Source: Desulfobacterales bacterium (GTDB taxonomy: Bacteria > Desulfobacterota > Desulfobacteria > Desulfobacterales > UBA5852). From it: a DNA stretch of 64,000 bases. Below, one piece after another: positions 1-64,000 of the stretch. Below the pieces are notes generated by a model. The model had not been told where the DNA came from. It did no database searches and saw nothing but the letters and a program-made list of their open reading frames with translations. The position numbers and the translations under genes were made by a program. How positions within the stretch are numbered: the first letter of the stretch is position 1; every line of letters begins with the position of its first letter. The DNA lies in assembly GCA_963674755.2 (NCBI GenBank), contig CAXXVS010000001.1, forward strand, positions 704,001-768,000. The letters are read 5' to 3'.

Positions 1-64
1 TGTGATTGTTTGGAATCATGCGGGTCACAGCGGGCTTTTCCGTTCACGATACGCAAGATGCCTC

Positions 65-256
65 TCAACCCCCAATACGAATATTTTGGAGGGAGCCAAT
101 GAACCCGAAGACACTCAACAGCCAGAGGATCACTCCAATAATCACGACGACATTGAGAATTTTCTTTATCGTGGCCTGCATCGGAATGTAGCTGTTGATG
201 ACCCAAAGAATCACCCCAACGACAACCAGGACAATGATCAATTGAAGTAACGGCAT
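65..256 (-). CDS. Small two-TM membrane protein (Thivi_2564-like)
   Basis: 63-aa hydrophobic ORF (LIIVLVVVGVILWVINSYIPM...KKILNVVVII) with AGGAG RBS. Confidence 0.75.
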   Translation of the reverse strand: MPLLQLIIVLVVVGVILWVINSYIPMQATIKKILNVVVIIGVILWLLSVFGFIGSLQNIRIGG

Positions 257-445
257 CGTAATTCTCCTTAAGTTAAAAGATTAGTATTCCGACTCTTTTC
301 ATGTTGATTCATGTTCGGGGCGTGGCGTCCGCTTGGGTAACACCGGCCACCAACCGTACGGCGTTCAGGCCGGCGTCATATCTCCTGGGGCCCAGGACCG
401 TCATCGCCCGAATCTCATGCGAACGTTGCCAATTCGTCACCTATT

Positions 446-1924
446 TTATTTGGTTTTCTTGAAATCGATATACCCCTTCTGCACATCCGTACGAACAAGT
501 TGCACCTTGAGCCGCTGGCCCACATCGACGCCTTCAAACCCATCGAGCAGCCGGCCTTCGATGGGTGGCTGAAATATGCGGACCCAGGTTCCTTTTCGGG
601 CGGCACCTGTGCAGATGGCGTCGAACCGTTCTCCAATCCTCGAGGAGAGCAGCATGGCCGCCGCGGATTTCGCAACGCGTCGCTCGACTTTGTTGGCATC
701 ATTTTCCTTCTGGGTGCAGTGAAGGGCCAGTTCCGTCAATTCGTCCCGGCTGTAAGGCGAATGCGCCCTCTCGATGGCGGCCTTCAGGATGCGCTGGGTG
801 ATCAGATCCGGGAACCGGCGGTTGGGCGCCGTCGAGTGGGTGTAGTCCTTGACGGCCAGGCCAAAGTGGCCGGGGGTTTCCTCGTTCGGCGCTTCGACGA
901 CATATTCGCCCGGTCCGAGCAATTTGATGACGGCCAGCGACAGGTCGGGAAAGCGGAGCGGGTCGGCGGCTTTCCGCGCGGCCAAAAACCCCTCGAGCGA
1001 CTTGGAATCCGGCTGCGACGGAAGCTTGTATGCGTGCTGGGCCGCGATTTCGACGATTCTGTCCCAGCGCTTGGGAGAGCGGACCATGCGCCGCAAGGCG
1101 GCGACCTTCTTACCGTGGAGGAAACGCGCGGTCACGCCGTTGGCTGCAATCATAAAATCCTCGATGATCTCTTTGGCCCGGTTGCGCTCCTCCGCCCGCA
1201 GATCCTGGATTTCGTTTCCGGCAAAGACAGGGCGGGCTTCGCGTGTTTCCAGGTCCAGGGCCCCGTGGGCATGCCGCAGGCCTTTCAACTGTTGGGCCGC
1301 CCGGTCCTGGAGCCGGAGATTATCGGCCAGTCCCGGCACGGCCGCCACGGCTGCCGGCATGGAACCTTTGCCTTCCAGCCAGGCGGCCACGCTGTCATAG
1401 GCGAGCTTGGCCTGGTTGCGCACCCGGGCGCGAAAGATCGTCGCGTCCTGCAGCACACCCCCGTCGTCCATCACCATTTCGATGACCATGGCCGGGCGGT
1501 CCTGATGGTAATTGAGCGAGGTAAGGTCCGTAGAGAGCTTCTCCGGCAGCATGGGAAATATCCCGCCGGCGGTGTAAACCGAGGTCGTATTGTGGCGGGC
1601 ATGCGCATCGATGGCCGAGTTCTTGCTAACGAGATCGCCCACGTCGGCGATGGCCACCAACACTTTTATCTGGTTATCCGCTGATAGAACTTCGGCCACG
1701 GTCAATTGGTCCAGATCCAGAGAATCATCATTGTCAATGGATGACCAGAGCAGGTGGCGCAGGTCTATCCCGGCGGGTTCCGCCCCACGACCGCCGCTCC
1801 GGACGGTCTCCAGTTCGCCGAGGGCCTCCCTTGAGAAATCAGGCCGAAAGCCATATTCCTGCATGGCCCGGCGGGCGATCTCTTCCAGGACACCTTTTCG
1901 TCTCGCGTTCGACTGAGTTGCCAT
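446..1924 (-). CDS. RNB-domain exoribonuclease (RNase II/R family, no N-terminal cold-shock domains)
   Basis: SIDNDDSLDLDQ catalytic motif, IEDFMIAAN, HFGLA..YTHSTAPNRRFPDL, C-terminal S1-like region. Confidence 0.9.
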   Translation of the reverse strand: MATQSNARRKGVLEEIARRAMQEYGFRPDFSREALGELETVRSGGRGAEPAGIDLRHLLWSSIDNDDSLDLDQLTVAEVLSADNQIKVLVAIADVGDLVSKNSAIDAHARHNTTSVYTAGGIFPMLPEKLSTDLTSLNYHQDRPAMVIEMVMDDGGVLQDATIFRARVRNQAKLAYDSVAAWLEGKGSMPAAVAAVPGLADNLRLQDRAAQQLKGLRHAHGALDLETREARPVFAGNEIQDLRAEERNRAKEIIEDFMIAANGVTARFLHGKKVAALRRMVRSPKRWDRIVEIAAQHAYKLPSQPDSKSLEGFLAARKAADPLRFPDLSLAVIKLLGPGEYVVEAPNEETPGHFGLAVKDYTHSTAPNRRFPDLITQRILKAAIERAHSPYSRDELTELALHCTQKENDANKVERRVAKSAAAMLLSSRIGERFDAICTGAARKGTWVRIFQPPIEGRLLDGFEGVDVGQRLKVQLVRTDVQKGYIDFKKTK

Positions 1925-1973
1925 ACGCCACCTTCTCTTTTAAAGTCTCTTTCCTGTTACAGACCGCGTTCGC

Positions 1974-2288
1974 CTATTTCACGATCAGATCGTTCTTGAC
2001 GGATTGGACCCCCTTGACGCTAGACGCGATTTGGCCGGCCTTATCAACGGCCTGCCGGGAATTGACAAAGCCGCTCAGTTGAACGATGCCCTTGTAGGTC
2101 TCGACACCGATCTGGAAGGACTTGAGAAAATCATCTTCCGCCAGCAGGGATTTGACCTTGGTCGTGATGACCGAATCGTCCACGTATTCCCCCGTGCTTT
2201 CCTTTTTGGAGGTCGATGCGCAGGCCATCAAGGCGGCCACAAACATGATGAGTACCCAATAGCCCACAACCCTACGTTTCGTTTTCAT
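1974..2288 (-). CDS. BON-domain lipoprotein (OsmY-like)
   Basis: Lipobox LMAC; GEYVDDSVITTKVK and VETYKGIVQLSGFV BON motifs. Confidence 0.9.
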   Translation of the reverse strand: MKTKRRVVGYWVLIMFVAALMACASTSKKESTGEYVDDSVITTKVKSLLAEDDFLKSFQIGVETYKGIVQLSGFVNSRQAVDKAGQIASSVKGVQSVKNDLIVK

Positions 2289-2305
2289 AGCCGTTACTCC
2301 TTTTT

Positions 2306-2527
2306 CTAATGGTTTTTCTCCGATGGTATTGGCTTGATTTTACGGAAACTGCCGTGCAGCAACCAGCCCAGGAGAATACCGATGGATAAAATCAGGAACA
2401 TCAGTAAGGCCCTGGACATCGACAGTGTCCAGAATAAAAACGTCAGTTCCATGGTGGTGACATTCTGGAGAATGAATAAGGCGACCACGGCAGCCAGAAT
2501 CAATCCAATTATGTGTTTAAAACGCAT
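2306..2527 (-). CDS. LapA/DUF1049-like small membrane protein
   Basis: LFILQN...LTFLFW...GILLG pattern, two TM segments. Confidence 0.75.
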   Translation of the reverse strand: MRFKHIIGLILAAVVALFILQNVTTMELTFLFWTLSMSRALLMFLILSIGILLGWLLHGSFRKIKPIPSEKNH

Positions 2528-2548
2528 CGCAAGTCCTCCCCATTCAAC

Positions 2549-2725
2549 CTATTCTTTTATGCGCGAAGCATAGCAAATGGGACGATGTTTCCCTTCCCGC
2601 GGTTCTTCCGTATAGAATGGTTGGTTTCCTAATGGATCCTTTCCCTCGACACGGTTCGATTCGAATGCCGTTTCGATCAGTCCCCTGACATAGGTCTGAA
2701 CATCATCTTTCAGGATATTCGCCAT
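2549..2725 (-). CDS. Hypothetical 58-aa protein (not in ORF track)
   Basis: AGGAGG RBS before ATG; MANILKDDVQTYVRGLIETAFES...; co-oriented between ftsH and the lapA-like gene. Confidence 0.45.
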   Translation of the reverse strand: MANILKDDVQTYVRGLIETAFESNRVEGKDPLGNQPFYTEEPREGKHRPICYASRIKE

Positions 2726-2786
2726 GTGAGCCTCCTGTCATATTTACGCAAGGTAGAACGCTTTGCCGACGATCCACTTTCGATGA

Positions 2787-4685
2787 TCAGGCGGCAAGGG
2801 ACGGTGCGGCGGACGACAGCATCTTTCTGAGCTCGTCGCCCTGGACACTTTCCTGTTGGGAGAGGAGATGCGCCAGAGCATCGAGGACGGTGCGCCGCTC
2901 CGATAGGATCTTGCGCACCCGTTGATGGGCTTCATCGACGAACCGCGCGACCTCGTCATCGATCTGCGCGGCTTTGGCTTCGCTGTAGACCTTGCCGGTC
3001 GAAAAACTTTCGGGCAAAAACATCGGCTGGCGTGACCGTTCGTAGCTCACCAGGCCCATGGCATCGCTCATGCCATATTCCGTGACCATGGCCCGGGCAA
3101 TGTCCGAGGCGCGCTGCAGATCGTTCTGGGCGCCGGTTGATATTTCATTGAACACCAGTTCCTCCGCGACACGCCCTCCCAAGAGAACCGCCAGCCGGTC
3201 GAGCAGTTCCGAGCGGGTCAGCAGGTAGCGGTCTTCCGTGGGCTGCTGCTGGGTATAGCCGAGCGCCGCGATCCCACGCGGAATGATGGAAATTTTGTGC
3301 ACCGGGTCGGCATGTTCCACCGATTCGGCCACAATGGCATGTCCCGATTCGTGGAAGGCGACAATTTCTTTTTCCTGCGAATTCATCACCCGGTTCTTTT
3401 TCTGAAGACCGGCCACCACCCGATCGATGGCCTCGTCGAAATCCACTGCCTCGACCTGTTCCTTATTGTTGCGGGCCGCCAGCAAGGCCGCTTCATTGAT
3501 GATATTGGCCAGGTCCGCGCCGACAAAGCCCGGCGTGCGGCCGGCGATCCCGCGCAGGTCGACTTCCGGACCCAACAGAACATTTTGGGAATGGATTTTC
3601 AGGATGGCTTCCCGCCCATTGATGTCCGGGCGGTCCACCAGGACCTGCCGGTCTAAACGCCCCGGCCTCAACAGGGCCGGATCCAGAATTTCAGGCCGGT
3701 TGGTGGCGGCCATGATGATGACCCCTTGATTCGTTTCGAAGCCGTCCATCTCCACCAGCAGTTGGTTGAGCGTCTGCTCCCGTTCGTCATGCCCGCCCAT
3801 GACGTTCATTCCCCGGGCTTTGCCGAGGGCGTCCAGTTCGTCGATAAAGATGATACACGGCGCCTGAAGGGCAGCTTGCGCGAACAGATCGCGAACGCGG
3901 GCCGCTCCCACGCCGACAAACATTTCCACAAACTCGGACCCGCTGATGCTGAAGAACGGTACCTGGGCTTCACCGGCCACGGCTTTTGCCAGCAGCGTTT
4001 TCCCGGTTCCCGGCGGACCGACCAGAAGGACCCCTTTGGGAATCCTGCCCCCCAATTTCTGGAATTTTTCCGGCGTCTTTAGAAATTCGACCACTTCCTG
4101 GAGTTCTTCTTTGGCCTCATCGATACCCGCCACATCATCGAACGAAACCCTGGTATCGGTCTGTGCGAAGATTTTGGCTTTGCTCTTGCTGAAAGACATG
4201 ACTCCCATTCCCGGCCCCATCTTTTTCATGGCAAATCGCCAAAGCAGAAAAAATATGCCCAGGGGCAGAACCCATCCGAGAAGGCCGTTCAAAAATTTGC
4301 TTTCATATCGTCCCGAATAGCTGACTTTGCGTTCATCGAGGACTTTGACCAGGTCGGGATCGTTCACACGGACCGTTGTAAACTCACGCGCAGGGGTACC
4401 TTTCAGGGTCCCCCTGATATTGTCGGGGCCGATGGTCACCTTGTCGACGGTGGCTTCATCGAGGTATTGTTTAAATTGGCTGTAGGGAATGGTCTCCACT
4501 TTGCCGGAGAAGAGATATTGCTGCATATACACGATAAAAAGCATGGTGATGAGAAAATACCAGATGCTGAAACGCGCTTTGGGCGGCAGCGCCCCCCCAG
4601 TGTTTTTAGGGGCACTGGAAACGAAGAGGGATCGAAGCTTCCCCGTCAGGTTGTCCAAAAGCTCTTTTTTCTTGTCATTTGCCAT
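2787..4685 (-). CDS. ftsH: ATP-dependent zinc metalloprotease FtsH
   Basis: Two TM segments, Walker A GPPGTGKT, Walker [17 protein letters not shown] zinc motif. Confidence 0.97.
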
Positions 4686-4729
4686 TTTCGATTACCCTCT
4701 TTGAGCTGCGATACGCTGCTATCTGTAAG

Positions 4730-4745
4730 TACAATCTTTATGCCA
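4730..4745 (-). promoter_or_regulatory. Sigma54 -24/-12 promoter upstream of ftsH
   Basis: TGGCATAAAGATTGTA (GG-N10-GT variant); near-identical copy at 8797-8812. Confidence 0.6.
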
Positions 4746-4845
4746 GGCTTCTATATCTCGCCTTAGCATTAGCCATCATATTGAATTAATGTGCTATTTG
4801 GATTTTATAGCAATCCTGCGCGGACATGGGCGGGCATGCAAAATA

Positions 4846-4876
4846 GGTCATATATGGCCGGTGACCATATATGACC
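4846..4876. promoter_or_regulatory. Tandem palindromic boxes, candidate enhancer-binding-protein site
   Basis: GGTCATATATGGCC-GGT-GACCATATATGACC about 100 bp upstream of the sigma54 motif; paralogous copy at 8913-8943. Confidence 0.6.
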
Positions 4877-5158
4877 TTTTGTGTGGCTTGTTTCGTTACG
4901 GCCGTCCACCCGTCTCATCCAAAAAGAGAGGTATCGTCGGCGATTTCGAGGCGCCGTCGTCGCCTTCCGATGGCGGGTTACCGTTAGCATTTTTCGGCGG
5001 CAATGCCGATAATGCGGGCACCGGGGGTGAGGCAGGCCGGAGGGAGCGCGCCTTCCAGCCTGCCCGATAATGTGCCGTCTCATCGAGTGAATGCTACTGT
5101 TGCTGGAGGGCGTTTTGGGCGCCCTAAAAAAGATCGACAGGTTAATATCGATCGCATC

Positions 5159-5395
5159 TCATCGATTCGAGCGGTAGCATCTTCCTAACGAAGATATTAC
5201 CGCGTCCATCCGAAATTCAATTTCACGGTACCTGTCCGACGACATTGAAACGAAGTCTTCGGGTCTTGCGGTGAAATCCGTCAAAAACTCGGCAAGGTCC
5301 GGATCAATGCCGATGCGTCGGAAAAATTCGGCTTTCGAACCGGCGCTTTTCCGCTCTCCATGGATGCCACTGTCCCGGGTTGCCATCGGGTTCAT
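5159..5395 (-). CDS. Hypothetical protein
   Basis: 78-aa ORF with GGAG RBS; no recognised motif. Confidence 0.35.
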   Translation of the reverse strand: MNPMATRDSGIHGERKSAGSKAEFFRRIGIDPDLAEFLTDFTARPEDFVSMSSDRYREIEFRMDAVISSLGRCYRSNR

Positions 5396-5415
5396 CTCCC
5401 TGCGGTGATTGTTTT

Positions 5416-5626
<211 letters not shown>

Positions 5627-6595
5627 TCATCGGCCATACTTTTCTCCGGGGCGCGCCTGCTTGATATATTGATAGAAGTCGCTGTCCGTGGTCAGAATCA
5701 ACACGGAGTTCGAATTGGTCTTTTCCTTGTAGCTTTCAAGGGTGCGTAAAAAAGCATAGAATTCTGGGTTTTTATTGAAAGCCTGGCCGTAGATTTGCGT
5801 CGCCTCAGCGTCGGCCTGGCCTTGAACTTCCTGCACCCGACGGTAAGCGGTGGAGCGGATCTGGCGCAGTTCTTTTTCCATTGTACCGAGGATCTCGGCG
5901 CTGCGCCCCTCGCCTTCAGAGCGAAACTGTGCGGCGATCCGTTTGCGCTCGGAGATCATGCGCGCGTAGACCTTCTCGCGGACGCTTTCCACGTAGTCGA
6001 GACGCTTGATGCGCACGTCCACCAGTTCGATGCCGTATTGCGGGATGATCTTTCGTGCTTCCGTCAGTATCGTTCGGGTGATCTCCTCCCGGCCGCGGGC
6101 AATCTTCCTTTTAAGCTCCTCCTCGCGCTCCTTGGGGATCTCCTTGAGGGCTTCGTCCTCAGGCACTTCCCACGATGCACTGCGCACGAGTTCAACGAGT
6201 TCGCTGCTTGAAACCTGGTCGCGCACCACCGAATCGAGAATATCGTTCAGGCGCGACTGGGCCCCTTCTTCGCTGGCCACATTCTCCAGAAATTTTTTCG
6301 CGTCGGCAATCCGCCATCGGGCGGTGGTGTCCACCCAGATGAACTCGCGTCCTTTGGTGGGAACCTGGTTCGGATCACCGTCCCAGACCAGCAGACGCTT
6401 TTCGAATCGCCGGACCTCCTGTACAAAGGGCAGTTTCATGTGCAGCCCGGCCTCGGTTACCGTTTCCCCAACAGGCCGGCCAAACTGCACGACAATGGCC
6501 TGCTGACCCTCCTCCAATGTATATAGACCGCCATAGACTATGACAACGATCACCACAGCTATCGCGAGGATGACTGCTTTCAAGGTAAACTTCAT
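5627..6595 (-). CDS. hflC: FtsH modulator HflC
   Basis: SPFH domain, YGIELVDVRIKR, RMISERKRIA...RSEGE, PEFYAFLRTLESY. Confidence 0.93.
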   Translation of the reverse strand: MKFTLKAVILAIAVVIVVIVYGGLYTLEEGQQAIVVQFGRPVGETVTEAGLHMKLPFVQEVRRFEKRLLVWDGDPNQVPTKGREFIWVDTTARWRIADAKKFLENVASEEGAQSRLNDILDSVVRDQVSSSELVELVRSASWEVPEDEALKEIPKEREEELKRKIARGREEITRTILTEARKIIPQYGIELVDVRIKRLDYVESVREKVYARMISERKRIAAQFRSEGEGRSAEILGTMEKELRQIRSTAYRRVQEVQGQADAEATQIYGQAFNKNPEFYAFLRTLESYKEKTNSNSVLILTTDSDFYQYIKQARPGEKYGR

Positions 6596-7641
6596 GGCTG
6601 CCTCCCTTGTGCTGAAGGTTGCCCACTGGACTCCAAGGGGAGCCAGGGCACCATGGCCTTCTGGTCCGAATCCACGATATAGAGCCCTTTCATGTCTGAC
6701 AGGAAACCGGTCATGGCCTCCAGATACAGGCGCCGGCGCGTAACCTGCGGCGCCTGTTCGTATTGTCCTAAAATGGCCTCAAAACGGGTGGCCTCGCCTT
6801 GGGCCCGGTTCACGCGTTCCAAGGCATACCCTTCGGCCTCGCTGATGCTTTGTGTCGCCACCCCTCTGGCTTTGGGGATTTCCCGGTTGGCCTGTTCCTG
6901 GGCTTTATTGATCGTTTGCTCTTTGTCCTGACGCGACTCGTTGACTTCATTAAAGGCCGGTTTTACGGTATCCGGCGGGGTTACATCCTGAAGTTCTACG
7001 GTAACCAGACGCACTCCGGACTCATAGGCTGACAGGATTTTCTGGATTTCGGTTTTGGCTTCACTGGCCACCGCCACCCGGCCGGTGGTTAGCACATCGC
7101 TGCCCAGACGGTTGCCGACCGCGCGGCGCATGACCGCCTCGGCCGTGTCGCGGATTGTTTTCGATGTGTCGCGGACTTGAAACAGGTAGCGGATCGGGTC
7201 TTCGATGCGGTACTGGACGATCCACTGAACATCGATAACGTTCAAATCCCCGGTGAGCATCAGCGACTCGTCCTTGTAGTTGCCGCGCGTATCATAGCGG
7301 GTCTTTTCACCGGGAACGGTGGACACCGCGACCGTCCGAAACCCGAACTCCTCTTTGAGCACGCGAGCCGTGGGCAGCAGACGGACCTTTTCGATACCAT
7401 AAGGCAATTTGAAATGCAGTCCCGGACCGGCCGTGCGCATGACCTTGCCGAAGCGCTGTACAATGCCCGTTTCCTCCGGTTGGACGGTGAACCATGCCGT
7501 CCATAAGACCACCACCACAACACCGGCGACAAGAATGAGAACCGGAGCGCCTTTGAATCTTTCAAACTGGTGTCGAAGGTTTTTCAGCACGTCATCCAAA
7601 GACGGCGGTGATCCTCCTGGGGGTTGATTCATTTGAGTCAT
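6592..7641 (-). CDS. hflK: FtsH modulator HflK
   Basis: MLTGDLNVIDVQW, LQDVTPP..VKPAFNEV, PQVTRRRLYLEAM; overlaps hflC start. Confidence 0.93.
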   Translation of the reverse strand: MTQMNQPPGGSPPSLDDVLKNLRHQFERFKGAPVLILVAGVVVVVLWTAWFTVQPEETGIVQRFGKVMRTAGPGLHFKLPYGIEKVRLLPTARVLKEEFGFRTVAVSTVPGEKTRYDTRGNYKDESLMLTGDLNVIDVQWIVQYRIEDPIRYLFQVRDTSKTIRDTAEAVMRRAVGNRLGSDVLTTGRVAVASEAKTEIQKILSAYESGVRLVTVELQDVTPPDTVKPAFNEVNESRQDKEQTINKAQEQANREIPKARGVATQSISEAEGYALERVNRAQGEATRFEAILGQYEQAPQVTRRRLYLEAMTGFLSDMKGLYIVDSDQKAMVPWLPLESSGQPSAQGRQP

Positions 7642-7703
7642 GCCTTACCTCCTGTAGTATTCCTTATGGGTAGCGTGCCTTGCTGACGATTCTGTTTCGA
7701 TGA

Positions 7704-8362
7704 TCAGGCGGCGAGGGGCGGTGCGGCGGACGACAGGGTTATTCTGAACTCGTCGCCCTGGTCACGCTCCTGTCGGGAGCGGAGATGCGCCAGAGCATCG
7801 AGAACGGTGTGTCGCTCCGATAGGATCTTGCGCACGCGCTGGTGGGTTTCATCGACGAACCGCGCAACTTCATCATCGAATCGCGCGGCGTTGGCTTCGC
7901 TGTAAACGTTGCCGTTGGAAAAACTTTCGGGCAAAAACATCGGCTGGCGCGATCGTTCGCAGCTCACCCGGCCTATGGCTTCGCTCATGCCCTATGCCGT
8001 GACCGTGGCCCGGACAATGTCCGAGGCGCGCTGCCGATCGTTCTGGGCGCCGGTTGAAATTTCATTGAACACCAGCTCCTCCGCGACACGCCCTCCCAAA
8101 AGGACGGCCAGCCGGTCGGCCAGTTCCGAACGGGTCAGGAGGTAACCTTCTTCCGTGGGCTGCTGCTGGGTATAAGCGAAGGCCGCGATCCCGCGCGGAA
8201 TGATGGCGATTTTGTGCACCGGGTCGGCATGTTCCACCGATTCGGCCGCAATGGCATGTCCCGACTCGTGAAAGGCGACAATTTCTTTTTCCTGCGAATT
8301 CATCACCCGGTTCTTTTTCTGAAAACCGGCCGCCCCCCGGTCGATGGCTGCGTCGAAATCCT
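7704..8362 (-). pseudogene. Truncated duplicate of the ftsH protease domain
   Basis: High nucleotide similarity to 2787-3445 including HESGH; no AAA+ part; internal TAG at 7992. Confidence 0.9.
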
Positions 8363-8377
8363 CCCCAAATATCGTCT

Positions 8378-8680
8378 TTACCCGCCAACCTCACCAGGCG
8401 AAAGTTCACGCCAGGCGCGGTCGACACTGCTCCCAATGGTACCGAATAGATCATCGATTTCGTTTTTAAGCGGTGACCAGTCCGATGGGCATTCCGTTTC
8501 CAGCTGTTGAACCCTCATCTGGGCGCTGGTGACCTCCTGCTCAAGTTGGCCAACAAGCGGCAAAATTTTTTCTTTTTGTTCGGTGCCATAACTGTCCGCA
8601 ACCTTTTTCATTGCTTCAAGTTTCTCTTTCCAGGCGCTAACCTCAGCATGCATCGCTTTACAATAATCCTGTACTTTCAT
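8378..8680 (-). CDS. Hypothetical helical/coiled-coil protein
   Basis: 100 aa, GGAG RBS, ...LETECPSDWSP...; first gene after a sigma54 motif. Confidence 0.75.
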   Translation of the reverse strand: MKVQDYCKAMHAEVSAWKEKLEAMKKVADSYGTEQKEKILPLVGQLEQEVTSAQMRVQQLETECPSDWSPLKNEIDDLFGTIGSSVDRAWRELSPGEVGG

Positions 8681-8796
8681 GATCGCTCCCTTTTTGTTGT
8701 CGGTTTTAATTGTACCGTGAATAAAGCCATATCTCCTGCACCCACGGTGTCACTCGTCCGATGCTTCACCTTGCAGCTGACGCAACTACACATAAA

Positions 8797-8812
8797 TACA
8801 ATCTCTGTGCCA
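8797..8812 (-). promoter_or_regulatory. Sigma54 -24/-12 promoter
   Basis: TGGCACAGAGATTGTA. Confidence 0.65.
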
Positions 8813-8912
8813 GCCTTCAAAAATATGCCTCCGTATTTTTTATCCTATTGGATTAATGTAGTATTTAAGCTTTTTGCGGACCCTGCACCGGCATAGGCGG
8901 GCAAGCTAAAAG

Positions 8913-8943
8913 GATCATATGTGACCAGTGGTCACATATGGCC
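8913..8943. promoter_or_regulatory. Tandem palindromic boxes, candidate activator binding site
   Basis: GATCATATGTGACC-AGT-GGTCACATATGGCC; perfect 12-bp arms at 8916-8927 and 8929-8940. Confidence 0.6.
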
Positions 8944-9075
8944 CGGTTTTCAGCGCATTCGCCATGGGATCGATGGCAGGCAATCAATAGGAAGCCGCTG
9001 TCAAATGGCGGAGAGGGGTGTGAGGCGTCTAACCTTTGGAGCGCGTATTGTTCGGATTGGGATAAGGGAGGGATT

Positions 9076-10557
9076 TTATGGTTTGCGGATATCGAGCTTG
9101 CGCATGCGGGCGCGCAAGGTACTGCGATTCAGTCCCAAAATCTCCGCCGCACTGTTTTCCCCGCTCACTTTCCAGCGGGTTTGCTCAAGCACCCGGACAA
9201 TATACGCCCGTTCGACATCCGCCAGGCTTCTATTGGCGTTAGTCAAATCTTTGCTGGGCTGTTTCAGTTCATCCACCAGGTGCAGTTTGGGCCCCGAAGA
9301 ATTGATCACCGCGCGCTCGAGAACGTTTTCAAGCTCGCGGATATTCCCGGGCCAATGATAGCTCTCCAGCGCACTCATCACACTGACCGGAATCACCCTG
9401 ATGGATTTGCCGAGTCTTTTCGAAATTTTGTCGACGAAAAAATGAACCAGCAGCGGAATGTCTTCCCTGCGCGCTCTGAGGGGTGGCAGGGTGATCGGGA
9501 AAATATTGAGTCGGTACCAGAGATCCTCCCGGAACGTGCCCTTGCGCACCTCCGCCTCCAGATTGCGGTTGGTGGCGGCAATAATGCGAACATCGACCTT
9601 TATCGTTTCGGAACTGCCCAGGCGTTCGAACTCACCGGTTTCGATGACTTGCAGAAGCTTGGGCTGCAAATCCAGGGGCAGTTCGCCGATCTCATCCAGG
9701 AACAGGGTGGTGCCGTTGGCAACCTCGAACCGCCCCAACCGTCGGGAATGGGCATTGGTGAAGGCCCCTTTCTCATGGCCGAAAAGTTCGCTTTCAATCA
9801 GATTCGAAGGCAACGCGGCACAATTCATTTTAACCAGGGCGCGATCCTTACGCTGGCTCAAGCCATGAATGGCCCGCGCCACCAGTTCCTTGCCGGTTCC
9901 GGTTTCGCCGAGAACGAGGACATTGGTATCCGAGGACGCGATCTGCTCGACCTTGTAAAACACATATTTTATTTCATCGCTGCGGCCGATAATATTCTCG
10001 TGGTTAAATTCCAGTTTGATTTCTTCTTGCAAATAGGCGCGTTCGGCTTCGAGCTGGTCCTTTAATTGCCGTATTTCTTCCAGCGCGTTTTCAGCCGTCT
10101 GCTTGCTGTTTTCAGCCTCTTGCTTTGCGGCGATGAGTTCGGCTGTCCGTGTTTCGACCATTTCTTCAAGATTTTTACGGTAGTATTCGCGTTCGGTAAC
10201 ATCCTCGACGGCCAAAAGAATCAGCTGCGTTTGGTTTTCGTTACGATATATCCGCCGGGCATTCAGATGCATGATCTTGGGGCCGATCGTCTCAAAGTTG
10301 TGTTCCACTTCAAAATCATTGAAAGTGGTGTTCTGCGGAAGGATGTCTTCAAGCAATTCCCTCAGTTTGGGAATATCCCATTGCCGGTTGCCCAGTTCAT
10401 ATATCAGCACCCCTTCGGTGTTCTCGGGAGACGCGTTAAAGGTGCGGTAAAATGAATCGTTGGCCTTCACAACGATCAGATCGGCGTCAAGCACCAGCAA
10501 TGGCTCGCGAATCGAATCCACGATGTTGGCAAAAAGTTTAAGAAAGGCGTTTTTCAT
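9076..10557 (-). CDS. PAS-domain sigma54-dependent transcriptional activator
   Basis: PAS, GETGTGKE, ESELFGHEKGAFTNA (GAFTGA variant), WPGNIRELEN, C-terminal Fis HTH. Confidence 0.95.
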   Translation of the reverse strand: MKNAFLKLFANIVDSIREPLLVLDADLIVVKANDSFYRTFNASPENTEGVLIYELGNRQWDIPKLRELLEDILPQNTTFNDFEVEHNFETIGPKIMHLNARRIYRNENQTQLILLAVEDVTEREYYRKNLEEMVETRTAELIAAKQEAENSKQTAENALEEIRQLKDQLEAERAYLQEEIKLEFNHENIIGRSDEIKYVFYKVEQIASSDTNVLVLGETGTGKELVARAIHGLSQRKDRALVKMNCAALPSNLIESELFGHEKGAFTNAHSRRLGRFEVANGTTLFLDEIGELPLDLQPKLLQVIETGEFERLGSSETIKVDVRIIAATNRNLEAEVRKGTFREDLWYRLNIFPITLPPLRARREDIPLLVHFFVDKISKRLGKSIRVIPVSVMSALESYHWPGNIRELENVLERAVINSSGPKLHLVDELKQPSKDLTNANRSLADVERAYIVRVLEQTRWKVSGENSAAEILGLNRSTLRARMRKLDIRKP

Positions 10558-11093
10558 CTAATTAACCAGAAGGCCAGCCGCCAAATACCGGGGCCGGCCT
10601 TTGTCCGATCGTTATCGATAGGGCGTGGATAGCGCTCTATCGCTGGAGACAAAGCTTATATAGTTCCCTGTCCCGTGCTTTGGCGTTGGATTTTCTCGAT
10701 CATCTGATTGATGACATGGCTGTGCTCATGCTGAGGCCTGAACATGATAATATTCGCATCGGCATCAACTTTTAGATTGTGTCCTGGCGGCCCGTAAAAC
10801 AGATCATTATCTTTGGCCATCCGCATGATCGTTTCTCTTCAGCCAATGGATACGGTGTGCTTGGTGGACTTCTTTCGCCGCATTCGTTCCGAACGACAGG
10901 TGTCTATTTTGACAGAAAATCAAGGCATCCGAGTTGACATTTGATATTGGGAAGGTAGGTTCAATACGGGGCCCACAGTATAGTCCTTTAATACTGGGGA
11001 TTGGTTGTATTTTTGTCAAGAATGAATTGGGGAAACGATATTCCGCAAAAGGTAACCCGTAACCCGTTCGGATGACAAGGGAAAGGACCCGTT

Positions 11094-11864
11094 TTGCAGA
11101 TTGACAAAACCAGCGATTACCACATGCACACCATTTATTCGGACGGCAAGGCGGATATCGATGTCATGGCCCGTTCAGCCATCGACAAAGGGCTGACGCA
11201 TATCACGATTACCGATCACATGCCCCTTCCCTTTGGTACCCGCTATGCCATGTCACGGGCCAAGGTCAAGGCCTACCGACGGGACATCCGGCAGGCCCAA
11301 ACCGCATACGATGGCCGCCTGACCATGACATCGGGGATCGAATTCGAATATATTCCCCGGTATCGTGAATGGATCCATGACATATGGGAAATGGGCTGGG
11401 ATCATTGCATCGTCTCGGTTCACCGGCTGATCGATGGCGATATCGCCGGCATGGTCAATGGAACGCGTGAGGAATTCGATGCTCTATTTCAGACGGGCAA
11501 GGGCGATATCGAGACTCTCTGCCGGATTTACTACGGGGTGATTCAAATGGCCTGCCGCACCGGCTGGTTCGATATTGCCGGGCACTTGGACGTTATCAAG
11601 AAACACAATGCCGGCGCCGTTTTCTTTGATGAATCCGATGCCTGGTATCGTGACCTGGTGATGGCGACCCTGAAGGTGATCAAGGCGCAGGGCATGACAA
11701 TGGAGATCAACACGGCCGGCATCAACCATCCCGTTGGCGCTCCCTACCCCAGTCCCTGGATCGTCCACGAAGCGGCCGGTATGGGCATTCCCCTGGTGCT
11801 GAGTTCCGATAGCCATGGCCCTGAAACCCTGGGGCAGTATTTCAACGCCGCTTCGATTTTGTGA
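11094..11864 (+). CDS. PHP-family histidinol-phosphatase (HisJ-like)
   Basis: DYHMHT, TDHMP, GIEFEY, GHLDVIK, EINTAG, SSDSH metal motifs. Confidence 0.88.
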   Translation: MQIDKTSDYHMHTIYSDGKADIDVMARSAIDKGLTHITITDHMPLPFGTRYAMSRAKVKAYRRDIRQAQTAYDGRLTMTSGIEFEYIPRYREWIHDIWEMGWDHCIVSVHRLIDGDIAGMVNGTREEFDALFQTGKGDIETLCRIYYGVIQMACRTGWFDIAGHLDVIKKHNAGAVFFDESDAWYRDLVMATLKVIKAQGMTMEINTAGINHPVGAPYPSPWIVHEAAGMGIPLVLSSDSHGPETLGQYFNAASIL

Positions 11865-11935
11865 TCATACGGCTTGGAAAGGTATGTCGGCCATGTCCGT
11901 GACGTAGACCAATTTATCGCCGGGGTTTATTCCGG

Positions 11936-13603
11936 TTGAAACCTTCCATCTACCGCAACGATATGAAAAAGTGGTTCATCAAAAATTTTCCCCTCCTGGC
12001 CAACCTTCTGGCCAATTACACGGGCGTTTTCATGATTTTCGTGGTGCAGGAGCAGATTGCCCGACAGCTACTTCCCATGGCCAGGGAGAGAACCATCCTG
12101 GCGAGCCTGCTTTACGATCCGGCCGTGATCGTTCTTTGTATCCTGGTGGCACTGCGCTTCGAGCGGCCTGTGCGCCGCTGCCTGGACGCCATTGACCTGA
12201 CAGCGGTACCTGCCCCCCTTCTGACCAGGGCCCGCAAACGGCTGCTGACGATTCCCTATTTTTACATGGGCATAAATCTGGTCGCCTGGATCGTGGCCGC
12301 GGTGCTCTTCCCGATGCTGCTGCTATACGATGGCGTCCCGGCTTTCTTGGTCGTGCGCACGGCCGCGCAGTGTCTCCTCATCGGACTCATCACCTGCACT
12401 CTGGCCTTTTTCCTTGTGGAGGCCATTCTGCAAACCTTTTTCATGCCGCGTTTTTTTCCGGAGGGCGGGGTGTTCAACGTCAAGGGCGTGCCGCATGTGC
12501 GCATCATCACCCGCCTCGTCGCGTTGTTCGTCATTGCCGGATTCGTGCCGGGCGTGGTGTCGATGCTCATGGCCAGCGGTATGCAGCGGATGCTGAATTC
12601 AACCCAGCTCGCTCCCGCCGAAATCATCCCGCTTTTCAGCGAGGCCATGTCCACCAGTGCAATGGTGTTCATCGGGACCGGTCTGGTTCTGGTCATACTG
12701 GTCGGCCTGACCCTGGCCCACCCTTTCCGCGCCATTGTGTCCGCCTTGCACGACATTCGCAAAGGCCGCCTGAACGTCTGGATTCCCGTGCGTTCGACGG
12801 ACGAGGTCGGTTATACGTGCGAGGCCATCAATCGCATGGCCGGCGGACTGCGGGAGAGAGAACGGCTGCGCGAGAGCCTCACCCTGGCCGGAGCGGTGCA
12901 GCAAAGCCTGCTGCCGCGCCATGCCCCCGACATCCCGGGCCTTGACATTGCCGGTGTGAGCATCCCCTGCGATGAAACCGGCGGTGACTATTTCGACTAT
13001 GTGCATTTCGCCCAGCCCGATCCCCACCTCGGCATCGTCGTGGGCGATGTCTCGGGACATGGAATTTCCTCGGCCCTGCTGATGACGACGGTGCGGGCCA
13101 TGGTGCGGACGCGCTGCGACCTGCCTGGCAGCCCGCGGGAAATACTGGCGGATTTAAACCGACAATTGTGCCGCGATGTGGGCGATTCCGGCAATTTCGT
13201 CACCCTCTTCTTCTTGAAGATCGCGACCGGCACCCGTACGATGAGCTGGGTGCGCGCCGGCCAGGATCCCGCACTGCTGTATACCCCCGAGACGGATACC
13301 TTCGAGGAACTGCGCGAAGGAGGGCCTACGCTGGGCGTCGTCGCCGAAGCTCGCTATACCAGCGGCAGCGGCTGTTTATCCTCCGGCCAGGTGATGCTGA
13401 TCGGCACGGATGGCATTTGGGAGTCCCGCGCCCCAACCGACGAGCCCTTCGGCAAGCACCGTGTGCGCCGGGTGATCCGCGACCATGCGCACTTGGAGGC
13501 CCAGGCCATCCTGGACACACTGCTCGCCGAGCTGACGGCCTTTCGGGCCGGCCAACCCGTGGAAGACGACATTACCGCCGTGGTCATCAAAGGTGTCGGG
13601 TGA
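11936..13603 (+). CDS. Membrane HAMP + SpoIIE/PP2C phosphatase
   Basis: Multiple TMs, HAMP, TGGDYFD, VGDVSGHG, TDGIWE, EDDITAVV. Confidence 0.92.
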   Translation: MKPSIYRNDMKKWFIKNFPLLANLLANYTGVFMIFVVQEQIARQLLPMARERTILASLLYDPAVIVLCILVALRFERPVRRCLDAIDLTAVPAPLLTRARKRLLTIPYFYMGINLVAWIVAAVLFPMLLLYDGVPAFLVVRTAAQCLLIGLITCTLAFFLVEAILQTFFMPRFFPEGGVFNVKGVPHVRIITRLVALFVIAGFVPGVVSMLMASGMQRMLNSTQLAPAEIIPLFSEAMSTSAMVFIGTGLVLVILVGLTLAHPFRAIVSALHDIRKGRLNVWIPVRSTDEVGYTCEAINRMAGGLRERERLRESLTLAGAVQQSLLPRHAPDIPGLDIAGVSIPCDETGGDYFDYVHFAQPDPHLGIVVGDVSGHGISSALLMTTVRAMVRTRCDLPGSPREILADLNRQLCRDVGDSGNFVTLFFLKIATGTRTMSWVRAGQDPALLYTPETDTFEELREGGPTLGVVAEARYTSGSGCLSSGQVMLIGTDGIWESRAPTDEPFGKHRVRRVIRDHAHLEAQAILDTLLAELTAFRAGQPVEDDITAVVIKGVG

Positions 13604-13657
13604 GTCAGGGGAACCGGTCTGCCCCCTTTTTATCTTCAGCCTCATGGAGAAAACGCC

Positions 13658-13899
13658 ATGTTAAACGGCATCCATTTTATACTGACTTACACCTGCAACT
13701 TCGAATGCGACCACTGCTTTCTTTCTGCGGCCCCCTGATCCGTGGCGGCCCGGCCGAGCTGGCCAGAGTGTGCGGCCTGACGCCGGAACCCGGCTACATC
13801 GACGCCTGCCATCTTTGCTTTCTGACCCGCAAGGCCGCCATTGGTCAGTATCCGGAAGCCCTGGCGCCGAAGCAGGTTTATGGCCCCGATCTCAGTTGA
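13658..13899 (+). pseudogene. Radical SAM gene with large internal deletion
   Basis: MLNGIHFILTYTCNFECDHCFL (CxxxCxxC) joined out of frame to a C-terminal GYIDACHLCF...LAPKQVYG segment. Confidence 0.8.
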
Positions 13900-14299
13900 T
13901 GCCCCGGTCATTCAGGAAGGGGCCGTATTGCTTGTCGCTGCCCTTGATGTGGCCTACCAGCCAATTGCATAAAAAGTTCATGACATCGATGGACAGATCC
14001 TGTTCGCCGCTTTTGAAAGCATCCTCGAACTCCGTGACCTTCATCTCGAAGGCGGTATGCTCCCTTTTGTGGGCATCCGCTTGTGGATAGCCCAGGCGAT
14101 CGAAGTAATCTTCCTCTTTGGCGAAATGCATGGCTGCGTAGATCACCAGTTGACTGATGAGATTCCCCAGCGCCTGTCTGTCCTCGCCGTTCCGCATGGC
14201 GGCATAGAGCTCGTTGATCAGGGAAACCAGATACTGGTGCTGATCGTCGAGTTCTTTTACATTCACACTGAAGCCGGGCTGCCAATCGAGAAATGCCAT
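13892..14299 (-). CDS. Bacteriohemerythrin
   Basis: W...FSVNVKELDDQH, HFAKEE, HKREH, WLVGHI..SD iron ligands. Confidence 0.93.
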   Translation of the reverse strand: MAFLDWQPGFSVNVKELDDQHQYLVSLINELYAAMRNGEDRQALGNLISQLVIYAAMHFAKEEDYFDRLGYPQADAHKREHTAFEMKVTEFEDAFKSGEQDLSIDVMNFLCNWLVGHIKGSDKQYGPFLNDRGIN

Positions 14300-14561
14300 A
14301 TTGGTTCCTGTCGGGATGGATGGTGTGGAAATCAAAGTCGCCGAACGGCGCGGCTTTTGATGGCTTTTGTAAAAACGCAGTGAGACAGACCCAAAATGCA
14401 TTCTGGCCGCGCTGGTATTCGTAACGACGCCAGCCATATCAAAGACGCCTTGTGGTATCAAGAAATAACCGATATTTGTATTGCTATCGATGCTGCTCAA
14501 CAGCGCATCGGCAGGGGGGAGATATTCCGAATCTTCATCCCACCCATAAAGGAATGCCATC

Positions 14562-15206
14562 ATGAACGATACGGCCATTGTCATCGGCGCCACCGGTCTG
14601 GTCGGACAGGCCCTGACGGACCGGCTCGCCAATGCGAACCATATCTTACGGGTTGTCACCCTGACCCGCCGGCTGGCACCTCATGCTTCCCCCAAGGTTG
14701 ACAACCGGATCGTGGATTTCGACCACCTGGAGGAAAAGGCGGCGCATTTCGCGGGGGACCTGTTGTTTTCGTGCCTGGGAACGACCCGCAAGCAGGCCGG
14801 CGCCATTGCGGCCCAACGCAAGGTCGACCTGGACTATCAATATTGCGCAGCCCAACTGGCAGTGGACCGGGGTGTACGCCATTACCTGCTGGTTTCCGCC
14901 AGCGGTGCCAATGCCAACAGCAACAACCCGTACCTGCGGATGAAGGGCGAACTGGAGGAGAAGGTCCAGGCCCTGCCGTTCGAACGCATCAGCATTTTTC
15001 AGCCCTCTCTATTGCTGGGCCAGCGTGCGGAGTTCCGCCTGGGCGAAAAGGCGGGCGCCATTTTGCTGCCGATTATTTGCCGTATTCCCGGCCTGCGCCG
15101 CTACCGCCCCATCCGCGGTGAAGAGGTGGCCGCCAAGATGGTGCAGGTGAGCCGGCAGCCGGGCCCGCCGCGGGAGTGGTTTCGTCTTGACCGGATTTTT
15201 ATATGA
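14562..15206 (+). CDS. NAD(P)-binding atypical SDR (YraR/TIP30-like)
   Basis: GATGLVG, CLGTT, KVDLDY, YLRMKGELE, PSLLLG. Confidence 0.88.
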   Translation: MNDTAIVIGATGLVGQALTDRLANANHILRVVTLTRRLAPHASPKVDNRIVDFDHLEEKAAHFAGDLLFSCLGTTRKQAGAIAAQRKVDLDYQYCAAQLAVDRGVRHYLLVSASGANANSNNPYLRMKGELEEKVQALPFERISIFQPSLLLGQRAEFRLGEKAGAILLPIICRIPGLRRYRPIRGEEVAAKMVQVSRQPGPPREWFRLDRIFI

Positions 15207-15253
15207 AAGCCCCTCCGATTTTGAGGCGGCTTGCAGCGAAGGAAAAGGAGACA

Positions 15254-15909
15254 TGAATGATCATTTAAAGCAATTCTGGGAGTTGCGACTTGAAAGGTGC
15301 CGGGAAGCGCTCGCGGCCAACAATTTCGGCGCTTATGCGGCAAACGATTGCAGGGAGGCGAAGCGCATCGTCCTGGAAGAAATTCTTCCCAGGATTGTGC
15401 CGAAAACGGTCTCCTGGGGGGATTCCATGACGTTGCACGCTACGGGGATTCTAAAAGAGATAAAACAGAACACCGCCATCGATATCGTAGAAACATTTGC
15501 CGACAATGTGCCGTGGGCGGAATTGATCGAACGACGCCGGCAGGCGCTGCTGACGGATCTGTTTTTTACGGGCAGCAATGCCCTGACGGAAGCAGGGCAA
15601 CTGGTCAACCTGGACATGATCGGCAACCGCACGGGCGCCATCACTTTCGGTCCGCGGAACGTCATCATTCTGGTTGGCCGCAACAAGATCGTTTCCGATC
15701 TCACGGCGGCCATGGCGCGCATCAAATCCTACGCCGCGCCGGCCAACGCGATCCGGCATCCCGGCTTAAAAACCCCCTGCATGAAAACGGCCTATTGCAT
15801 GGATTGCAAAAGCCCTGATCGCATCTGCAATACCTGGACTATTACGGAAAAGTCCTACCCGAAGGGGAGGATCCGCGTCATCCTCATCAATGAGGACCTG
15901 GGGCTATAA
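15254..15909 (+). CDS. LUD-domain (lactate utilisation-like) protein
   Basis: GSNALT..GQLVNLD..GNR, GRNKIV, TPC...[20 protein letters not shown]. Confidence 0.88.
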
Positions 15910-16072
15910 AGGCTTCCGCTACACCACCGGCAATGTCGGCGCCGCCTCGATCTATCTCATCATGGAAGACCTCTCCAAATCCGGCGGGTTGAAACCGGGT
16001 CAGCGCCTGCTGTGCTTCATCCCGGAAAGCGGGCGGTTTTCGCACTGCTTCATGCATTTGACGGTGGTTTGA
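15910..16072 (+). pseudogene. C-terminal stub of a DarB/StlD-type beta-ketoacyl synthase
   Basis: [16 protein letters not shown]...[18 protein letters not shown]...LTVV*; no N-terminus. Confidence 0.7.
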
Positions 16073-16179
16073 GATACGAAGGCCCTCAGTTTGCCATCCT
16101 TGCGAAAGCGAAGACGCAGGTCCCTGCAAGCCTGTTTCGATACCATTGTATGGGCGATCTTAGTTCCTAAAAATTCGCA

Positions 16180-16342
16180 ATTTCCTGATCAGGAAAATAT
16201 GCCAAAATAAGAAAATTAAAATATTGCCTGCTCACGGCCGCAATCTTAAACGCCGGTCCAAAGGGAACAATATCGGCGCCTGGGTCTGAAAATATTCCTT
16301 GACAGTTTTCCTGAAATCTATCATTTTCCTGAACAGGAAAAT
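16180..16342. promoter_or_regulatory. Two related inverted-repeat operators upstream of the antitoxin-like gene
   Basis: TTTCCTG-AT-CAGGAAA (16181-16196) and ATTTTCCTG-AA-CAGGAAAAT (16323-16342); TTGACA at 16299. Confidence 0.55.
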
Positions 16343-17450
16343 GGAAAAATACAGGAAAATACAAACCGAGACGGGGATGATCGACCGACTTCGGCAGGGA
16401 AGAGCCGAGTTGTCGCCGTTGTCCCTTCGCTTTATGGAAGTTGCCAAGAATAAGGGCAGGGATTCCGGATACGACGCACTGATTGAAATTTCGTGGCAGA
16501 AGGAAACCGTCAGATTTGCCGTCGAGTGCAAGGCTCTTTCAACCCCTAAAGCCTTTCAATCCGGATTGATTCAACTGAAGTCGTTAAAACTGCCTGAAGG
16601 CGTATTGCCGATGCTGTGCCTGCCTTTTCTCAGTGAAGCCCAGTTGAAACAGTTGGAAAGTGAGGGAATTAGCGGGATCGACTTGTGCGGAAACGCTGTC
16701 GTCATTGCTCCCGGGAAATTTTACGTCTTTCGCACCGGAGGAAAGAACAGATTTCCCTCCTGGGCTCCGATCAAAAATGTTTACCGCAAGAATACCTCGA
16801 TGGTGGGGAGGGTTTTTCTGGCGCGTCCGGAGTATGAAGCTGTCCAGGAGATTCAAAACGAGATCAGCAGGCGAAATCCCCTGGTCGTATTGGGGGACAA
16901 GAAGCCAATTGGCCTTTCAACTGTTTCAAAGGCGTTGAAATCTCTGGAAGAAGACCTCATCGTTGCGCGCAACGGCGGTATTCGCCTTTTACAGGCCGAC
17001 AAGCTTCTAAATAAACTGGCCGTAAATTATGAGCCCCCGCGAGTCGCAGGGCGGGTGCAGATCAAGATTCAAGAAGACCCTGAAACACTCCGTAATCTGG
17101 TGACCGCGGTTTCTCAAAAGACGGGCTTGCCCGTTGTCGCAACAGGAACATCTTCAGTTTCCCGGTACACGGTTATGCCGCGGGGAGATTTGCTTTCAGT
17201 CTACTGCCCCAAATTGGAACCGCTGCGCGTCCTATTGCCGGGCAGCCGGACGGATCGCTTCCCAAATCTCGAGTTGATCGAAGTCGAGGATGAAACGGTC
17301 TATTTCGATGCGCGCCAGGAAGAGGGGTTTTGGTGGGCATCGCCTGTACAGGTCTATCTTGAACTCATGACCGGGGACAAACGGGACCAGGAAACGGCTG
17401 AGCAGTTGAAACCGTCCATTATGAACACTTCTGGATCGATTTCGCGATGA
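16341..17450 (+). CDS. Putative type IV TA (AbiEi-like) antitoxin/regulator
   Basis: N-terminal D...E.K nuclease-like fold (YDALIE...FAVECK), GIDLCGN, HTH (GLSTVSKALKSL), ASPVQVYLEL...RDQETA tail. Confidence 0.65.
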   Translation: MEKYRKIQTETGMIDRLRQGRAELSPLSLRFMEVAKNKGRDSGYDALIEISWQKETVRFAVECKALSTPKAFQSGLIQLKSLKLPEGVLPMLCLPFLSEAQLKQLESEGISGIDLCGNAVVIAPGKFYVFRTGGKNRFPSWAPIKNVYRKNTSMVGRVFLARPEYEAVQEIQNEISRRNPLVVLGDKKPIGLSTVSKALKSLEEDLIVARNGGIRLLQADKLLNKLAVNYEPPRVAGRVQIKIQEDPETLRNLVTAVSQKTGLPVVATGTSSVSRYTVMPRGDLLSVYCPKLEPLRVLLPGSRTDRFPNLELIEVEDETVYFDARQEEGFWWASPVQVYLELMTGDKRDQETAEQLKPSIMNTSGSISR

Positions 17451-17569
17451 ATCGAATCATCGATCTACAGACGGCGCTCCTGGACCTTCTTTACGAAATC
17501 CGAACCACCGGCGAGAAGCTTATTGTCGACGGCGGGTATGGCATTTACCTTCTTTTTCGACCTACCTGA
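17447..17569 (+). pseudogene. Truncated nucleotidyltransferase-like (AbiEii-like) partner
   Basis: ATGA overlap with upstream gene; MNRIIDLQTALLDLL...KLIVDGGYGIYL then stop at 40 aa. Confidence 0.5.
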
Positions 17570-18001
17570 TACATCCCTAACACCCGCATCAAAGCTGCTC
17601 CAGGTTTTATAAGCGATATCCTTGAGATTATGTCATTTTTCTGTTAACGAGGAATATCTCTGCAAACAAGTCGGCATATCCCCCGTCATTCCGCGCCAGC
17701 GGCTGCCTGTGAAATGGTAGAGCGCTCTTTAAGGGCACCATTTCCAGTGCATCAAAATAGATGGTAGGGCGTTATCAACCTAAGACGCCCACCCTGAAAT
17801 TTTATAAACGCATCAAATTGTCGAAAGATTCCATAGGCACTAAGAAATCATACTTTTTTAGGTCGCTTATCCTTAATTTGTAGCCTGGAAATGGTGGATT
17901 TAGGAGGAGATCACAATTTGTGACGACTTCAAAGTAAAAGGCGGAACAATCCAGGATAAAGATAGAATCCAGAATGTTAAGTTGGCCCATCCTTACAGGT
18001 A

Positions 18002-18112
18002 GATATACGCACAATCCAAAATTTGGGTGGGCAAGCGGATTTAGGGGCCACAATGGTCTATACGCATGTGGTAAGCAAAAACAGGCATGGTGTTGTCAGT
18101 CCATTAGACTAA
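18002..18112 (+). pseudogene. intI: Integron integrase C-terminal remnant
   Basis: DIRTIQNLGGQADLGATMVYTHVVSKNRHGVVSPLD*, degenerate box II plus the IntI-typical GVxSPLD tail. Confidence 0.85.
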
Positions 18113-18323
18113 ATTGTCTCAAAATAATTATTTTCCGTTATTATGGTGCAGCATCATAATAACGATAATTGGCGGGAAATGATGCCTTTTCAAAACCTAT
18201 AAAATATGTAATTGTTAAATTAACGAATTGATATTGTGGCATATATGACAATCTGGCGGAACAATAACAAAATTCGTAAAAAGTGTCTCAAAAGTATATT
18301 TTTTGTTAAAAAGATGCCTTCCA

Positions 18324-18342
18324 CATAATATTATAGTTGCGG
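18324..18342 (+). other. Putative attI core, copy 1
   Basis: CATAATATTATAG/TTGCGG; first GTT after intI that pairs with a downstream R'' (CCGCAAC 18650); same 15-mer at 26697. Confidence 0.7.
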
Positions 18343-18454
18343 CCGATCGCCTCAATTTAAAAGCACAAATTGACATAAAAACTAATAAATAAATATCAAA
18401 AGAAAATTAAAAGGAATAAAAAGAAGACAAAAAGTTTTCAGCGATCTTTGGGGG

Positions 18455-18573
18455 GAGGCTGGAAAATTTTCTCGATCTGTGGTAACAGTAATGCACGACA
18501 GCGACAGGGCAACTGTCGTTGGTACTGATCGCTGTCGTGCATTACTGTAGGGACGAAAAAATTATCCAACCTC
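18455..18573. repeat. Long inverted repeat inside an ORF-less cassette, candidate structured RNA/DNA
   Basis: Perfect 20-bp arms 18485-18504 and 18529-18548, with imperfect outer and inner pairing. Confidence 0.85.
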
Positions 18574-18649
18574 GCATTTTCCACTTTTCTACTAGAGACT
18601 ACCGGCAAATATTTCTGAATTTTTGGGCTTGGCTTACAGACCGGCGTCG

Positions 18650-18717
18650 CCGCAACATGTCAACGTACCAGACATCGATCGCTTCGCGTTCGATGCAGGT
18701 AGTTTCCGACATTATAC
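18650..18717 (+). other. attC site 1 (R' G>A variant)
   Basis: CCGCAAC...TACC.GACATCGA/TCGATGC.GGTA...ATTATAC. Confidence 0.75.
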
Positions 18718-18720
18718 TTT

Positions 18721-19383
18721 ATGAACAATATGAAAACATTTATTGGAGTATTAATAATTATGTCGTTGTTTTCATTCACGAATGTTTTTGCGGCAACACC
18801 TGAACAAAAATTCTGGAAATGGTTCGTGAAAAATCAAGGCATATTATTTGAATTTGAAAAAAACAGAGAAAGGATATTTGACAACCTATCCTCTGAAATG
18901 AAAAAGGTACATCCTGATCTTACCTTTGAATTTGGGCCGATACAGGAATCCGGTAAACGAGAGCTTGTTATTAGTGCAGGAGGTATTAAAGACGCTTTTC
19001 CATTCGTTGAGTCTTTGTATGATTCGGCACCCAAACTTTCCAATTGGATTATTATTAAATTCCGGCCCAGGCGAAATCCCCTAAATGACTTAGAATTTGG
19101 TGGCAAGACGATAAAGGCATCTGAAGTTTATTATAAAATGTTTAAAGACCAAGAGAAAGTCGGCCTAATAATTTTTCTTGATGGATATAATGATGCTGAA
19201 AAAGATATTTACGGAAATATTGGTTACCTATTTTTAGACGAGGCATTAGGGGAATATGATATTGAAATGAAAGTCGGCTTCATTGAGTTTCACGGAAGAG
19301 AATCAAAATATTTTGAAGGTTCTCAACCGCTGAGTGAATTGGCTGAACATTTTGACGAATATTTTAAAAATACAATGAATTGA
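18721..19383 (+). CDS. Cassette gene: exported hypothetical protein
   Basis: Signal peptide (VFA-A), FWKWF, RELVISAGG, LDEALGE; bounded by attC sites. Confidence 0.85.
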   Translation: MNNMKTFIGVLIIMSLFSFTNVFAATPEQKFWKWFVKNQGILFEFEKNRERIFDNLSSEMKKVHPDLTFEFGPIQESGKRELVISAGGIKDAFPFVESLYDSAPKLSNWIIIKFRPRRNPLNDLEFGGKTIKASEVYYKMFKDQEKVGLIIFLDGYNDAEKDIYGNIGYLFLDEALGEYDIEMKVGFIEFHGRESKYFEGSQPLSELAEHFDEYFKNTMN

Positions 19384-19384
19384 C

Positions 19385-19445
19385 GTATAACATTTTGCTG
19401 CACGGGAGCGCAAAAAGCGCGCGCCCCGTGAGCAATGCGTTATAC
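19385..19445 (+). other. attC site 2
   Basis: GTATAAC...TTGCTGCACGGG/CCCGTGAGCAA...GTTATAC. Confidence 0.92.
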
Positions 19446-19460
19446 AATCATAGTGATGGT

Positions 19461-19781
19461 ATGAAAAAGACCACAAAAATATGCCCTGATTGTGAAAGGG
19501 AAAACCCTACTGCCCAAAAAAAATGTCAGTTCTGTGGTGCTGTTTTACACTACGGAAAGGATTACTACAAATTAAAAAGTTTTCTCTCGTAGGTCACAAT
19601 TTTCGGCATTTTAACAGGGTGTCTTTATACAAGCCTTTCAAAATCTAAAATTATCGATCCAGCTTTTATTGATAATATTCCGAATTGGGTTTCTTATATA
19701 TTTTGGGGATTTGTAGCTATTGGCGTTCTATGTCGCTTATTAGTTGGCATGGCGGATGTGGACGAAACTTTTATTGAATAA
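19461..19781 (+). pseudogene. Cassette gene: zinc-ribbon + 2-TM protein with in-frame TAG
   Basis: CPDC...CQFC, TAG at 19590, frame stays open through two hydrophobic segments to TAA at 19779. Confidence 0.7.
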
Positions 19782-19787
19782 AACTCT

Positions 19788-19879
19788 GTATAACCTTTCG
19801 CTGTTTCTGAATGTCACGGTATGCAATACTTCGCTTCGCTCAGGCAAGCCGCGCCATCAGAAAAGCTTAGCCGTTGGGT
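19788..19879 (+). other. attC site 3
   Basis: GTATAAC (complements GTTATAC 19439)...GCTGTTTCTGA/TCAGAAAAGC...GTTGGGT. Confidence 0.88.
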
Positions 19880-19890
19880 GAAAAAACAAA

Positions 19891-20721
19891 ATGAACCAAG
19901 ATATCAAATCTATTCTCTATAATATTTTAGGTGGTATAATAGTCTCTGTCCTCACAGTTATTTTTATATCTCTCCGAAAACAATTAAAAAGTTTTCAACT
20001 ACATAGACTTTTAGGATTCTGTTCCCATTCAGGGGACGAACCGAAAATCGTTTATGGTCAACTTGCCTTGCCAAATGTTTTCAAACAAAACGGGCAGGTT
20101 ATTACACATCCCTATGTAAAGCCACCAAGAAACGGTGGAGCAATTCCACTTCAAGGAACATATTCAATAACCCATCCTGTAAGCGAGTGTGAAGTTCGGG
20201 CATCTACATACCTTACTAGTATGCTTTCAAACATAAAAAACACTCATCCACAATTAATTTCTGATGTCGATGCAAATGCAGTCTTAGACAGTAATCTATT
20301 TGCGTTAGGTGGACCAGGGTCAAATTACAAAACAGCAGATATTCTTGCATCACCAGCAAATTTATTTATTCAAATGGCGCATAATGGTTTTTCTTTAATC
20401 TCAGGGGAACATCTGCCCTTTGTCTGTAACCAAACAACTGACTATGGTTTTATTCTACGCATAACTCCCCCTCAATTCCCTAAACGTTCGTGGATTGCAT
20501 GTTCAGGTTTAGGGGAATGGGGTACAAGCGGATCTGCTTGGTTTCTTGCCAACAAATGGAAGTATTTGATGAGAAAAATATCACCTTTTGCCTATTACAT
20601 GGGAATTATGCCTATATGTGATTTTGTTGCAATTATTAAAATTACTCGTGGGCAAGATCAGTCAGCTGAAATAGTCGATGCATACCGAAAATCAGGTAAA
20701 ATGATAAAACGTATAAAATAA
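19891..20721 (+). CDS. Cassette gene: N-terminal TM + unknown alpha/beta domain
   Basis: 276 aa; NLFALGGPGSN, DYGFIL, SGLGEWGT. Confidence 0.85.
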   Translation: MNQDIKSILYNILGGIIVSVLTVIFISLRKQLKSFQLHRLLGFCSHSGDEPKIVYGQLALPNVFKQNGQVITHPYVKPPRNGGAIPLQGTYSITHPVSECEVRASTYLTSMLSNIKNTHPQLISDVDANAVLDSNLFALGGPGSNYKTADILASPANLFIQMAHNGFSLISGEHLPFVCNQTTDYGFILRITPPQFPKRSWIACSGLGEWGTSGSAWFLANKWKYLMRKISPFAYYMGIMPICDFVAIIKITRGQDQSAEIVDAYRKSGKMIKRIK

Positions 20722-20722
20722 C

Positions 20723-20784
20723 ACCCAACATCGGCATTCAGTGGAGCGCAAAAAGCGCGCGCCCACTGATGCCGGGCGTTAGAT
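20723..20784 (+). other. attC site 4
   Basis: ACCCAAC (complements GTTGGGT)...CGGCATTCAGTGG/CCACTGATGCCG...GTTAGAT. Confidence 0.93.
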
Positions 20785-20802
20785 ATCAGGTGTTAATTTA
20801 AA

Positions 20803-21903
20803 ATGTTGCCAAATCAAACATCTATTAAAAATTACAACATCTATACCTACACATTTCTTGATGATTTATCTTTTATAAAAGATCCACACGAATATTTTGA
20901 ACATGAAACAAAAGAGACAATTGAAAATGCTATTGTTTTAGTAGGTGAAAAATTTAAGGAACATGGGTGGGAAGGTGATGGTTCAATTGGAATAATTTGG
21001 CTCCCACCGTTTATAGAAGAGGGAATAGAGGACACTTGGGGAACATACGTTTGGCATGTTAAACAAAATAATGACGGAATATCCTTTATAGCATCTTATG
21101 AACCATTAAATACAAAAAGGCTGGGACAGAACGAGTTTGGACTTTCAAGCGTACCCGGGAGAACGTTAACACCTATAAGCATTATCGAAACCGACGTAGA
21201 GTGGTTTTTGAAAGCAATTGATGGTGTCGAAAATAATTTAAAGGAATCAATAGAATTTTTAGCGATCACGTCATCACATGGTGTTACTGAGACAATTAAA
21301 GCAAATACGAACATTCATTACCAAAGCGTTTTGGTTAGATATTTTCAAGAATTTCTGGATGAGTGTTACCTGCAAATTTTAATTGATGCAATTGAAAATG
21401 GCAATCCACACAAAATTAAATTAAGAAAGTCCCAAATAAAAATTGACCTCGCTTCACATATGCCGGAACCTGATGATGAAGAGGATGATATTGTTGATAC
21501 AGCACTTACTATTAGATTTTTTATAGGTGATATGTGGAAAGCCTATAAATGGGAGCCATTTAAAACCAAAATGGATATGCTGTTTAAAAGTATTGATTAC
21601 AATTTGGATAGCACTTTTTCATATGAAATTAGAAAGCATGTAATTATCAGGAATTGCATGCAGCACCATGAAGGAAGTCTAGATCAAGATTCTTTAAAAC
21701 AGCTTGGAAGACAAAGCATTGAAATGAAGTGTGCCGGTGGAATATACCACATAAAAGTCTGGAAGCCTCTTAAAATTGAAGCAGAAGAAATTTATTCGTT
21801 ATGTGATTTACTTAAGAAATTTGTCGAAGATTTCCATAGACATATTAAGCGCAGGGTGCCTACAGTACATTACATTTCAAGAAAAACCCAACCTGAAACT
21901 TAA
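20803..21903 (+). CDS. Cassette gene: hypothetical protein with HEPN-like RxxxxH motif
   Basis: 366 aa; RNCMQH in a helical C-terminal half. Confidence 0.8.
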   Translation: MLPNQTSIKNYNIYTYTFLDDLSFIKDPHEYFEHETKETIENAIVLVGEKFKEHGWEGDGSIGIIWLPPFIEEGIEDTWGTYVWHVKQNNDGISFIASYEPLNTKRLGQNEFGLSSVPGRTLTPISIIETDVEWFLKAIDGVENNLKESIEFLAITSSHGVTETIKANTNIHYQSVLVRYFQEFLDECYLQILIDAIENGNPHKIKLRKSQIKIDLASHMPEPDDEEDDIVDTALTIRFFIGDMWKAYKWEPFKTKMDMLFKSIDYNLDSTFSYEIRKHVIIRNCMQHHEGSLDQDSLKQLGRQSIEMKCAGGIYHIKVWKPLKIEAEEIYSLCDLLKKFVEDFHRHIKRRVPTVHYISRKTQPET

Positions 21904-22016
21904 GCGGACCGGGAATAGCGGTGCTTTTTTTAAACAATTTACTTGCGTGTTTTTAAATAGTTTTTTACAACCTTTGTCAGGGCTTGTTCCCCGGCCCGCT
22001 TAGTTCATAGTTATGT
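21886..22016 (+). other. attC site 5 (long)
   Basis: ACCCAAC...AACTTAAGCGGACCGGG/CCCGGCCCGCTTAGTT...GTTATGT. Confidence 0.88.
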
Positions 22017-22032
22017 AAAAAGGAAACTATGC

Positions 22033-22419
22033 ATGTCCGATACTTTATTAGGTGTAATTATTGGAGGTCTAATAGCAAGCATTGGCCCATTAATTACTCT
22101 CAAAATGAACCATACGAAATGGAAGTGTGAAAAAAAACTCGAATACCTTAAGGAAAAGAGAAACAAGTTAGAAAAAGCATGTTCTGGAACACTAACAAAA
22201 ATTGCGGAAGGTATACTAAAGAATAATTATTCGTCCGATATGATGAGTGATATTGATTTTTTATTTCCTGAGAAGGTTTCAAAAGCATTTGAAAATCTGA
22301 TGAAAGAAGATGATAAAACAGAGCTTAAAATGCAAAAACATTATTATCTTATTGCTCGTGCTATGAAACAATCCATCGCAGAATTGGATGAAGATATTTG
22401 TAAAATTATATCTACATAG
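22033..22419 (+). CDS. Cassette gene: TM-anchored helical hypothetical protein
   Basis: 128 aa, AGGA RBS; cassette bounded by GTTATGT and ACATAAC. Confidence 0.85.
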   Translation: MSDTLLGVIIGGLIASIGPLITLKMNHTKWKCEKKLEYLKEKRNKLEKACSGTLTKIAEGILKNNYSSDMMSDIDFLFPEKVSKAFENLMKEDDKTELKMQKHYYLIARAMKQSIAELDEDICKIIST

Positions 22420-22454
22420 TTTAATACGATTTATTTATGGTGTACTCATAATGC

Positions 22455-22652
22455 ACATAACAATCTAATCAACCGGAACCTGAACAGGGTCGCATCTTAA
22501 TTATTAACTATTGACATCTGCTCTATATCAGTTCGTTATACCGACGGACGATTCCGAAATAGAGTGAGGCAAATAGAACGTCGTATAATTAGGATTCGAC
22601 CCTCTTTATCTCCCAAACTATGTGTAGCGTCTGCTTATGGCCATCGTTATAA
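22455..22652 (+). other. Disrupted attC site 6, split by a type A element
   Basis: R'' ACATAAC at 22455 and R' GTTATAA at 22646 separated by the 22487-22602 element. Confidence 0.7.
22487..22602. mobile_element. Type A palindromic miniature element, copy 1
   Basis: GGGTCGCATCTTAATTA...TAATTAGGATTCGACCC; near-identical to copies 2 and 3. Confidence 0.8.
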
Positions 22653-22667
22653 CTTAAAGGAAATAAC

Positions 22668-23162
22668 ATGGATATAGGAAAGCTACTGTCAGATTTAAAA
22701 GGGAAGGTATTAGATGCCTCCCATTTTGATCTTCTAAGGCATGCATACGATCTGCAAGAGCAAAATATCGTACAACTTAAGAGCAATAATGCCGCGTTAA
22801 AGGAAAGCAACGATTTATTAAAAGACAAGCTTTCTTCTTACGTTAAAAAAATTGAAGATCTCGAAGAGGAAAATTCAAAACTTACCAAGCAAGTCATATC
22901 GCAATCAAATTCTAAATCAGAAAAAATTGTTTTGTCTGATAGTGCAATAGCAGTGCTAAAAAAGATCGTACAAGAAGATGTCACTGATTTTTATCAAAAT
23001 GCCATTATTGATGTTCTGGGGATGGGTAGAATAGCGACCCAAGCTGCACTTGATGAATTATCTGAAAAGGGCCTTATTGATTGCATGTCAGCAAGGCCTG
23101 GGTATGGCTTGCATTATCATCTAACAAGCAAAGCGAAGAAAGCGCTAACCAGTGTAGTATAG
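22668..23162 (+). CDS. Cassette gene: coiled-coil + winged-helix-like protein
   Basis: Heptad-rich N-half; ALDELSEKGLI...YHLTSKA wHTH-like tail. Confidence 0.8.
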   Translation: MDIGKLLSDLKGKVLDASHFDLLRHAYDLQEQNIVQLKSNNAALKESNDLLKDKLSSYVKKIEDLEEENSKLTKQVISQSNSKSEKIVLSDSAIAVLKKIVQEDVTDFYQNAIIDVLGMGRIATQAALDELSEKGLIDCMSARPGYGLHYHLTSKAKKALTSVV

Positions 23163-23206
23163 TTATAATACATAAAGATTGAAACGACCTAAATAGGAAA
23201 GTATTT

Positions 23207-23329
23207 GGGTCGCATCTTAATTATTAACTATTAACATCTGTCCTATATCAGTTCGCTATACCAACTGACGATTTCGAAATAGAGTGAGGCAAATAAAACA
23301 TCGTATAATTGATAATTAAGATGCAATTC
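23207..23329. mobile_element. Type A palindromic miniature element, copy 2
   Basis: Same left end and core; right end TAATTAAGATGCAATTC degenerate. Confidence 0.8.
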
Positions 23330-23377
23330 TCTTTATCACCCTTTTTATGAATAATATGAATAAAAGGAGAAATCGGC

Positions 23378-23641
23378 ATGTATGCAATGTTATCACTTGA
23401 TTTAGACAGAAAAACCACAAAGGAACAGCGTGATAAGTTCTATGCATATTTGAAGAAGGAACTGTGGACAAAGATGCCGAAAGTGACTACAACATGGTAT
23501 GCTGACTTTTCAACTGGTGTTACGGAATCTGGGGTTATTTCAACAACAAAAGCTGACGTTGCAAATGCTGCGAAACATGCTGGTGTCACTGCATATGATG
23601 CTGTTGTTCATGTTGGACCATCTAAACCAACACCATTCTAA
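23378..23641 (+). CDS. Small hypothetical protein (possible VapD/Cas2-like ferredoxin fold)
   Basis: 87 aa, AGGAG RBS; MYAMLSLDLD start; fold guess is weak. Confidence 0.75.
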   Translation: MYAMLSLDLDRKTTKEQRDKFYAYLKKELWTKMPKVTTTWYADFSTGVTESGVISTTKADVANAAKHAGVTAYDAVVHVGPSKPTPF

Positions 23642-23705
23642 AGAAAGGCCAAATAGGAACCTGAATAGGGTCACCCATTAAAAGACTCGTCAAAGGTGTT
23701 CTGAG

Positions 23706-24623
23706 ATGAAAGAAACATGTCCAATCTGCAATAACCAAATGAACTACACTTCGATTGGTAGCCGGGATGCTTCCTCAATAACTTGTGAGATATGCGGTGA
23801 ATATATTTTAACAAGAACAGCTTTAGTGAATTTAAGAAGCTCTAATTTGACGCCACGCCAAAGAGCGAATATTTATGGATGGTTGAGGATGAATCCGCAT
23901 TTCGAAATATCAACCGCTAATATTGATAGCCTTGAGAGACTCCCGAATCCATCCTTTCATGACAGAGCAGATAATTTGTTGTTGTATTTTGAAAATTTGA
24001 CGTCATACGCTGGGAAAAAACTCAATAAAAACAATTCATGGCTGGGTTTCTCTTCGAGTCTTAATCAAGATGAACTTAATGAAACAATTTCTTTCCTTGA
24101 ATCTGTAGGTCGTATTAGCCAAGAAAAAGTTGCTCCAAATCACCTTATCAAAATTGAGCCACAAGGGTGGTCTCATTTAGAAAAGATCAAGAAGATAAAT
24201 GAAGATAGTAATCAAGGATTTGTTGCAATGTGGTTTTCTGAAGATATGCAGAAAATTTACGATAGTGTTATATCAAAAGCAATTCTATCAGCTGGTTACT
24301 CGCCGCATCGTGTAGACCAGCGTGAGCACAATAATAAAATTGATGATGAAATCATTGCACAGATACGGAAAAGCCGGTTTGTTATAGCAGATTTCACTGG
24401 GCATAGAGGTGGTGTTTATTTCGAAGCTGGTTTTGCTAAAGGCCTAAATATCGAAGTGTTTTGGACATGTCGAGAAGATGATCTCGAAAATTTGCACTTT
24501 GACGTGAGGCAATATAACTGCATCACTTGGGAAATCGATAAATTGAATGAATTTGAAAATAAAATCAAAAATAGAATAGAAGCAGTTTTAGGGAGGGGCT
24601 CAGGACCAGGTATCGCCTTTTGA
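23706..24623 (+). CDS. Zn-ribbon + nucleoside 2-deoxyribosyltransferase/TIR-like protein
   Basis: CPIC...CEICG; FVAMWF, IDDEIIAQIRKSRFVIADFT..RGGVYFEAGFA, LHFD. Confidence 0.8.
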   Translation: MKETCPICNNQMNYTSIGSRDASSITCEICGEYILTRTALVNLRSSNLTPRQRANIYGWLRMNPHFEISTANIDSLERLPNPSFHDRADNLLLYFENLTSYAGKKLNKNNSWLGFSSSLNQDELNETISFLESVGRISQEKVAPNHLIKIEPQGWSHLEKIKKINEDSNQGFVAMWFSEDMQKIYDSVISKAILSAGYSPHRVDQREHNNKIDDEIIAQIRKSRFVIADFTGHRGGVYFEAGFAKGLNIEVFWTCREDDLENLHFDVRQYNCITWEIDKLNEFENKIKNRIEAVLGRGSGPGIAF

Positions 24624-24663
24624 CAATTTTTATATAAGGGAACCTGAATAGGAGAAAGTGTTG

Positions 24664-24786
24664 GGGTCGCATCTTAATTATTAACTATTGACATCTGCCC
24701 TATATCAGTTCGCTATACAGACCGACAATTCCGAAATAGAGTGAGGCAAATAAAACATCGTATAATTACTAATTAAGATCCGACCC
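24664..24786. mobile_element. Type A palindromic miniature element, copy 3 (most intact)
   Basis: 25-bp terminal inverted repeats with 3 mismatches. Confidence 0.82.
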
Positions 24787-24987
24787 TCGTTCCCTCTCCA
24801 GTGCATCAGAGTGCACTTTGTACTGTTTTAAGACGCTGTTTAGAGCACCAAATCATGCCCCGTAAATTGATGAGATTTGTTACTGATTATAAACTAATAT
24901 CTCAATATTTATACATTTCACGGAGAGAATAAAAAATCAGTTTTGCGGTCTAGGGCACAGGAAATGTGGCATTTGCCTTAAAATTTC

Positions 24988-25009
24988 GGTTCTCTAAACT
25001 AGGTTAGAA
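24988..25009 (+). other. Second, different attI-like site
   Basis: CTCTAAACTAGG/TTAGAA with no attC hairpin upstream; GTTAGAA complements TTCTAAC at 25454. Confidence 0.5.
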
Positions 25010-25022
25010 CAGCAAAATAGGA

Positions 25023-25448
25023 TTGAACATAGTGGATTGGAAAAAGTTCATAGAAGACTTATTAAAGTATGCAATTGTAATCGCCCCTGTTATTCTTTCT
25101 GCAGTTTTGGGCTATCTTTTTGCAAAATTTAGGGCCTTTCGTGAAGAAAAACAGAAAGCTTATAGTGAACTGCTACCTATCATAGTCAAGATGCTATATG
25201 ACCCTCAACCTGAAATCGAATCGGAATTTAGTAGATCATTAATGAAATTATGGCTCTATGCAAACAAGCGCGTAGCGAAAAAGTTAGATCATGCTATTGG
25301 ACTTTTTCATAAACCTGATAAACGAAATGAAGTTACCAAGGCTCTTCAAGAGGCGATAGTCGAAATGCGCAAGGATATACAAATTTTGCCTTGGCAAAGG
25401 TTGAAGCCTGATGATGTTCGTCATCTTTATACTAAAATTTCAAAATGA
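25023..25448 (+). CDS. Cassette gene: TM-anchored helical hypothetical protein
   Basis: 141 aa; LWLYANKRV...AIVEMRKDI. Confidence 0.8.
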   Translation: MNIVDWKKFIEDLLKYAIVIAPVILSAVLGYLFAKFRAFREEKQKAYSELLPIIVKMLYDPQPEIESEFSRSLMKLWLYANKRVAKKLDHAIGLFHKPDKRNEVTKALQEAIVEMRKDIQILPWQRLKPDDVRHLYTKISK

Positions 25449-25453
25449 AGTTG

Positions 25454-25520
25454 TTCTAACATTTTGCTTCACCAGATTCGGGCCAAAAAGCGGCCCTCTC
25501 TGGTGAGCAATTCGTTATGG
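25454..25520 (+). other. attC site
   Basis: TTCTAAC...TTGCTTCACCAGA/TCTGGTGAGCAA...GTTATGG. Confidence 0.92.
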
Positions 25521-25530
25521 ATCTAAAGAG

Positions 25531-25682
25531 ATGACAGATACTAAAACCACAGAATCGCAGGAAGGCGAATCTACAAAATTCGAGTCAACTCCAAATATTG
25601 GAATAGAGAAAGAGACTTATGGAATAGAACCTAAACATTTATCCACCCAAAAAGATGACAAAAAATGCAAGGAAGGTCTAAT
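25531..25682 (+). pseudogene. Cassette gene truncated by a type B element
   Basis: ORF starts just after GTTATGG and runs into the 25683 palindrome. Confidence 0.55.
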
Positions 25683-25744
25683 GGGGTCAAGTCTGCCCAT
25701 GACTCAATTAAATTTCAAGATGAGTCATGAGCAGACTTGACCCC
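25683..25744. mobile_element. Type B 62-bp palindromic element, copy 1
   Basis: GGGGTCAAGTCTGCCCATGACTC-N16-GAGTCATGAGCAGACTTGACCCC. Confidence 0.82.
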
Positions 25745-25780
25745 AAGACCACAAGAATAGACCCTAAGAATGCAAAAAAT

Positions 25781-26173
25781 ATGACCAAACGAAATATTGT
25801 ATATTTAATCATATCCGTTATTATCTTTCTGCCTCTTTTAAGCTATGCCATTAATCCATTACACAAGTCGCCTGACAAAATAAAAAATAAACTTATTAAA
25901 AAAACTAAAATAGGTTTTACAAAAGAAAAGGTGAAAGAAATCGGGAAGGCCCAGCTGAATTTAATTTTGAGAGAAGATGAGTATGGACCTCCTGATAGAG
26001 AAATGGTGATCCCTTTCAAAGATATCCTTCATACCTACTTAGAAGCTGAATTAGGATCTCATTTTTCACATGATTACTTTGTTTTTAGAACCTATGTTTA
26101 TGCCTATTGGGTGTTCGATAGAAATGATAAACTTATAGATATATTGATCTATAAAGAAACTGACGCCCTATAA
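25781..26173 (+). CDS. Cassette gene: exported hypothetical protein
   Basis: Hydrophobic N-terminus; YAYWVFDRNDKLIDILIYKETDAL; followed by attC. Confidence 0.75.
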   Translation: MTKRNIVYLIISVIIFLPLLSYAINPLHKSPDKIKNKLIKKTKIGFTKEKVKEIGKAQLNLILREDEYGPPDREMVIPFKDILHTYLEAELGSHFSHDYFVFRTYVYAYWVFDRNDKLIDILIYKETDAL

Positions 26174-26181
26174 AAATTCAG

Positions 26182-26243
26182 ACATAACCTGCTGCTGGTT
26201 GGGACGCGCAGGGGCTGCGCGCCCCACATCAGAGGCGCTAAAA
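26182..26243 (+). other. attC site ending in a GCT core
   Basis: ACATAAC...GGGACGCGCAG/CTGCGCGCCCC...GCTAAAA. Confidence 0.8.
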
Positions 26244-26620
26244 AAAATTTTCTCAATATCACTTCCCGAGATGGGGGTTTGCGGATTAAATACCCGGTAT
26301 TCCTCATAACGTCTCTGCAGCACAGGCCATTAACCACCATGCTCAACGGCACCCACTTTTTACTGACCTACACCTGCAACTTCGAATGCGACCACTGCTT
26401 TCTGTATTGCAGCCCATGGTCGAAGGGGACGTTTAGCATCGGTCAGGTGACGCGGGTGCTGGACGAGGTTCGGAAGATCGGCACGGTGGAATGGATTTTT
26501 TACGAGGGCGGCGAACCGTTTCTCTTCTACCCGCTGCTGTTGGAGAGTGTCCACCGGGCGGCGGAACGCGGGTTCAAGGTGGGAATCGTGACCAACGCCT
26601 AAACGTTGAGGCAAGGTGAA
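26241..26620 (+). repeat. ~380-bp direct repeat, copy 1, with radical SAM 5' stub (26339-26602)
   Basis: Near-identical to 30423-30804; CNFECDHC and YEGGEP motifs, then a premature stop. Confidence 0.92.
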
Positions 26621-26625
26621 GTAAT

Positions 26626-26687
26626 GGGGTCAAGTCTTCCCATGACTCAATTAAATTTCAAGATGAGTCATGAGCAGACTTGACCCC
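26626..26687. mobile_element. Type B 62-bp palindromic element, copy 2
   Basis: One substitution versus copy 1; both preceded by TAAT and followed by AAGACC. Confidence 0.82.
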
Positions 26688-26696
26688 AAGACCCCT

Positions 26697-26715
26697 CATA
26701 ATATTATAGTTGGAC
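26697..26715 (+). other. Putative attI core, copy 2
   Basis: CATAATATTATAG/TTGGAC; 15 nt identical to 18324-18338. Confidence 0.7.
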
Positions 26716-26722
26716 TAAAAAA

Positions 26723-27331
26723 ATGCCAAATTGTGATTACTATGGAACAATTGATGATCATGGAGATATATTAGAATTTCTATTTTCCGAAAATTTATGT
26801 GATATATTTGAATTGTATTCTGAGGTTGAAAGGCCTTTAAAAAAATTCAATTCACCTGAAGAAGTTCTAAGTCAATTTTCAAGATGTTATACAACAGGAA
26901 AAAAATGGCATACTGTTTACTTGCAGCTTTATGTAAAAGGGGCTGGACCAGATTTTAAGCCAACACTTAAAGAGTTGGTGCCTGAAAAAAATGATGGAGC
27001 TACTTTCAAATATAGGGCAGAAGGATGGGGATTGATTCAATTATATCTTTCTACGACAGTTGATAAGATATTACGTGATTCGCACTCAAATCATAATACT
27101 GAAAAACGAGCTAATAAATGGTCAAGTATCTGTAGTGAGTTAGAGGATCCTTCACTTTGGGACTTTTCAAAAATTACGAAATTCTCATCGCGGCTTAATC
27201 GGCAAATAAGAAAGAAGAAGGTGGCAAAATTAAATAGCCGCGTGGTGCTACCAGGCGGTTTAAAAGCATGGGATGAAGGGTGTACTCTGGCTCCATATCA
27301 TCCGGATAAGCATGAAATTGAAAGACTGTAA
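26723..27331 (+). CDS. Cassette gene: hypothetical protein
   Basis: 202 aa; EGWGLIQLY, SHSNHNTEKRA; bounded by GTTGGAC and GTCCAAC. Confidence 0.85.
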   Translation: MPNCDYYGTIDDHGDILEFLFSENLCDIFELYSEVERPLKKFNSPEEVLSQFSRCYTTGKKWHTVYLQLYVKGAGPDFKPTLKELVPEKNDGATFKYRAEGWGLIQLYLSTTVDKILRDSHSNHNTEKRANKWSSICSELEDPSLWDFSKITKFSSRLNRQIRKKKVAKLNSRVVLPGGLKAWDEGCTLAPYHPDKHEIERL

Positions 27332-27344
27332 ATTGTTAATCAGA

Positions 27345-27412
27345 GTCCAACAATTGGTTCCAGGTGACGCATTCCGCTGCGCTGCATGCGCCCCTGAACC
27401 ATAGCGTTGGGT
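27345..27412 (+). other. attC site
   Basis: GTCCAAC...TGGTTCCAGG/CCTGAACCA...GTTGGGT. Confidence 0.92.
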
Positions 27413-27427
27413 CAATAGGAATAAGTA

Positions 27428-28297
27428 ATGTTAAAGAAATTCGTAGATGGACTAATATTTGGTGCAGGCTTCGGCATTACATTCGTAGCGATTTTGTTCG
27501 CTTCCATATATTTCATATTACCAACTTTAGCAAAGAAATCATTTAATTCTTTAACTCCAACATCTCAAAACACCTTAGCAACTGTGCCAGCTATCGAGGC
27601 ACCAAAAACTCGCTATCTTGGTTCCACCAACATATCTTCAAGTGGTTTTACTCAAAAAGGAATACTGGCTACCGGTGATGGAAAAATAATAGGTAGTGCT
27701 ACAACCAACGGGAAGCTCCTCAATGGCCTAAAACTCCGATTAGCATTGAACGGTAGTGTTTATAGCTCTTGGGCTACCACTGATTTAGCAGGCGAATATA
27801 CAGTTAAAGTGCCTTACGGTGACTATATTATAGACGGTTTTGAATTTGATAAAACAACGGCTGATGAATTGTTGCCGAATATGATCTTACATCCTCAAAA
27901 CCCGCATTCGAGTAACAAATTTCAAGTAAATTCGTTGTCAGAGGGACGAGGCCTAACCTTTAAATTTGTAAATCCAATTATGAAGAAAATCAAAAAAAGC
28001 AAATTTAGTTCCGACGAGGATGTCATACTTGAATGGGAAGATTACCCAAATGCATCAAGCTATACTTTGCAAATTGATGAGAAATCTGATCCCTATTCTT
28101 GGGCGAGCGACCACTTATTTGAATGGTCTGATAGACCTGAAGTTTCAAAGTCGCATATTAACTTAAGTGAATACAAAATAAAATTGAAGCCTGGGAATTT
28201 TTATACAATAGATATTAGCGCCAAAGACAAAAACGGGAATTGGATATCAGAAAGTGCAAGAAACTACTCTGGCTATGATTTCGAAATTATAAAATAG
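27428..28297 (+). CDS. Cassette gene: membrane-anchored beta-sandwich protein
   Basis: N-terminal TM; ATTDLAGEYTV and LEWEDYPNASSY FN3-like patterns. Confidence 0.85.
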   Translation: MLKKFVDGLIFGAGFGITFVAILFASIYFILPTLAKKSFNSLTPTSQNTLATVPAIEAPKTRYLGSTNISSSGFTQKGILATGDGKIIGSATTNGKLLNGLKLRLALNGSVYSSWATTDLAGEYTVKVPYGDYIIDGFEFDKTTADELLPNMILHPQNPHSSNKFQVNSLSEGRGLTFKFVNPIMKKIKKSKFSSDEDVILEWEDYPNASSYTLQIDEKSDPYSWASDHLFEWSDRPEVSKSHINLSEYKIKLKPGNFYTIDISAKDKNGNWISESARNYSGYDFEIIK

Positions 28298-28307
28298 AAT
28301 TCATGCG

Positions 28308-28362
28308 ACCCAACATTGGGCTGTTGCCGACTCGGTTCCCTCGCGGCAAAGCTCTGGCGCTA
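28308..28362 (+). other. Last attC site, R' box interrupted by a group II intron
   Basis: ACCCAAC (complements GTTGGGT)...GCTGTTGCCG/CGGCAAAGC...GCTA then intron. Confidence 0.85.
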
Positions 28363-30420
28363 TCGCGCCGAGCAAAGCTCGGCGCATCTTGCAGGGTGTA
28401 AGTCCCTGCCGGGAGAGAGTCGGCAACGGCTTTCTGTAAGGGTTAGCCCCCCACCCGTATCGAGCCTTGGGTCCATGGCGGAGATGCTTTCTGATCATTG
28501 TAAGTGCTGGAAGCCGCTGTATTGGCTGGAAACGAGCCGCGACCCGGGAGACCGGTGGCATTCGCGGATGGTCTCACCCCACTGAACGAACAATGGAGCA
28601 GAGGTATCGAACAAGATGGGCTAAGCGTAGGCAGAGAATCCTGTAGGCCGTAGGGGAGACCGCGCTCCCTGAAGAGCTGGTACAGCTTCGAAATAGCAAT
28701 TGCGGACGCCGAGGGTTTTAACGTGCACCGAAGGCAACACAGAAGCATCCGTTACAGGCGAGGATGTGAAGGTCCGCCGGAGTCATCAGGCCGTGGCATG
28801 CAGGAAGAGATGCGCTGTAGAACTCGGGAAGCCCCAGAGGCTCCTGTGGGGAAGGAATCCGCAGGTGGGAGCGGAGACGCTCTACATGCCGATGGGGTGT
28901 CTTATCAGGCATACTACTCAGCGGTGGGGAAAGCCCACTACACGGGGAAGGACCTGACGGAAGTACGCAGCCTGCAAAGGAAACTCGTACCGGACAAAGT
29001 CGGGCTGGAGCAATACGAGCCAACCTCCCTGCAGGGGATAGCAACGAAGGCGGAAGTACGAACAGCACACCGTTTTCAGGATCTGTACCGGTGTCTAAAC
29101 GCCCGATTTTTGGCAGACTGCTGGAAGGATTTGAACAAAGATGCGGCCAGCGGAATCGATCAAGTGACGGCGGAGGCCTACGAGGAGAATCTTGAGGCCA
29201 ATATCAAGGCACTGGAAAAGCGCCTGAGACAAAAGCGGTACCGCGCCAAATTGGTGCGGCGATGTTACATTCCTAAGGGCAATGGGGAAGAGAGGCCACT
29301 TGGCATACCGGCACTTGAGGACAGATTGTTGCAGTTAGCGTGTGCCAAGATTTTAACATCGATTTTCGAATCGGATTTTGTAGAGACCAGTTACGCTTAT
29401 CGTCCCAAACGAAGCGCCAAAGAGGCAATAGAAGATTTGCAGTTCAATCTTCAGTTTGGGAAGTTTGGCTACATTGTCGAGGCTGATATACAAGGCTTTT
29501 TCGACAATATTGACCATGACTGGGTTTTACGGATGCTCCGGGAGCGGATTGATGACGCGGCGTTTCTAACCCTGCTCGGCAAGTGGCTGAAGGCTGGGGT
29601 ACTGGATACGGATGGTAAGGTGATTCATCCGGAGTCGGGAACGCCGCAAGGCGGGAGCGTATCGCCGGTACTGGCAAACGTATATCTGCATTTTGCTCTG
29701 GATCTGTGGTTTGAAAAGCGTGTGAAGGCGCAGAGTTGTGGTGAGGCGTTTATTCTCAGGTACGCCGATGACTTCATATGCGCCTTTCGCTATCGCGATG
29801 ACGCCGAGAGGTTCTATCATGAGCTGCCCAATCGGTTGAGCAAGTTCAAACTCGCGGTGGCACCCGAGAAGAGCGAAATGATACGTTTCAGCCGCTTTCA
29901 TCCAGGGATGCAAAGCCGGATCATGTTTTTAGGCTTTGAGGCCTATTGGATGGAAGACCCCAAGGGTGCGGTTAAAGTGAGACTGCGAACGGCCCGCAAG
30001 AAGCTGCACGATGCCTGCCGACGCATCAAGGGGTGGATAAAGGAGAACCGTCATCTGAAGGGGGCAAACTTTATAAGAGCGCTGAACCGGAGGTTGCAGG
30101 GCCATTACAATTACTTCAATGTGCCCGGCAACTTGAATTCGTTGTGGCGTTTTTACCGCTGGTCAGTGGACTGTGCATTCAAATGGCTGAACCGGCGAGG
30201 GGGAAAGCGTAAAAGCTTTACCTGGAAAGTGTTCACACGCGCCATAGACCGGTTAGGTGTCGCCAAGCCCCAAATGGAGATGGTCAACCGAAAACATCGC
30301 GTGTTTGTATAGTGCAAAGGCCTTACGCGGAAGCGAGTACAACCGAGGAACCGGATGCGGGAAAACCGCACGTCCGGGTCTGTGCGGGGGGCGCTGGGTA
30401 ACCGGCGTTCCTACCGTGAG
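28363..30420 (+). mobile_element. Group II intron (bacterial class E-like); ends +/-2 nt
   Basis: TCGCG 5' end with hairpin; domain V GAACCGGATGCGGGAAAACCGCACGTCCGGGTC; domain VI with bulged A; RT ORF; empty site visible at 26237. Confidence 0.9.
28723..30312 (+). CDS. ltrA: Group II intron reverse transcriptase/maturase, no En domain (true start probably near 29020)
   Basis: ASGIDQVT, YIPK..GEERPLGIP, DIQGFFDNI, GTPQGG, RYADDF, GHYNYF. Confidence 0.93.
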   Translation: MHRRQHRSIRYRRGCEGPPESSGRGMQEEMRCRTREAPEAPVGKESAGGSGDALHADGVSYQAYYSAVGKAHYTGKDLTEVRSLQRKLVPDKVGLEQYEPTSLQGIATKAEVRTAHRFQDLYRCLNARFLADCWKDLNKDAASGIDQVTAEAYEENLEANIKALEKRLRQKRYRAKLVRRCYIPKGNGEERPLGIPALEDRLLQLACAKILTSIFESDFVETSYAYRPKRSAKEAIEDLQFNLQFGKFGYIVEADIQGFFDNIDHDWVLRMLRERIDDAAFLTLLGKWLKAGVLDTDGKVIHPESGTPQGGSVSPVLANVYLHFALDLWFEKRVKAQSCGEAFILRYADDFICAFRYRDDAERFYHELPNRLSKFKLAVAPEKSEMIRFSRFHPGMQSRIMFLGFEAYWMEDPKGAVKVRLRTARKKLHDACRRIKGWIKENRHLKGANFIRALNRRLQGHYNYFNVPGNLNSLWRFYRWSVDCAFKWLNRRGGKRKSFTWKVFTRAIDRLGVAKPQMEMVNRKHRVFV

Positions 30421-30422
30421 AT

Positions 30423-30804
30423 AAAAAAATTTCTTCTCAATATCACTTCCCGAGATGGGGGCTTGCGGATTAAATACCCGGTATTCCTCATAACGTCTCT
30501 GCAGCACAGGCCATTAACCACCATGCTCAACGGCACCCACTTTTTACTGACCTACACCTGCAACTTCGAATGCGACCACTGCTTTCTGTATTGCAGCCCA
30601 TGGTCGAAGGGGACGTTTAGCATCGGTCAGGTGACGCGGGTGCTGGACGAGGTCCGGAAGATCGGCACGGTGGAATGGATTTTTTACGAGGGCGGCGAAC
30701 CGCTTCTCTTCTACCCGCTGCTGTTGGAGAGTGTCCGCCGGGCGGCGGAACGCGGGTTCAAGGTGAGAATCGTGACCAACGCCTAAACGTTGAGGCAAGG
30801 TGAA
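30423..30804 (+). repeat. ~380-bp direct repeat, copy 2, with radical SAM 5' stub (30523-30786)
   Basis: Near-identical to 26241-26620. Confidence 0.92.
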
Positions 30805-30805
30805 T

Positions 30806-32161
30806 ATGACCAAACCCCGTGTACCCATGGGAGCGGTAATTGGAAGGGCCCTCATTGCGCCCCTATACCTGGAGGCGGCTTCCTGGAAAGCCCTTGTCAG
30901 ATCCCTGCTGACCCTTGCGCTTGTGGGCCTGTTGCCGGTCGCCGCAGCCTATTTTCACATGGGATGGATGGTACAGGTGGCCGCGTTCGCATTTCTCTGG
31001 GTCGCAATCCTCTTGCTGGCCTGGAACTTCGAGCGCCACCTGCTGCTGGGGGCGGCGGCCGGTGAATCCGATCCGAGGCTGCGGCAGCGCTACGGGCTCA
31101 ATCTTATGGTCCTGGTCGTCGGGGGCATGTTGCTGGCATTTGTCATTTGGTATTTGCTGCAATGGGTGCTCGCGGCCATATTTTTACTGCATTTGGCTGC
31201 CAGCGATAACAACCCTTTACCTTCAGTGGCCTACGTACTGGGATGGATCGTGGCGATTTCGGTGGCGGGTTCGTTTCCGGTTCGTTTTGTCCTGCTGCTG
31301 CCGGCCGCGGCGGCAGGCCACGATATCGCGCCTAAGAGAATCTGGCGCCTGACCCGCGGCAACGGGCTGCGGCTTTTCCTGGTGCTTGTCATCCTTCCGG
31401 GCGTGCTGGCCGGCTATGGGCAATTGCCCCTCGCCTCAGGCCGCAGCTTTCCAGGGAGCGCGATGGTGGCCGGTCTGCTGACCGCTTACGGGGGCATGGT
31501 GTATTTGGCGGTTCTGGCATGGACCTATCGCAGCCTGTCCGCCATGCCGCTGCCGGAACTCAAACAAGGTGCCGGAGCGCGCCTGCTCAGGGATAATGCC
31601 CGCAGACTGTGGGCGGCGCTGGCGATCGTCCTGCTTCTGTTCGGCGGCGTTGCGGTTTATAACGCTTTCTACAGGACGGCCCCGGGGGAAACCGTTCAAA
31701 TCCTGCGCTTCGGCAAACCGCAACGCATCGCATCCGATCCCGGCACACGGGTCAAGATCCCCTTTGTCGAGGAAGCGCGCCCGCTGCCCGATGTTTTTCA
31801 AGCCCAATACCAAGGCACGTACCTGACCTACCACAAAGAGTTAGTGCCATTGGACTGCCGGGTCCAGTGGCGGATCGTCGACGCGGCGGTTTTTGACAGG
31901 ACGATAGGTGGCCGCACCACGTGTGCCGATGGCATCATCGGCGATCTCGTGATCAGCCTGCTGCGGGACCGCTTCGCGAGGCTGGGCCCGGATGACATTC
32001 GACCGCTGATCGAGGCCGGCAGTCTTACCCTGCCCAAGGAGGAAACAGCGCATCCCACAACGCTGCTCGATGGGGTCATTGACGAAATCAATAAAAGGAT
32101 CAAAGTTTATGGGATGGAAGTAACCGTATTGCGCATGGACGTCCGTAGCGGCGTCGGATGA
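30806..32161 (+). CDS. Multi-TM membrane protein fused to an SPFH/Band-7 domain
   Basis: About 7 TMs, WRLTRGNGLRLF, then ILRFGKP...PGTRVKIPFV...VQWRIVD...YGMEV. Confidence 0.8.
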   Translation: MTKPRVPMGAVIGRALIAPLYLEAASWKALVRSLLTLALVGLLPVAAAYFHMGWMVQVAAFAFLWVAILLLAWNFERHLLLGAAAGESDPRLRQRYGLNLMVLVVGGMLLAFVIWYLLQWVLAAIFLLHLAASDNNPLPSVAYVLGWIVAISVAGSFPVRFVLLLPAAAAGHDIAPKRIWRLTRGNGLRLFLVLVILPGVLAGYGQLPLASGRSFPGSAMVAGLLTAYGGMVYLAVLAWTYRSLSAMPLPELKQGAGARLLRDNARRLWAALAIVLLLFGGVAVYNAFYRTAPGETVQILRFGKPQRIASDPGTRVKIPFVEEARPLPDVFQAQYQGTYLTYHKELVPLDCRVQWRIVDAAVFDRTIGGRTTCADGIIGDLVISLLRDRFARLGPDDIRPLIEAGSLTLPKEETAHPTTLLDGVIDEINKRIKVYGMEVTVLRMDVRSGVG

Positions 32162-32392
32162 GAGAACGGCTTAAATTGTTTCTTCATTTTCTTTCACGTG
32201 AAGAGGAAACGAAGCAATCACGCCTCGGCGTGACAGGCTTCAAACGCCCGTGTCCCGCTTGATCTTGCGTGTCGGCGCGGGTCAAAGGGAATTGCAACCG
32301 AAAACTTAAACTTTTTCCGGGGACAACCCAACGCCTTCCGCTCTGCGGGAGGCGTTTATTGAAGTTCAACCAATCCATTCAGGGGGAAAAAT

Positions 32393-33154
32393 ATGGCTGA
32401 CAAATATAAACGAATTGCCATCGTAACCGGCAGTACTTCCGGCCTCGGTGAGGCCATCGCGCGGAAATTCGTCGCCGCCGGCTTCGGCGTCGTCGGCAAC
32501 GGACGGACGGCGCAAAAATTGGCCGCGCTCGAAAAGGAACTTGGTCCTGCTTTTTGCAGTGTCGCCGGAGATGCGGCCGATCAGGCCGTGGTGGAAAAAC
32601 TCTTTGCCAAAGCCGAGGAGCGCTTCGGCCGTGGGGCCGATATCGTGGTGGCCAATGCCGGCCGGGGGCTGGGGGGGTCTGTAAAGGATGCCGATCTGAG
32701 GCAGTTCGGGGAAGTGCTAAACACCAACGTGGCCGGGGTAGCCATGCTGATTCAAAAAGCGGCCCGGCAAATGGTGCCGGTGCAGGAGAAGGCTTTTCCC
32801 GATGCCGCGGCCGATATCGTCATCATGGGATCGGTGGCCGGGCGCCACATATCGCCCTTCAGCGCCGCCTACAGCGCCTCCAAGTTTGCCGTCAACACCC
32901 TGGCGGAAAGCCTGCGGCGGGAAATTGCGACCACGGGGGTGCGTGTTTCGCTGGTGGAGCCGGGCGCGGTGATCAGCGGGTTTCAGGCAGCGGCCGGATA
33001 CGATGACGCCATGGTGAATACCCTGCATGCGAAATACGGCCCCTTGCTGGTCAGCGACGACATTGCCGATGCCGTGTATCATATCGTAAGCCAGCCGCCC
33101 CGCGTGCATATCAGTGATATCATCGTTCGCCCCACGCGTATGGACTATCCCTGA
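32393..33154 (+). CDS. SDR oxidoreductase
   Basis: TGSTSGLG, ANAG, YSASK. Confidence 0.93.
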   Translation: MADKYKRIAIVTGSTSGLGEAIARKFVAAGFGVVGNGRTAQKLAALEKELGPAFCSVAGDAADQAVVEKLFAKAEERFGRGADIVVANAGRGLGGSVKDADLRQFGEVLNTNVAGVAMLIQKAARQMVPVQEKAFPDAAADIVIMGSVAGRHISPFSAAYSASKFAVNTLAESLRREIATTGVRVSLVEPGAVISGFQAAAGYDDAMVNTLHAKYGPLLVSDDIADAVYHIVSQPPRVHISDIIVRPTRMDYP

Positions 33155-33246
33155 TACGGCCGTGGTTCGCAGGCGCGCTAAGTCTACCGGGTGATTTCAG
33201 CCAACGGGGAAGATGAAGGCTACCCCTTGGCATGGGGGCCTTCCAA

Positions 33247-33275
33247 ACGGGGCGTTCGACGCGCCCCGTCTTTTT
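33247..33275 (+). terminator. Intrinsic terminator-like hairpin between convergent genes
   Basis: ACGGGGCG-loop-CGCCCCGT followed by a T-run. Confidence 0.55.
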
Positions 33276-33312
33276 CCGGTCAGGCAACATTTGCGGTTAC
33301 CCGCCAACAACC

Positions 33313-33477
33313 TCAACAACGCGTGCTAAAACTTTGCAGAAGTTCTTTTTCCCGGCGAAGGTCAGCCCGCATATCGTGGCTTTCCGTCCTGACGATTTCC
33401 TGTCGCAGGTCGTCGAGATAGTGGTTTATGGCATGGCAAACGACTTTTTTCTCTTCGTCTTTCACTTCCATACTCAT
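33313..33477 (-). CDS. Small 54-aa helical protein (not in ORF track)
   Basis: AAGGAGG RBS; MSMEVKDEEKKVVCHAINHYLDDLRQEIVRTESHDMRADLRREKELL. Confidence 0.65.
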   Translation of the reverse strand: MSMEVKDEEKKVVCHAINHYLDDLRQEIVRTESHDMRADLRREKELLQSFSTRC

Positions 33478-33783
33478 GGCATTGACCTCCTTGTGCCAGC
33501 CAACCGGGTTTCGACCGGTTCAAACAGCTCACGGCGTTCAGGCATGTGAGCTTGCCCTTCCCACGGCATTCGAACGCTGGCCGTGCTTCCGGGCTAACCC
33601 AAAGCATAGGCATTTCCTGCGTAGATTCAAGTCAACGGCAGTGTTTACCGGGGGGAGCTGCGCTGCGAAGATCGGATCCGGCAGTCAGCATTGCGGGGAT
33701 AAGGCGATGAGAAGCACTCCGGCCCATCGCCCGCTATAAAAAGAGACGATAGAGGCGCTTTTACGGTGTGCAATAGAGGATGC

Positions 33784-36423
33784 TTATGGCTTATCGCCGG
33801 AAGCACCGGTGCCCAGGGCTCGGTCCAGGGCGGCCTGCAACTCTACGATGCCGTAGGGTTTCTGCAGAAAGGCCTGGGGGCGCTCAGGATGTTTGTCGCG
33901 CTTCACCTGCACCTCGTCGTAGCCGCTGGACAGGATCACCGGCAGATCGCCGCGCAGCTCCCGTAGCGCGGCCAGGGTCTGCCAGCCGTCCATGCGGGGC
34001 ATGGTGAGGTCGAGGACCGCGAGACGGATGTCGCCTTTGCGGGCGCGGAACTTCTCAACGGCATCAAGACCGTCGACGGCCGTGACGACCACAAACCCTA
34101 TCCGTTTAAGTTGGGCCGCCGCCATATCGCGCACCAGGGGCTCGTCGTCCGCCACGAGCACCAGACCTCTCTGGTCGGACAGCTCGGGCGGTCGGACACC
34201 ATTTTGCTTCGTCTCGGCCGCGGTCTCGGTCAGTTCGGGAAAATAGACCCGGAAGATCATGCCGCGGCCCGGGCGCGTCTCGACATGGATGGCGCCTTCG
34301 TTGGACCGGATCAGCCCCAGAACCACGGACAGTCCCAAGCCGCGACCGGTGAATTTGGTGGAGAAAAAAGGCTCGAAGATTTTTTCCAGATGGGTTGCAT
34401 CCAGGCCGCAGCCGGTATCGGACACGGAAATACAAGCGTAGGTTGCGGTTTTAGGCGTCCAGTCCAGCGGAAAAAAGCGGGAGGCGCTGATATCCGCTTC
34501 GTCAACCACCCCGACCGTGACGGCGATTTCCCCCTTTTGGTCCCCGATGGCTTCGGCGCTGTTGGCGATGATATTGGCGAGGATCTGTTGGATATGGACG
34601 CCGGTGGCCTTGATTCTCGGTCCCGGGGAACGGAATTCGGTTTTCAGCCGGATGCCGGGAGGAATCGACAATTGGGAAAGGGGCAGGGCTTCGCGGACCG
34701 CTTGGGCGAGATCGAGGGGTTCTTTGGCCTCCGGGGTCTGACCGAGATAGGCCCGCATCAGTTTGCCGATTTCGATGGCACGGTGTGACGCCTGCATGGC
34801 GTCCGCCAGATGGGAATCCAGGTCGACTCCCTGGGACAGGTTGTGCTGCGCCAGCTCGAGGTTGCCTACCACCGCGCCCAGCAGATTGTTGAAGTGGTGG
34901 GCGATGCCGCCGGCCATACGGCTCAGACTTTCGGCCCGCCAGATGCGCTGTTTCTGCTGCTCCATCAGAAGCTTTTCGGAATGGACTTGTTTAGCCTCGG
35001 TCATGTCGGCAAAGGAGGTGAGCAGGCACTGCCGACCGTCGATGGCCACGATGGACAGCGAGACAAGGAAGGTGACAATGCTCGCGGACTTGGTCCGAAA
35101 GCGACACTCCCTGGCGTAGACATGCCCACATTTGGTAAGCTCGCTGCGGATGGCGGCTTCATCATCGGGGTCGGCCACAAGTCCGATCTCGGCATAGGTT
35201 TTACCGATCACCTCCGATCGGGTGTAGCCAATATCCCTGAGAAACGTCTCATTGACGTCGAGAAAGTGTCCTTCGGGAATGGCGTTGAGGGCAATGGCAA
35301 GGGGGCTCCATTGAAACGCCGTGGCGAAGCGTTGTTCCGATTCCCGCATGGCGCGGTAGAGCCGGGCATTCTGGAAGGCGGCGGATGTCTGATCGGCATA
35401 CAGTGAAGCGATCTGAACGGTATCGGGGGTGAACATCATGCGATACAAGCGCACGGCATAGAGCAGCCCCAGGATCTGTTTCTCGCGGTGAATGGGAATC
35501 GCCAGGAGTGACCGGGCCGGGCAGGTCTTCAGGCCGCATATCGCGAACTGTTCGCCGACCGTTTGCAGGTCGTCAATGCAGTAGGGCTGGCTCGCCGCCA
35601 AACGCGATTCCACTAACAATTTATTGGTAAGACGGCGCCAGAGGGGAGCTTCCCCAAGTGCCAGATCGGATTGGTAGGCACGATCGGGATTGCCGTCGGC
35701 GTCCATCAGCACCAGCAGGGCTGCATCGGCAAGCACCACTTCCGGAAGATGGCGGACCGCTTCGGCCGCGACCTTTTTCTCCTCCAATTGTGAGCTGATG
35801 AGGCGGCCCACCCGGACAAGCTGTTCCACCTGGGCGCTTTTTTGAGCCTGCTCCAGGGTCAGGCCGATGCGATAGGCCATGGTCGCCAGCAGGTCGGCAT
35901 CGGCATTGGCAAAAGGCAGCGACTGGCAGCGCGCCAGGACCAAAGCGCCGCGTACCGACTGGGTGTCGATCACGGGCAGCCAGACTGCCGTTTCAGCCCC
36001 AAGTTCCCGGAGCTGCGGCTCCACCAGCGGGTCTTGGCCGGCTTCCGTGATCAATACGGGGGCCTTGCTGGCCATGGCTGTCGCCGCATAGCTGGACAGG
36101 GCTTCCGATAGCGGCTGGTGAATTATATCCTCGGGCAGACCAATGGCGGCCTTGGGGACAAAATTACCCGTCCCGGACGGATCCAAAAGAACGACGATTT
36201 CCGCTATGAAAAGTTCCGAGAGGGCGGCCAGCGCCCTGTCGAGGAGGTCCGGGAGCGGCTTGGGCTCATTGAGGATAGTCAGCAGGCGGGTCAGACGGGT
36301 GGTGTCACGCACGGCTTCCCTCGCCGCCTGGAGGGCCGCGTCGCGTGCGGCGCGCAGGCGAAAATCGCCGTCCGAGTCTTTCGATTCCTGATTGTTATTG
36401 CACGGATGCGCGTTGACCGACAT
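33784..36423 (-). CDS. Hybrid sensor kinase GAF-GAF-PAS-HisKA-HATPase-REC
   Basis: GGIAHHFNN, DTGCG, FFSTKFTGRGLGL, DDE...LDLTMP receiver. Confidence 0.93.
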   Translation of the reverse strand: MSVNAHPCNNNQESKDSDGDFRLRAARDAALQAAREAVRDTTRLTRLLTILNEPKPLPDLLDRALAALSELFIAEIVVLLDPSGTGNFVPKAAIGLPEDIIHQPLSEALSSYAATAMASKAPVLITEAGQDPLVEPQLRELGAETAVWLPVIDTQSVRGALVLARCQSLPFANADADLLATMAYRIGLTLEQAQKSAQVEQLVRVGRLISSQLEEKKVAAEAVRHLPEVVLADAALLVLMDADGNPDRAYQSDLALGEAPLWRRLTNKLLVESRLAASQPYCIDDLQTVGEQFAICGLKTCPARSLLAIPIHREKQILGLLYAVRLYRMMFTPDTVQIASLYADQTSAAFQNARLYRAMRESEQRFATAFQWSPLAIALNAIPEGHFLDVNETFLRDIGYTRSEVIGKTYAEIGLVADPDDEAAIRSELTKCGHVYARECRFRTKSASIVTFLVSLSIVAIDGRQCLLTSFADMTEAKQVHSEKLLMEQQKQRIWRAESLSRMAGGIAHHFNNLLGAVVGNLELAQHNLSQGVDLDSHLADAMQASHRAIEIGKLMRAYLGQTPEAKEPLDLAQAVREALPLSQLSIPPGIRLKTEFRSPGPRIKATGVHIQQILANIIANSAEAIGDQKGEIAVTVGVVDEADISASRFFPLDWTPKTATYACISVSDTGCGLDATHLEKIFEPFFSTKFTGRGLGLSVVLGLIRSNEGAIHVETRPGRGMIFRVYFPELTETAAETKQNGVRPPELSDQRGLVLVADDEPLVRDMAAAQLKRIGFVVVTAVDGLDAVEKFRARKGDIRLAVLDLTMPRMDGWQTLAALRELRGDLPVILSSGYDEVQVKRDKHPERPQAFLQKPYGIVELQAALDRALGTGASGDKP

Positions 36424-36434
36424 CCTACTGCCCT

Positions 36435-37607
36435 TTAAAGCGCCATTGCCGTAAGGGTGGCATTGTGGGTTCCCAGTACACCGGTCGTGCGTGAAAATTC
36501 GCCGCAACAGTGCATTCCGAAGACCGGCACGCGGCCCGCAGCCGCCTGCAAACGTTGGGCTTCTTCCGGCTTGCGGTCACCGAAAATAGTGGCGCGGGCC
36601 GCACAACTGAACGCCAGCAGCAGCCCCGCCTCGGGGTGCGTTTCCAGAGCACGGGTGGCGGTGCTTTCGACAATGTCGAGCAGCATATCGGGCGTGCCGG
36701 TCATGACCTGGACAGCGCTTCCGGCCGACGGGGCGCAGCCCTGGATCCGGAGGCCTCCCTGGGCCATCTTGGCCCGCGCCACCCGGATGACGAAGGATCC
36801 GTCCGCCTGGAGCAGGCCGAAGGGGTGATTGATGGAGGTCTCCCAAAATTTATCGGCACTCAAGGCCCCCGGTGCCAGGCCGAGTTGTTCTTCATAGACG
36901 ACCGACGCCGGCCGGCCCCCGATCTCGAGGATTTCAGCGCCCCCGGCACGAGTGATCAGCAGGGGGACACCGATGGGCTGCCAGCCGTGCTGGACTTCGA
37001 CGCGCAACGGCCTTTCGCTGGCGATCCAGAGGGCCAATGCGCCATCATTTACGATATCGTTATTATGGAAGATGCTTGTTTTTATGAATTGCTGTTCGTC
37101 ACTCGCCGCTCCCCCGAACATGGGTACTTTGGGACCGGTGATCCGATAAACCCCCTGTACGATCTGTTGCAGATCCCCGAGAAGGGCGTCGGCCAGAACC
37201 AATACCCCGGCGTGCGGGCTTTCACCAACCTCAGCCCGGCAAGTCCGTGTGATATCCTGGGCGGCGCGATCCATGTCAACGCGGATATGACTGGCCGATG
37301 CCGCCGCAAAGCGGTAAGGCCCGGCGGTCATGGCCAGAACCGCGACGCCGGCCCCGAATCCCATATATGTGCCCTGCACGAGCTCGCCGGAGCTGGTGGC
37401 CCCGATCAGCAGTGTGGTGCCTGTCACCGAGCGGATAGTCGCCAGTAGTTTGGGAAGATCGTAGCGTGGGGTGCAGAAAACCATGATGAGTGCCGGTGGT
37501 TCGCCGGGCAGCCCGGCCAAGGCCGCGGAGGCCGCCGCGCGTCCGGCTTCGGCCGCATCCTGCGCATTGCTGGTGCCAATGCCTGTGCATAGGTTCATCG
37601 CTGACAT
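36435..37607 (-). CDS. FIST-domain signalling protein
   Basis: IGATSSGE, FGGAASD, HGWQPIG, FSCAAR, GEF...HNAT. Confidence 0.9.
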   Translation of the reverse strand: MSAMNLCTGIGTSNAQDAAEAGRAAASAALAGLPGEPPALIMVFCTPRYDLPKLLATIRSVTGTTLLIGATSSGELVQGTYMGFGAGVAVLAMTAGPYRFAAASASHIRVDMDRAAQDITRTCRAEVGESPHAGVLVLADALLGDLQQIVQGVYRITGPKVPMFGGAASDEQQFIKTSIFHNNDIVNDGALALWIASERPLRVEVQHGWQPIGVPLLITRAGGAEILEIGGRPASVVYEEQLGLAPGALSADKFWETSINHPFGLLQADGSFVIRVARAKMAQGGLRIQGCAPSAGSAVQVMTGTPDMLLDIVESTATRALETHPEAGLLLAFSCAARATIFGDRKPEEAQRLQAAAGRVPVFGMHCCGEFSRTTGVLGTHNATLTAMAL

Positions 37608-38013
37608 GTCCTTGCTTTGGGGGAAAAATTTCCAGGACAATCCCAAGTCCCTGAGAGGCCTTTGATCTGACGACGAATGGTCAGATCGCGAGGCCGGACC
37701 GGGCCGGGCAACGCCGCGGTCCGCCCAACCCGGTCTTCAAACCTCGATCAGAGCTTATATCGTACGAAGGGTTCAATTTCTTGAGCGAATTCTATACTTG
37801 GGGAGGGGGCGAGATCGGAGTCCCTGACGGATGGTGATAGACTTGTTTGATCAAGGTTCCGACCTCGCTGTGTATCAGAACGGGTAAGCACCCCTCGATG
37901 TTGAAACTTACCTAAACCTTCGTCATCTGCACGTCTCACTGAAGGGCGAGCCCCAAGGCTACATCGACGATATCATCCGGTCCCGGGGATTTCAGCGGAA
38001 TGTCGTTGCCACT

Positions 38014-38225
38014 GTGGGGCATTTCTTGGTGGCCCCGTTCCTGCTGGCATCGACGGATGCCGTCGCTACGGAGCCGCGTCGCATTCTGGCACCTTTGGGG
38101 CGACTGCTGAATCTGAAACTTGTCGATCCACCCATCGACATCCCGCCTTTCCAGGTAACCCAAATATGGCATAGGCGTTTCGATACCGACACCGGGCACC
38201 AATGGCTGCGGGCTGCGGGATCTGA
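38014..38225 (+). pseudogene. LysR substrate-binding domain C-terminal remnant
   Basis: HFLVAPFLLASTDAVAT.P...QIWHRRFDTDTGHQWLR; no HTH. Confidence 0.7.
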
Positions 38226-38463
38226 TACAGGCAATCTGCAGGGGGTTAAACGAAGGGGTTCCTGAACGGCGATGAAATACACCATTGCTTGCCAACCGGC
38301 ATCGTCATCACCCCGGGGCGTGGATCGAGGTATGCCCCGGGTATACGGAGTTTGGCGTTGATTTTCAGTGACAGACGGGTATTGGCCGGCCTAGTTGCCG
38401 ATTTTTCATCATCCGGTTCGCGCTCGGCGGCAGCTTCAAGGCCCTCGGGTTCAGAGGCGCGCC

Positions 38464-38733
38464 TCAGTCTTGCGCGTCTTTTTCCCGGCGGATGAAGTCG
38501 GCCAGGCTCCCCAGGGTCTGCAAGATGGTCCGGCCGATTTTTTCGGCGTCGATGCGGATGCCGTAGCGCATCTGCACGGTCACGATGATTTCGACGGCAT
38601 CCAGGGAGTCCAGACCCAGGGGGCCCTCCGGGCCGATCAGGATGGAATCCCGCCCGAAGTCCTCGGGCAGGGGGCCGGGAATATCACACGCTTCCACGAT
38701 CATTTCTGCCAGTTCACGCTCTAAAGCATCCAT
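38464..38733 (-). CDS. Acyl carrier protein
   Basis: LGLDSLDAVE phosphopantetheine motif. Confidence 0.92.
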   Translation of the reverse strand: MDALERELAEMIVEACDIPGPLPEDFGRDSILIGPEGPLGLDSLDAVEIIVTVQMRYGIRIDAEKIGRTILQTLGSLADFIRREKDAQD

Positions 38734-38739
38734 AGATGT

Positions 38740-40545
38740 CTATCCGAGATTCCTTTCCGCATGGGCCCGACGACGGCCCGCTGATGTCAGGGATGGTTCG
38801 GCGGCGGACAGCGCCATCCGGTTTTCAGGGTCCGGGTGGATGGCCACAGCCCAGGTGCCCGGGCCGGTGTGGACGCCGGTGGTCAGGGACAAGGGCTGCA
38901 GGATGATTTCCGCCCCGGGAAAGTGTTTGGCAATGGCCTCGGCGGCCTTGGCTTCGACCCAGTCGCGATTGTCGGTATACTCCACCAGGACGATGGGCGC
39001 GACCGCATTCGCCAGATCGGTCTTCAAGTGTTGCAGGGCAAATTGCAGCTGCTCCGTGCGGTTTTTGACGCTGCCGATTTTTTCGGCGCCCGTGGACAGG
39101 GGACTGATGACCGGTTTGACATTGAAGAAGTCCCCCACCACGGCGCTGGGCCGGGAGAGCCGGCCCCCGGCGGCCAGGTATTTCAGACGGTCGATAAAGA
39201 TGTATTCCCGGCAAACGGTCAGGGAGCGTTCCGCCAGGGCCGCCACGCGTTCCATGTCCGCCCCGCCGGCGGCCAGCCGCACGGCGGCCAGCACCATGAC
39301 CGCCAACCGGCCCGAGGCCGCCCCCGTATCCACGATGCGCAACCGGTTGCCGGGGTCGTGGCGGGCCTGCCAGGCCGCGGCCGCCCCGTAGTTGCCGGTA
39401 AAGGCCGATCCGACGCAGAGATAAAGGGTTTTCGAATACGTTTCCAGCAGGCGCTGGTAGTGCTGGCGGCGTTCGAAATCCGAGGCCTGGGAAGTGGACA
39501 CCCGCTCCCCGGCGCGCATGCGGCGGTAAATCTCCTGGGGCATCACCCGGGTTTCGGGCAGGGAGTCGTCACCGGTGTTGATATAGCTTTCCAGCAGGGT
39601 GATGCCGTAGCGTTGCTGGTCTTCACGGGTCAGGGAGGCGGCGCCGTCCGTGGCGATGTGCACCCGGGCCGGGCGGGGGCGCTGCCGAAAGGCCCGGACC
39701 TGCCGGGACAGATCGTCTTCCGACCAGCTCATCAGGGCGCCCGTGGCCTCTATGGTACGGCGGGCGGTTTCCCGGTCGGCCGTATGGAAATGGAGTTTGA
39801 TCACATCGTCCCGGGTAAGATGCACGACGCTCTCGGCCTGGGCAACCAGATCCTGAATGACGGCATCCATGCCCGCGTTCGCCGCCAGCACGGTATCGAT
39901 GCAATACCCTTGATTATCGGCCTCCTGAAAGTCGGCGCTGATATTAAGGCTGCCCGGGAAACGCCGGGTGGGCGGTTGGCAGTCGTCAAGCCGGTCGATC
40001 AGGGCGTAGAAAAACCCTTCGAAAAAAAGATACATCCCCAAGGCGCCGGCATCCACGACACCGGCGGCCTTCAGGCGGGGCAGCGCCTCCGGGCTGTTCT
40101 GCACCGTGGCCTGCAGGGCTTCGAGCAGGGCCTCGACCGTGTCGACTGCGGCAACGGGGCTACGCTGCGCCAACTCGGCGGCCAGGGCATCGAACAGGGA
40201 CAGCATGGTGCCTTCCCGGGGGGTCTGCACGGCCCGATAGGCGGCCCGGGCGCCCCGGCGGGCGGCGTCGTCTACGGGAATGAACGGTACTTTGATGAAT
40301 TCGCAGAAAAACTGGGTGGCGATATTCCCGGAGTTGCCCCGGGCGGCCTGGAGGAGCTTTACCGCCCGGCGGTCGATAGCATCGTTCCCGGAGCGGGCCT
40401 GCAAGGGCATCAGGCTGACCTGCAGGTTGCGCCCCGTGTCGCCGTCCGCCACCGGGAAGACGTTGATGGCGTCCAGCAGATCCGACCAGGCGGCCAGGCG
40501 GTCGAAGCCCGCCTGCAGGGCGTGGTTAAACAGCGTGGGCGTCAT
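38740..40545 (-). CDS. DAK2-DegV fusion (fatty acid kinase FakA-like + FakB-like)
   Basis: INVFPVADGDTG, ARGNSG, VVDAGA; then TD, STSQ, YLAAGGR, HTGPG. Confidence 0.9.
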   Translation of the reverse strand: MTPTLFNHALQAGFDRLAAWSDLLDAINVFPVADGDTGRNLQVSLMPLQARSGNDAIDRRAVKLLQAARGNSGNIATQFFCEFIKVPFIPVDDAARRGARAAYRAVQTPREGTMLSLFDALAAELAQRSPVAAVDTVEALLEALQATVQNSPEALPRLKAAGVVDAGALGMYLFFEGFFYALIDRLDDCQPPTRRFPGSLNISADFQEADNQGYCIDTVLAANAGMDAVIQDLVAQAESVVHLTRDDVIKLHFHTADRETARRTIEATGALMSWSEDDLSRQVRAFRQRPRPARVHIATDGAASLTREDQQRYGITLLESYINTGDDSLPETRVMPQEIYRRMRAGERVSTSQASDFERRQHYQRLLETYSKTLYLCVGSAFTGNYGAAAAWQARHDPGNRLRIVDTGAASGRLAVMVLAAVRLAAGGADMERVAALAERSLTVCREYIFIDRLKYLAAGGRLSRPSAVVGDFFNVKPVISPLSTGAEKIGSVKNRTEQLQFALQHLKTDLANAVAPIVLVEYTDNRDWVEAKAAEAIAKHFPGAEIILQPLSLTTGVHTGPGTWAVAIHPDPENRMALSAAEPSLTSAGRRRAHAERNLG

Positions 40546-40973
40546 GGGACGTCAGCGCGGGTCAAGGCGGTTTCGATTTCGGCCGGGATCTGGAGCATCA
40601 GCTCGTCGCCGGGATACTTGACGGACACCTGTTCGCTGCGCCCCCGGGTGGTGACGATGCCGTCGTCCTCGCGCCGGATCTCGAAATCGAGAACGATGCG
40701 GATGTGGGCTTCGCGAACCGTCGTGCGTACCACAAAGCGGTCCCGGTAGCGCAGGGAGCGGATATGCTTGGTGGAGGTGCGGGTGACGGGAAAGAAGAAC
40801 CCCGACCGCTGGGAGTATTCATGGAGATCCACGCCGCAGTGGCTGAAGAGCGCAAAGCGGGCCTGGTCGAAGTACTTCAGGTAATTGCCGTGCCAGACCA
40901 TTTGCAGGGGGTCGAGATCGTGAAACGGCACGCTCATCCGGATTTCGTGGCTGGCGTAAGTTACCTTGCCCAT
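40542..40973 (-). CDS. Hotdog-fold acyl-CoA/ACP thioesterase
   Basis: VPFHDLDPLQMVWHGNYLKYFDQAR. Confidence 0.92.
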   Translation of the reverse strand: MGKVTYASHEIRMSVPFHDLDPLQMVWHGNYLKYFDQARFALFSHCGVDLHEYSQRSGFFFPVTRTSTKHIRSLRYRDRFVVRTTVREAHIRIVLDFEIRREDDGIVTTRGRSEQVSVKYPGDELMLQIPAEIETALTRADVP

Positions 40974-41187
40974 GGCGATCAGGGGGTCCTCCTGCGGTTT
41001 GCGGTTACCGTGCCCCAAGGGCGGCGGCCTGTCCAAAGCGGCGTTCTATTTAGCCGCCTTCCCGGATAAAAGTCAATCATTCGGTCTGAATCTTCTGATA
41101 TTTAACCACAATTAGACATTGACAGTGATTCGGCAAGAGCGCTAATTTAGCAGGATTTTTGTGGCGATTGCCGAAGGAAGGCCGACC

Positions 41188-41628
41188 ATGCACAAAGAAA
41201 ATGTACCTCAGGATGTCGGACTGGCGGGTCCCCTGCGGGAGGTGGTTTACGCCGTCGGGGAAGACGGCCGCTACGAGGCTGTCCCCAGTTACGGATGGGA
41301 TCCCAAAACGGTAGCGCTGCGTCAGGCCTGGGAGCTTATTCTGAAGGAATTGGAAACGATCAAGGCCCGGGTGGCGGCCGGCGAGCTCAGCCCCCTGGCC
41401 TGGCACATGACGCGGCATCAGATGCAGCCGCCCCTGCTGGCCAAGTATGCCCGCATCAACCGCTGGCGTATCCGGCGGCACATGAAAGCCGGCCCCTTCC
41501 GCCGGTTGAAACCGGAGCTCCTGGCGCGTTATGCCGAAGCGCTGGGCATCCCTGCTGAGGATCTCAAGCGCATCCCCGACACAACGGACCTGGAATTCAG
41601 CACGAATCGGACTCACGAATCGGAATGA
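41188..41628 (+). CDS. Conserved hypothetical protein of dar/flexirubin-like clusters
   Basis: VPQD...YAV.EDG.Y..V.S.GW...ALRQAW...SPLAWHM; C-terminal HTH-like. Confidence 0.75.
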   Translation: MHKENVPQDVGLAGPLREVVYAVGEDGRYEAVPSYGWDPKTVALRQAWELILKELETIKARVAAGELSPLAWHMTRHQMQPPLLAKYARINRWRIRRHMKAGPFRRLKPELLARYAEALGIPAEDLKRIPDTTDLEFSTNRTHESE

Positions 41629-42629
41629 TGATGGAAATTCCCTTTGAACACCGGCAGTCGGCCCACTGCGAAACGGGCGTGGCTGCCAACCTGCTCTCCC
41701 ACTACGGGCTGGACGTCAACGAGGCCATGGCCTTCGGCATCGGTTCGGGGCTGTTTTTCGGCTACCTGCCCTTTATCCGCCTCAATCATCTGCCGCTGAC
41801 AACCTATCGCATCACCACCGGCGGCATCCTGAAACGCCTGACCAAACGGCTGGGGGTCACCCTGCGCATGACCTGCTTCCGCAACCCCCGCAAGGCCATG
41901 GACGAACTGGACCGCAAACTGGCCGAAGGGGTGCCCGTGGGCTGCCAGACCGGCGGCTATTGGCTGCCCTATTTCCCCCAGGCCTACCGGTTCCATTTCA
42001 ACATGCACAACCTGGTGGTCATCGGCCGCGAAGGGGATGACTATCTGATCAGCGATCCCATTTTCGAAACGCCGGTGGTCTGCCACCGCCGCGACCTCCT
42101 TAAAGCGCGCTTTGCCAAAGGCGCCCTGGCCCCGAAAGGCAAGATGTACTTTGTGGAAGGCGTGCCGGCGGCGACCGACTTCCCCCGGGCGATCAAACGC
42201 GGGATGCGGGAAGTCGGCCGCACCATGCTGAAGGCGCCGGTCTCCCTGATTGGGGTCAAGGGCATCCGCAAGCTGGCCCGGCAGGTGGAACTCTGGCCCC
42301 AGAAATTCGGCCCGGAAAAAAGCCGTCTCTATCTGGGGCAGGTGATCCGTATGCAGGAGGAGATCGGCACCGGCGGTGCCGGATTCCGTTTCATTTACGC
42401 GGCCTTTTTGCAGCAGGCCGCCGAGGTGTTGGCCCTGCCGCGGGTGCGGGAACTGTCCGCTGAAATGACCGCCATCGGGGACCGCTGGCGCCAGTTTGCC
42501 GTTTCCGGCGCGCGTCAGTGCAAAGGCCGGGCACGTCCGGAAGATTCCTACGACGCCATGGCCGCAACCGTGCGGGAATGCGCCGATCGGGAGGCCGCTC
42601 TTTACCATGAACTGCTATCCCTGGCCTGA
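41625..42629 (+). CDS. BtrH N-terminal/DUF4872 (C39-like) protein
   Basis: HRQSAHCETG, FHFNMHN, QEEIGTGGAGFR. Confidence 0.88.
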   Translation: MMMEIPFEHRQSAHCETGVAANLLSHYGLDVNEAMAFGIGSGLFFGYLPFIRLNHLPLTTYRITTGGILKRLTKRLGVTLRMTCFRNPRKAMDELDRKLAEGVPVGCQTGGYWLPYFPQAYRFHFNMHNLVVIGREGDDYLISDPIFETPVVCHRRDLLKARFAKGALAPKGKMYFVEGVPAATDFPRAIKRGMREVGRTMLKAPVSLIGVKGIRKLARQVELWPQKFGPEKSRLYLGQVIRMQEEIGTGGAGFRFIYAAFLQQAAEVLALPRVRELSAEMTAIGDRWRQFAVSGARQCKGRARPEDSYDAMAATVRECADREAALYHELLSLA

Positions 42630-42765
42630 TGATCCAAAGCCGCCTGAAATCCAGGCGAATGCCGCGGCGGCGCCTCCCAATCCGGACGTGACGATGTCGC
42701 CTTTTGCCGACCGGCCGACAACCGCCCATGCGTTTATCCATTGAGATTATCGATCGAGTTTAGCC

Positions 42766-43542
42766 ATGTTGCCTGAGACCCCGTCGACAGCCGCCGTTAG
42801 GCCGGTTCTGACCGCCGCCAATCTTGTCAAGCGCTACCCCGGTGCCTCAGAGAACGCCCTGGACGGGCTCAGCCTCCAGGTGGACGAAGGGCAGATCGTG
42901 GGACTCCTGGGGCCCAATGGCGCCGGGAAAACCACGGCGGTCTCCATACTCAGCACCCTGATGCGGCCTTCGGCCGGGCAGCTTGCCGTCATGGGACGGC
43001 CGGTGGCCGCCCCTCTGCGGCCGATCCGGCAGGTGGTGGGGCTGGCGCCCCAGGAAATCGCCCTTTACGAACCCCTGTCGGTCCGCGAGAATCTGACCTA
43101 TTTCGGCCGGATGTACGGCCTCAGGGGGGAGGGGCTCAAGGCGCGGGTGGCGGATTGCCTGACGGCCGTGGGGCTGACGGCCCAGGCCGACCGGCCGGTG
43201 GCCGTTTTTTCGGGGGGCATGAAGCGGCGGGCCAACCTGGCGGCCGCCATCGTGCACGCCCCCCGGCTGCTTTTCCTGGACGAGCCCACCGTGGGGGTGG
43301 ACGCCCAGTCCCGGGCCCTGATCATGGATCTCCTGCGTGGCCTGCAACAGGACGGTACGGCCATGGTCTACACCACCCATTACATGGAAGAGGTGGAAGC
43401 CCTGTGCGGCCGGGTCGTGATCATGGACGCCGGGCGCATCATCGCTGAAGGCGCCCCGGCGGATCTTCGGGCAAGTCATCCGGACGCCGATTCGCTGGGG
43501 GAGCTGTTTTTGAAGCTGACGGGAAGGTCCCTGCGGGATTGA
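42766..43542 (+). CDS. ABC transporter ATP-binding protein
   Basis: GPNGAGKT, FSGGMKRR, LDEPT, TTHYMEE. Confidence 0.95.
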   Translation: MLPETPSTAAVRPVLTAANLVKRYPGASENALDGLSLQVDEGQIVGLLGPNGAGKTTAVSILSTLMRPSAGQLAVMGRPVAAPLRPIRQVVGLAPQEIALYEPLSVRENLTYFGRMYGLRGEGLKARVADCLTAVGLTAQADRPVAVFSGGMKRRANLAAAIVHAPRLLFLDEPTVGVDAQSRALIMDLLRGLQQDGTAMVYTTHYMEEVEALCGRVVIMDAGRIIAEGAPADLRASHPDADSLGELFLKLTGRSLRD

Positions 43543-43546
43543 ATCG

Positions 43547-43693
43547 TAAGGGTTCCGCAAAACGTCCGCTATCGGCGTTATGGGAATCTTTCGTTGTTGC
43601 GGCGTACCGACGTACGCGTCCTCCGGGCCCCGCGATAGCGGTATTCCTCAAGATTCGCAAGCCTTGCTCTCGAACGTTTTGCAAAACCGTCTA
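43547..43693. repeat. MITE-like intergenic element
   Basis: Imperfect terminal IR GGTTCCGCAAAACGTCCG / CGAACGTTTTGCAAAACC; central GCGTAC-GTACGC hairpin. Confidence 0.5.
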
Positions 43694-43739
43694 ATGGGGT
43701 CATTTAGATAATGATCGAAGCCAGAGTATATATCTAACT

Positions 43740-45065
43740 GTGGATCGCTTGCTCACATCGGTGATGAAGGAATGGCGCCTGCTGGCCCGGGACCGGGTCG
43801 GCCTGCTGATGCTGTTTCTCATGCCCGCGCTCCTGGTGATCGTCATTTCCGTGGTGCAGATGAATGTTTTGAAAACCATGGGGGACGATCCGGTGGCCCT
43901 TTTGTGGGTGGACCGGGACCAGGGGGAGATGGCCCGGGAGCTGCGGGAGCGCGTGGCCGCGGTGGACGGTATCGACCTGGTTGATCGCCTGGGGGACAGG
44001 CCCCTTGACGAGGCCGCGGCCTTGCAGCGGGTAGCCGAGGGGGATTACCAGGCCTGTCTCGTGATCCCGCCCGATTTCACCCGGCAGGTGCAAGCGCGCG
44101 CTGTGGCCGCCGCCGAGGTCATGCTCGCGCAGGAAGAAGGGGCGTCGGAAACGGGTGGCGCCTTGCCGGAATTGGTGCTGCATTTCGATCCCCTGGCCGG
44201 CGGGGCCTTTCGCTCGGCGGTCGACCAGGCCCTGCAGCGGCTGGTGGCCGGCATCGCCACCGAAGCCAAGTTGGCGGCCTTTGCCAAACGATTTCCCGAG
44301 CAGTTGTCCGACACCCTGTCCGCGTCCATGGGGCCATACGCCGATGGGCTGCGGGAAAAGCTTGCCGGCTTCAAGCTGGAATGGGATCCTCGCCCCCTGA
44401 TGACCCTGGCGGAAACCGCCACCGGACGGGGGGGCTTTGACAAGATACCGTCGGCGGTGCAGCAGAATGTACCGGCCTGGGGGCTTTTCGGCATCTTCCT
44501 GATCGCGGTGCCCCTGTCCGGGGCCCTGGTGCGCGAGCGGGCCAGCGGCATCATGACCCGGCTGCAGCTTTTGCCGACATCCTTTTTAACGCTTCTCACG
44601 GGCAAACTGGCGGCCTACACCGCCGTCTGTCTGGTCCAGTTCGCCCTGATGATGCTGGTGGGCCGCTTCGTCATGCCGCTTTTCGGCGCCGCCCCCCTGA
44701 CCCTGGATCAGGCTTACGGGGCTTTGGCGGTGGTGTTGTTGTGTGTGGCCCTGGCGGCGGCGGCCTTCGGCATTCTGCTGGGCGTGCTGACCCGGACCTA
44801 TGAACAGGCCTCCATGATCGCGGCCATCTCCGTGGTGGTGGCCGCGGCCATCGGCGGGGTGATGGTGCCGGTGTTTGCCATGCCGCACCTCATGCGCACC
44901 ATCAGCCAGATATCCCCCCTGGCCTGGGGCCTCAACGCCCTGCTGGATCTCTTTGTGCGAGGCGGCAGTCTGGCCACGGTCTGGCGGGAAGCGGCCCTGC
45001 TGCTGGGCTTTGCCCTGGTCATGCTCATGTCGGCCTGGATGATCTGGCAGCGCAAGCGGCGCTAG
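43740..45065 (+). CDS. ABC-2 type transporter permease
   Basis: KEWRLL.RD, QQNVPAW, ERASG, IGGVMVP...MP, SPLAW. Confidence 0.92.
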   Translation: MDRLLTSVMKEWRLLARDRVGLLMLFLMPALLVIVISVVQMNVLKTMGDDPVALLWVDRDQGEMARELRERVAAVDGIDLVDRLGDRPLDEAAALQRVAEGDYQACLVIPPDFTRQVQARAVAAAEVMLAQEEGASETGGALPELVLHFDPLAGGAFRSAVDQALQRLVAGIATEAKLAAFAKRFPEQLSDTLSASMGPYADGLREKLAGFKLEWDPRPLMTLAETATGRGGFDKIPSAVQQNVPAWGLFGIFLIAVPLSGALVRERASGIMTRLQLLPTSFLTLLTGKLAAYTAVCLVQFALMMLVGRFVMPLFGAAPLTLDQAYGALAVVLLCVALAAAAFGILLGVLTRTYEQASMIAAISVVVAAAIGGVMVPVFAMPHLMRTISQISPLAWGLNALLDLFVRGGSLATVWREAALLLGFALVMLMSAWMIWQRKRR

Positions 45066-45093
45066 CGGTTTTTAAACGGGACAGACGGTCATC

Positions 45094-45918
45094 ATGATGC
45101 CTCAAGCGGTAACGCACATAAGCGACCCCGCCATCGCGGATCAGACCGCGAAATACAAAAAGGGGGGGCAGGGCAGGCGCTTCGCCGTCGTCATACCGGT
45201 CTACAACCATGCCCGCAATATCGAAAGCGTGGCCCGTCGGGCCCTGAAACTGGGGTTTCCCGTGGTGGTGGTGGACGACGGCTCCACGGACGAAACCACC
45301 GACATCCTGGGCCGGGTGCCGGGACTGCTGCGGCTGCGGCATGCCGTGAACGCCGGCAAGGGGGCGGCCCTGATGACGGGCTTTGAAGCCGCCGCCGAAT
45401 TGGCCGACTGGGCCATCACCCTCGATGCGGACGGCCAGCACCGGCCCGAGGAGGCCGGGCGGCTCGTGGCGGCCGCCCTGGAAGGCCCCCGCGCCATTAT
45501 CCTGGGCTGCCGGGAGGGCATGATCGGCCGCCATGTGCCCTGGACCAGCCGCTTCGGGCGGGGATTCTCCAATTTCTGGGTCTGGGCCTCCGGGGGCGGC
45601 CGGCGGATCGATTCCCAGAGCGGGTTCCGGGCCTATCCCCTGCCGGAAGTCTTTGCCCTGAAGGTCAAGGCCCGCCGGTTCCAGTTCGAAGTCGAGGTCC
45701 TGGCCAAGGCCGGCTGGCAGGGCCTGCCCATCCGGGAGGTTCCCGTCAGCGTGGACTATCATCCCGGGGCCCCGCGGATTTCCCATTTCCGTCCCTTCAT
45801 CGATTTTTGCCGCAACAGCAACACCTTTTCCCGGCTGATCTTCCAGCGCATCGTGGTGCCGCGCGCCATCCGACGGCGCTGGCTGAGGCACCGCGCCGAC
45901 CAGGGAGGGCGCCCATGA
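45094..45918 (+). CDS. Family 2 glycosyltransferase
   Basis: IPVYN, VDDGSTD, NAGKG, DADGQH, DSQSGFR. Confidence 0.93.
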   Translation: MMPQAVTHISDPAIADQTAKYKKGGQGRRFAVVIPVYNHARNIESVARRALKLGFPVVVVDDGSTDETTDILGRVPGLLRLRHAVNAGKGAALMTGFEAAAELADWAITLDADGQHRPEEAGRLVAAALEGPRAIILGCREGMIGRHVPWTSRFGRGFSNFWVWASGGGRRIDSQSGFRAYPLPEVFALKVKARRFQFEVEVLAKAGWQGLPIREVPVSVDYHPGAPRISHFRPFIDFCRNSNTFSRLIFQRIVVPRAIRRRWLRHRADQGGRP

Positions 45919-48900
45919 CGTCCGGGCGGCACTTCAACCCCCTGGCCACCGCGGCCACCGTGATCGTGCTGGCCCTCATGGCGCTGGCGGCGCTTTACCG
46001 CATCCAATTCGAGACGGATATCGTGGCCACCCTGCCCGAGCACGATCCGGTGATCGCCGCGGCCCGCGACATCCTGCGCCACCATCCGGGTCAGGACCTG
46101 CTGGCGGTGGATCTCAGCCTGGCGAAAGACGACCCCGCCGAACTGGCCCGGATCACCCGCGCCGCGGCCGCGGCCATGGGCGCCAGCGGCCTTTTCAAGC
46201 GGGTCGGCATGCAGGCCGTGGGGGATCAGATGCCGGCCCTGATCCACTACGTGGTCCGGCACCTGCCGCTTCTTTTTTCCGCCGCGGAGCTCGATCGGCG
46301 GGTGGCGCCCCTCCTGACGGAGGCCCGGGTGCGGGAGCAGTTGCAGAACGACGTCCGGCAGCTCGGCTCCCTGGAGGGCATCGGCCAGGCCGACCTGATC
46401 GCCCGGGACCCCCTGGCACTGCGCAACCTGCTGCTGGCCCAGCTGGCGCGCCTGTCGCCGGCGCCGGGGGTGCGCCCCTTCCAGGGCCACCTCATTTCCG
46501 CCGACGGCCGGCACGTGCTGGTGGTGGCCACCCCGTCCCAGCCTTCCACCGATACGAATTTCGCCCGCCGCCTGGAGGCTTTTTTTCGTGATTTGCCCAA
46601 GAAGCTGCAAGGAGATGAACCGGCGGCGGATACCGGGGTAATCGTCACCCCGGTGGGGGCCTACCGCGCCGCCCTGGACAACGAGATGCTGGCGCGCCGC
46701 GATACGCGCCGGATCGTAGGGTTTGCCATGGCCGGCATCGCTCTGCTGCTGTTCCTGACCTTTCCCCGCCCCTGGATCGGGCTGCTGGCCTTCGTGCCGG
46801 CCGTGGCCGGCACGGTGACGGCCCTGTTTGTCATGTCCCTCCTGCAGGCGCGCCTCTCCGTGCTGACCCTGGGATTCGGCGGGGCGGTCATCTCCATCAC
46901 GGTGGATCACGGGATCGCCTACCTGCTCTTCCTGGACAGGCCCCGGGCCACCACGGGCCGGGAAGCCGCCCGGGAGGTCCTGGCGGTGGGGCTGATCGCC
47001 ACCCTCACCACGGTGGGGGCCTTCCTGGCGTTGTCCTTCAGCGGTTTTCCGGTGCTGGGGGAGATCGGCCGCTTTGCGGCCATCGGCATCGGCAGCGCCT
47101 TCGTGTTTGTCCACACGGTCATGCCGCACCTGATTCCTTCGCTGCCCCCCGCCCGCCGGAAACGTCCGCCGGTCCTGCAGCGGCAGCTGTCCCGCCTGGC
47201 CGGACGGATGGACATGAAAACGTTCTGGGCCGGCGCGGTGGTGGTCGTTGTGCTGGCCCTCTGCGCCCACCCCCGCTTCCAGGTGGATTTGCGGGCCATG
47301 AATTCGGTCACCCCCGCCACCCGGGCTGCCGAGGCCCGGGTGCAGGATGTATGGGGGCGGTTTATGGAGCGGGTGTTCGTGGTCACCCATGGCAAGGACC
47401 TGACGGCATTGATGGAACAGGGTGATCAGGTAACCGGCCTGCTGGACAAGATGACCGCTGCCGGCCAACTGGCGCCGGGCTTTCTGCCCACCGTGTTTTT
47501 CCCGGGACCGGTCCGGGCCGAGGCCAACCGGGCGGCCTGGCAGGCTTTCTGGACCCCGTCGCGCGTCGCGGCGCTGTCCCGCAATCTGCAAACCGCAGGA
47601 ACGCCCCTGGGTTTTGCCCCGCAGGCCTTTGCCCCGTTCCTGGAGATTCTGGCGGCCGAGCACGTTCAGCCGGTGTCGCCCGATCCGGCTTATTTTGAGC
47701 TTTTGGGCATCGTGCCCGATGCCGACGGCACGGGATGGCGCCAGTTTTTTACCCTCAAGCCCGGCCCGGACTACAACGCGGCAGCGTTTTACGATCGCCT
47801 GGCCCGGACCGGCAGCGCCCGCCTCTTCGATCCGGTGTTTTTCGCGGACCGGCTGGGCCATTTCCTGGCCGTCACCTTCCGCCATATGCTGGTGGTCGTG
47901 GGGGGCTGCGCTGTTGTCCTGCTGGGTCTTTTCTTCTGGGACCTGACCCTGACCCTACTGGCGCTGCTGCCCCTGGCGGCGGCCTTCGCGGGCACCCTCG
48001 GCGTCCTGGGCCTGGCCGGCCGCCCGCTGGATATCCCGGCCCTGATGCTGGCCATCATCGTTCTGGGGATGGGCATCGATTACGCGCTTTTCACCATCCG
48101 GGCCTTCCAGCGCTACGGCCGGGAGACCGATCCGGAACTGGCGCTGTTCCGCACCACCGTCTTCCTGGCGGCCGCTTCCACCCTGGTGGGGTTCGGGGCC
48201 CTGATGAGCGCCGACCACGCGGTTTTCAAAAGCGCCGGTCTGACCTCCTTTTGCGGGATCCTGTTTTCGGCCGTGGGGGCCTTTGTTTTTCTGCCACCCC
48301 TTCTGCGGCGCTTGTTCCGCCTGCCGGCGGAGAGGGGACCACGCCAGACCAGGGGGTTCGAACAATCTTTTCGGGCGGCCCGCCGGCGTTTTCGGCATCT
48401 CGAATTGCGGCCTCGCCTGGCGGCCTGGCGCGGGCTGCGTCCGGGCGGCCTGCTGAGGAATTTCCCGCTGCCGGAGATGGCGGGGGGACCGGTTGTCGTT
48501 TTCCCGCTGCGCTACGGTGTCGAAGTCGCCTGGCTGGCGGAAGCACTCCCCGAACGGCCTCTTATGGGAGCCGATCCGGAGGGCGGCAACGCCCGGCTGG
48601 CGGCTCGGGTGGGCGGCGCAGGCGCGGCGTTCAAGACCGGCAGCCTCGCGGCCCTGGCGGCTGACGATCCGGAAGCCGCCCTTGTTATCCTGCCTGGACG
48701 CCCGCCGGAATCGGATGGGTTCCCGGTGCCGCTGGCGGCAGCCGACCGCTGCCTGGCGCCCGGAGGACGATTGATGGTTCTGGCTGGCCCGCCTGCGGCG
48801 CGGTCGGCCTGGTCACGGAGACTGAATCGATTGATGCGGTCCGCCCCCGACCCCTATGATCGACAGGCCATCGAGGCGTTCCTTGAGAAGCAGGACTATG

Positions 48901-48968
48901 GGCAGGTCGAGCGCCGACCGGCGGGGGACGGTTCGTCTCAGGTCTGGATTGCCGCCCAAAAAAACTGA
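45915..48968 (+). CDS. MMPL/RND exporter with degenerate C-terminal methyltransferase-like domain
   Basis: Two RND repeats (ITVDHGI; GMGIDYALF); Rossmann-like tail. Confidence 0.88.
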   Translation: MTSGRHFNPLATAATVIVLALMALAALYRIQFETDIVATLPEHDPVIAAARDILRHHPGQDLLAVDLSLAKDDPAELARITRAAAAAMGASGLFKRVGMQAVGDQMPALIHYVVRHLPLLFSAAELDRRVAPLLTEARVREQLQNDVRQLGSLEGIGQADLIARDPLALRNLLLAQLARLSPAPGVRPFQGHLISADGRHVLVVATPSQPSTDTNFARRLEAFFRDLPKKLQGDEPAADTGVIVTPVGAYRAALDNEMLARRDTRRIVGFAMAGIALLLFLTFPRPWIGLLAFVPAVAGTVTALFVMSLLQARLSVLTLGFGGAVISITVDHGIAYLLFLDRPRATTGREAAREVLAVGLIATLTTVGAFLALSFSGFPVLGEIGRFAAIGIGSAFVFVHTVMPHLIPSLPPARRKRPPVLQRQLSRLAGRMDMKTFWAGAVVVVVLALCAHPRFQVDLRAMNSVTPATRAAEARVQDVWGRFMERVFVVTHGKDLTALMEQGDQVTGLLDKMTAAGQLAPGFLPTVFFPGPVRAEANRAAWQAFWTPSRVAALSRNLQTAGTPLGFAPQAFAPFLEILAAEHVQPVSPDPAYFELLGIVPDADGTGWRQFFTLKPGPDYNAAAFYDRLARTGSARLFDPVFFADRLGHFLAVTFRHMLVVVGGCAVVLLGLFFWDLTLTLLALLPLAAAFAGTLGVLGLAGRPLDIPALMLAIIVLGMGIDYALFTIRAFQRYGRETDPELALFRTTVFLAAASTLVGFGALMSADHAVFKSAGLTSFCGILFSAVGAFVFLPPLLRRLFRLPAERGPRQTRGFEQSFRAARRRFRHLELRPRLAAWRGLRPGGLLRNFPLPEMAGGPVVVFPLRYGVEVAWLAEALPERPLMGADPEGGNARLAARVGGAGAAFKTGSLAALAADDPEAALVILPGRPPESDGFPVPLAAADRCLAPGGRLMVLAGPPAARSAWSRRLNRLMRSAPDPYDRQAIEAFLEKQDYGQVERRPAGDGSSQVWIAAQKN

Positions 48969-48981
48969 CAGTTTTTTAGCG

Positions 48982-49124
48982 GTGTCCGTCCAAGGGCGGT
49001 AGATTTGGGTTCCGGCCAAGGCCGCAGGGAATTGGTAACCGGAGGCGTAGCTAGGCTACGGCGAGGATTTCCAAAGAGCGAGAACACCGGCCGGGGCCGA
49101 AAGATGCCATTTTGGGATGGACAT
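48982..49124. repeat. MITE-like intergenic element
   Basis: IR TGTCCGTCC / GGATGGACA; central CGTAGC-GCTACG hairpin. Confidence 0.45.
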
Positions 49125-49245
49125 GACGTAACCCATAGGCTCTTGTTTGGCTCTTATTGCGCAGCGCGGTCGGAATACGAAATAGCAGTGAACACCATCT
49201 ATCCTGAAAGAGCGGGCCGATGATCGGGAGCGGCAGTTTTACATC

Positions 49246-50136
49246 ATGATCGGCGGCCTTTACTACCGCGCGCTGACACGGCTGTCCCAATGGTTCGGCC
49301 CCCGGGTCTTTCAGGTCGGGGCCTGGTTCGTGGCCGCCGGCTATTATGCCTTTTTCCCCGGGCGGGTGGCGGCCAGCGCGTCCTTTTACCGCGTGCTGCA
49401 GCCGGGTCGCAGTGGATGGTACTACCGCTGGTGCGCCTGGCAGCAGTTCCAGCGTTTCACCGGGGTTTTCCTGGACCGCTTTCTGCTGCAGACCGGGCAG
49501 CCCATCACCCACAGCTCCCAAGGGCTGGACGCCCTTTATGCCCACCTGGACCGGGGGCAGGGCGCGATCCTGCTCATCTCCCATGTGGGCAACTGGGAAC
49601 TGGCCGCGCACCTGCTCAAGCGCCGCCGGGCGCGCTTGCCCCTCATGCTTTACATGGGCGCCCGGCAGAAGGAGCAGATCGAAAAAACCCAGAAGCGAGA
49701 CTTGGCCGACTCGGGGATCCGCATCGTGGTGGCAGGGGAGGACTCCGCCGCCTATGACACGGTGGAAGGCATCCAGCATCTGAAGCAGGGCGGGCTGCTG
49801 TCTCTGGCCGGCGATCGGGTATGGCACGATGGCCAGCGGACTGTGGCGGCGCGCTTTTTAGGACGCCGCGTGGACCTGCCGGCCGGCCCCCATGTGTTTG
49901 CCATGCTGGCGGGTGTGCCTATCTTCTATTTTTTTTCATACCGGACCGGGCCCCAGCGGTACCATTTTTCCGTCATGGGACCGCACGTCGTGAACCCGGC
50001 CACCCGGGCCGAGCGGCCGGCCGCTCTGGAGGCCAGCGCCCAGGACTACGCCGACCACCTGGAAGCCTATGTGCGGCAGCATCCGTTCGAGTGGTTTCAT
50101 TTCCGCTCCCTGTTCAGCGAAAGGGCCGACCCTTGA
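49246..50136 (+). CDS. LpxL/HtrB-like acyltransferase
   Basis: SHVGNWE, LAGDR, FLG...P.GP, PFEWFHF. Confidence 0.9.
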   Translation: MIGGLYYRALTRLSQWFGPRVFQVGAWFVAAGYYAFFPGRVAASASFYRVLQPGRSGWYYRWCAWQQFQRFTGVFLDRFLLQTGQPITHSSQGLDALYAHLDRGQGAILLISHVGNWELAAHLLKRRRARLPLMLYMGARQKEQIEKTQKRDLADSGIRIVVAGEDSAAYDTVEGIQHLKQGGLLSLAGDRVWHDGQRTVAARFLGRRVDLPAGPHVFAMLAGVPIFYFFSYRTGPQRYHFSVMGPHVVNPATRAERPAALEASAQDYADHLEAYVRQHPFEWFHFRSLFSERADP

Positions 50137-50258
50137 CATTTGTATCGCGATCCAATAGAAGCAATAAATTTTATTAAACAAAATCAGAATGTTCATTGAA
50201 TTTCGCATTTTTAGGAGCCGCTGCTGAACCAAAGCGGGACTTTTCTGAGGAAGGCTGC

Positions 50259-50516
50259 ATGACAAGGGATGAGATCCGGGACAAGATTCTCAAGGTTTTC
50301 GAAACGGAATTCGAAATCGCCAATCCGGGTTTGGACGATGATTTGCGTGAAGCACATGGCTTCGACAGCATCGATGCCATCGAGCTTTTGGGGGAAATCG
50401 AGACCATGCTGGGCTACGAGTTGAGCCAGGAGCAGAAAAAGCGCGCCATGGACAATATCCGCACCCTCAACCAGATCCTGGACTACGTGGAAGGCTTGCG
50501 GCCCGAACCGGCCTGA
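50259..50516 (+). CDS. Acyl carrier protein
   Basis: GFDSIDAIE. Confidence 0.92.
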   Translation: MTRDEIRDKILKVFETEFEIANPGLDDDLREAHGFDSIDAIELLGEIETMLGYELSQEQKKRAMDNIRTLNQILDYVEGLRPEPA

Positions 50517-50530
50517 GAGGGGATAAGCGC

Positions 50531-51766
50531 ATGGACAGACGGGTGGTCATTACGGCGGCGTCGGCCATCAGTCCCATCGGCCACGGCCGGGAAGCCATTC
50601 TGGCCAGCCTGCAAAACGGGATCTCGGGGGTCAGGCCGCTGAAGGACGACGGCCTGCTCAGCGGGCACATCCACTCCAAGGTATTCGGCACGGTCACGGC
50701 CGACATCGATTTCGACTTCGAGCGCAAATACCGCAAGACCATGGGCCCGGTGGCCTTCTATGCCTGCCAGGTGGTCAAGGAAGTGGTCGCCCAGGCCGGT
50801 CTCACCCCGGAGGTGCTGGGCTCCGGCCGCCTGGGGGTGGCCTTCGGCTCCACCCACGGCAGCCCCACCGTGCAGCGGGGCATTTACGAAACCTTTTTCA
50901 GTAAATCCCAAAAGCGCTTCGCCGCCATCGGCGCCGTGGACTACCTCAAATCCATGGTGCACACCACGGCGGTCAACATCACCAAGATGTTCGGCATCAC
51001 CGGCCGGGTGATTTCCTCTTCCACGGCCTGCACCACCAGCAGTCAGTCCATCGGCTACGGCTATGAAGCCATCCGTTTCGGCCGGCAGGACGCCATGATC
51101 TGCGGCGGGGCGGACGAGTACGACACCACCACGGTGGCGGTCTTCGACAACCTGCTGGCCTGCTCCACGGCTTTCAACGACACCCCCTCCCGGACGCCGC
51201 GTCCCTTCGATGTGGACCGCGACGGACTGGTGGTGGGCGAGGGGGCCGGGGCCGTGCTGCTGGAAGAGTATGAAGCCGCCCGCCGGCGCGGGGCCGACAT
51301 CCTGGCCGAGGTGATCGGCTTCGACTGCAACAACAACGGCGGCGACCTGATTTTCCCCAACCAGGACGGTATCACCGCCACCATCAGGAACGGGCTCAAA
51401 GACGCGGGCCTAGGACCCGGCGATGTGGATTTCATCAGCGCCCATGCCACGGCCACCAAGATGGGGGACGTGATCGAGGCCAATGCCATCCAGCGTGTGT
51501 TCGGCGATCAATCGCCCCTGGTGGCGGGCCTCAAGAGCTACATGGGGCACACCATGGGCTCCTGCGGCGCCATCGAAACGATCCTGACGCTGTATATGAT
51601 GCAAGAGGGTTTCGTGGCGCCCACCCTCAATCTGGAAAAGATCGACCCGCGCTGCGCGGCCATCCGCCATGTGACCGAACTGATGGATTATCCGGTGCGT
51701 GTGGCCAGTATTCAAAATTTCGCCTTCGGGGGCGTGAATACCTGCCTCCTGCTGCGGAAGGTCTGA
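50531..51766 (+). CDS. Beta-ketoacyl-ACP synthase (FabF/B-like)
   Basis: STACTTS, AHATAT, KSYMGH, NFAFGG. Confidence 0.95.
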   Translation: MDRRVVITAASAISPIGHGREAILASLQNGISGVRPLKDDGLLSGHIHSKVFGTVTADIDFDFERKYRKTMGPVAFYACQVVKEVVAQAGLTPEVLGSGRLGVAFGSTHGSPTVQRGIYETFFSKSQKRFAAIGAVDYLKSMVHTTAVNITKMFGITGRVISSSTACTTSSQSIGYGYEAIRFGRQDAMICGGADEYDTTTVAVFDNLLACSTAFNDTPSRTPRPFDVDRDGLVVGEGAGAVLLEEYEAARRRGADILAEVIGFDCNNNGGDLIFPNQDGITATIRNGLKDAGLGPGDVDFISAHATATKMGDVIEANAIQRVFGDQSPLVAGLKSYMGHTMGSCGAIETILTLYMMQEGFVAPTLNLEKIDPRCAAIRHVTELMDYPVRVASIQNFAFGGVNTCLLLRKV

Positions 51767-51778
51767 TCCGGGTGGCCC

Positions 51779-52534
51779 ATGGGCGATACCATGCGCAAGC
51801 TTGCGGCCTTTCTACGCGACCTGACGGTCACCCTGCTGCTCTGGTTGTATTTCACCCTGGGCTTTATCGTCTTTTTCCTGCCGTTCTATAGCGGGGCGTA
51901 TTTTTTTTCATCGTCGCCTGAAGCCGCCTTCCAGAAGCTCAATCATTATTTCTACCGCATCTTCTTCCACTATTTCCGGCTGCTGATGCCGGGCCTCACG
52001 ATCCGCATCGATCCCGCCCTGCGGCGGCTGCGCGGGGCCGTGGTGGTCAGCAACCATCATTCCTACCTCGATCCCCTGCTCTTCCAGTCCGTCTTCGAGA
52101 GGCAGACCACCATCGTCAAGAGCGCCTTTTTTCGGGTGCCGATTTTCGGCTGGTTCATCAAGACCGCCGGCTACATGCCGGCTTCGGCCGAGGGCCCCTT
52201 CGCTGATCTGATGCTGCAGCGCATGGCGACCCTGCGGGATTTCTTCGCTGACGGGGGCGTGATGTTCGTCTTCCCGGAGGGCACCCGCCGCCCCGGGCGG
52301 CCCATCCAGGCGCTGCACGAAGGCGCTTTCAAGATCGCCCGACGCTGCCGGGTACCGCTGGCCGTGGTGCGCTTGCGCAACACGGAGCGCGTTTTCGCCC
52401 CCGGGCGTTTTCTATTCCGCACCACAGCGCCCGTAACGATCGCGATCGATCTGGTGCAGCAGTTCGAAAACGCCGGAGCCCTGTCGGCCGCAGAGCTCAA
52501 GCTTGCGGTGCTGGAAGCCCTCCGCCCGGTGTGA
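51779..52534 (+). CDS. PlsC-like lysophospholipid acyltransferase
   Basis: SNHHSYLD, FPEGTR. Confidence 0.92.
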   Translation: MGDTMRKLAAFLRDLTVTLLLWLYFTLGFIVFFLPFYSGAYFFSSSPEAAFQKLNHYFYRIFFHYFRLLMPGLTIRIDPALRRLRGAVVVSNHHSYLDPLLFQSVFERQTTIVKSAFFRVPIFGWFIKTAGYMPASAEGPFADLMLQRMATLRDFFADGGVMFVFPEGTRRPGRPIQALHEGAFKIARRCRVPLAVVRLRNTERVFAPGRFLFRTTAPVTIAIDLVQQFENAGALSAAELKLAVLEALRPV

Positions 52535-52590
52535 ACCTTCCGGCGGATTCCATCAAACCCAAAACCCAATTGATCTCGATAAGATAATGT

Positions 52591-52752
52591 ACCTTGCGGC
52601 ACTCCTTTGCGACCCACCTGATCCAGCAGGGTTACGACATCCGGTCTGTCCCGGAATTGTTGGAACACAAAAGCATCAAAACCACCCAGATTGATACACA
52701 CGTTCTCAATCGCGGTGGGCAAGGGGTTTTAAGCCCAACCGACAATCTTTGA
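52591..52752 (+). pseudogene. intI: Second integron integrase C-terminal remnant
   Basis: [53 protein letters not shown]; catalytic Tyr changed to Asp. Confidence 0.9.
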
Positions 52753-52999
52753 CCGCGATAGGTCATATTCTATCTGGGAAAGTATAGGGATGCCATTGAA
52801 ATCCAATCGGTATCCTGATAACTGCAAAAAAGTGTTTTTCCCCAAACAAGCCGGTCGATCCCGCCTTACCGCGTCAGCGGTTGTTGATTGAAGACTAACG
52901 CACCGCATGTATTTGTAATTATCGTAAGTAACCCGGCAAAAATGTGGGAAGGTTATGCGTCAAAAGGTGACGCATCTACTAAGACAATATGGAGACGAC

Positions 53000-53446
53000 A
53001 TGAAGAAAACAAACAAGATCGGGATAATTATTTGTGATCGTTATCGAAGATGTGGGGGAGGAAAATGTTTCAGGTCACTCAAAAACAGGGAGGGTGCATT
53101 CAGCAGATACAAGGATATGGAAGTCGAAATCGTTGGATACACCAGTTGCGACGGATGTCCCGGGGGTAACGTAGAATATGCTGTGGATGAAATGAAAGCA
53201 AATGGAGCGGAAATAATTCATCTGGCCACCGGTTTGATTGTCGGATATCCTCCATGTCCTCATATCGTCTATTTTCATGACTATATCGAATCCAAATATG
53301 GCCTTGAAGTCGTATACGGTACCCACCCTATACCGGAGAAGTATTTGAAGATGCATGAAAAACTGGGGACATGGAACAATGATGAATGGCAAGTTATCAT
53401 TGGTTCGACAATGAATGATGAAAAGATGCGCTTGGCCTATAACTGA
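53000..53446 (+). CDS. CGGC-domain protein (cassette-like)
   Basis: C...CGGGKC, SCDGCPG, PPCP, GTH; flanked by GTTATGC (52952) and GTATAAC. Confidence 0.9.
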   Translation: MKKTNKIGIIICDRYRRCGGGKCFRSLKNREGAFSRYKDMEVEIVGYTSCDGCPGGNVEYAVDEMKANGAEIIHLATGLIVGYPPCPHIVYFHDYIESKYGLEVVYGTHPIPEKYLKMHEKLGTWNNDEWQVIIGSTMNDEKMRLAYN

Positions 53447-53487
53447 TAAAAAAATATCATTTTTAAACAGTTGGTACCCATTATAAA

Positions 53488-53549
53488 GTATAACAAAGCG
53501 TTAGCAGCGAAGCGCAAAAAGCCGTGCCCGCTGAAAAGCGGCATTATAC
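53488..53549 (+). other. Degenerate attC
   Basis: GTATAAC...CAGCG..GCGCAAAAAGC..CGCTG...ATTATAC; same loop as the attC sites at 19385 and 20723. Confidence 0.7.
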
Positions 53550-53640
53550 CTCATTTCGAGCAGCTCATAAAAATGGCTGACGAAGCGCTCTACACCGCGA
53601 AGAAAAACGGACGCGACCAGTGCGTAACCAGCGCTCCCGG
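53550..53640 (+). pseudogene. GGDEF domain C-terminal stub
   Basis: EQLIKMADEALYTAKKNGRDQC. Confidence 0.7.
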
Positions 53641-53682
53641 GGGACATTCACGCCCTGAACATTTTAACCTTAATGGCCAGGA

Positions 53683-53778
53683 TTACGGAAACGAGTACCA
53701 TTGAGGAACCCGCTGCGGGAAAACTATACACCGGGATCTGCGCGGGAGGCGTCGGGTAACCGTCGTTCATAGTGCGAC
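53683..53778 (+). mobile_element. Decayed group II intron 3' end (domains V-VI)
   Basis: CGAGTAC..GAGGAACCCGCTGCGGGAAAAC...GATCTGCGCGGG...GGGTAACCG.CGTTC aligns with 30323-30420. Confidence 0.8.
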
Positions 53779-53998
53779 CCTGTAAAATTTGCCAATCCCG
53801 GAAGAGCACGCCTATGCATGGGGGGGCAAGAACTTGGCCCAGGGGTTGCCGGCAGGGAATCCGGCAAGGGTCGATGCGCAAACCTGTTGGGTAAACCGGA
53901 ACATTGGCGGGAATAGAGGGAGCCGCAGGGGCCAGGTCTGCACTATTGGGAAATCATAGCTGTGGAGCGTGTGGACCGGGCTCTCCCCTTACATCTAT

Positions 53999-54583
53999 AT
54001 GGATATCATTTTACAGGTTTGGGGAGGCGCTTTTTACCTTTTAAACAAGGTCTTTTTTGCGTTTGCCGAAGGGAGAAAGCAAAAAACCAAGCGCCAGCTA
54101 AAAATTGCGGGATGGTCTATTTACATATTAGGCGTCCCGGCCTGGGTGCTCATTCTGGTCGGCAAGCATGACTGGATCGCCGCCTCGATCGAGGCTGGCG
54201 GGGTTCCTTCAATGCTATTGGGGCTCTTTACCGTCTACTACAATGCAGACGCTCTGAATACGATTTTGGATCGAACGGCCGCCCTATTCACCTATGGTTT
54301 TTTGGTGATGGGCGTATCTTACAGCGTATATGACTATGGCGGCATCACATCGGTCTCCCAACTCTTTGAAATGGGCGTGATGATCGGCTTCCTGATCGGA
54401 AGCTACCTTTTGGCCAAGAACAATCCATATGGTTGGGTGTTTTTCATGCTGATGAACGGAAGCATGGCGTCGCTGATGTTGATCCAGCATCGACCGCTCT
54501 TATTTTTTCAGCAGCTCATGTCGTTGGGTTTCGTCATTTACGGTTTCGCGGCTTCATTTAAATCGACACGGCGTAAATGCTAA
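53999..54583 (+). CDS. Multi-TM membrane protein (PnuC-like repeat)
   Basis: About 7 TMs; GSYLLAK..PYGW. Confidence 0.75.
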   Translation: MDIILQVWGGAFYLLNKVFFAFAEGRKQKTKRQLKIAGWSIYILGVPAWVLILVGKHDWIAASIEAGGVPSMLLGLFTVYYNADALNTILDRTAALFTYGFLVMGVSYSVYDYGGITSVSQLFEMGVMIGFLIGSYLLAKNNPYGWVFFMLMNGSMASLMLIQHRPLLFFQQLMSLGFVIYGFAASFKSTRRKC

Positions 54584-54680
54584 CCAGGTGCTGCTGCCGA
54601 TGCGGATTCGCCGTACCGGAACGCACCACTTTTGGCCGGGAAATGACAATTGTTGAGTTATGCGTACGCAGGAAAAAGAA

Positions 54681-55055
54681 ATGAGCCAAATCGGGTATCT
54701 TAGAATATTTTCGGATGGCAACGGATGCTCGCACTTTGAGCGGAAATCGATCGCGTTGGAGACGCAGGACTATGCCCCTCCGGCACCGCCCCTGAATACC
54801 TCAACATCGCAGCCGGCCGATAAAGCAGTATTTCTCGAGCTTCCAGCCGGATGGTACGGTGATTGGCACCCGACACCGGTCAGGCAGTGGCTGATCCTGA
54901 TGACCGGCGAATGTGAATTCGAAGCCGGCGACGGTGAGCAGGTCCTTTGCAGCGCCGGCGACGTCGTACTGCTCGACGATATCACCGGCCAAGGACATCA
55001 GACGAAAGTGATCGGAGACAACCCGGTTCGCATGGCGGCCATTCATTTTTCTTGA
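54681..55055 (+). CDS. Cupin-like protein
   Basis: DGNGCSHF, WHPTPVRQW, GDVVLLDD.TGQGH. Confidence 0.85.
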   Translation: MSQIGYLRIFSDGNGCSHFERKSIALETQDYAPPAPPLNTSTSQPADKAVFLELPAGWYGDWHPTPVRQWLILMTGECEFEAGDGEQVLCSAGDVVLLDDITGQGHQTKVIGDNPVRMAAIHFS

Positions 55056-55091
55056 TCAGGAAGACTTCCCCCAAAGCGTTTTCAATAAAAA

Positions 55092-55508
55092 ATGAAATTA
55101 GACATAATAACAAATTGTTCCGGAGTCGATTGGCAGGCCGTCGCGGACACGCTTAAACTCGTCGAGATGGCGTATCATGAACCGGAGGTTCACAGGCGCG
55201 CTTTCGAGGCGAGTCACACGACGGTTTTCATTTATGCGCAGGCGCGGTTGATCGGCTTCGGACGAGCCCTGTCCGATGGCGAGTACCAAGGGGCCATTTA
55301 CGACGTCGCCGTCGTTCCCGAAGCCCAAGGCCAGGGAATCGGAAAGATCATCATTCAAACCATTTCTGAGCGACTTCCGAACTGTAATCTGATCCTCTAC
55401 GCAACGCCCGGGATGGAAGGCTTCTATCGGAAGCTGGGGTTCGGATTGATGAAGACGGGAATGGCCCGCTTCACCCACCCGCAAGCAATGCGAAAATTCA
55501 CGGAATAG
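55092..55508 (+). CDS. GNAT N-acetyltransferase
   Basis: IGFGRALSDG, VVPEAQGQGIG, FYRKLGF. Confidence 0.92.
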   Translation: MKLDIITNCSGVDWQAVADTLKLVEMAYHEPEVHRRAFEASHTTVFIYAQARLIGFGRALSDGEYQGAIYDVAVVPEAQGQGIGKIIIQTISERLPNCNLILYATPGMEGFYRKLGFGLMKTGMARFTHPQAMRKFTE

Positions 55509-55736
55509 CCGGCCGGTCGAAATCCCCGGATCCCCTCGCAACCCGCTCTCCTTTTCCCGTTTGTGTTCCCCGAAGACGATGGCCGCCCTGCGGCAGCGTC
55601 GGTAGCCGGTGGCGCGTCCCATGCCTTCCGCCGTATCGCAAAAATAGCAGATGTCGTCAGTTAGCTAAACTTTAAATATTGAAAGGCATTTATTTTATAT
55701 AATTTCCACAATCACTGAATATAATTGCTATCTTCC

Positions 55737-55766
55737 TTGACAATCGTGCCGCATTTTTAATATAAA
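55737..55766 (+). promoter_or_regulatory. Sigma70-like promoter
   Basis: TTGACA-N18-TATAAA in an AT-rich intergenic patch. Confidence 0.5.
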
Positions 55767-56056
55767 TGTAATAATTATAGGTAATTCTGTGGTGCTTGGA
55801 TTAGGCGGGCGACATGCAACGGTGTGCTTGCGATGGCTGGGCCCCAGCGATTCCTGCATTTCTTACTTGCCTTTATTCCTGTCTCTTGGCGGGCCATCTC
55901 AATCTGACAGTTTTGTCAGGCGATCCGCATCTCCCTGCCGACCGCCCTGTTTGTGACATTCAGCAGTGGCATGCCGCCCGTGACGCGGCCCGGTAAAGCC
56001 TCCTGGAAATTGCGGAACGGGGCCGGGCGAACTTCTCTATCTTCGGGGATACGATC

Positions 56057-56515
56057 ATGGCCAATCTTGCCGATGTGCGATTCAAAAAATCAGAGCATGC
56101 TTCCAGCCGCGAATTCGCCTTTGATACGAATATGCTGAAACTTTTCATGGCGGTCGACGGGCAAAAGACTGTGCGGGAAGTTTCCCGGGAAGTGGGGCTG
56201 CGTCAACCGGTATTCAAGGATACCTTCATCAAGCTTCTCAAACTGGGTCTGATCGAACAGATCGGAACCGAAGAGGCCTGCGTCGATCCGTCCTTCATCG
56301 ACGCGCTGCGGGAAACCCTCATCCAGCTTGTGGGCCCCTTGGGAGAGGTTCTGATGATCGACTCCGCCCAAGACCTGGGATGGAAGATGGATCATATCCC
56401 GATGTCGGGTCTGGCCGAATTTGTGTCGGCAGTGGCCCGGGAGATCCCCAGCGACAAGCAGAGCAACGAATTTAAAAAGCGGATGCTCAAAGAGATGCAG
56501 GCCCTGGGGGTGTAG
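56057..56515 (+). CDS. Hypothetical protein, wHTH + helical domain
   Basis: VDGQKTVREV...LLKLGLIE; LVGPLGEVL. Confidence 0.8.
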   Translation: MANLADVRFKKSEHASSREFAFDTNMLKLFMAVDGQKTVREVSREVGLRQPVFKDTFIKLLKLGLIEQIGTEEACVDPSFIDALRETLIQLVGPLGEVLMIDSAQDLGWKMDHIPMSGLAEFVSAVAREIPSDKQSNEFKKRMLKEMQALGV

Positions 56516-56559
56516 CACGCTTGCGAAGGTTCAACGCTATCCAGCATGGGAGAGGTGCC

Positions 56560-57174
56560 ATGAAAGGCTCCAGCAATATCCTGCGGCGGTTCGGCCTCGT
56601 CCTATTGGTCACCACCTTCCTTCTCGGCGGCAGCCGGCGGGGCGCCCTTTCCCAGGAAAAGCTCGCGGGGTTCGACCTGCAGGTGCACGAAATGGCCATG
56701 GCCTGTCGGGACCAGGTGGCCGCCGCGATGCTGAAGTTGGTCAAGGGCAACACGCTCACCCTGGCCCAGCTCTTCGACACCTTTTACATTCCCATTCCCG
56801 ATACCGATCCCCAAAAATACCACACCCAATACGACCGCTATACCGACGAGACCATCCGGATTATTCTGGACAACTATCTGTCGAAGGACGAGCGCATCAA
56901 GTTCGTGGTTGCCGTCGATAAAAACGGCTACCTCCCCACCCACAACAGCCGGTACTCAAAACCGCTCACCGGTGACGGGGCTTACGACACCCAGAACAAT
57001 CGCACCAAACGGATGTTCAACGACCGCACCGGACTTGCCGCGGCGCGCAATGAGAAACCGTATCTGCTTCAAAGCTACAGCCGGGATACGGGCGAGGTGA
57101 TGAAGGACCTTTCCGTGCCGATTTATATCGATGGCCGGCATTGGGGGGCCATCCGCATCGGTTACCAACCCTGA
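56560..57174 (+). CDS. Exported chemoreceptor-like sensor domain protein
   Basis: Signal-like N-terminus; FDTFY.PI..TDPQKY, D.NGYLPTHN, NRTKR.FND, YSRDTG, HWG. Confidence 0.85.
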   Translation: MKGSSNILRRFGLVLLVTTFLLGGSRRGALSQEKLAGFDLQVHEMAMACRDQVAAAMLKLVKGNTLTLAQLFDTFYIPIPDTDPQKYHTQYDRYTDETIRIILDNYLSKDERIKFVVAVDKNGYLPTHNSRYSKPLTGDGAYDTQNNRTKRMFNDRTGLAAARNEKPYLLQSYSRDTGEVMKDLSVPIYIDGRHWGAIRIGYQP

Positions 57175-57240
57175 CGGTGGTTTAAGCGGCGCTTGCTTAT
57201 TCCCGAAACGAAGCCATCAACGCCTACAAAGGATGATCAC

Positions 57241-58140
57241 ATGAGCATCATTTCCGGAAGCATCAGTACAAAGGTCGCCATTGTGGTTAATTTTTTTCTC
57301 CTCCTGGTCATTGCGGCGGGCAGCTATTTCCTGGTGGTGCAGCAGCGTCAAAGCCTCGAAGAAGAACTGCTCAACAAAGGCCGCATGCAGTCCGTGGTGG
57401 GGGCCAAGATGGTAGGGAAAATCCTGGAAGAAGCCATCGACAACGGCGTCTTCACGGTCACGCAAGCCTTTGACACCGATTATCAGCCGATCGGCAATTT
57501 TGACCCGCCCAAATTTCATACCCAATACGACTTCTATACCGACAAGGCCGTTTTGGGGATCATCGACGAATTCCTGCTGGACGACAGCGTGGTCTTTGCC
57601 GTCCCGGTGGATATCAACGGCTACCTGCCGACCCACAATACCCGCTATCAGCAGCCCATCACCGGTGATGTGGACAAGGACCGCGTGGGCAACCGGACCA
57701 AGCGGGTCTTCAACGATCCGGTGGGTTTGAAAGCGGCCCAGAATGAAGAACGGGGCTTCCTGCAGGTCTACCACCGGGATACCGGCAAAGTGATGTGGGA
57801 CGTCTCCTCGCCTATTTACGTCAAAGGCAAGCATTGGGGCGGGTTCCGCATCGGTCTTTCCCTCGATACGATCGAGCGGGCCAAGAACGATCTGATGAAA
57901 AATCTTCTCATCGTGATGGGCGTCATCCTGCTGGTATCGAGCCTGGTCACCCATGTGGCGGTCAATCTGGCCCTGGCACCCCTCAAGCGGCTCACCGGCG
58001 CCGCCCAGGACCTGGCCGATGCGAAGCATCTTGACAGAGAGATCCTCGTCACCCGCAAAGATGAGATTGGACGGCTGCAGGAAGTGCTGGAGCGGTTGCG
58101 CTTGAGCATGCTGGTGGTTCTTAAAAAGATGAAGCGTTAG
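57241..58140 (+). CDS. Membrane sensor: same domain + HAMP, no output domain
   Basis: TM-sensor-TM-HAMP (RKDEIGRL...ERLRLSM), then stop. Confidence 0.88.
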   Translation: MSIISGSISTKVAIVVNFFLLLVIAAGSYFLVVQQRQSLEEELLNKGRMQSVVGAKMVGKILEEAIDNGVFTVTQAFDTDYQPIGNFDPPKFHTQYDFYTDKAVLGIIDEFLLDDSVVFAVPVDINGYLPTHNTRYQQPITGDVDKDRVGNRTKRVFNDPVGLKAAQNEERGFLQVYHRDTGKVMWDVSSPIYVKGKHWGGFRIGLSLDTIERAKNDLMKNLLIVMGVILLVSSLVTHVAVNLALAPLKRLTGAAQDLADAKHLDREILVTRKDEIGRLQEVLERLRLSMLVVLKKMKR

Positions 58141-58327
58141 ATGCCGGGCGCGATCGGCCCGTTAAGGTTTTCCCGCTAAAGGTCGGGCGCTTCCACCCTG
58201 CAGGCGCAACATCAGCGCCCATTACGCCGTCGTGGGCGGCAGGCCGCCGCTCTCTCACTCATTTTCCGCTTTGGGCCGCCATTGATATCATCACTTCGGC
58301 GCGGCAGGTCGCTATCAGGAGGATTTT

Positions 58328-59098
58328 ATGGAATTGGGATTGCGCGGCAAGCGCGCCCTGATCACCGGTGGCTCCAGGGGTATCGGTTTGGCCTGCGCCA
58401 AGGCATTTGCCGCCGAAGGATGTCATTTGCACCTGGTGGCAAGAGGCCTTGCGCAGTTGGAGAAGGCCAAAGACGAAATCAGGGCGCTTGCGGCCGTCCA
58501 CGTGACGACCCATGGGATCGACCTCAGCCGGCCCAAGGCGGCCGAGGCGACCGTCGCGGCCTGTGGCCCCGTCGACGTGCTGGTCAACAATGCCGGTGCG
58601 ATTCCGGGCGGTTCCATCGAAACCGTGGACGAGGCACGCTGGCGTGAAGCCTGGGATCTGAAGGTCTTCGGCTACATCAACATGACCCGCGCCGTCCTGC
58701 CGGGCATGGTCGAACGGAAAGGCGGCGTGATCGTCAATATCATCGGCCTGGCGGGCGCCAAGCCGAGCTGCGACTATATCTGCGGAGCGGCCGGTAATGC
58801 GGCCCTGATGGCGTTCACAAGGGGCTTGGGGGCGGGCACCACACGCCGCGGGGTGCGTGTCGTGGGGGTCAATCCCAGCGTGACGCGAACCGCCCGCACG
58901 ATCGAGCTGTACAAAGCGAGGGCCCAAGCCGCCTACGGCGATGCATCCCGTTGGGAGGAGATGCTTGCCGATCTTCCCTTCGGCCGCCAGGCCGACCCCG
59001 AGGAGGTGGCGGCCCTGGTGGTGTTCTGTGCTTCCGGGCGCGCTTCCTATCTCAGCGGCACGGTGATCGACATCGACGGCGGGACCCTTTATCGCTGA
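58328..59098 (+). CDS. SDR oxidoreductase
   Basis: TGGSRGIG, VNNAG, SYLSG..IDIDGG. Confidence 0.93.
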   Translation: MELGLRGKRALITGGSRGIGLACAKAFAAEGCHLHLVARGLAQLEKAKDEIRALAAVHVTTHGIDLSRPKAAEATVAACGPVDVLVNNAGAIPGGSIETVDEARWREAWDLKVFGYINMTRAVLPGMVERKGGVIVNIIGLAGAKPSCDYICGAAGNAALMAFTRGLGAGTTRRGVRVVGVNPSVTRTARTIELYKARAQAAYGDASRWEEMLADLPFGRQADPEEVAALVVFCASGRASYLSGTVIDIDGGTLYR

Positions 59099-59251
59099 GG
59101 CCGCCCCGGAAGATGCCCGGCCCACCCCGATGCTTCCCATGATGACCGTCTTCCCCGCAGGGTAGGGAAAGACCTACTGTTTTTTTGCTGGAAAGTCCCT
59201 TATGCTCACGGTCGTCGATCTTCCCCAGCGATGCCGGGCAGCGGAAACACT

Positions 59252-59851
59252 TCAAGCGGGCGGCGAAACAGCAGGGCGGGCCGCCATCCGGTTGATGACG
59301 ATCCGGTGGGACTTGCCGAAGGCCATGACCTCTTCGGGCTTGAAGCCGCCTGACGTGTAGACGGCCATGAAGCGGGGCGCAGCGAGCATGTGCAGAATGA
59401 AGGACAGGTGCCCGGAATAACCGTTGGCATCCAGGCGTTGCAGATCGGCGATGGTGTCCTCGGCGATGCGCATGACCTGGCGGTTGAGAACGGGGGGCTG
59501 CTCTTGGGAGCAGCGGTGCAGGCTGTAAATGCGGCGGCAGGCCAAGGGGCGGATGGGATAGATCAGGCAGGCCTTGGTTTTCATGAGAAAGGGGCAGGGG
59601 GACGGCGCACCGCTCTCGCGTTTGTGCATGTCCCGCTTGAGGGCCTTTTTGAGGCTGACCTGGCGGGGACGGGGCAATTGGGCGATGCGCGCACGGATCC
59701 GCAGCCCTTCCAGGGTGGTGGCGTCGATCCGGCCGGCGTCCGTACAGCAATAGGCGCAGCCCTCGGCGCAGGCGGCGCCGCGGCGGAAATCGGCCGTCGC
59801 CTGTTCGAAAGATTGGTAGATGGCCTCTAAGGCATCGAAACGGTCTTGCAT
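59252..59851 (-). CDS. YkgJ-family cysteine cluster protein
   Basis: CAEGCAYCC, CPFL...CLIYPIRPLACR. Confidence 0.9.
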   Translation of the reverse strand: MQDRFDALEAIYQSFEQATADFRRGAACAEGCAYCCTDAGRIDATTLEGLRIRARIAQLPRPRQVSLKKALKRDMHKRESGAPSPCPFLMKTKACLIYPIRPLACRRIYSLHRCSQEQPPVLNRQVMRIAEDTIADLQRLDANGYSGHLSFILHMLAAPRFMAVYTSGGFKPEEVMAFGKSHRIVINRMAARPAVSPPA

Positions 59852-60034
59852 TTTAAAGTTCCCCCATCATATCCGGCTTGGCTTGGCCGTGTTTTCCGGC
59901 CCGGCCCCGAGGATAACCACGTCGGTCAATGGCGATCCCCTATCGTTTTGATCCGCGGAAAGCAATGGGGGAAATGCGAGCGCCTTGCGACGCAACAACT
60001 TCATCCCGCACAGGTACCAGAGACCATAGGGTCA

Positions 60035-62281
60035 ATGAAAGCCGGCACGACACGCGCGAAGAAGCGCACAGGGGCTGTTCCCGGGGGTCTGCAACGCCAG
60101 GCCTTAGGGATGGCTGCCGGGCATCTGATGGTGCTCCTGCTGTTTTTCTATGGGCTCAATCACGCAGCACCGGCTAACGATGCCCGGGCGGGCGGCGCCG
60201 TTGCCGCCCTGGTGCTCGCCCTGGTGCACGGCATCCTGTGGCGCCATCTGGCGGAAAATCGTCCCCACGGCGCTATCCAGGCGGCAGCGCACCTCGGGAC
60301 CGCCAACCAGATCACCCTTGGGCGGGGGCTCCTGATCAGTCTGACGGCCGGCTTTCTGTTCGCCTCCCCCGGGACCGGGCAGGCACCGGCCGCCGCTTGG
60401 CTGCCGGGAAGTCTGTACACGGCGGCTGCCCTGCTGGACGGCCTGGACGGGGCCTGGGCCCGCAAGACCCGGACCCGGACACGCCTGGGGGAGGTTCTGG
60501 ACGTCCGCTACGATGCCCTGGGGGTGCTGGTGGCCTCCGCTGTAGCAGTGGGCACCGGGCGCCTGCCGGTTTACTACCTGTCGGCCGGCGGTGCCTATTA
60601 TGTCTTCCAACTGGCCCTGCGGCTTCGGCAAGGCCGGGGAAAACCTGTTTATCCCCCCCGTCCGCGCACTTTCGCGCGCCTTGTGGCGGGGTTTCAGATG
60701 GGGTTTTTGAGCGGCGCCCTGCTGCCCCTCTTCCCCCCGCCGGTGCTGGCGCTGGCCGCCCCGGTCTTCCTGCTGCCCCTGCTGGCGGGTTTCGTCTGGG
60801 ATTGGCTGATCGCGACCGGACGAATCGGCGACGCCGCGGCCCACCGGGGGGAAGGTCTGCTGGCTGCCCTGGTGGCCAAAGGGCCGCTTGTGCTGCGCGG
60901 CTTCATTTTGATGGCCGGCGTCGTCGTGTTTTTTGCCGTCCCGGCCGAACCCTTGTCCGCCAGCATGGTTCTTTGGGCCGGGCTGGTCCTCATGGTGACC
61001 GCAGGATTCCTGGGGCGCACGGCGGCCCTGTCGCTGAGCCTGCTTCTGGCGCATCAGGCCTCCGGTGCAGCAGAGGTCTCCCCCTGGCTGACGGCTATGC
61101 TGCCCGCCAGCCTGCTTATCATGCTGACCGGAACCGGCGTGCTCTCCCTTTGGCGACCGGAGGATGCCCTGCTCCTGGGAAAACCCGAGGGCTCTGAGCG
61201 CCCTCGGCATACGCCCCATGGCAGGGCGGTGGAGGGCGGGCGTTTCCCCCGGCGGTCGGTCAGACCTGTCTCCGGACGAAGGACGGCCGGGCAGGCTGCG
61301 GCCCTGGCCGCCGTGGCCGGCCTTCTTTACTGGGCCTGGCGGGATGTCCCCCTGGGGGCGGTGGCGGCGGCCGTCGGCCGGTGGGGCTGGCCGCAATGGG
61401 GGCTGTTGGCGGTGCTCAACCTGTTCATCCTGGCCGCCATGTGCTGGCGCTGGTCATTTATCCTGCGGCAGATGGGGCATCCGGTGGGATTTGCCGCCCT
61501 GATAGGCTACCGTGTGGGGGCCAACACCCTAAGCTACATCACCCCCGGGCCCCAGTTCGGGGGCGAGCCCTTCCAGGCCCACTGTCTGGCGGCCCGCCAC
61601 CGGGTGCCGGCGGAAGCGGCCGCGGCCTCGGTGGTCGTGGACCGTCTGGTGGAGCTGCTGGGCAACCTCATTTTTCTGTCGCTGGCCGGTCTTCTCGTCC
61701 TGCCGGCGCTGTTGGCGGAGACCCATGCCCTGCTGCCGGTATTGGCCCTGTCCGCTGCGGCCTTGTTCATCGGGATTTTGCTCTACATCGTGGCGGCCGG
61801 GGGGCGGCCGTTCAGCCGGCTGGCCGGCCGGGCGGCATCCTGGATCGGCCGGCCGCAGGGTTTGGCGGGTTTCGTCACGTTTCTCCAGGCCGGCGAATCC
61901 CAGGCCGCCGGCATTTTGACCGATCGGCTGTGGGGATGGTATGCCTTGGGCGGGCTTTTCCAGTGGGCGGGTTTCCTGGCCGAACTCTGGCTGATCTATG
62001 CCTTCATGGGGATGTCCCTGGGTCCGGCGGGACTTTTGACCGTGGCCGTGGCGGCCCGGCTGGCGTTTTTGCTGCCGTTACCCGGCGGGCTGGGCGCCCT
62101 GGAAGCCGGTCAGATGCTGGCCGTCACCAGTCTGGGCGGCGATCCGACGGTGGCGGCGGCCGCCTGCGGCATCATGCGGGCCCGTGACCTGGTGCTCGTA
62201 TCCAGCGGCGGTGTCCTGGCTGTACGCTGGATGGGACCCGCCCGGGAGGGCCCTGGGCAGCCGCCGCTGAAACCGGCTTGA
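60035..62281 (+). CDS. CDP-alcohol phosphatidyltransferase fused to an LPG-synthase TM/flippase-like domain
   Basis: ANQITLGR, DGLDGAWAR...GEVLD..YD; then WRW, TPGPQFGGE, DR, PGGLGALE. Confidence 0.85.
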   Translation: MKAGTTRAKKRTGAVPGGLQRQALGMAAGHLMVLLLFFYGLNHAAPANDARAGGAVAALVLALVHGILWRHLAENRPHGAIQAAAHLGTANQITLGRGLLISLTAGFLFASPGTGQAPAAAWLPGSLYTAAALLDGLDGAWARKTRTRTRLGEVLDVRYDALGVLVASAVAVGTGRLPVYYLSAGGAYYVFQLALRLRQGRGKPVYPPRPRTFARLVAGFQMGFLSGALLPLFPPPVLALAAPVFLLPLLAGFVWDWLIATGRIGDAAAHRGEGLLAALVAKGPLVLRGFILMAGVVVFFAVPAEPLSASMVLWAGLVLMVTAGFLGRTAALSLSLLLAHQASGAAEVSPWLTAMLPASLLIMLTGTGVLSLWRPEDALLLGKPEGSERPRHTPHGRAVEGGRFPRRSVRPVSGRRTAGQAAALAAVAGLLYWAWRDVPLGAVAAAVGRWGWPQWGLLAVLNLFILAAMCWRWSFILRQMGHPVGFAALIGYRVGANTLSYITPGPQFGGEPFQAHCLAARHRVPAEAAAASVVVDRLVELLGNLIFLSLAGLLVLPALLAETHALLPVLALSAAALFIGILLYIVAAGGRPFSRLAGRAASWIGRPQGLAGFVTFLQAGESQAAGILTDRLWGWYALGGLFQWAGFLAELWLIYAFMGMSLGPAGLLTVAVAARLAFLLPLPGGLGALEAGQMLAVTSLGGDPTVAAAACGIMRARDLVLVSSGGVLAVRWMGPAREGPGQPPLKPA

Positions 62282-62319
62282 AGGCAGGCCTTTACCCGAA
62301 AACCGAAAGGGGCCATCTC

Positions 62320-63045
62320 GTGAGCGCTTCCTTAGAAGATCTGTCCCGGGAATTGAGCCTTGCGGCCGACGCCGGACGAACAGCGGGGCGGCCGTTCGTG
62401 ACGATCAGCTACGCCCAGAGCATCGACGGCAGCATCGCCAGCCGCCGCCGCCGGCCCCTGACCATCAGCGGCCCGGCGTCCCTGCGCATGACCCACGGCC
62501 TGCGGGCTCTGCACGACGGCATCCTGGTGGGCATCGAAACCGTCCTGGTGGACGATCCCCAGCTCACCGTACGATTGGTGACAGGCCCGCACCCGCAGCC
62601 GGTGGTGCTGGATACCCATTTGCGGACGCCCCCTGGCGCCCGGCTGGGGCGGCGTCCCGAAGGACGCTCCTGGCTGGTGGGGGCGGCGGACAATCCGGCC
62701 GAGCGGGTGGCGGCCATGACCGATGCGGGCTTCGACGTGCTGCCCTGCCGGCGGGAGAACGCTAACGGCCGTTTGGACTTGCAGCAGACCCTGGCCATCC
62801 TCTATCAACGGGGCATCCGACGGCTCATGGTGGAGGGCGGCGCCCGGGTGATCACCAGTTTTATCCGCGCCCAGCTGGTGGATCTCTTCATCATCACCAT
62901 CGCCCCCAAGCTCGTGGGCGGCCTGCAAGTGATGACGGCCCCGCCCAACGGAGGAGACGCAGCCATGGCGTTGACGGCGATCCGCTACGAACAGCTGGAA
63001 GAGGACCTGGTCCTCTGGGCCCGTCCCCAATGGCAGATCCCATGA
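62320..63045 (+). CDS. RibD C-terminal-type reductase
   Basis: RPFVTISYAQSIDG, DGILVG..TVL.DDPQLTVR, MVEGGA. Confidence 0.9.
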   Translation: MSASLEDLSRELSLAADAGRTAGRPFVTISYAQSIDGSIASRRRRPLTISGPASLRMTHGLRALHDGILVGIETVLVDDPQLTVRLVTGPHPQPVVLDTHLRTPPGARLGRRPEGRSWLVGAADNPAERVAAMTDAGFDVLPCRRENANGRLDLQQTLAILYQRGIRRLMVEGGARVITSFIRAQLVDLFIITIAPKLVGGLQVMTAPPNGGDAAMALTAIRYEQLEEDLVLWARPQWQIP

Positions 63046-64000
63046 AAAACAAGCGCTTGTATTTCCAGGCCCCTTTCATCTGCACGATCCGGGAGGAGGA
63101 CCCGCCCGAAGCGCAGGGTGACCGGCTGCTGGTCCAGGTCAGCTGCTCCGCCATCAGCGCCGGGACCGAGATGCTCATCTTCCAGGGGCGCTTTCCCGAA
63201 GGGATGGCCGTGGACGCCACCCTGCCAACCTACGACGGACAGCGCCTGGCCTATCCCCTGGCCTACGGCTACAGCAGTGTGGGCACGGTTACGGCGGCCG
63301 GTCCCCAGGCCGATCCGGCCTGGGTCGGCCGACGGGTCTTTGCCTTCCAGCCCCACCAGAGTCATTTCGCGGTCCCGGCCGACGAACTGATTCGTGTGCC
63401 GGCCGATGTTGCCGACGTGGATGCGGTGTTCCTGGCGACCATGGAGACGGCCGTCAATCTGGTGATGGACGGGAGGCCGGTGATCGGCGAACGGGTTCTG
63501 GTATTGGGGCAGGGGATCGTGGGGCTGCTCGCCACCGCTCTTCTGGCGCAGTTCCCCCTGAAGGCCCTGACCGTTCGGGAGCGCTGGCCCCTGCGCCGCC
63601 AGGCGGCCCTCGATCTGGGCGCCCAGGCAGCCTGGAGCGGCGACGAAGCGGATGGGGCCGCACCGGCGGCCGATGGCGCCGACCGCAGCGACGGCTTCGA
63701 CCTGGTATACGAACTCTCCGGGCAGCCCGCCATGCTCGACGCGGCCATTGCGGCGGCCGGTTTCCACGGGCGCATCGTGGTGGGATCCTGGTACGGCGCC
63801 AAAACCGCTCCCGTCGATCTGGGGGGGCGTTTCCACCGCAACCGCCTGCGGCTCATATCAAGCCAGGTCAGCACCCTGGCGCCGGAGTTTTCCGGCCGCT
63901 GGAGCAAGGCGCGCCGTTTGGATACGGCCTGGGAACAGATTGCCCGGGTGGGGCCCTCCCGGCTGATCAGCCACCGCTTCGGGATCGAGGATGCCCAGGC
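63042..64000 (+). CDS. Zinc-binding (MDR) dehydrogenase, runs off window end
   Basis: SAISAGTE, YPLAYGYS.VG, GQGIVG, ELSG, VGSWYG; open to the window end. Confidence 0.88.
   Translation, partial: MKNKRLYFQAPFICTIREEDPPEAQGDRLLVQVSCSAISAGTEMLIFQGRFPEGMAVDATLPTYDGQRLAYPLAYGYSSVGTVTAAGPQADPAWVGRRVFAFQPHQSHFAVPADELIRVPADVADVDAVFLATMETAVNLVMDGRPVIGERVLVLGQGIVGLLATALLAQFPLKALTVRERWPLRRQAALDLGAQAAWSGDEADGAAPAADGADRSDGFDLVYELSGQPAMLDAAIAAAGFHGRIVVGSWYGAKTAPVDLGGRFHRNRLRLISSQVSTLAPEFSGRWSKARRLDTAWEQIARVGPSRLISHRFGIEDAQ

Follow-up and report, generated by a model that had tools for sequence, protein, structure and literature searches.

Integron arrays are host to several kinds of mobile element, among them group IIC-attC introns, IS1111-attC elements and MITE-bounded integron mobilisation units, and these either target attC or bracket whole integrons. 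The TIRYT/TIRtron class, with a GGGGWSAS motif in its arms and with TIR repeats that occur singly, as dimers or in groups, was described by Di Nocera et al. (2013; PMC3733652), and the Bac_DnaA_C tail of its subclass 2.1.2 by Quentin et al. (2018; PMC6006769), with the sections of both papers drawn on here describing no biochemistry for a TIRYT enzyme.

The repeats considered here lie between the genes of an integron cassette array in a 64,000-nucleotide stretch of DNA from a Desulfobacterales bacterium, referred to as the window. A sequence-only reading had put them forward as a candidate for an undescribed system. They belong, however, to the TIRYT/TIRtron class, already in print together with its TIR repeats in the sections cited above, and this bears out the core of that reading, in which a Y1 HUH enzyme serves a non-autonomous element.

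Organization of the array and its repeats

The relevant features of the window are the following.

17981..18112, + strand: tyrosine recombinase remnant, C-terminal part only (…DIRTIQNLGGQADLGATMVYTHV…SPLD*); it lies upstream of the array, and stop codons precede it
19384..28451, + strand: cassette array, 36% GC, with every gene on the + strand
19384-19449, 19786-19883, 20720-20788 and 21898-22010: first four attC-type hairpins
22475..22614, + strand: copy 1, a type-A miniature element with a 7-nt deletion in the right arm; left extension GGAACCTGAACA at 22475-22486, arms and core at 22487-22602, right extension at 22603-22614
23185..23341, + strand: copy 2, in which the right arm has diverged over its outer 6 nt; CGACCTAAATAGG and a second, diverged left extension at 23185-23206, arms and core at 23207-23329, right extension at 23330-23341
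23656..23676, + strand: solo stub; left extension GGAACCTGAATA, the arm's first five bases GGGTC, then ACCC
24639..24799, + strand: copy 3, the best kept, with a right arm of 22/25; GGAACCTGAATAGG and a second left extension at 24639-24663, arms and core at 24664-24786, right extension at 24787-24799
25453-25524, 26180-26247, 27344-27416 and 28306-28451: last four attC-type hairpins
25682..25745, no strand assigned: arm doublet of family 2, a second TIRYT family (GGGGTCAAGTCTGCCCATGAC, 25-nt arms, 14-nt loop)
26625..26688, no strand assigned: the family-2 doublet again, closing a duplicated segment of 383 bp
28425..30421, + strand: group II intron on the 3' side of the last attC, with an RT/maturase ORF at 28723-30312

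The recombinase remnant matched PF00589 with an E-value of 0.0099 and 16.1 bits, under the cut-off, and is probably a decayed integron integrase. Eight attC-type hairpins flank the stretch from about 22450 to 25450, and within it no canonical attC was found with the weak detectors at hand, which agrees with the earlier description of two of its genes, at 23378 and 23706, as lacking attC. R1, a covariance model trained on five attCs of the window, recovered only that training set and two weak rows, and was too narrow for a survey of other islands. A genome-wide structural attC scan recovered two of the eight window sites and is therefore unfit for claiming that attC is absent.

All three repeats lie between cassette genes in one orientation, as had been reported. 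Their description as near-identical did not hold, copy-to-copy identity being 74-88% ungapped and about 84-93% gapped. They had also been described as elements of about 120 bp with 25-bp inverted repeats, and the left half of this stands: the 25-nt left arm GGGTCGCATCTTAATTATTAACTAT is identical at 25/25 positions in copies 1, 2 and 3, where no match would be expected by chance. The right arm, in contrast, lies within three mismatches in copy 3 only, and since 12-nt extensions on both sides are common to the copies, the conserved unit is one of about 148 bp (12-nt extension, 25-nt arm, 73-nt core, 25-nt arm and 12-nt extension). The motif ACCTRAAYAGG is present at 22478, 23187, 23659 and 24642 against an expectation of 0.01, and the extra site at 23659 is followed by GGGTC and ACCC, both as previously noted. 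This motif was considered as a target or as part of attC, and the idea was dropped when alignment identified it as a variant of the 12-nt left extension; ACCTGAACAGG forms the left extension in copy 1 and precedes a second, diverged extension copy in copies 2 and 3. The stub at 23656..23676 is either what remains of a copy since lost or a duplicated junction, and comparable stubs adjoin arms in other genomes.

Type-A copies are located 20-25 nt past a stop codon and are co-directional with the genes, the three window copies and three copies on contig C2 having the orientation of their neighbouring genes; this could reflect function, strand bias or chance. Inspection of the flanks revealed no target-site duplication at any of six type-A copies, which bears out the earlier observation, and the tandem duplications that occur at arm edges are one-sided only and often accompanied by a GGTC stub. 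With regard to the earlier proposal that copy 1 splits an attC, the copy lies between an ACATAAC box and a GTTATAA box separated by 198 bp and is flanked by an 8-bp inverted repeat, but no pairing of L boxes was apparent by eye. Copy 3 is bordered by AGGGAAC (24639-24645) and GTTCCCT (24790-24796) boxes. A diversity-generating (DGR) reading of the locus, with template and variable repeats close to the reverse transcriptase, was rejected, as the differences show no restriction to adenine, the repeats lie outside genes and the reverse transcriptase is that of the group II intron.

The arms enclose a Y1 transposase in other genomes

Among 41 genomes of relatives (that of the window, G000, included), eight gave matches at E<=0.001. 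A unit of 1.04-1.14 kb with a Y1 (HUH) transposase gene between the arms was found in a genome of the same genus, in one of the same order and in six public places, as the sequence-only reading had predicted. L019, the same-genus genome, has an ORF of 326 aa enclosed by arms at 1505 and 2619, the product of which matches PF01797 (Y1_Tnp, 9.2e-16) and PF08299 (Bac_DnaA_C, 8.2e-8), and in the same-order genome (L033) a full-length homologue of 57% identity lies between the arms. Deletion derivatives with gene fragments (L021, 440 bp; L031, 625 bp; L027, 360 bp) and miniature forms (L023, L032, L030 and L018) were also identified.

The 20-nt arm occurs in at least 128 stretches of public genomes, with record titles spanning several phyla. 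From the 80 loci fetched, it was possible to identify six places at which arm pairs of 1039-1139 bp surround a full-length homologue of 46-58% identity (L089/090, L104, L106/107, L120/121, L127/128 and L147), and 12 further contigs with arm pairs of 58-418 bp. Every 1.0-1.1 kb arm pair fetched contained the transposase, and no foreign cargo was found between any arm pair of the 80 loci, which held the transposase or its remains only. The forms thus far described make up a size series with shared 25-31-nt arms, from autonomous (1.04-1.14 kb) to internally deleted (360-625 bp) to miniature (58-225 bp). Six of six aligned proteins share, without variation, the HYH of the HUH motif and the catalytic Tyr within RYIHxNP, and the transposase found no counterpart in a PDB sequence search. 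Read by eye, the inner edge of the arm carries TTGACA in autonomous copies, with a good -10 after it. The 12-nt extensions are kept among window-type copies yet absent from autonomous units, a pattern that a simple arm-to-arm mobile unit would not account for.

Copies and enzymes in the genome of the window

Further type-A copies are found at C2:1564054 and about C2:1572426, with a partial one at C2:1569683. Of 17 family-1 arm matches (up to three mismatches) in this genome, 11 fall in AT-rich islands that account for 5.3% of it, a strong enrichment, and both arm families are mostly confined to this approximately 5%, which includes integron arrays. The 73-nt type-A core was found only here and in one congener, so that the history of the copies is thin. 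Two metagenome scans for this core gave no matches and one chance match without arms, respectively. For family 2, a cognate transposase gene is present between matching arms at C1:916398-917357, and the same TIRYT layout therefore occurs inside this organism. An ESM Atlas search with the 78-aa type-B ORF gave no usable lead.

A cognate transposase for the window repeats was not found in this genome, the best homologues being 37-41% identical and each having different arms, nor was any family-1 arm pair about 1.1 kb apart. Judged from these paralogues, the window copies are probably orphans, and mobilisation in this strain may never have happened. No empty site, circle or polymorphism was seen. 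Contigs of three sequencing runs, all of one study, break at the repeats and contain no supported empty-site joint, the single joint (23689->24662; depth 2.8, side 21) being weak. Orthologues were also used to look for an empty site, but 12 congeners have no close counterpart of the C2 host gene in its 3' part.

Origin and significance of the repeats

We interpret the repeats as worn, non-coding arm doublets of a TIRYT/TIRtron-type element, with a probability of roughly 85%. Given that their arms bracket a Y1 gene in related genomes, they were likely moved in trans by such a Y1 (HUH) enzyme, which the own genome seemingly no longer encodes. The enzyme would bind the arms, probably via its DnaA_C-type HTH tail, and would nick single-stranded DNA at or beside the outer GGGTC, a site suggested by analogy with IS200/IS605 and RAYT enzymes as well as by the GGTC stubs and the flank duplications at arm edges. 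The window copies may have inserted between genes of the cassette array, in AT-rich DNA that tolerates insertions, or may have come with cassettes, and would now be immobile passengers, the long hairpins of which may incidentally end or stabilise transcripts in the manner of REP sequences.

The sequence-only reading went further, proposing that the elements attack attC hairpins and, with the Y1 enzyme, add or remove genes as a second, integrase-independent means of cassette capture. Such a role is suggested by the co-oriented copies just past stop codons in a four-gene stretch without canonical attC, by copy 1 lying between attC-like boxes, by the likeness of the arm-gene-arm segment 22487-23329 to the autonomous arm-transposase-arm layout and by the enrichment of two arm families in AT-rich islands, some with attC-like hairpins, while the junction stubs and flank duplications mark arm edges as active break or join points. 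Targeting of attC is, however, contradicted by the copy at about C2:1572429, which overlaps the stop codon at the 3' end of a host-GC ORF of 658 aa with no attC, and by a copy in genome G004 that is surrounded by high-GC DNA. The weak detectors gave no convincing attC matches in the other islands with type-A copies, and the family-2 doublets inspected lie beside attC sites, never inside them. Capture of genes is likewise opposed by the absence of anything but transposase or its remains from the fetched arm pairs, by the damaged right arm of two of the three window copies and by the missing cognate enzyme. Homologues of the 305-aa gene, present in 19 of 401 genomes (G000 included; best 54%), have other neighbours, with no arms visible in the flanks inspected. 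It is thus very unlikely that the repeats capture cassettes. Just as improbable is a wider version in which TIRYT-type arms are specialised colonisers of integron arrays and AT-rich islands, with an enzyme that would lift arm-gene-arm segments as single-stranded DNA and so shuffle cassettes without integrase, leaving the GGTC stubs and one-sided duplications as footprints.

Somewhat less doubtful, although still improbable, is a co-option of the repeats by the host as RNA signals, the hairpins of which would end or stabilise promoterless cassette transcripts and thereby keep the copies co-oriented at gene ends. Their constant placement past stop codons would be accounted for, REP sequences have a role in termination and mRNA stability according to the part of PMC3733652 used here, and the long hairpin folds reach z-scores of -3.97 on the + strand and -4.03 on the - strand. 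Against this, copies 2 and 3 score only -1.02 and -1.54 on the + strand, the window elements gave no promoter-like site in a promoter scan, and no Rfam family matched at the repeats, either in a gathering scan of the window or in E-value scans of 17400-28800 and nine other loci. Only one terminator-like site was found, at 23185-23212, where the left extension of copy 2 passes into its arm; none was seen at copies 1 and 3, and a single site is no more than chance would produce. Decay of the arms argues against selection on the hairpin, and six copies at two loci carry no statistical power. A reading of the repeats as attC sites of an unusually long class, or as sites of another recombinase, that delimit cassettes in place of attC is hardly credible. 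In its favour, they form imperfect palindromes, about 150 bp long, where genes of an integron array meet, and copy 3 has its AGGGAAC/GTTCCCT boxes. This pair is found in one copy only, however, the ends are GGGTC/GACCC and not RYYYAAC/GTTRRRY, model R1 does not match the repeats, and, as judged by record titles, these arms surround a transposase gene in several phyla.

As arm doublets of a TIRYT/TIRtron-type element, the repeats are of a kind that is already known, and nothing found points to a new gene-capture system. They provide a clear example of a little-studied class, with a full decay series that begins at the autonomous unit and runs down to a doublet of 58 bp. The one-sided duplications and GGTC stubs at arm edges suggest the likely nicking site of TIRYT enzymes, and the arm-edge and island observations could guide a biochemical test. 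For annotation, they are a caution that palindromic repeats between cassettes are not necessarily attC sites.

Comparison with known systems

With IS200/IS605 elements, the repeats and their enzyme share the HUH/Tyr catalytic core (PF01797), the lack of target-site duplication and a presumed action on single-stranded DNA. Those elements, however, have subterminal hairpins and no terminal inverted repeats in the part of PMC6006769 cited here, and NF033573 is matched only weakly (E 1.4e-4 with a paralogue). Classical MITEs of DDE elements differ in having the flanking target-site duplication that the window repeats lack. Integron attC sites differ in their ends, those of the repeats being GGGTC/GACCC, with box-like heptamers flanking copies 1 and 3 only and at different distances. 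As with the mobile elements known from arrays, this is small mobile DNA between cassettes, but it bears no sign of attC specificity.

REPIN-RAYT systems (Bertels and Rainey, 2011; PMC3116915) are closer, in that, as far as covered here, two inverted units and a spacer form one long non-autonomous hairpin, and the repeats flank the gene of an associated Y1 HUH transposase. The window arm, though, lacks a GTAG tag and contains no more than a weak palindrome (TTAATTATTAA), unlike the GTAG-tagged short (20-40 bp) palindromic REP, and the L019 enzyme fails the RAYT model NF047646 (REP_Tyr_transpos; 72.9 bits against a cut-off of 80). The enzyme family is also multi-copy here, with arms across several phyla by record title, whereas RAYTs are single-copy and vertically inherited in the accounts drawn on.

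The closest match is to TIRtron/TIRYT elements, as described in the sections of PMC3733652 and PMC6006769 used here. Differences are that the own genome has no cognate gene, that the window type-A doublets have conserved 12-nt extensions outside the arms, and that a bias to AT-rich islands and integron arrays is seen here, of which those sections make no mention. The window arm reads GGGGTCGC ((G)GGGTCGC), agreeing with GGGGWSAS at 7/8 positions, and other families in the own genome have arm starts GGGGTCAA and GGGGACGY. Shared with the published elements are a Y1 HUH gene of about 1 kb between long inverted repeats starting GGGG(T/A)(C/G), a C-terminal Bac_DnaA_C-type HTH in the encoded protein, arms that also occur solo, as doublets and in groups, and several paralogous genes per genome, each with arms of its own.

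The repeats and their conserved unit

What the sequence-only reading observed is largely right. Its three repeats (type A) do exist, and their left 25-nt arm is identical in all three, where chance would yield none.

Type-A repeats, coordinates in the window, extensions included
22475–22614, + strand, copy 1
23185–23341, + strand, copy 2
24639–24799, + strand, copy 3

The motif ACCTRAAYAGG was likewise confirmed at its four sites, against 0.01 expected. The whole copies are less alike than "near-identical" suggests, their ungapped identity being 74–88%; a right arm with three or fewer mismatches is kept by copy 3 alone, that of copy 1 lacking 7 nt and that of copy 2 having diverged over its outer 6 nt. 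When the window copies were aligned with others, three on contig 2 and one in a congener, the conserved unit proved to exceed the arms by a 12-nt extension on each side, GGAACCTGAATA or GGGATAAGATTG with variants on the left and TCTTTNTCTCCC on the right, the two being partially complementary. ACCTRAAYAGG is this left extension, and in copies 2 and 3 it precedes a second, diverged one. As originally noted, no target-site duplication flanks any type-A copy.

A search with copy 3 recovered more type-A copies and single arms elsewhere in the same genome, and the arm was present in 7 of the 40 relatives searched. Among all loci examined, the type-A core turned up in this genome and one congener only, and a search of the metagenome collection did not find it.

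A Y1 transposase between the arms

The predicted Y1_Tnp gene bracketed by the element's own inverted repeats was found in a same-genus genome, where a single ORF lies between inverted arms spaced 1.1 kb apart. The encoded protein combines a Y1_Tnp domain (9.2e-16) with a tail of the Bac_DnaA_C helix-turn-helix type (8.2e-8); on the REP-associated tyrosine transposase model it reaches 72.9 bits, slightly short of the 80-bit cut-off. Between arms of the same family (family 1), other relatives carry a full-length homolog with 57% identity, partial units (625, 440 and 360 bp) that retain gene pieces only, and miniature elements measuring 225, 147 and 130 bp. A 20-nt arm scan, with one genome per species, returned at least 128 stretches, by record title mostly from Desulfobacterota, with some from Brocadia and other Planctomycetota, Bacteroidales, Anaerolineales and Patescibacteria. 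Among 80 loci examined, arm pairs of 1039–1139 bp surround a full-length homolog in six places, twelve further contigs have pairs of 58–418 bp, and many arms are solitary. All six aligned transposases share the HYH motif and the RYIHxNP tyrosine without variation, and every frame is open. Such a decay series is what one would expect when an autonomous element gives rise to non-autonomous forms. The first half of the mechanism proposed earlier, a REPIN-like, non-autonomous element belonging to a Y1 HUH transposase, is right.

The genome under study encodes at least eight full-length paralogs (37–41% identical to the congener's enzyme), each between arms of its own starting GGGGTC or GGGGAC. One of these, C1:916398–917357 (C1:916347–917379 with arms), carries the family-2 arms, which have 38 matches in the genome and form the 62-bp hairpin doublets (GGGGTCAAGTCTGCCCATGAC) at 25682–25745 and 26625–26688 of the window. 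Because no paralog in this genome has GCATCTTAATTATTAA arms, no pair of such arms about 1.1 kb apart was found there and two of the three right arms are damaged, the window copies are probably orphans.

The integron-type array

The window spans C1:704001–768000. Its region 17.5–28.3k has a GC content of 36%, compared with 58% genome-wide, and all genes of that region lie on the + strand. Eight intergenic sites there fold into attC-type hairpins that end in AAC…GTT and contain bulged bases.

Features of the array and its end
19384–19449, 19786–19883, 20720–20788, 21898–22010, intergenic, attC-type hairpins
25453–25524, 26180–26247, 27344–27416, 28306–28451, intergenic, attC-type hairpins
28425–30421, group II intron (RF02005, 89 bits) lying on the 3' side of the final attC hairpin, with RT/maturase ORF 28723–30312

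Upstream lies a 43-codon open stretch ending …DIRTIQNLGGQADLGATMVYTHV…SPLD*, with stop codons ahead of it; its similarity to the Phage_integrase model is weak and covers the final 26 positions of that model (E 0.0099, below cut-off). Since it combines eight attC-type hairpins with a recombinase remnant, the island is an integron-type cassette array with a probably decayed integrase, in keeping with the intI loss assumed previously. A point in favour of the sequence-only reading is that the weak detectors used found no canonical attC among the four genes lying between 22.45k and 25.45k.

The intron's position 3' of an attC is typical of attC-associated class C introns. A 383-bp duplication (98%; 26239–26620 and 30422–30804) contains the 5' portion of a truncated radical SAM gene; its first copy begins directly after an attC and stops at a family-2 doublet, and its second begins directly after the intron, which suggests rearrangement at the array end. 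A perfect palindrome with 20-bp arms (ACAGTAATGCACGACAGCGA…TCGCTGTCGTGCATTACTGT; 18484–18547), unrelated to the arm families studied, separates the recombinase remnant from the first cassette. The cassette genes at 23706–24623 and at another locus of the genome (L061, 8273–9391) have a weak nucleoside 2-deoxyribosyltransferase-like domain (PF05014, 5.5e-5, below cut-off) preceded by a zinc-ribbon-like N-terminus. Such domains are frequent in anti-phage defence genes.

Further integron-type arrays with attC-like hairpins occur at C2:2330052–2339894, adjoining an intact 445-aa tyrosine recombinase, at C3:1409428–1420980, adjoining a 96-aa tyrosine recombinase fragment, and at C3:2472988–2478310. 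A small ORF family of about 77 aa when intact (MNSITKWLTDPDAADYPFPYQIGDRLRS…NAKY…; 78 aa at L061 9444–9677, 77 aa at locus L051), for which no Pfam match was found, occurs at C2:1185900–1192200 (L061 7900–14150), C1:1287000–1291000 and C2:706000–709000 and in relatives (loci L048–L058). These ORFs, the majority truncated, come after successive genes in AT-rich islands adjoining tyrosine recombinase genes, and 25–50 nt upstream of every copy lies an arm from one of three different TIRYT families (TIRYTs being transposases of the kind described here).

Placement, gene capture and arm edges

Also in favour of the sequence-only reading, placement of the arms in this genome is far from random. Local 5-kb GC is below 0.48 at 11 of 17 family-1 matches and at 21 of 38 family-2 matches, against 5.3% of genome positions; the matches are clustered, those of family 1 at about 12 loci. 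This bias could reflect targeting of AT-rich or hairpin-prone DNA, accessory DNA tolerating insertions, or arms arriving together with cassettes. Attack on attC hairpins, as the sequence-only reading proposed, runs contrary to the evidence: the copy at C2:1572429 starts within the last codons of a 658-aa ORF of host GC with no attC near, and the congener's copy lies in high-GC DNA between an apparent recombinase gene end (sequence by eye) and a RAYT-like ORF. The latter, of 186 aa and classical type (…DHLHCIW…YIHWNPVKHG…; L018 1712–2272), is 65 nt downstream of that copy. The family-2 doublets inspected stand beside attC sites, not within them. Copy 1 may split an attC, as the sequence-only reading has it: the distance there between an ACATAAC and a GTTATAA box is 198 bp, and the unit is bordered by an 8-bp inverted repeat, but no L-box pairing was seen. 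No convincing attC was found in other copy-bearing AT-rich islands with two weak detectors, a covariance model that recovered its training set only and a structural scan that recovered two of the eight window sites.

Gene capture by the repeats was not supported, none of the arm pairs among the 80 loci enclosing foreign cargo. In no relative were the genes lying between the window copies found again together with arms, and no empty site was supported in contigs from three runs of one study, which break at repeats.

At 22 of 140 distinct arm ends, the outer 8 nt adjoining the arm have a further copy (≤1 mismatch) no more than 34 nt upstream, against 398 of 20000 random positions (2%). These one-sided tandem duplications comprise the 8–13 nt outside the arm, and in 8 of the 22 the first arm bases (GGTC…) stand between both flank copies. 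This recurrence marks the outer GGGTC as a break and join point. Nicking by the Y1 enzyme at that point would fit the duplications; hairpin-induced replication slippage would also yield them. In copies 2 and 3, the doubling of the left extension (23185–23206, 24639–24663) looks like the same phenomenon. At 23656–23676, a left extension is followed by GGGTC and ACCC; this may be the remnant of a lost copy, as proposed earlier, but a single case cannot establish excision.

No Rfam family matched the repeats, a scan found no promoter-like site within the window elements, and strong hairpin folds are limited to certain copies and strands; the repeats may have a REP-like influence on transcripts.

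Comparison with known elements

RAYT-like genes with long flanking terminal inverted repeats have been named TIRtrons and their enzymes TIRYTs, with an arm motif GGGGWSAS and arm repeats occurring as singles, dimers and groups (Di Nocera et al., 2013, PMC3733652); most TIRYTs were assigned to subclass 2.1, whose subgroup 2.1.2 has a Bac_DnaA_C-like tail (Quentin et al., 2018, PMC6006769). The window elements fit this class, the relatives' Y1 gene sitting between the same arms and having a Bac_DnaA_C tail. Their kind is therefore already known, and the suggestion of an undescribed system gives way to membership of the published TIRtron/TIRYT class. The window repeats are ordinary, decaying members of this known though little-studied class.

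Follow-up and report, generated by a model that had tools for sequence, protein, structure and literature searches.

The locus described here raises the question of what kind of intron can occupy the recombination site (attC) of an integron cassette, and whether it is located there through targeting or by chance. The window, which is the whole 64,000-nt stretch of DNA analysed (G000:C1:704001-768000, from a Desulfobacterales bacterium), contains a cassette array spanning approximately 18700–30800. Within this array, a complete group II intron of 2059 nt with the terminal sequences TCGCG...GAGA lies at 28363–30421 on the plus strand. A complete intI gene is located on contig C2 of the genome, and the window carries intI fragments only. 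We consider it likely that the intron represents an endonuclease-less, IIB-type (class-E-like) lineage specialised on integron attC sites, which would enter the top strand after GTTR by EBS1 pairing, has undergone a compensatory change of its core, and is still mobile.

The attC that holds the intron (28308–28362, plus strand) consists of an R'' box (ACCCAAC, 28308–28314), an L-box hairpin (28320–28352), a spacer, and an R' box (GCTA, 28359–28362). It matches the architecture R'' (RYYYAAC), 5-nt spacer, L-box hairpin with an extrahelical base, and R' (GTTRRRY), except that GCT replaces GTT. The fold of the site on its own is not significant (z 0.23); the attC was recognised because of this architecture and because three further intron-free copies of the same attC family, all with GTT, are present in the genome. 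The first-pass annotation had placed the insertion on the top strand directly after GCTA in an attC R' box, and the same two observations support this placement. The attC belongs to an upstream cassette gene (27428–28297, plus strand), whose 289-aa product has no Pfam match.

The segment that forms the 3' exon (30422–30804, plus strand) resembles a cassette and includes a truncated radical SAM gene; no attC of its own was recognised. A second, intron-free copy of this segment is located at 26239–26620 (98% over 383 nt) behind a different attC (26182–26240), the two occupying 26182–26620 on the plus strand. This place had been described as an empty allele at 26237. The intron-free copy is indeed present, but its attC is a different one, and the site differs from the restored filled site by 1-nt and 2-nt indels at the start of the segment. 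It is thus an inexact empty site, and because of the indels we rejected it as proof of the intron boundaries. The window contains three truncated copies of one radical SAM gene start (13651–13722, 26279–26602, and 30463–30786), two of which follow attC sites and begin with a non-canonical GCTA. A 72-nt palindromic repeat (TAATGGGGTCAAGTC...GACTTGACCCC) is found at 25679–25750 and 26622–26693; more than 15 further copies, often clustered, are present in the genome, and the repeat is MITE- or REP-like. A 138-nt repeat (22477–22614, 23197–23334, and 24654–24791) is situated between cassette-like genes where attC sites are expected, and its first copy directly follows an R''-like start. The decayed domains V and VI (DV/DVI) of another group II intron (53686–53790) are located downstream of an intI C-terminal fragment (52585–52749), a cassette gene, and an attC near 53490–53548.

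All features of the intron lie on the plus strand. Domain I is approximately 470 nt long and matches the Rfam group-II-D1D4-6 family at 28681–28786, and the Rfam alignment places EBS1 (UAACGU) in the Id3 loop at 28719–28724. The J2/3 linker is UUA (28902–28904), with U as the γ nucleotide. The RT/maturase ORF (28924–30312) lacks an endonuclease domain, and a Pfam search of the intron ORF gave no match to an HNH endonuclease. Its frame is open from 28723, through DII and DIII, and the conserved part begins at about 29005. The putative GTG start at 28924 yields 462 aa, as in the relative L021; no ATG is present at the place where the sister introns start, and many homologues are annotated at about 500 aa. 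We also considered a conserved ATG near the domain I end as the start codon and rejected it, because this ATG is out of frame in the close relative L009. DV (30348–30380) has the triad AAC (30349–30351) opposite GGU, an AC bulge, and a 5-nt loop (GAAAA). DVI (30384–30421) contains a candidate bulged A at 30413, 9 nt from the end, and a 4-nt 3' tail, GAGA. An intact RT ORF and DV/DVI had been noticed at first sight, and both were confirmed: the protein matches Pfam RVT_1 (E 1.9e-30), carries YADD, and shows a weak GIIM match, and DV/DVI folds well (z −4.9). The DV/DVI of the window falls below the Rfam Intron_gpII threshold, and that of L009 passes it. In four runs, the summed contig depth at the ribozyme ends (28310–29085 and 30250–30443 of the window) is approximately 10–60 times that over the ORF; this excess fits many ORF-less or diverged relatives and is not a copy number.

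The exact boundaries were derived from homologues. Among those found in genomes (79 loci, from the best 80 of 107 matches), the close ones start with cGTT[A/G]TCGCGCC and end with CCTACCGYGAGA followed by any base. TCGCG (T at 28363) aligns without gaps to GTGCG of the sister introns. After GAG, A follows in 19 of 20 aligned 3' ends, and all four bases occur at the position after this A. The ends had been proposed as TCGCG and either GAG or GAGAT; the 5' end stands, and the alignments place the 3' end at GAGA, the last A being 30421. GAGAT was rejected because the T varies among homologues and disagrees with the R'' box of the downstream cassette. A GAG end combined with a 6-nt RTCGCG start was ruled out by the R'' boxes of L022 (TGCCAAC) and L079 (GCCCAAC) and by the EBS1 register. 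Both R'' boxes need a G in the exon; therefore, a boundary shifted by one base, with the purine inside the intron, is excluded.

With TCGCG..GAGA removed, the restored R' box and the R'' box of the next cassette downstream are exactly complementary in five of six tests (L022, L088, L079, L012, and the first L021 intron, whose 5' flank was not seen), and 6 of 7 bases match in the sixth (L065). L011, L019, and L030 have no downstream attC and are outside this test. The γ-γ' pair is Watson-Crick in all 13 sisters with both parts seen; therefore, a γ U would require a terminal A. Among the matches listed for run X1, which may be the source sample, 10 contigs part from the window sequence just past 30421 and 4 just past 30422; none of the contig joints listed skips precisely the intron, and no RNA run is listed among the sequencing runs that contain the sequence. 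Because the R''/R' complementarity, EBS1 register, γ-γ' pairing, and contig breakpoints agree, the intron was fixed at 28363–30421, and the predicted spliced junction is GCTA joined to TAAAAAAA. Two exceptions at the 3' end were found: L030 ends with GAGG, and a second, ORF-less L022 intron has no GAGA at the expected spacing.

The insertion sites collected from homologues share the position found in the window, on the top strand after GTTR of an attC R' box. GTTR immediately precedes 25 of 26 5' ends (23 genome loci), and the remaining one lies in tandem behind another copy. Metagenomes scanned for a pattern internal to the intron gave at least 121 loci, including the duplicates L121/L122 and L108/L150, and in 103 of these at least 121 loci the intron is preceded by GTTR. 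The attC calls were made by eye from the architecture, since whole-flank fold z-scores are often not significant; z-scores of 120–146 nt flanks had been tried as an attC caller and were rejected as too blunt. The 26 genome sites comprise 15 full attC, 4 partial, and 7 non-attC sites. Sixty metagenome loci were viewed. The 55 consecutive scorable sites among them, which include two duplicate pairs, comprise 40 clear attC, 3 likely attC, 2 sites after a tandem intron end, and 10 non-attC sites. Of the five others, four had been picked as exceptions: two are attC sites (ATTA or GCTA), one is a partial site, and one lies after another intron. The fifth was too short to score. About three quarters of the viewed insertion sites are attC R' boxes entered on the top strand. 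Besides the window copy, GCTA targets were found in L127/L174, L177, and L094. In L094 (G032:C28), a TCGCG 5' end directly follows an apparent CRISPR repeat-spacer unit, at GCTA, near the contig end. L038 and L128 are different introns of the lineage in a common non-attC target, TTTTTCTACAG.CTCGTTA, which we presume may be the end of an insertion sequence. In L117 and L180, TCGCG introns lie at or just past the 3' end of other group II introns.

The GTTR preference can be explained by EBS1, which pairs with RCGTTR: because its first U can pair with either A or G in position −1, GTT[A/G] is preferred. In the window, EBS1 (UAACGU) pairs with IBS1 (GCGCTA, 28357–28362) at five of six positions, with a C·A mismatch at −3. 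EBS1 covaries with the target in relatives, TAACGG occurring with CCGTTR (L022, L050, and L039) and TAACGC with GCGTTA (L021 and L026); the EBS1-target pairing of L025 retains one mismatch. All 10 relatives checked at non-GTT sites (L028, L031, L037, L042, L044, L047, L066, L078, L087, and L227) have a different hexamer in the EBS1 column, and five or all six of its bases pair with the flank. The sequence UAACGN of EBS1 thus gives a base-pairing rule that is testable or reprogrammable.

The rest of the flank is free. Copies of one intron have unrelated bases at −7 to −13 and +1, and no conserved IBS2 was seen among the copies in one MAG. Because these positions are free, a second determinant would be needed, and the attC hairpin is the obvious candidate. 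However, the insertion site is not an attC in 7 of the 26 genome cases and in 10 of the 55 metagenome cases, so the hairpin is not obligatory. These sites suit another explanation, in which the 6-nt IBS1 alone directs insertion and the attC excess arises from selection or transcription, R' boxes being frequent, transcribed, and harmless RCGTTR sites and other insertions being purged or silent. Approximately a quarter of the sites are non-attC yet keep GTTR (L015, L016, L018, L019, L030, L063, and L090), some insertions are apparently in coding DNA (L107 and L130), and only 3 of the 8 copies in one MAG are in full attC sites. Nevertheless, RCGTTR is far more common outside attC, occurring 69 times in the window with 3 occurrences recognised as R' boxes within the 26 kb read, and the attC share of insertions is still about three quarters. 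The excess also holds across many phyla and samples, and three of the four TCGCG 5' ends in the genome are in full attC sites. Targeting by IBS1 alone is therefore improbable, and we retain the combination of EBS1 pairing and hairpin.

The catalytic core of this subclade is unusual. By comparison with the sister introns, four core positions have changed together: the intron starts with U1-C2, J2/3 is UUA instead of RGA, the DV triad is AAC instead of AGC, and the 3' end is GAGA instead of GAY. The subclade is nonetheless multi-copy, and this set of changes is new here. J2/3 is TTA in 14 of 14 aligned TCGCG members and GGA or AGA in 17 of 17 sisters and in L087. In DV, AAC stands opposite GGU where the sisters have AGC opposite GAU, the G·A pair being flipped, and the GAGA tail of DVI has one base more than GAY. 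The group II consensus (GUGYG..AY, G in J2/3, and an AGC or CGC triad) is thus not matched by UCGCG..GA, UUA, and AAC. In group II introns, the first base interacts with the penultimate one, and a base triple links the G of J2/3 to the G of the triad. In the present introns, U1 accompanies a penultimate G. We infer that U1 and the penultimate G, γ U and the terminal A, and J2/3 U and the triad A are compensating pairs. A literature search, with most subscription journals outside its reach, found no account of such a rewired core or of these ends.

An odd core may also be that of a decayed, dead ribozyme, spread passively by IntI shuffling or DNA recombination. The window genome would fit such decay, as only one of its four TCGCG 5' ends, that in the window, belongs to a full copy, the others being those of an ORF-less copy of 850 nt (89%) and of two 5' fragments, and the DV/DVI score below the Rfam threshold points in the same direction. 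ORF-less forms are also present in L022 and L079, and ORF-skipping joints were found in three of the four runs. However, the four changes are common to introns whose RTs are 62–82% identical and whose ORFs are intact. Eight copies occupy different sites in one Desulfosarcina MAG and two are present in D. widdelii; the eight copies argue that the rewired core is functional. Passive cassette transfer would preserve the 3' flank, whereas the 3' exons are unrelated; the junctions are exact to the base, EBS1 and IBS1 covary, and reinsertion in tandem is observed. The tandem copies, in L079 and L133, are possible because the 3' exon is free. A dead ribozyme is accordingly very unlikely, and multi-copy exact insertions suggest that an active intron performs self-splicing and retrohoming.

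The exact 5' pattern was found in 2 of 60 related genomes; therefore, the element is patchy. The wider family is large: of 7999 proteins scored, 4010 match at E <= 1e-100, not all of them belonging to this subclade. Sister introns with ordinary ends (approximately 47–58% RT identity) also insert after GTTA with EBS1 TAACGN. Among 11 sister sites, 7 are clear attC (L026, L033, L039, L040, L041, L054, and L058), 1 is a probable attC (L053), and 3 are non-attC (L038, L051, and L055). Judging from these sister sites, attC targeting probably predates the odd ends. A chimeric remnant was found in an attC of the window genome (L088 near 14055, minus strand; G000:C2:2330070), where a GCGCG-type class-E-like 5' end is fused to internal pieces of a second intron type, that of L091.

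The insertion process can be envisaged from these features. Introns without an endonuclease depend on single-stranded DNA (PMC4424553). As the present one has none, its RNP would reverse-splice into single-stranded top-strand DNA, probably at the replication fork. EBS1-IBS1 and the attC hairpin, which ends approximately 10 nt upstream, would together replace EBS2-IBS2, as class C uses a hairpin. The co-oriented intron would be transcribed with the array and could splice out cleanly. The IntI crossover is G^TT, and the insertion is located 3 nt past it and leaves GTT intact. Since GTT is kept past the crossover, the intron would stand first in the downstream cassette and might be carried along with it. 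The most complete form of this proposal is a widespread, mobile clade with a naturally rewired triplex (J2/3 U opposite the triad A and swapped end contacts), which homes to attC via EBS1 and the hairpin, keeps the site usable for IntI, and moves in cassettes as intron and as ORF-less derivatives; we regard this whole combination as a tentative proposal with slightly less than an even chance of being correct. With the concerted changes of J2/3, triad, and ends, this mobile clade provides a naturally occurring test of the catalytic triple helix common to group II introns and the spliceosome. In addition, the GUGYG..AY rules and the Rfam DV/DVI threshold can miss such introns, which are probably under-annotated in environmental integrons.

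The class of the intron can be judged from its RNA and protein. The RT is 37% identical to that of an S. meliloti pSymB intron and belongs with it to the same Rfam D1D4-6 family; we take pSymB-type introns to be class E. The absence of an endonuclease, the 5-nt DV loop (GAAAA), and the RNA size are class-E-like traits that are also shared with class F, and the loop is described as common to classes E and F (PMC3753933). The α' element, which in class E is at the end of the DId3 stem-loop with an extra DId3 bulge, could not be placed with covariation in the aligned relatives. Class E is a likely assignment. It had also been the proposal of the first-pass annotation, and it fits the RNA features tested.

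The same annotation had suggested a lineage other than class C targeting the top strand, and the RNA features and insertion geometry agree that the intron is not class C. A class C intron on the top strand would resemble the Enterobacter cloacae case cited in PMC7923331, an earlier top-strand IIC insertion. The insertion just downstream of a hairpin, the unconserved IBS2, the lack of an endonuclease, and GsI-IIC RT as the best PDB match are all in keeping with that view. However, LtrA (4e-35) and the Thermosynechococcus-type maturase 6me0 (8e-33) match about as well as GsI-IIC RT does (E 2e-38). Instead of CGC, the triad reads AAC (AGC in the sisters); EBS1 pairing extends over 6 bp; and the long domain I, of approximately 470 nt, matches Rfam D1D4-6 together with that of non-attC sisters. 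A class C origin is hence scarcely credible, and the class-E-like reading is kept. The phage RT L222, initially taken as a class C reference, was dropped because it did not behave as class C.

The comparisons with known systems that follow are based on the accessible portions of the cited papers. Bacterial class E (IIE) introns likewise have no endonuclease, an IIB-like RNA of approximately 670 nt without the ORF, and a 5-nt DV loop, and EBS2-IBS2 is apparently dispensable in them (PMC3753933 and PMC3552965); it reportedly has no role in IIE/IIF splicing in vitro (PMC3753933), which agrees with the unrelated bases at −7 to −13 seen here. The window intron differs from them in having UCGCG..GAGA, UUA, and AAC, whereas its sisters keep GUGCG or GCGCG..GAY, RGA, and AGC. 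Those portions of PMC3753933 and PMC3552965 make no mention of attC targeting by class E, and the literature search, most subscription journals being beyond its reach, found no class-E-like lineage homing to the attC R' box. Truncated class E introns in a CALIN are already known: H.ha.F1/F2, which are oriented like the cassettes and have attC-like structures upstream (Sonbol and Siam 2021, PMC7923331). Compared by description, their 5' truncation means that they define no class E insertion site. Lineage-wide attC targeting, EBS1-R' pairing, and an altered core are not reported in the accessible text of PMC7923331. The first-pass reading of the site and lineage is supported; the exact 3' end, EBS1 targeting, the core changes, and the precedents in PMC7923331 were absent from that annotation.

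Another known case is UHB.I2, a CL1 intron located immediately after an attC in cassette orientation with the ends UUGCG..GU (PMC7923331). Like the window intron, it is a non-C intron in cassette orientation with a U start and a penultimate G; unlike it, its RT is class CL1. A second, unrelated full-length intron in the window genome (L091:1291-3550; G000:C2 near 1974290) is situated directly after an attC-like GTTA. It starts with TTCGC, ends with GGT, shows 31% RT identity, matches Rfam D1D4-7, and has a chloroplast-like appearance. Its similarity to UHB.I2 suggests that, within one genome, unrelated introns have converged on the same site.

The IIC-attC introns (S.ma.I2 type) enter R'' (TTGT/T) on the bottom strand and run against the cassettes; they have a 3–4 bp EBS1 and a CGC triad (PMC7923331 and PMC4424553). 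The window intron resembles them as an endonuclease-less RT intron in integron or CALIN attC sites, beside a DNA hairpin, with occasional non-attC targets in its lineage. In contrast to them, its target is the top strand just past GTTR of the R' box, and it is co-oriented with the cassettes and has a 6-bp EBS1 and an AAC triad. The attC site thus provides a niche for more than one intron class, at both of its ends.
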